A DNA stretch of 20,000 nucleotides from Chiloscyllium plagiosum (taxonomy: Eukaryota): NCBI RefSeq assembly GCF_004010195.1, contig NC_057718.1, positions 82,444,844 through 82,464,843 on the forward strand. Direction: 5' to 3'. The translations under genes and the position numbers were made by a program. Within the stretch, counting starts at the first letter, position 1, and every line of letters begins with the position of its first letter. Positions 1-20,000 of this stretch are shown here, piece after piece. A model generated the notes under the pieces. It was given only the letters and a program-made list of their open reading frames with translations. It was not told the DNA's origin and searched no databases.

Positions 1-424
1 CTTCCTGAAGAAATACCCAATAGGTCTTTCTAACTTCTCATTGTCTTCTTGCAAGAGCACAGCACTGACACTCACTACTGTGATAGTAACAACTCTTTCA
101 GGCATTTCAATTTTTCTCAGGAAGGTAACACAATTTTTGACAACTTCCTCATTGTCCAATTCAATTTGAGGAATGTGTTATTCAGAACCCTCTGAACTTG
201 GTTCTTCTCTCTGTGTTATAATCAATAACCCATTCTCCTCTTGCTTTTCTTCCCTGACAAAATATCTTTTGAGCATATTCACATGGCACACTCTGTGAGA
301 TTTCTTTCTGTCTGGAGTCCCTATCGAGGTGATAAAATCCACTAAAACCGTGCTTTTAAAGGTTCACCTATTACTGCAAGTAACACTAGTACCTTATCCC
401 CAATAGAAAAATTGCAAATTTTGG

Positions 425-777
425 GAGTTAGAATCCCTAAAGTGTGGAAAAAGGCCATTTGGCCCAACATGTCCATGCTAACACTCAGAAGAGCATTCCC
501 ACCAGACTCATTCCCCTATCCTACTATTTTATATTTCCCCTGACTAATGCACCTAACTTACACATCCCCAAACACCATGGGCAATTTAACATGACCATTT
601 CATCTGACCTGCACATCTTTGGACTGTGGGAGGACATCAGAGCACTTGGAGGAAACCGATGCAGACACGGGAAGAATGTGCAAACTCCACATAGACAGTT
701 GCCTGAGGCTGGAATCGAGCCTGGGTCCCTGGCGCTGTGAGGCAGCAGTGCTAACCACTGAGCCACCGTGCTGCCCC
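425..777 (-). mobile_element. HE1-type tRNA-derived SINE inserted in the integrase C-terminal region
   Basis: Minus-strand head GGGGCAGCACGGTGGCTCAGTGG (A box) and GGCTCGATTCC (B box). Body matches the copies at 1921, 5401 and 12803. The integrase-like reading continues on both sides (..EADKK / ICNFSIGDKV). Confidence 0.92.
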
Positions 778-1920
778 ACAGTTTCTTGTCTGCTTCGTGT
801 TTCATTGTATGCTGTGATACTTCTAAATACTGTCTAGCTAACTCCCCAGTTCTATTGAATCGTTCCCTAAAATTTGACACATAGTCAAAATACGTGGTCT
901 CTGAATTGTGATTTACCAATTTCTCCTTAATCAATTTTAATAGTCCTTTGACTTCATGCCTAAAACTAATTCAAGTGGATTCTTTTTAGCTGTGATATTA
1001 TGTAATGGAACGGCCTCTGGAAATCAAGTCGACACATTCATTATTGTGAACAAATATGGATTCCAACTCTTTGTTTGAGGTAGGGGACCTATGCTATCAA
1101 TTAAGACTCTTGTAAAAGCTCCTCAAATGCAGGAAAATATATGAAAAGTGTGAGTTTTATTATTGCCTGTGGTTTTCCAATTACCTGACGTATGACATGT
1201 CTAGTAATTCAACTACATCCTTGTGCAGTCCAGGCCAGTAAAAATGTTGTTGTATTTTAGCCTGTGTTTTCCTTCCTCCTAAATGACCCCCAAGTGGTAG
1301 CTCATGTACCACTCACAACAATTCCTTTTCATAACCCACAGGAAATACAACTTGATGAACTTCTGTCCATATCTCATCCACCTGAATATGTGTTGTTCTC
1401 CATTTCCTCATTAAGACATCATTTTTAAGATAATAACATTTAGGGATACATTCGGATTCCTTTTCTATGTATGCCTTTTGATACAATTGCTTTAAATTTT
1501 CATTTTTCTGCTGTACCTCAGTTAATTTATCTGAGCCAAAGATGTCTGCTTTGTCATTTATCTGCTCATAGTTTGTCTCCATGATCTGATCAAACAGGGT
1601 CTCTGCTAATTCCACTTCAACCTTCTTATCTGTACTCTTTGACCTCTCCTGTTTCAGCTAGTGACTTTTTGGCCTCGTTACCACACAGTCGGAAAAAACT
1701 CCCAGGATACGTGTCCTGCATTATTTCAGTTGCCTGAATTTCTACTGGCTTTTCAACCATAGTAGGCAGCACTCCTACCTGTGAACCAGCTATATCATTA
1801 GCAAGGTCAGGTGAGAGTTTGTCCAGTACCCTTGCCATGACTTCTCCACTCCTCACTGGACACTCTAACCTCACTTTACGTAGTTGAGATCATTTTGTCT
1901 GACCATGAATTACTGTTTCT

Positions 1921-2252
1921 TTTAGATTAGATTCCCTCCAGTATGGGGACAGGCCATTTGGCCCAACAAGTCCACACTATCCCTCTGAAGAGTAACCCAC
2001 CCAGACCCATTCTCCTACCCTATATTTACCCCTGACTAATGCACCTAACACGATGGGCAATTTAGCATGGCCAATTCACCTAACGCGCACATCTTTAGAT
2101 TGCGGGAGGAAACTGGAGTACCTTGAGGAAACCCACGCAGACACAGGGAGAATGTGCAAACTCCACACGGACAGTCACCCAAGTGGGAATTGAACCCGGG
2201 TCTCTGGCCCTGTGGGGGCAGCAGTGCTAACCAGTGATCCACTGTGCCACCC
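1921..2252 (-). mobile_element. HE1-type SINE inserted in the protease region
   Basis: Same family, B box GGTTCAATTCC on the minus strand. Probable TSD tactgtttct (1911-1920) / tactctttct (2256-2265). Confidence 0.92.
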
Positions 2253-3338
2253 TAGTACTCTTTCTAGCAAAAGTCCTTCAGAAGTGCATATCTCTTTATC
2301 TTTTGGCATTGCAGACTGAGAGGATCCTGTGTCTCTTACTATTGTAGCCTCTTTACCTACTGCTGCTGTGCGAATAAACTTTACCTTCACAGGTATATGG
2401 TTTAAGAAGATCATGCATTTCCTTCTTAACCAACCTCCGACTAGGTTGTACATTCTGGTGCAGCTTTTTAGCCTCCACTGTGCTTTCTGTTGTCACTCCA
2501 ACAAATTCACTGGCTTATTCTTTTTTCCTACATCTGGCTTCCCAGTGCTTCTCCTAACTCACCAACACCATGATTTCATGTGGCCTACTTTATTGCAGTG
2601 AAAACACTAGAGCTTCTTAACTTCTCTGTCCCCTCCAAGGGTTTCCTTTTTACCCTGTGATAAGTTATCCATTATGATCTTCATCGAGATCTATTTTTTC
2701 TTTTCCACATGAGGATTTCTCTTTTTCCCAATTTCTGTCCCTCACGGATTCAAATTGATTCTGGAAGCCAAACTTTGCTGTATGGGCCAACTCATAATTG
2801 TCAGCCATTTTGGCTGCTAATCTTGCCATTTTAACTCTTTACTCTTTCACATGAGTTCTCCCTACTGCAGAAAGTAATTTTTTGAACTCCTGTCTAAATG
2901 CCAATTTCTGAAGTTTGAACTCTCTCTTTTTCTCTCTCTTCTGCTTTTAATTGTAATTCCTTTTCCTTTGCCTCTAACCCCAAGCTGCTACATTTTCAAT
3001 TGAATTTTAGCCATCTCTAAAGATTCTGATGGCATTTCCAGCATAATTAAATGCTGAGCTACTATTGTAATTATCTTTCCTTTCCTCACGGAAGGAGGCA
3101 GCTCTGACTCCAGCTCGTCTGCTAATTCTCACAGCTTGGCCTTAACCACTTTTTGTAAAACCCCTAAGGTCACTGCTTCCATCCCCCAGAAAACTCTTTG
3201 TAACTGAAAGAGCCATTGCTATCCTGAGCACTGTTTAAAACCAACCGAATCAAAACCCGGAACAAAAGACACCAACACCTACCAGTCGCTGCCTTCGAGT
3301 CCAACAACTCTAATCCCAATTTGGAACTACAGAAAAAA

Positions 3339-3357
3339 GTCCCACAATGAGCCTCCA
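3339..3357 (-). promoter_or_regulatory. Degenerate primer-binding site, possibly tRNA-Pro
   Basis: Minus strand TGGAGGCTCATTGTGGGAC resembles the tRNA-Pro PBS TGGGGGCTCGTCCGGGAT and starts 4 nt after the LTR end. Confidence 0.5.
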
Positions 3358-3360
3358 ATC

Positions 3361-3440
3361 TGTTATGGACCAGGCCAGACTCCCTCTAAACATTTAAAGA
3401 AGGCAGCCCAGACCCTAACTTTGCTAGTTGTTTTAAGCAG
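3361..3440 (-). repeat. 3' part of the 5' LTR of the Gmr1-like element (extent uncertain)
   Basis: On the minus strand the sequence ends ..CATAACA (canonical CA end) at 3361 and is followed within a few bases by a primer-binding-site (PBS)-like motif. Confidence 0.55.
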
Positions 3441-3515
3441 GAGAGATATTCATTCTTGATGTCATTTGGGTGATATAGATGTTGACATATGCTGCTTGGC
3501 ATTTCCAGAGGAGTA

Positions 3516-3714
3516 AGTGAGGTCTGCAGATGCTGGAGATCAGAGCTGAAAATGTGTTGCTGGAAAAGCGCAGCAGGTCAGGCAGCATCCAGGGAACAGG
3601 AGAATCGATGTTTCGGGCATAAGCCTTCCTGAAGAAGGGCTTATGCCCAAAATGTCGATTCTCCTGTTCCCTGGATGCTGCCTGACCTGCTGCGCTTTTC
3701 CAGCAACACATTTT
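3516..3714 (-). mobile_element. Short Penelope-like (pseudo-LTR-derived) fold-back element with hammerhead-like core
   Basis: Near-perfect inverted arms 3547-3628 / 3634-3716, unpaired ~30-nt tail 3516-3546, and an exact 16-bp flanking direct repeat catttccagaggagta (3500-3515, 3715-3730). Confidence 0.8.
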
Positions 3715-4434
3715 CATTTCCAGAGGAGTATCAATGCATGTTCTCTCATCAGACAATAGTCAGTGGTATTCCCAAAGTGGAAGCTATTATTGACATGCTT
3801 CTGATCACTGTAGTATTTATCAAGTTTTAGGAAACTGTTGTAACCAATCCCCTCATTTTAAATGGCAAGAACGTTGATGAAATATGATTTAATTATTAAA
3901 TCCAACTTGAGTAGTTTAATGACAGATAGGAATGTCTTCACCTTCAAGGCACTATATCATTTTGAACACATTCAATTATTTCCAGTAATCTTGATAGCTC
4001 ATTTCCACTATGTAAAGTTGAGTTAAACTCAAAAATGACTGAAGTGATTGAACTTGAATTCACTAAATTCATTTTTTTCTCTCCTTTCTTGTCTCTGAGC
4101 TTTTAGAAGTAAATTGTTTTCTATTCTGGTTGTATTGTTTTCAGTTAATTCCATGAAATTACAAAGGATTGCAATACTAAACAATCATTTGGTTCAACCA
4201 TACAACTTGGAAAGGAGATTGTATTTAATTTAAGATTGCATTTACAATGTCCCCATTTACTATGGTCATTTTGACAAATGGAAGCAGAACTCACTATCAT
4301 AGAAATTTTATAACACAGGAGGAAGTTACTTAGCTTATTGTCTCTGCACTGAGTGACAGGGAGAAGCACAATTGAATTCAAACTCAGGATCTCCTGTTTT
4401 ACTAGGCAAGAACTATAACTCACCAAGGCGTGGC

Positions 4435-5335
4435 TCAGTAAGTTTGCAGATGACACCAAAATTGGAGGTGTAGTGGACAGCGAAGGAGGTTACCTCAGAT
4501 TACAATGGGATCTGAACCAGATAGGCCGATGGGCTGAGGAGTGGCAGATGGAGGTTAATTTAGGTAAATGTGAGCTGTTGCATTTTGGGAAAGCAAACCT
4601 TAGCAGGACTTATACACTTAATGGTAAGATCCTAGGGAGTGTTGCTGAACAAAGAGACCTTCGAGTGCAGGTTCATAGCTCCTTGAAGGTGGAGTCGCAG
4701 ATAGATAGGATAGTGACGAAGGCGATTGGTATGCTTTCTTTTATTGGTCAGAGTATTGAGTACAGGAGTTGGTAGTATTGAGTACAGGACATTGGTTAGG
4801 CCACTTTTGGAATATTGCATGCAATTCTGGTCTCCTTCCTATCAGAAAGATGTGAAACTTGAAAGGATTCAGAAAGGATTTACAAGGATGTTGCCAGGGC
4901 TGGAGGATTTGAGCTAAAGGGAGAGGTTTTCCCTGGAACGTCAGAGGCTTAGGGGTGACCTTGTAGAGATTTATAAAATCATGACGAGCATGGATAGGAT
5001 AAATAGACAAAGGTTTTGCCCTGGGGTGGGAGAATCCAGAACTAGAGGGCATAGGTTTAAGGTGAGAGGGGAAAGATATAAAAGAGACCTAAGAGGCAAC
5101 TTTTTCACGCAGAGATTGATATATGTATGGAATGAGCTGCCAGAGGAAGTGGTGGAGGCTGGTACAATTGCAACATTTAAAAGGCATCTAGATGGATATA
5201 TAAATAGGAAGGGTTTGGAGGGATATGGGCCAGGTGCTGGCAGGTGGGTCTAGATTGGATTGGGATATCTGGTTGGCATGGACTGAGTTGGACCGAATGG
5301 TCTGTTTTCATGCTGTACATCTCTATGACTCTATG
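4435..5335 (+). mobile_element. 5'-truncated CR1-clade LINE (HER1-like), RT C-terminal half plus 3' UTR
   Basis: SKFADDTKIGGVVDSEGGYLRLQWDL..W; YRTLVRPLLEYCMQFWSP; RTRGHRFKV..RGNFFTQR..WNELP; 3' tail ctctatgactctatg. Confidence 0.95.
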
Positions 5336-6300
5336 GATGATCTGCGACTCTATGGAGACACACTGGAAGAAGCCATTGCAGACCATGATCAGGACTTATT
5401 GGGCAGAACAGTAACTCAGTGGTTATCATTGTTGCCTTTCACTGCCAGGAACCCGAGTTCTATTCCACCCTCAGATGACTGTGTGGAGTGTGCATGTTCT
5501 CCCTGTGTCTGCATGGATTTCCTCCGACAGTCTGAAGATATGCAAGTTAGATGGATTGGCCATGGGAAATGCAGGGTTACAGGGATTGGGTAGGGAAAAT
5601 TGGTTTGAATGGGATTTCTTCAGCGGGTCAGTGTGGACAGGATGGGCCAAATAGCCTGCTTCCACACTATAGGGACTGTATGAAGTCAAGTACAGTTCAA
5701 AGGACTTTGTCCAGATCCTAACAAGGTAAGGGCTGTACATATATTGCAGCAACTGACAGATGTGAAAGCCGTGCAACAACTGGATTTGTAAACGGCTTTG
5801 TGAAGTTCTTGCTTAATTTATCATCAGAGTGTGAGCCTTTAAGCAAACCCAGCACTCAGGACATACAATGGTATGGGCGCTGAGCAAGAAGAAGCTTTCA
5901 CTAGAATCAAGCAACTAGTGATGAAAATGCTAGTGCTGAGGAATTAAGACGTCACTAATGAAGTTGCCTTGCAATGTGACACTGATGAGACAAGACTCAG
6001 AGAAATCCTTATGGACAACCACATACATTTACAGTCAGTGTCAAATGAACATTGTTACACTCAGATAAAGCGCTTGTCTATTGTCTTTGCTTGTGAGCAT
6101 GTTAATCAACATCTGGTTAGGAGAGACGGAGTCAAAGTTAAAACAAACCATTAGCCACTTCAAAGCATCTTACTCACATCTGCTCTATCTGTTTCAAAGC
6201 ATCCACAAAGAATGTTACTTTGCTTGCAGAGATATCATCCGAACATGGCATATAGTAAAAAGAAATCCACATACGTGCAAATGTGCTGTTGAGAGCAGCA
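5334..6300 (+). mobile_element. Decayed Gypsy pol fragment (RT C-terminus and RNase H), interrupted by a SINE
   Basis: MDDLRLYGDTLEEAIADHDQDL (RT DD region), then after the SINE GLCPDPNKVRAV, AEQEEAFTRIKQLV, VALQCDTDETRL (RNase H, cf. LQCDAS) and IVFACEHVNQHL..VKTNH*PL (cf. TDHKPL). Confidence 0.85.
5401..5682 (+). mobile_element. HE1-type SINE, more diverged copy
   Basis: Head gggcagaacagtaactcagtgg, B-box-like gagttctattcc, body gtgtggagtgtgcatgttctccc, and CR1-like tail gcctgcttccacactataggga. Confidence 0.88.
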
Positions 6301-6699
6301 CTCCCAAGGAAGAAAGTTGAAGATGTGAAGATAGAGTCTGGAATCTTCCAAACAGAACCAGAAGTAAACACTTGACTTGCTTTGGAACCCCTTAACCCAG
6401 CAGAGACCTTGGGCTGAAATTTAGCAGAGATCAGCTAATTGTCAGTTTTGATGAGTTTCATGGAGGGTTCTTGGCTGTGAGCCCTGGAAGGTTTTCTCAT
6501 GCTATCACCTGCAACTCATGTCATTGTCAATGCACCATGTGTACACAATGCCTTGTTTATCCTATCGACCCTCTCTCTACAGGCAGAGGTACTGCCCACT
6601 ACTGAAACCTCCCAGGATTTCCAACACATTTTTATAGCTCACCATGTACCCAGGTCAAGCATTGCCAGGCAGAACAATGACCTTCACTGTGCCCATTGT

Positions 6700-6861
6700 A
6701 GGAGTAGTCAGCTCAGTTGGCTGGACGTCAGAGTGACACCAACAGGGTGGGATCAATTCCCGCTGCAGCTGAGATTACCATAAAGGACTCTTCTCCTCAA
6801 CCTTTCTCCTGAGTGGTGACCCTGTTGTTGAACCACCTCCAGTCAATTCTCTCTAATGAGC
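6700..6861 (+). mobile_element. tRNA-derived SINE fragment, not HE1 family
   Basis: A-box-like AGCTCAGTTGG (6710-6720) and B-box-like GGATCAATTCC (6750-6760); the body is unlike the HE1 copies. Confidence 0.6.
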
Positions 6862-7326
6862 AGAGTAGAGTAGCTGTTTATTTGTCATTACTCCCATATA
6901 CAACTGATACAGTAAAAATGAGACAGCACAGGACTGAGGGTGCTACATGGACAGCACAAACTACACACTCATACATGGCATAAAGTGCATAAGAAGTGCA
7001 AAATATGCAAGTTATAGTGTAATGGAAGAATGATAAATAATCAACATTTTTCTAGCAGCAATTCAAAGTCATGCAAAGACTTTCAGATGGGAAAGAGTCC
7101 GATTATACAGTGTTAAGGAGCCGTATGGCTCAGGGGAAGAAACTGTTGCACACTGTGGCTGTGAGAAATTGTATGCTCCAGTATGTTCTGCCAGATGGCA
7201 GGAGGGAGAGGAGTTTGAGTGAGGGGTGTGTGGTGTCTTCCACTATGCTCTTAGCCTTTCAGATGCAGCTGTGTGGTGTAATGGAGGGAAGAGAGATCCC
7301 GATGATCTTCTCAGCTGTCCTCACTC
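6862..7326 (-). mobile_element. Rex1/Babar LINE 3' fragment
   Basis: Minus-strand translation VRTAEKIIGISLPSI..KAKSIVEDTTHPSLKLLSLLPSGRTYWSI..CNSFFP*AIRLLN matches the Rex1/Babar C-terminal signature. Ends tgacaaataaac plus a short (ctact) tail. Confidence 0.88.
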
Positions 7327-7997
7327 TCCGAATGAGAGAACAACCCTATGGTCCAGTAGGACAATGGTGACTCTACCTTTTATAAGGGGTAGGGGATCAA
7401 AAAAAATGTATCTGAGGGCACATAGGTGGCACGACAGTCATTCCATTGCAAAGGCAAGTGCACATTTGTAAATGTATTGCTATTTAAGAACCAAGTGTAG
7501 AAAGGTTACCCAGCCTTAGCATTGTCCTATCTTAGAGCCCTGTTTAAAGGGACTGTTACTCTTACACACTCAGCGCACCCTAACCTTTTCTCACTGTTCA
7601 ATGTGGGAGCATCACATACTGGACATCTTTCAAATGGTTAAAACTATTCACTTTTATTTAGCAGCAGTAAAAGTGAAGGAAAGCTGCATTTGTTTCCGGG
7701 AACAAACAATAACTGCTTGCTTTTGACCAGCAACAAATTTATGGTCAATGAATGAACACTCCACCCAACTCACATCCTTTGGAAGTGGCTCTCAATTGGT
7801 CGCTTCTTGTGGCTGACAGTGCTGTGCTTTGTCATACAGAAGGTGTGTTCCTCCGGCTCAATGACTTCACATTCCTCTCAGAAGGAGACTGCTGCCACTC
7901 TCCCTCTGCTTCAGTATCCATCACATAACCTCCTTGCCTGGTTGAGTGATACAAAGCTCCTCCAGCAATCTGGAAGCGGTGGTGAGAGCAGACCTTA

Positions 7998-8561
7998 CAA
8001 AATGGCGGCGCCAGCAAGATGATATCTTGGAGGACAACAGCCAGAGCAGGACACTTGGCAACTCAGCAGTAACGGCCTGGTCTGGCAGAGAAACCATGGA
8101 CACCTGGTTGCGGTAGGTCCCCAGGAGACTGGGGACTCCTTGTGTTGGCGAGGTTGCGGCTGCAATGGTGCGCCTGGAGCTGGGACTCCTGGCGTTATCG
8201 AGGCAGCAGGGGAGTCAGGGACTCCCGGTTACATGGCGAGCGTAAGTTCAGGATGGAACCTGGCATCGGCGGCAGCAACAAGGTGTGCCCAGTGGTGAAG
8301 AGATGGCATCTAAAGAGTGGCAGCTCCTAAATTGGTGGATCCAGTGCAGGCAGCGGCAAGGAGGGGGTGGCAAAGCAGGTGTCATTGGTGAGCTGGCTCA
8401 GAGCTCTCTTTTAGTTATATCTTTTATCCCTTTTATTCTTAAACTATTCAAACTGGTGCCAGGTCGTGCCAACTGCTGAAGCTTTTCACTGTATTTCATT
8501 GTGTAATTCACTGGAAAATGCAAGTGCCAATGAAATAAATCATTCACTCATTCATTCATTC
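7998..8561 (+). mobile_element. Putative non-autonomous retroposon with GC-rich body and Rex/Babar-like 3' tail
   Basis: Starts CAAAATGGCGGCG; GC-rich body with repeated gggactcc motifs; ends cttttcactgtat..aataaa(tcat)n. Confidence 0.55.
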
Positions 8562-10676
8562 TATGTACAACTAGGGAGGCTACAGGCAGCATATTAGAAT
8601 GAAGTAATTGCACTACCTACGCAGAATACAGAACAATCGTTGATCCTAGAGATTCACTGTACACTAGGAACAGCAGTTAACATGACAACAGCTGTCAAGA
8701 CAAGTATAACGCTTCCAGAAAAGCAACACTACCCTAGGAACAAGCAGATGTCAAACAAACAGCCTACAACAATGTACGCACATTCCATTAGGAACTGTGT
8801 TTCATCTAAGCTGCACAGACATGCAGCTGTTACACACGCATTGATCAACATACCAATGTCATTTTGGGCATCGACATCTGATTTTGGAAGCCATTGCAAA
8901 GTAGGGAACCTCGGAGATCTGCACAACTGAAAAAATGATCAGAGAGAGCATTGATTAGGCGACATGCTTGATTTAAGGACCAAATACGAAGTGCATCTGC
9001 AGAGACTGATGAAAGTGAAACTGATCAGAATTAATACACAGTTTTGTTAATGCACTTTTTTTGGACATACATGCAAAACTTTTAACAGCGTATAATAGCA
9101 CATGCGAATTTTTCTTTTATGAAAAGTGAGGCATTTGGAGAAATGCATTTGTTTTCAGTGTAATGGCTAGCTTGCTGCAGTCACATGATCTCTCCTGCTG
9201 CTGCAAATGCCCAGTCTATGGGAGCCATTAAACACACATCACTTTTGTTTTTGCTATTTCCTTGCTTGCTCAGTAGTGTGCAATACATTTGTCTGCAGTT
9301 ACAAACTAAAAGAAGAGATAGTGTTCTGCAACTTCTTTAAGGGCCATCTGGAGGTTCCATAAGCACATAATCAATCCATTGCTGAAGAAATCTGTCAGGT
9401 TTATTTTTTTTTGATGATGTGTATGTTTGCAGGGTATGTGGAGACATTCTTGAGGACATAAGCTGTGAAGAGTCAGCTATTTTAGCAACATAAAGCTGCA
9501 AGGGGTAAAGCAGCAAGAATTTAAAGATTTTGAAATGTAACATTATCTACTTTTACTTATTCATTTTGTACTTTCAAAAGCTGGCTGAAACAATACCATC
9601 CATCACAGTACACTGAGACACATCCGTCACTCAAACAGCACTCAAGCAAATTACAGGCAATTCACTTACGTGATTCTCCACATGGAACACTTGAGGTCAA
9701 GGCTTTAAAAGTAATTTCAAACTCAAAATCTATTCTGTCCATAAAAATCTTTAGTTAAAGACTTCTTTTGTTTCAAAAAAAACCTAATTCATTCTGTAAA
9801 TTTGCGAAACATTACAAAGTATTTCAACTTGAAAATTACAGAAGCCGTAACAATTTTCAACTTGTCTCCATGCAGTGTGACCCACTTTCAGGCACCTCAA
9901 CACGATTGTCATAGTCTTAATATTTACAACATACATTTGATGTCAGGCATACCTTCCAAGTGTGAAATATTTCAAAATTAAAATTACTGGAAGTGAAAAA
10001 GAGGTAAACTTTACTCACTGCACCATGTTCCTTTCTGAGATGTTTAATTACAACTTCAGTACTCTTTATGGCATTCCTTGTCAGGCACACAGCAAGATGG
10101 ATTCTATAGTTTCCAACCCCTCTGTAGCTGAAAAGCCGTAGACTGCAGATCTGTTCCCTGTTGTTCCTCTGTGGTAGCTGCCTCAAGCTTTAGTATGTCC
10201 CTCAACATGTGGTCTAGGGCCTTGAAAAATGCCAGTCTGCAATAGTCTACTGAGGACAACACCTTACGCTGGAAGACCAGCAAGTTGCAAGCAGCTCAAT
10301 GAGCGTCTTTCATAGTGTTAATGCTTCTCTAGCTATAGTTGCTGTTTGTCTCAGTGTGGGAACACAAGAGCCCAGAGTCCTGCATCATGAAGCTGCTCAG
10401 GCCGAACCGTGACAAAAATAAATACACCTCTCTCCAGATCATTTTTGCAAAGGCACATGATGGACACCAGTCTCTTTCCCAACCCCTTGACATCAGCATG
10501 TGTAGGGATTGAGACACGAGGCATGTATGAGGAATAAATAGAGAAGGACCCTTTTCATCAACAGCCAAGCTATGTTTTGGTGCTTGTTGTAAATCCTGGT
10601 GAAGAGATATTCTTTGACAGTCTGTCTGGTGAATCAAATTTCTCTTTCACACAAGGTCTCTGGGGTGTTATGCGAT

Positions 10677-12180
10677 GAATTAGGAGCAGGAGTAAATCAC
10701 TTGGTCTTCTTGCCCACATCGCCATTGAACAGGATCATAGCTGATCTGATTGGGCTTCATTCTTGCCTATTCCTGATCACTTTTGATCCATTTTTTTTTC
10801 AAGAAGTAATTTTCCTCTGTCTGAAAAGTATTTAAGGACTCTTAACAGCCTTTTGAGGAAGAGAATTCGAAAGATTCACAACCTTATCTCTGTTTGGAAT
10901 GAGCTACCTCTTATTTTTACATAGTAACACCAAGTTCTAGATTCTCCCACATGAGGAACATCCTTCCCACATCCACTCTGTCTGAACAATTCAGGATTTT
11001 ACATTTTTCAATCTAGTTGCCTCTTGCTACGTTGAACTCAGCTGATATAAACTTAGCATGTCCACCCTTTCCTCACAAGACAAATTAGTCTGAAAAACCT
11101 TCTCTGCTTTTAATGCACTTAGATCCTTCCTTAGATAATGAAGACTCCAGATGGGGTCCCATTAAAGCCCTGTATAACTGAAATATAATCTCCCTAATTT
11201 TGTATTTTATTCCCCTCAGAATAAAACAAAACCTTCTATTTGTTTTCCTAATTAGTTTCTGCACCTGCACACTAGCCTTTTGTGTTCATGCATGAGATAT
11301 TTAAGAGCTCTGAAATCTCTCATCATTTAGTGCTTTCCCTATTTTCCTATTTTACACTCAATTTTCCAAACCTTTATCCTATTTATATCCCTTTGTAGCC
11401 TTCTTATATCCTCTTCATAACTTACTTTCCTACCTAACATTGTGTCATTAGCAAATGTAGCAACCATATCTTAGATCCCTTCAGCCAATTGACTTGTATG
11501 AATTGCAAAAGTCGGAGGCATATCTTTTCCAAACAGAAAATGGCCAACTATCTCTATTCTGTTTCTTGTTAGCTAACCTGTCTAGCTTTGCAGATATGAT
11601 AGCCTCAGCACCTTAACATTTCATTTTCCACTATAACTTTTTATGTGGTAACTTACCTATACCTTCTGGAAATCCAAGACCAGTATATCCACCAATTCCC
11701 CCTTTATCATTGTTACTTTTTCAAATGACTCCAATAAATTGGTGAAACATGATTTCCCTTCCATGTTGACTCTGCTTGATTACCTTGAACTTATCCAAGT
11801 GCTCTGCTGTAACATCTTTCAGAGTTGTTTCTACGATCTTCTCCATGACAAATATTAAGCCTATAGCTTCCTGCTTTATTTTTCCTTCCCTATTTGAATA
11901 AAGGAGTTAACGCTCATTATTTTCCAAACTAATGGGAACCTTACCCAAATCTTGGAAAATTAAAATCAAAGCTTCAACTATTTCATTAGTCATTTCTTTT
12001 TTTTAAATTCGAGACTGTGGTGCTGGAAAAGCACAGCAGGTCAGACAGCATCTGAGGAGCAGGACTATTGACATTTCGGGCAAAAGCCCTTCATCAGGAA
12101 AGGTTTCCATCTCCTTATTTTCTATTATTAATTGCCCAAATTCAATTTCTATGACACCAAAATTCAAAATCAATACCTTT
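10677..12180 (-). mobile_element. Old CR1-clade LINE fragment (second subfamily)
   Basis: Minus-strand LDFQKV (~11660-11680), MVATFANDT (degenerate FADD, ~11442-11468), QVQKLIRKTN..ILRGIKYK..LYRALMGPHLE (11140-11270). 3' UTR atcagctatgatcctgttcaatgg..tactcctgctcctaattc. Confidence 0.85.
12005..12100 (-). mobile_element. Single-arm copy of the Penelope-like element with the most intact hammerhead-like core
   Basis: Homologous to the arms at 3547-3716. Minus strand reads CTGATGA AGGGC TTTT GCCC GAAA TGTC (12097-12070). Confidence 0.8.
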
Positions 12181-12288
12181 TTAAAATATAGAACCATTTT
12201 CTATATTTTCTCTTCTACTTCAATTTCCCCTCCTTATTAATTTTCTCATCATTCTTTGTTAGGTTTTATACTCTGTATATTTTGACTT

Positions 12289-12800
12289 AGCGCAGTTTTG
12301 GTCTCCTCACCTCAGGAAGGATATCATTGCCATCGAGGGAGTGCAGTGAAAGTTCACCAGACTTGATCCCAGAATGGCAGGACTGTCTGATGAAGAGAGA
12401 TTGGGCAAACCTGGGCTGTATTCTCTGGAGTTTTGAAGAATGAGGGCAGATCTCATTGAAACTTACAAAATACTTCAAGGGATAGACAGATGCAAGTAAT
12501 ACATAACCCTGGGTCGGGGAGTCTAGAACCCGGAAGGGCTACAATTTAAAAGTAAGAGGGATGCCACTTAGATCCAAGATTAAGAGAAATGTTTTCCTCA
12601 AAGGGCTGTGAACTTTTGGAATGATCTACCACTGAGGACTGTGAAAGCTCAGTCTTTGATTATGTTTAAGGTAGAGGTTGATAGATTTCTGAGTTCCAAT
12701 GGCATATGGGGTAAAGGGTGGTTAAGGCATTGAACTGTTCAGCTGTGATCCTGTTGAATGGTGATAGGCTCAACAGGCTGTATGGCCAATTCTTCTTCTT
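12289..12800 (+). mobile_element. CR1-clade LINE 3' fragment
   Basis: QFWSPHLRKDIIAIEGVQ*KFTRL; RMRADLIETYKILQGID; 3' UTR cagctgtgatcctgttgaatgg..ggctgtatggcc. Confidence 0.9.
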
Positions 12801-12802
12801 TT

Positions 12803-13113
12803 TAGATTACTTACAGTGTGGAAACAGGCCCTTCGGCCCAACAGGTCCACACGGACCCTCCGAAGAGTAACCCACCCAGACCCATCTCCCTCTGACTAAT
12901 GCACCTAACACTATATGCAATTTAGCACAGTCAATTCACCTGACCTGCACATCTTTGTGACTGTGGGAGGAAAACAGAGCACCCGGAGGAAACCCACGCA
13001 GACACAGGGAGAATGTGCAAACTCCACACAGACAGTCACCCGAGGCTGGGATTGAACCTGGGACCCTGGTGCTGTGAGGCAGCAGTGCTAACCACTGAGC
13101 CACCGTGCCACCC
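12803..13113 (-). mobile_element. HE1-type SINE, least diverged copy, tail-to-tail with the CR1 fragment
   Basis: Minus-strand head GGGTGGCACGGTGGCTCAGTGG (A box) and GGTTCAATCCC (B box); several CpGs retained. Confidence 0.93.
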
Positions 13114-13261
13114 AAAGTATGTTCAACACAAACCTCTCCATGAGCGTAGGTGGTATGGCATGACTCAGCTACTTGTAGCGTGCAATGTAGCCAGTCCCAT
13201 GCTATGCAACACCAGGGACAGGTCGATTCACAACAGATAGTGAACCTAGGTGTTTGTGTTC

Positions 13262-13615
13262 CATGGTTCTATGTACAGCCCAAGACACTAACATAATCAA
13301 AGTCCCTTCCCACCCTGGTTATAATCTCATCCAACCTTGTCTGTCAAGGAGAAGTTACAAAAGCTTAAACACACAAACTAACAGATTCAAGAACAGTGTT
13401 TGCCCGCAGTTATTTGACTTCTCAAATCTTAAATTTAATGTTGACCTCGCACTGTGTGCACCCTCTCTGCAGCTGTAACATTGTATTCTTGGCTCTGTTC
13501 TATTACCCTATGCATTTTATATATGATCTGCCTGTACTGCATGCAAAACAAAACTTTTCACTGTATCTAGGTACATGTAACAATAATAAATCAAATCAAA
13601 TCAAATCAAATCAAA
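13262..13615 (+). mobile_element. Rex1/Babar LINE 3' fragment with microsatellite tail
   Basis: VLCTAQ..IIKVPSHPGYNLIQP..RRSYKSLNTQTNRFKNS, then aataataaa and (tcaaa)5 at 13591-13615. Confidence 0.87.
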
Positions 13616-14744
13616 CTAAGGTGGCAACCAGGATAAGCGTGGTGTTGGGTACATCTTTTTCTCCTTCTTGTAGAGATTAGTACATCGTGTGTCTGGAACT
13701 ACAGCCCTTAGTAACCTGCAGATAAAGAGGAAGATGGTGCGGGATGTCATCACAGTACAGAAGTGGGGAAGGGCCGATGCAGTGCCACATACAGCAACAC
13801 TGTACTTTGCAGCTGATGCCCAAGCTCTAACCTGCAATGGAGAGGAAGTGGTCTCTCACATACCCGGCACTTTTTCTTTGACCATAGCTATTTATTCCTT
13901 CTGATTTAAAGACATTCATACCTGCATCCCAACACCCCATTCCCAACCTGAATCATATACCCTGTATCTTCAAATAATTCGACTGGACAATGAAGAGAAC
14001 AAAAAAATCAGTCCGCCTAGTTCCCAAATTATATGACTATCACTTACCTAAAAACTGGTGGGAAATGTTAGTCTGACAGTGCTTGGATCTGAGTAGGAGA
14101 TAGTGACATTATCTATACACAAGGAGGCTTTGACCTGAGCACCTCCACGAAGAGCATAAAACAAAGATTTCAATGTCCTGAAGTGTTTATTAACTAACAA
14201 GTATGATATTTGTGACAAGCTGAAGAACCAACTCCTGAAACCATTGTGACAAACTAACAATTTGCTTTATAACTCAGAGTACAAAAAAGCAGCACTATTG
14301 AGGCCGTTCAATCACTGAAAACTCACTTACAGATGGCAGAACATTGACTGGAAAAAGCAACAGTCCTTTCAGCTGTAAAACTTTCCATGTTTTGGAAATT
14401 CATATCCAGTCAAATTCAGTCGACACTGCATTTGGGAAAACAGTTTTCTTTTCAGCACTCATCAGCTCTCTGTTGTAATTGTATATTAGGTTTGTGTGTT
14501 AAGATAATATTTTGGACAAGATTGTGTAATGATTTAAACATATGTTTATGTGAATTTATAAATCATGTTAGGAAGTGATGTAATGTCACATGCTTTAGTC
14601 CGCCTTGCAGTCAGTAGCATGAGCGAGAATCAAGAAGTCTCCCAATAAAGCTTTGTATCCAACCTGATGGCAATCTTTCAACTCTGTTTGTATAAATCGA
14701 AATCCCCAGATACTACAACCATCCCAGTATATTTAAAAACGTTG

Positions 14745-15480
14745 GATTTATATTATCTTTTCCATGACTACCAGAAGTCTCAAAGCATTTTCCATCCACT
14801 GAAATTTGTTTGAAATGTTGTCATTTTGCTGTAGAAAATGAGACAAACAATTTAAGCACAGCAGACTGCTACAAATAGCAATGTGTAAAGGAGGAGATAG
14901 TGTTTTCCTTTATTCATGTGGGCATCACTGTCTAGGCAGCATTTATTGCCCATTCAGAGGGCAGTTAGAAATCAACCACATTGCTGTGGGTCTGGAGTCA
15001 CATGTAGGCCAGACCAGGTAAGGATGGTCGCTTCCTCCCCTAATGAACATTAATGAACCAGATGGGCTTTTCCAACAATCAGCAATGGATTCATGGTCAT
15101 CACTGGATTCTTAATTATAGATTTTCTTTTATTCAATCCAAATTTTATCATCTGCAATGGAAGGATTTGTATTTGGGTTCCCAGAACATTATTTGGGTTT
15201 CTGGATTAACAGTCCAGCAACTACACTACTAAGCCATTGCCTCCCTTTTTGTAACATTGATTGTAGAGTGAATATTGGCCAAGGTAACAGGGAGAACTCA
15301 TTTGGTCTTCTTCAGAAGATTAGCCTCTGACATCTTTGACATTCACAAGAATAGAGAGATGTAGTCTTGGGTTCATCCAAAAGCACTCCTCACTCATGTG
15401 TTAGTCTCTGCACTCAGTTGCTGAATGGGGAATTGAACTGATCTGTTGTGACTCCAAGACAGAAAGTGAGCTATAGCAGT
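14745..15480 (-). mobile_element. Old Deu-domain SINE (SacSINE1/AmnSINE-like), split by a younger SINE
   Basis: Minus strand gaagaagaccaaatgagttctccctgttaccttggccaatattcactc (Deu core), continuing after the insert as cacattgctatttgtagcagtctgctgtgcttaaattg..ttcaaac..tgctttgagac..gtcatggaaaagataatataaat (L2-type tail). B-box-like gttcaattccc near 15427-15439. Confidence 0.75.
14907..15245 (-). mobile_element. tRNA-derived SINE (third family) nested in the Deu-SINE
   Basis: Minus-strand head GGGAGGCAATGGCTTAGTAG (A-box-like), degenerate B box, 3' end gggcaataaatgctgcctag..gcccacatgaataaa; sits between T-runs. Confidence 0.78.
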
Positions 15481-15734
15481 CACCCATGTTTTGCACAAAT
15501 GCTAAAGCACAGATATGCCTTGTCTAAACTCTGTAACATTTGAGGCAAAATGTGAGATGCTTCTCTGACTTCATTCATTGTCAATAAGGAGCCCCTGAAG
15601 CAGCCTCCCTCACAAGTTATATCCTCACTGATTCAAACAAAATTTCAGCTTTAAAGTAACTTTCCTCAGCAGCTTCCTGGAGAGAGCAACAAAATCTCAC
15701 AATTCAATAGAAAGTGTGCTGGATAATTAGTTTC

Positions 15735-16135
15735 AAAAGATGTTGTGAAACCTGAAGGTGTTCAGAAAAGATTTACAAGAATGTTGCTGGAGTTAGAGGA
15801 TTTGAGCAATAGGAAGAGGCTGAATAGGCTGGGGCTGCTTTCCCTAGAGTCAAAATTGGAGTGGTGCTGGAAAAGTACAGCAGGTCAGGCAGCATCCGAG
15901 GAGCAGGAGCCCTCATTCTTGACGAAAGGCTTTTGCCCGAAACGTCAATTTTCCTGCTCCTCGGAAGCTGCCTGACCTGCTGTGTTTTTCCAGCACCACT
16001 CTAATCTTGACTCTAATCTCCAACATCTGTAGTCCCCACTTCTGCCTGTTTTCCCTGGAACATAGGAACCTGAGGGAGGACCTTATAGAGATTTACAAAA
16101 TCATGAAGGACATGGTCTTTTTCCCAAGGTAGGGT
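15735..16135 (+). mobile_element. CR1 (HER1-like) fragment interrupted by the Penelope-like hairpin
   Basis: KDVVKPEGVQKRFTRMLLELEDLSNRKRLNRLGL / FSLEHRNLREDLIEIYKIMK, homologous to 4845-4990. Confidence 0.9.
15846..16045 (+). mobile_element. Second fold-back Penelope-like element, opposite orientation to the 3516 copy
   Basis: Inverted arms 15845-15908 / 15952-16015; loop contains TTGACGA AAGGC TTTT GCCC GAAACGTC; tail 16016-16045; TSD ctgctttccct (15835-15845) / ctgttttccct (16046-16056). Confidence 0.82.
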
Positions 16136-16153
16136 TGAGCATATTTTCAAAAT

Positions 16154-16383
16154 AGTTAGATTTTGAAATTCTCTCTCTCAAGCAAACAGAGGAGACTATT
16201 TCACTGAATGTATTCAAGGCTGCATTGGGCATCTTTTTGATTGACAAGGGAGACAAGGATCAGCATAAAGTCAAGAAGGTGGACCTAAGGTCATGTCAGA
16301 TCAGCCATGATCTTATTGACGGGCACAGCAAGCTCAAAGGGCTGAATTGTCTACCTCTGTTTCTAATTGTTATGTTCCTGTGT
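16154..16383 (+). mobile_element. CR1 3' end (similar to the 10677 subfamily)
   Basis: gtattcaaggctg..tttttgattgacaaggg and 3' UTR agatcagccatgatcttattga..ctcaaagggctgaattgtctacctctg. Confidence 0.8.
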
Positions 16384-16445
16384 AAGATGTCCCTCCTCCC
16401 ATTGGCATGCTGACAGATACACTCTCACTGTGTCTGTGTGTACTA

Positions 16446-16619
16446 CAGAGGAACTTTGATTATCCGGCATTCAATTATCCAAATATCGGATTATCCGGCA
16501 AGATCGCAAGGTCCTGATGCTCGGCTAAACTATGTTATCTGGCATTAAATCACCTGGAATTCCATTAACCGAACAAAATACTCCCCACCTGTGTCCTTTG
16601 GATAATTCAGGCTCCTCTG
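16446..16619. mobile_element. Tc1/mariner-pogo (Tigger-like) MITE
   Basis: TA on both sides (16444-16445, 16620-16621). Terminal inverted repeats cagaggaactttgattatcc vs reverse complement cagaggagcctgaattatcc (16/20). Internal repeats of attatcc(gg). Confidence 0.88.
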
Positions 16620-16814
16620 TATTGGAAAGGGAACAGGTTCTAACCTAACCAATTGGATGATTGTTGATTCACAGTCAAATAATGTTTCCAAAACCCTATG
16701 TCTTAACTTCAATGATTCTCAAACTGATAAAGAGTTAAAGACTTAAACAACAAGCCACAATTTCATTTTTAATGCCCCTATGATTTTACTTCTGGAGTTA
16801 TTTGCACCCTTTAA

Positions 16815-19340
16815 TTTTTGGGGACCCTTACTGAGCTGCTGAGAGACCATTTGATATGTGGGATTAATTATGGAACTTCGCAAAAATGCCTACTAGCGGA
16901 AGTCCAACCAGACTTCAAACAGACATCACAATTGGCTTTATCATTGGAAAATTTGGCAAATGGAGCATATGAGTTACAGGGACTTGAGGAACGCCCCTTG
17001 AGTGTAGACAGTTGTGTAGCCTCACTCAGGACATATCCTGATCAGAGGGACTCTGGGTCAGCCCACAGCAAAACCCCAAAACCAAGCCAAGCCTCAGCCA
17101 AATGGTTCAAATTGTCTTGGGGATCCTGGCCAGCAAGTCATTGTAGTTGCTGCCAGAATACAGACTCGAGACAGCTAAAGAGTCCTACTAGACCTAAACT
17201 GAGTGAGATAATTCAGAGGCCAGCATCCAGGAGAGTTCATACCCTGGAAAGTCCACCTGCATCTGGTTTGGACCAGTTAAATTGCTTAGCAACATCCACA
17301 TTAGAACCAATCAAAATAAATGTCTGGTTAAATGATCGTCTGGTTCTAATGGAGGTCAATACCCATGTGGCCGCATCAGTGATCGCAGAATCAGATTTTA
17401 ACAAAATTCTCTTTGGACCCCCAACCTTAACTTTGCACAACATCTCAGCTAGGCCAAGAACCTATAACAGGGAACCTTTACAGATTAAGGCTAGAACTTC
17501 GGTTCTGGTCTCTTATGAGAAGCAGCTGGTCCAGTTACCACTGATTGTAGTGAAGGCTTGGGCCCAAGCTTAATGGGGTGAAATTGGTTGTGAGAGATTC
17601 ACTTAGATTGGCTCAATATTTTTCAATTAGAAAATGGCTGCCTAAGTGAAATTCTAAGTAAATACCCGGAAGTCTTCTTGCAAGGTCTAGGGATTATCAG
17701 AGGAGCCAAGGCCACCTTGTATGTTGACCAGGAAGCAGTTCCTCGATTCTGCAAGGCCTGTCCAGTGCCATTTGCCTTATGGGCAAAAGCAGAGGCAGAC
17801 ATCAGGCGCTGCAAAGTGAAGAAGTCATCAAACCAGTCCAATTTATGGAATGGGCAGTACCGGTCATCGTGAAGCCCAATGCATCAGTTCATCTTTGTGG
17901 GGAATTGAAACAAATGGTAAACTGTTTTTGCAGCTGGATAGATACCCAGTCACTGGGATAGAGGGTTTATATGTGATTGTCATGAGCAAAAGTCACTGCT
18001 AGATATGGCTGAACTCCACCAGGGCCATCCAAGAGTCTCCAGAATGAAGACGTTGGCAAGGTGTGGGCGAGTTGCTGGCGGTAATCTTTGTTCTTGTTGG
18101 CACTCTGGGCACTGCCGCACCAATGTAGTTGTGGACCTGGTGGTCAGGCCTGGATGCAGACACAACTATCGCAGTGCCCAGAGTGCCAAAAAGAACAAAA
18201 GGTATTTCCAGTAACTTCCCCACATCCGTGGGAATGGCCAGGTGAACCTTGGACTCAGTTGCATGTCAACTATGCAGGTCCTTTTATAGGTTCAGTATTC
18301 TTTCTCATTACAGATGTCCACTCAAAGTGGTTGGACATCCATAGAGTCCATTCTTCAAACACAGGGATGACGATAGAAAAACTGCACGCATCTTTTTCAA
18401 TACACAGAGTCCTGCAAGTGTTGGTCACAGATAATAGGCCATTGTTTATCAGCAGGGAATTTAGGTATTCCCGAAAATCAAATGGCATTTGACATATCAG
18501 AAGGGCTCCATACCATCCATCGTCTTTTGGTCTTGCAGAAAACTCAGTCCTAACTTTGAAGACAGGCTTAAAGAAACAACCTTGCAAGATGCCAATCTGT
18601 CATGGTTCTTATTTGATTATAGAAGCACTCCACAACAAGGGATAGCACTGGCAGATTTGCTAATGGGTAGAACATCAGGTTAAGTCTGATCTTCCAGGAC
18701 CTGGGGGTGGGATGGGTGAAACAGCTTCAGGAATGCCAGTGCCAGGCACAAGACTCCACCCAGTGAGAGGGGCAGTTGGATAAAGGGTGAGAAGTTTGGT
18801 GTAGGAATCACAGAAATGGCCTGCACGGGTAAGAGGCATGGACAATGCGAGATCAGGACCAGTGACGTATAAAGTTTGTGTAGGTGTGACAGTCCTGAAC
18901 AAGCATGTGGACCATATGAAAGCCACTCCTCGGAACAGTCAGAAAGGCTGCCAGAAACTGTGGGTTCACCGTCTCCATCGAATGTTATCGAGTCCTCAGA
19001 ATCAGAGTTAGATATAATGGATGTAGCCACCTTAACACCTTTGCTGCTGGAAGAAGAGACTGACATTCTACCGAGGTGATCCTGGTCCATGAGGCGAGCT
19101 CCCACACCTAACATGCCACCCTGGATTGGACACCAAATCAGAGGCACCTGACCTGGTGCTAAATGCCCCAGGAGGCTCCCTATGAAAAAGAACCAACTTA
19201 TGGCCTTGGACTCGGAGAGAGAGGGATGTAGTAATTGTAATGAGGTCAGCACTTGAAGATCATAGAATATGAGTTCTCTAATTGGTGCTGTTAGTCTGGC
19301 CCAATCAGCGATCCCTGGCTGACAGATATAAACAGGAATG
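16815..19340 (+). mobile_element. Decayed, internally deleted Gypsy LTR retrotransposon (gag, protease, start of RT, integrase, PPT, partial 3' LTR)
   Basis: gag LRDHLICGIN..QKCLLAE; protease MEVNTHVAASVI (cf. MEVDTGA); RT start PRFCKACPVPFAL..VIKPVQFMEWAVPVIVKPNASVHLCG; integrase ELHQGHP..QCPECQ..PWEWPGEPWTQLHVNYAGPF..DVHSKW..VTDN. Confidence 0.92.
19214..19340 (+). promoter_or_regulatory. Polypurine tract and start (U3) of the 3' LTR with CCAAT and TATA boxes
   Basis: ggagagagaggga (19214-19226) directly followed by TGTAGT (LTR start, 19227); ccaatc at 19301; tataaa at 19327. Confidence 0.75.
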
Positions 19341-19351
19341 GTGTCCTCGGC

Positions 19352-19613
19352 GCTGTCACCCTGGGCAGGTACCGGGGCGGGCTGCCCCAGAGGTGGTCGA
19401 AAGGTGCTGAGGGTGGTTAGTGAAGCCGGAAGGTGGGTAGGCCGTTCTGACTGCTGTCACCCTGGGCGGGTACCGGGGCGGGCTGTCCTAGAGATGGTCG
19501 AAAGGTGTGTCAGGGCGGACCGAGGACTGGAAGGGGCATGGGGTGGACCGAGAACCGGAAGGTGGGTAGGGGCAGGCTGCCTTAGAGTGGTCGGAAGGTG
19601 GGAGGGGCGGGGG
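19352..19613 (+). repeat. G-rich imperfect tandem repeat (101-bp period plus shorter subunits)
   Basis: gctgtcaccctgggcrggtaccggggcgggctg starts at 19352 and 19453; the motif ygraaggkg recurs six times. Confidence 0.85.
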
Positions 19614-20000
19614 CTTGCTGGGCTTGTATTGTCTGCACTTTTGTATGTAACGGTATCGTCTAATGTATAAATGTCATTGTCACTGTCTTGTCACACATGG
19701 AACTGGGATTTGAGGTTTGTCCTCATCTCCCTGTAAAATGGTTGAATGGTAGGGTTTGGGGCCTAGCTTTGCTGCTCCTCTCCCTTGTAAAATTGCTGTC
19801 TTTTGTGTACAGCTGTCAATGTTTTTTGTAAACTGTTTTGTAACTTGTTGAATAAAATAATAAAAGGAATGCCAGTCACCCCAGCCCGGACGGAATTTCA
19901 CGTTGGCCCCAAGGTCCCGTACTTCCCGCGCGAGCCTGTGCGCCACAACCTGAGCCGCCTCCGGAATTTTAATTTTGTTCCCTTTCAGGGGGTAAAAAGG

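Follow-up and report, generated by a model that had tools for sequence, protein, structure and literature searches.

A likely Penelope-like pseudo-LTR stub with inverted arms in the Chiloscyllium plagiosum genome, and how its hairpin may have formed

Structure of the insertion and its target site

The window analysed here is a 20,000-nucleotide stretch of Chiloscyllium plagiosum DNA. At 3500-3730 it contains a fold-back insertion in which two inverted arms and a tail at one end only are enclosed by a target-site duplication (TSD). The span between the two 16-mers of the TSD is 199 bp and carries no ORF, so that the insertion would consist of pseudo-LTR (pLTR) sequence only. Its parts are listed below, in terms that follow its likely assignment to the Penelope-like elements (PLEs).

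3500-3515, plus strand: left copy of the TSD, 16 bp, exact direct repeat
3516-3546, minus strand: one-sided tail of 31 nt, a putative PLE-type extension past the proximal end, from arm and repeat analysis; a tail of about 30 nt occupies the same place in the copy at 15.9 kb
3547-3625, minus strand: left arm, the putative pseudo-LTR body, its hammerhead sense on the minus strand, cut short at the 5' end within stem II and so without a CUGA box
3625-3637, no strand assigned: inversion junction of left arm end and right arm start, with a possible 3-nt overlap and one base lost
3626-3716, plus strand: right arm, with the hammerhead sense on the plus strand and without a tail, starting just upstream of the CUGA box
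3627-3658, plus strand: minimal type-I hammerhead motif, broken, from a descriptor search and the published PLE consensus (PMC4209133 Fig. S3)
3715-3730, plus strand: right copy of the TSD, 16 bp, exact direct repeat

In the repeat comparison of the window the inverted arms lie at 3547-3630 and 3633-3716, are 84 nt long each and are 94% complementary. An alternative register with one bulged G gives arms of 79+3 bp around a 5-nt loop (3629-3633), which bears out the two arms of about 82 bp with few mismatches and a 5-nt loop that an earlier note on this DNA had described. Outside the apex the arms mismatch at three of 79 positions (3609/3654, 3610/3653 and 3614/3649). The apex words quoted in the earlier note for both strands were correct on re-reading of the letters, and of the tail that it gave as one-sided and 30 nt long the one-sidedness stands but the measured length is 31 nt, or 38 nt counting the overlap with the TSD. 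At the opposite end the final 2 nt of the right arm are the first 2 nt of the right TSD copy. The predicted fold of 3500-3735 reaches -173.1 kcal/mol (z = -22.1), and none of 200 shuffles was equally good. A search of the fold-back with Rfam, the kind of hammerhead-model search that the earlier note had suggested, gave no hammerhead match, though a minimal-hammerhead descriptor did match, and returned only miRNA hairpin models below threshold; these, mir-680, mir-335 and MIR4414, reached 25-37 bits where their gathering scores are 64-104, and they were dismissed as generic hairpins.

The exact 16-mer is the sole repeat of at least 8 nt in the search box and occurs only twice in the 20-kb window, in keeping with the perfect 16-bp flanking duplication claimed beforehand. 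When 20,000 random window pairs set 215 nt apart were compared, a 12-mer was held in common by 51, every one of them at the focal locus.

The state of the site in related organisms was read from contigs of public runs aligned to 3200-4050 at 85% likeness, using four of the 24 runs listed: X2 (DNA of the same species), X8 and X14 (DNA of the related organisms B and C, respectively) and X21 (RNA). In organism C a 215-letter contig with a depth of 39.2 aligns from 3715 onward, beginning at its letter 86. At 3461-3489 the sole depth is the same 39.2, as is that of a variant at 3451, which lies 37 letters from the end of its piece, a spacing that places the start of the piece at 3415, which is 85 letters before 3500. 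Organism B gives the same pattern with a depth of 9.77 and letter 83. The simplest reading of these matching numbers, the joint itself being absent among the 15 joints listed, is that in both organisms one contig spans the left flank, a single 16-mer and the right flank. In organism C the 16-mer appears to be unaltered, since both differences of the right piece are explained (3751 and 3833). Such an inferred empty site with one 16-mer in two related organisms argues for a true lineage-specific insertion with target duplication, and the low divergence of the flanks (2/130 in organism C, 5/207 in organism B) suggests that the insertion is young.

Other repeats occupy much of the neighbourhood. 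Just left of the insertion, at 3345-3441, lies a separate repeat, deeply covered in all three DNA runs, that has one continuation in common past 3441 and is possibly the end of an LTR. A SINE-like repeat of about 350 bp, which we take to resemble the shark HE1 SINE, is present in four copies (428-776, 1927-2252, 5399-5685 on the minus strand and 12798-13115), and a decayed 3' fragment of a LINE reverse transcriptase lies at 4419-5253 (Pfam RVT_1, E 0.002, below the cut-off). A 54-nt inverted duplicate (18062-18115 and 18171-18224, 81%) sits in a decayed integrase-bearing LTR-retrotransposon region (Pfam rve at 18085-18489, E 1e-4, below the cut-off) and resembles a local inverted insertion of downstream sequence. 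The window also holds a 5-mer microsatellite at 13588-13615 and GC-rich direct repeats at 19352-19609 (55 nt, 93%, spacing 101).

The hammerhead motif and its repeat family

The motif in the right arm is composed of CUGANGA at 3629-3635, an extra A at 3636, a stem II of 4 bp (3637-3640/3645-3648), a GAAA box, two bases and UH, with the cleavage-site C at 3656 and a helix I of just 2 bp. The focal copy deviates at position G12, where 3649 is A, and at position 15.2, where 3653 is T. G12 is required for hammerhead catalysis. The minimal-hammerhead descriptor matched at 3629 on the plus strand with one core mismatch and at 12097 on the minus strand with none, and had no match in 40 shuffles. The majority letters of the family are G at 3649 and C at 3653, and 63-74% of the summed contig depth of three DNA runs has G at position G12. 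By folding prediction the pairing probability of stem II is 0.0 in either full-length strand but exceeds 0.99 when the right arm is folded by itself; in transcripts of a full strand the long hairpin would therefore form at the expense of stem II. Judged from these letters the hammerhead motif, of the pattern CUGANGA-H, stem II with G-C and GAAA-N-N-UH, is real at the family level and dead at the focal locus. The hammerhead-like core that the earlier note saw at the apex thus fits the minimal hammerhead of PLEs but is broken here, where G12 is A and the other arm lacks the CUGA box; its expectation of core conservation across copies agrees with the family letters and the intact core at 12097, and an active ribozyme in the focal copy found no support.

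Two related copies lie elsewhere in the window.

12011-12105, minus strand: related solo copy, about 81% alike, with an intact minimal hammerhead core at 12097 and without a tail, a long inverted arm or a clear TSD
15835-16058, plus strand: older fold-back copy inside a LINE-like 3' fragment, with a 64-nt short arm that stops before the hammerhead and a long arm with a decayed core and a tail

The TSD of the 15.9-kb copy is, by eye, a degenerate repeat of about 13 bp (15835-15847 and 16046-16058) with 2 mismatches and an exact core of 7 bp, and an uninterrupted paralogue at 4851-4993 displays its target region. The arm of this copy that reaches the hammerhead also bears the tail, whereas the focal copy has the reverse arrangement at its apex.

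In the same-species DNA run 72,311 contigs aligned, and the summed contig depth, which is not a copy number, is about 3-8 million over the element compared with about 9-30 over the unique flanks. Together with the three copies in the 20-kb window this depth points to a family of very large size in each of the three organisms. The tails of family copies tend to stop at 3509/3510, past which the flanks are unlike (agreement 0.33-0.35). Large clusters of loose ends also lie at 3625 and 3626, the latter at the place where the focal copy no longer matches; the letters past 3626 agree poorly (0.33-0.34) bar a few common bases, so that many family copies seem to stop a little upstream of the CUGA box. 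Further loose ends, at 3549-3553 and 3709-3710, are mixed up with differences between subfamilies and give no clear cluster at the proximal start site. The letter of the focal copy at 3592 makes up about 37% of the depth in C. plagiosum (X2), 2% in organism B and 6% in organism C, a skew that is consistent with a subfamily expanded in this lineage.

Among the 15 joints listed (570 more exist), 14 link an inverted arm ending at 3537-3589 to a sense arm from 3626/3627, with varying letters inserted between the arms. On either side of such a joint the contig supplies only 18-27 letters, compared at 85% likeness, and the joints cannot reveal copies with the focal copy's own apex, of which there may be a minority. 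No apex breakpoint or structure is shared among the three window copies and the 15 listed joints, and the three architectures in three copies and the varied joints argue against a fixed fold-back family. The discrete non-autonomous family proposed in the earlier note is thus unsupported, and the variable breakpoints that it had named beforehand as speaking against such a family are what the inverted-arm ends among the listed joints display.

The RNA run (X21, of which about 2% of a single-cell poly(A) run was covered) yielded 2,914 aligned reads on both strands, 98% of which continue into unlike sequence. In this small portion, a weak test, no read fell on the unique flanks 3461-3489 and 3751-4050 and no clustered ends were seen, and none of the RNA runs is listed as containing the focal locus. 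The reads show family sequence within other transcripts and say nothing firm on the focal locus or on cleavage.

Penelope-like affinity and the origin of the hairpin

PLE insertions of the EN+ type are described as carrying a head-to-head inverted, 5'-truncated copy, a tail of 30-40 bp at one end, a short TSD and a hammerhead in the pLTR (PMC8557442, PMC3846280, PMC8969392). The focal insertion has an inverted 5'-truncated pLTR copy at its 5' end, of which 15845-16015 is a second example, a tail of matching length at one end only with the fixed family end at 3509/3510, and a short TSD that is apparently single in organisms B and C. On the strength of tail, inverted arm, TSD and family-level hammerhead the focal element is likely a PLE pseudo-LTR stub, and the Penelope-type pseudo-LTR anatomy recognised in the earlier note (minimal hammerhead, inverted arm, one-sided tail and true TSD) was supported. 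It differs from the published insertions in that it is without any ORF, its autonomous partner being putative, and its TSD measures 16 bp as against 8-10 bp in the rotifer PLE examples.

EN+ PLEs are defined by a parent element that encodes a telomerase-like RT together with a GIY-YIG endonuclease, and their long copies have direct pLTRs on both sides of an ORF as a partial tandem. The window contains no long copy, and no RT or GIY-YIG domain was found by Pfam among its 93 ORFs, which is a weak test. A frame is open from the hammerhead through the tail (3511-3624, minus strand, with an ATG at 3588 of that strand), and the same frame is open in the long arm of the 15.9-kb copy (15923-16045, plus strand), which belongs to another subfamily, with an in-frame 3-nt difference; it could be the start of a PLE ORF, encoding its N-terminus. 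Protein searches with this tail-spanning frame, again weak tests, gave no match, the best Atlas score of 0.81 being a lead only. DNA-motif scans had 0 hits in viral, metagenome and prokaryote genome contigs, collections that are not expected to hold the host, and a scan for bacterial promoters and terminators, which is irrelevant to a eukaryotic host, returned nothing.

Like the minimal hammerheads of metazoan PLEs, the motif combines CUGANGA, one extra nucleotide, a stem II opening with G-C, GAAA, a two-base palindrome and UH, but with 4 bp in stem II and 2 bp in helix I the focal copy is shorter than most of them and its G12 is changed (PMC4209133). The same paper describes PLE hammerheads that occur as pairs on opposite strands, separated by 100-700 bp, and mostly as single truncated copies, and its searchable supplement contains no cartilaginous fish names. 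The non-LTR retrozymes are similarly non-coding, PLE-derived and equipped with a type-I hammerhead (bioRxiv 10.64898/2026.07.22.740005). They are, however, head-to-tail tandem units each with a complete hammerhead, whereas the focal insertion is head-to-head, single and broken, and no two head-to-tail units occur in the window, where a 5-mer array is the one tandem repeat.

Several details of the letters bear on how the two arms arose. They carry matching subfamily letters at the mirrored sites 3570/3693, 3592/3671 and 3596/3667, and their differences at 3609, 3649 and 3653 are CpG transitions away from the family letter. The tail is present on the left arm only and 3626-3637 on the right arm only, so that neither arm is a plain copy of the other. 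Read outward from a target 3' end, each strand of the element is complementary to the hammerhead-sense RNA, which is what a cDNA would show. The final 7 nt of the left TSD match the terminal 7 nt of the family at six of seven positions (chance of at least 6/7 in a fixed register about 0.13%), the exception being 3514, where the target has T and the family A (about 94-98% of depth); these overlapping bases appear to be derived from the target, since the empty site has them. We infer from this arrangement that a single staggered cut supplied both primers for two cDNAs, begun at RNA sites 31-38 nt apart, and the halves of the focal copy were probably copied separately at the landing site.

It is therefore proposed, as a probable account, that the locus holds a dead-on-arrival, pLTR-only insertion of an abundant Penelope-like element whose hairpin was made in a single insertion by two target-primed cDNAs. 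An RT/GIY-YIG protein of a PLE encoded elsewhere would cut both target strands 16 nt apart. The top-strand 3' end would pair via 7 nt, with one mismatch, with the element RNA at a distal start site and be extended into the tail and left arm, while the bottom-strand 3' end, paired via 2 nt at a proximal site lying 31-38 nt deeper, would give rise to the right arm. Both cDNAs would halt at the hammerhead or a little short of it, the point at which most copies end; they would then be joined head to head and filled in, and three CpG transitions would afterwards create the arm mismatches and the loss of G12. In the twin priming of LINE-1 elements two target 3' ends prime on one RNA, which leaves an inversion inside the TSD, and the two cDNAs correspond for the most part to separate stretches of the RNA. 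In the focal copy, in contrast, they would cover the same 79 nt and so form a hairpin.

The closest biochemical parallel is PAc, a Poseidon element of the lizard Anolis, whose protein in vitro cuts and extends both strands, uses an uncleaved RNA template and starts at two adjacent internal sites that bound the tail (PMC11167929). The ORF in which PAc starts has its beginning at stem II, 111-118 nt away from the start, and in the focal copy the distance from the start of stem II to the end of the tail is 111 nt, or 118 nt with the shared 7 nt, a likeness that may be partly coincidence. PAc prefers AT-rich cut sites and shows no homology between its initiation sites and the cut DNA. The focal target differs in having a 7-nt overlap, a single case, and its AT content is 56%.

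A PLE pseudo-LTR stub could also have acquired its hairpin by self-priming, a snap-back of the cDNA or of an antisense template, followed by a template jump. Self-priming on an antisense template is the explanation favoured where PLEs show head-to-head inversions and palindromes at the junction (PMC3846280), the focal apex has a 3-nt fold-back around a loop of 5 nt, and the 15.9-kb copy fits, its short arm being a subset of the long arm. For the focal copy, however, one snap-back is insufficient, and the pure snap-back of one tail-primed cDNA is ruled out on logic, as each arm holds sequence absent from the other; moreover, both outer junctions have bases in common with the target. Self-priming is hence regarded as unlikely here, though a single locus is not sufficient to decide between it and two cDNAs. 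Less likely still is a non-autonomous fold-back family whose transcripts PLE proteins would re-insert in trans as whole units. The very high copy number and the recent subfamily expansion would suit such a family, its same-apex copies would be invisible as joints, and non-autonomous PLE derivatives have been described (PMC8557442; bioRxiv 10.64898/2026.07.22.740005), yet the differing architectures in the window, the variable joints, the loose-end clusters at 3625/3626 with unlike flanks, the lack of a retrozyme-like tandem arrangement and, weakly, the lack of clustered RNA ends all speak against it.

Long terminal inverted repeats with a TSD are also what a MITE or other DNA-transposon palindrome would present, and a LINE-mobilised repeat might resemble a PLE end by chance. 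This is considered very improbable in view of the asymmetric tail, the 12-kb solo copy without an inverted arm, the unequal TSD lengths (16 and about 13 bp) and the complete match to the minimal hammerhead, which no shuffle reproduced. Chimeric reads can yield long palindromes, and X2 may itself be the source of the assembly. An assembly artefact or chance hairpin nevertheless deserves next to no credence: the arms differ at three CpG sites, the X2 contigs cover both junctions with 0-1 differences, though they reach only 21-22 letters into the element and so fall below the 31-letter rule, and besides the TSD there are the apparent empty sites in relatives.

Implications for Penelope-like elements

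As a lone locus the insertion carries little weight, being a dead stub among very many, and its value is that of a clean mechanistic specimen. The type of structure is already described in print (PMC8557442, PMC3846280 and PMC8969392, with PMC4209133 for opposite-strand pairs and truncated single motifs). To this the locus adds an apparent empty site, microhomology on two sides and an argument for separately templated arms, and as a young insertion it exposes both junctions at base level. Such stubs also call for care in annotation, as they can be mistaken for MITEs or miRNA hairpins and escape Rfam.

The origin of the inverted pseudo-LTRs and tails of PLEs is described as still undefined (PMC8557442), and a search by title and the start of the abstract, covering sources other than subscription journals, found no twin-priming account for PLEs. 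With slightly more doubt than belief, the stub could be a direct record of PLE twin priming, in which the RT, perhaps as a dimer, extends the two 3' overhangs of a staggered cut, starting at two fixed sites on the RNA and aided by microhomology between target and RNA, and both cDNAs stop near an uncleaved hammerhead. If true, a single step would account for both the inverted pseudo-LTR and the one-sided tail of PLEs, and twin priming would be testable by counting the many young stubs of this genome that have empty sites in relatives.
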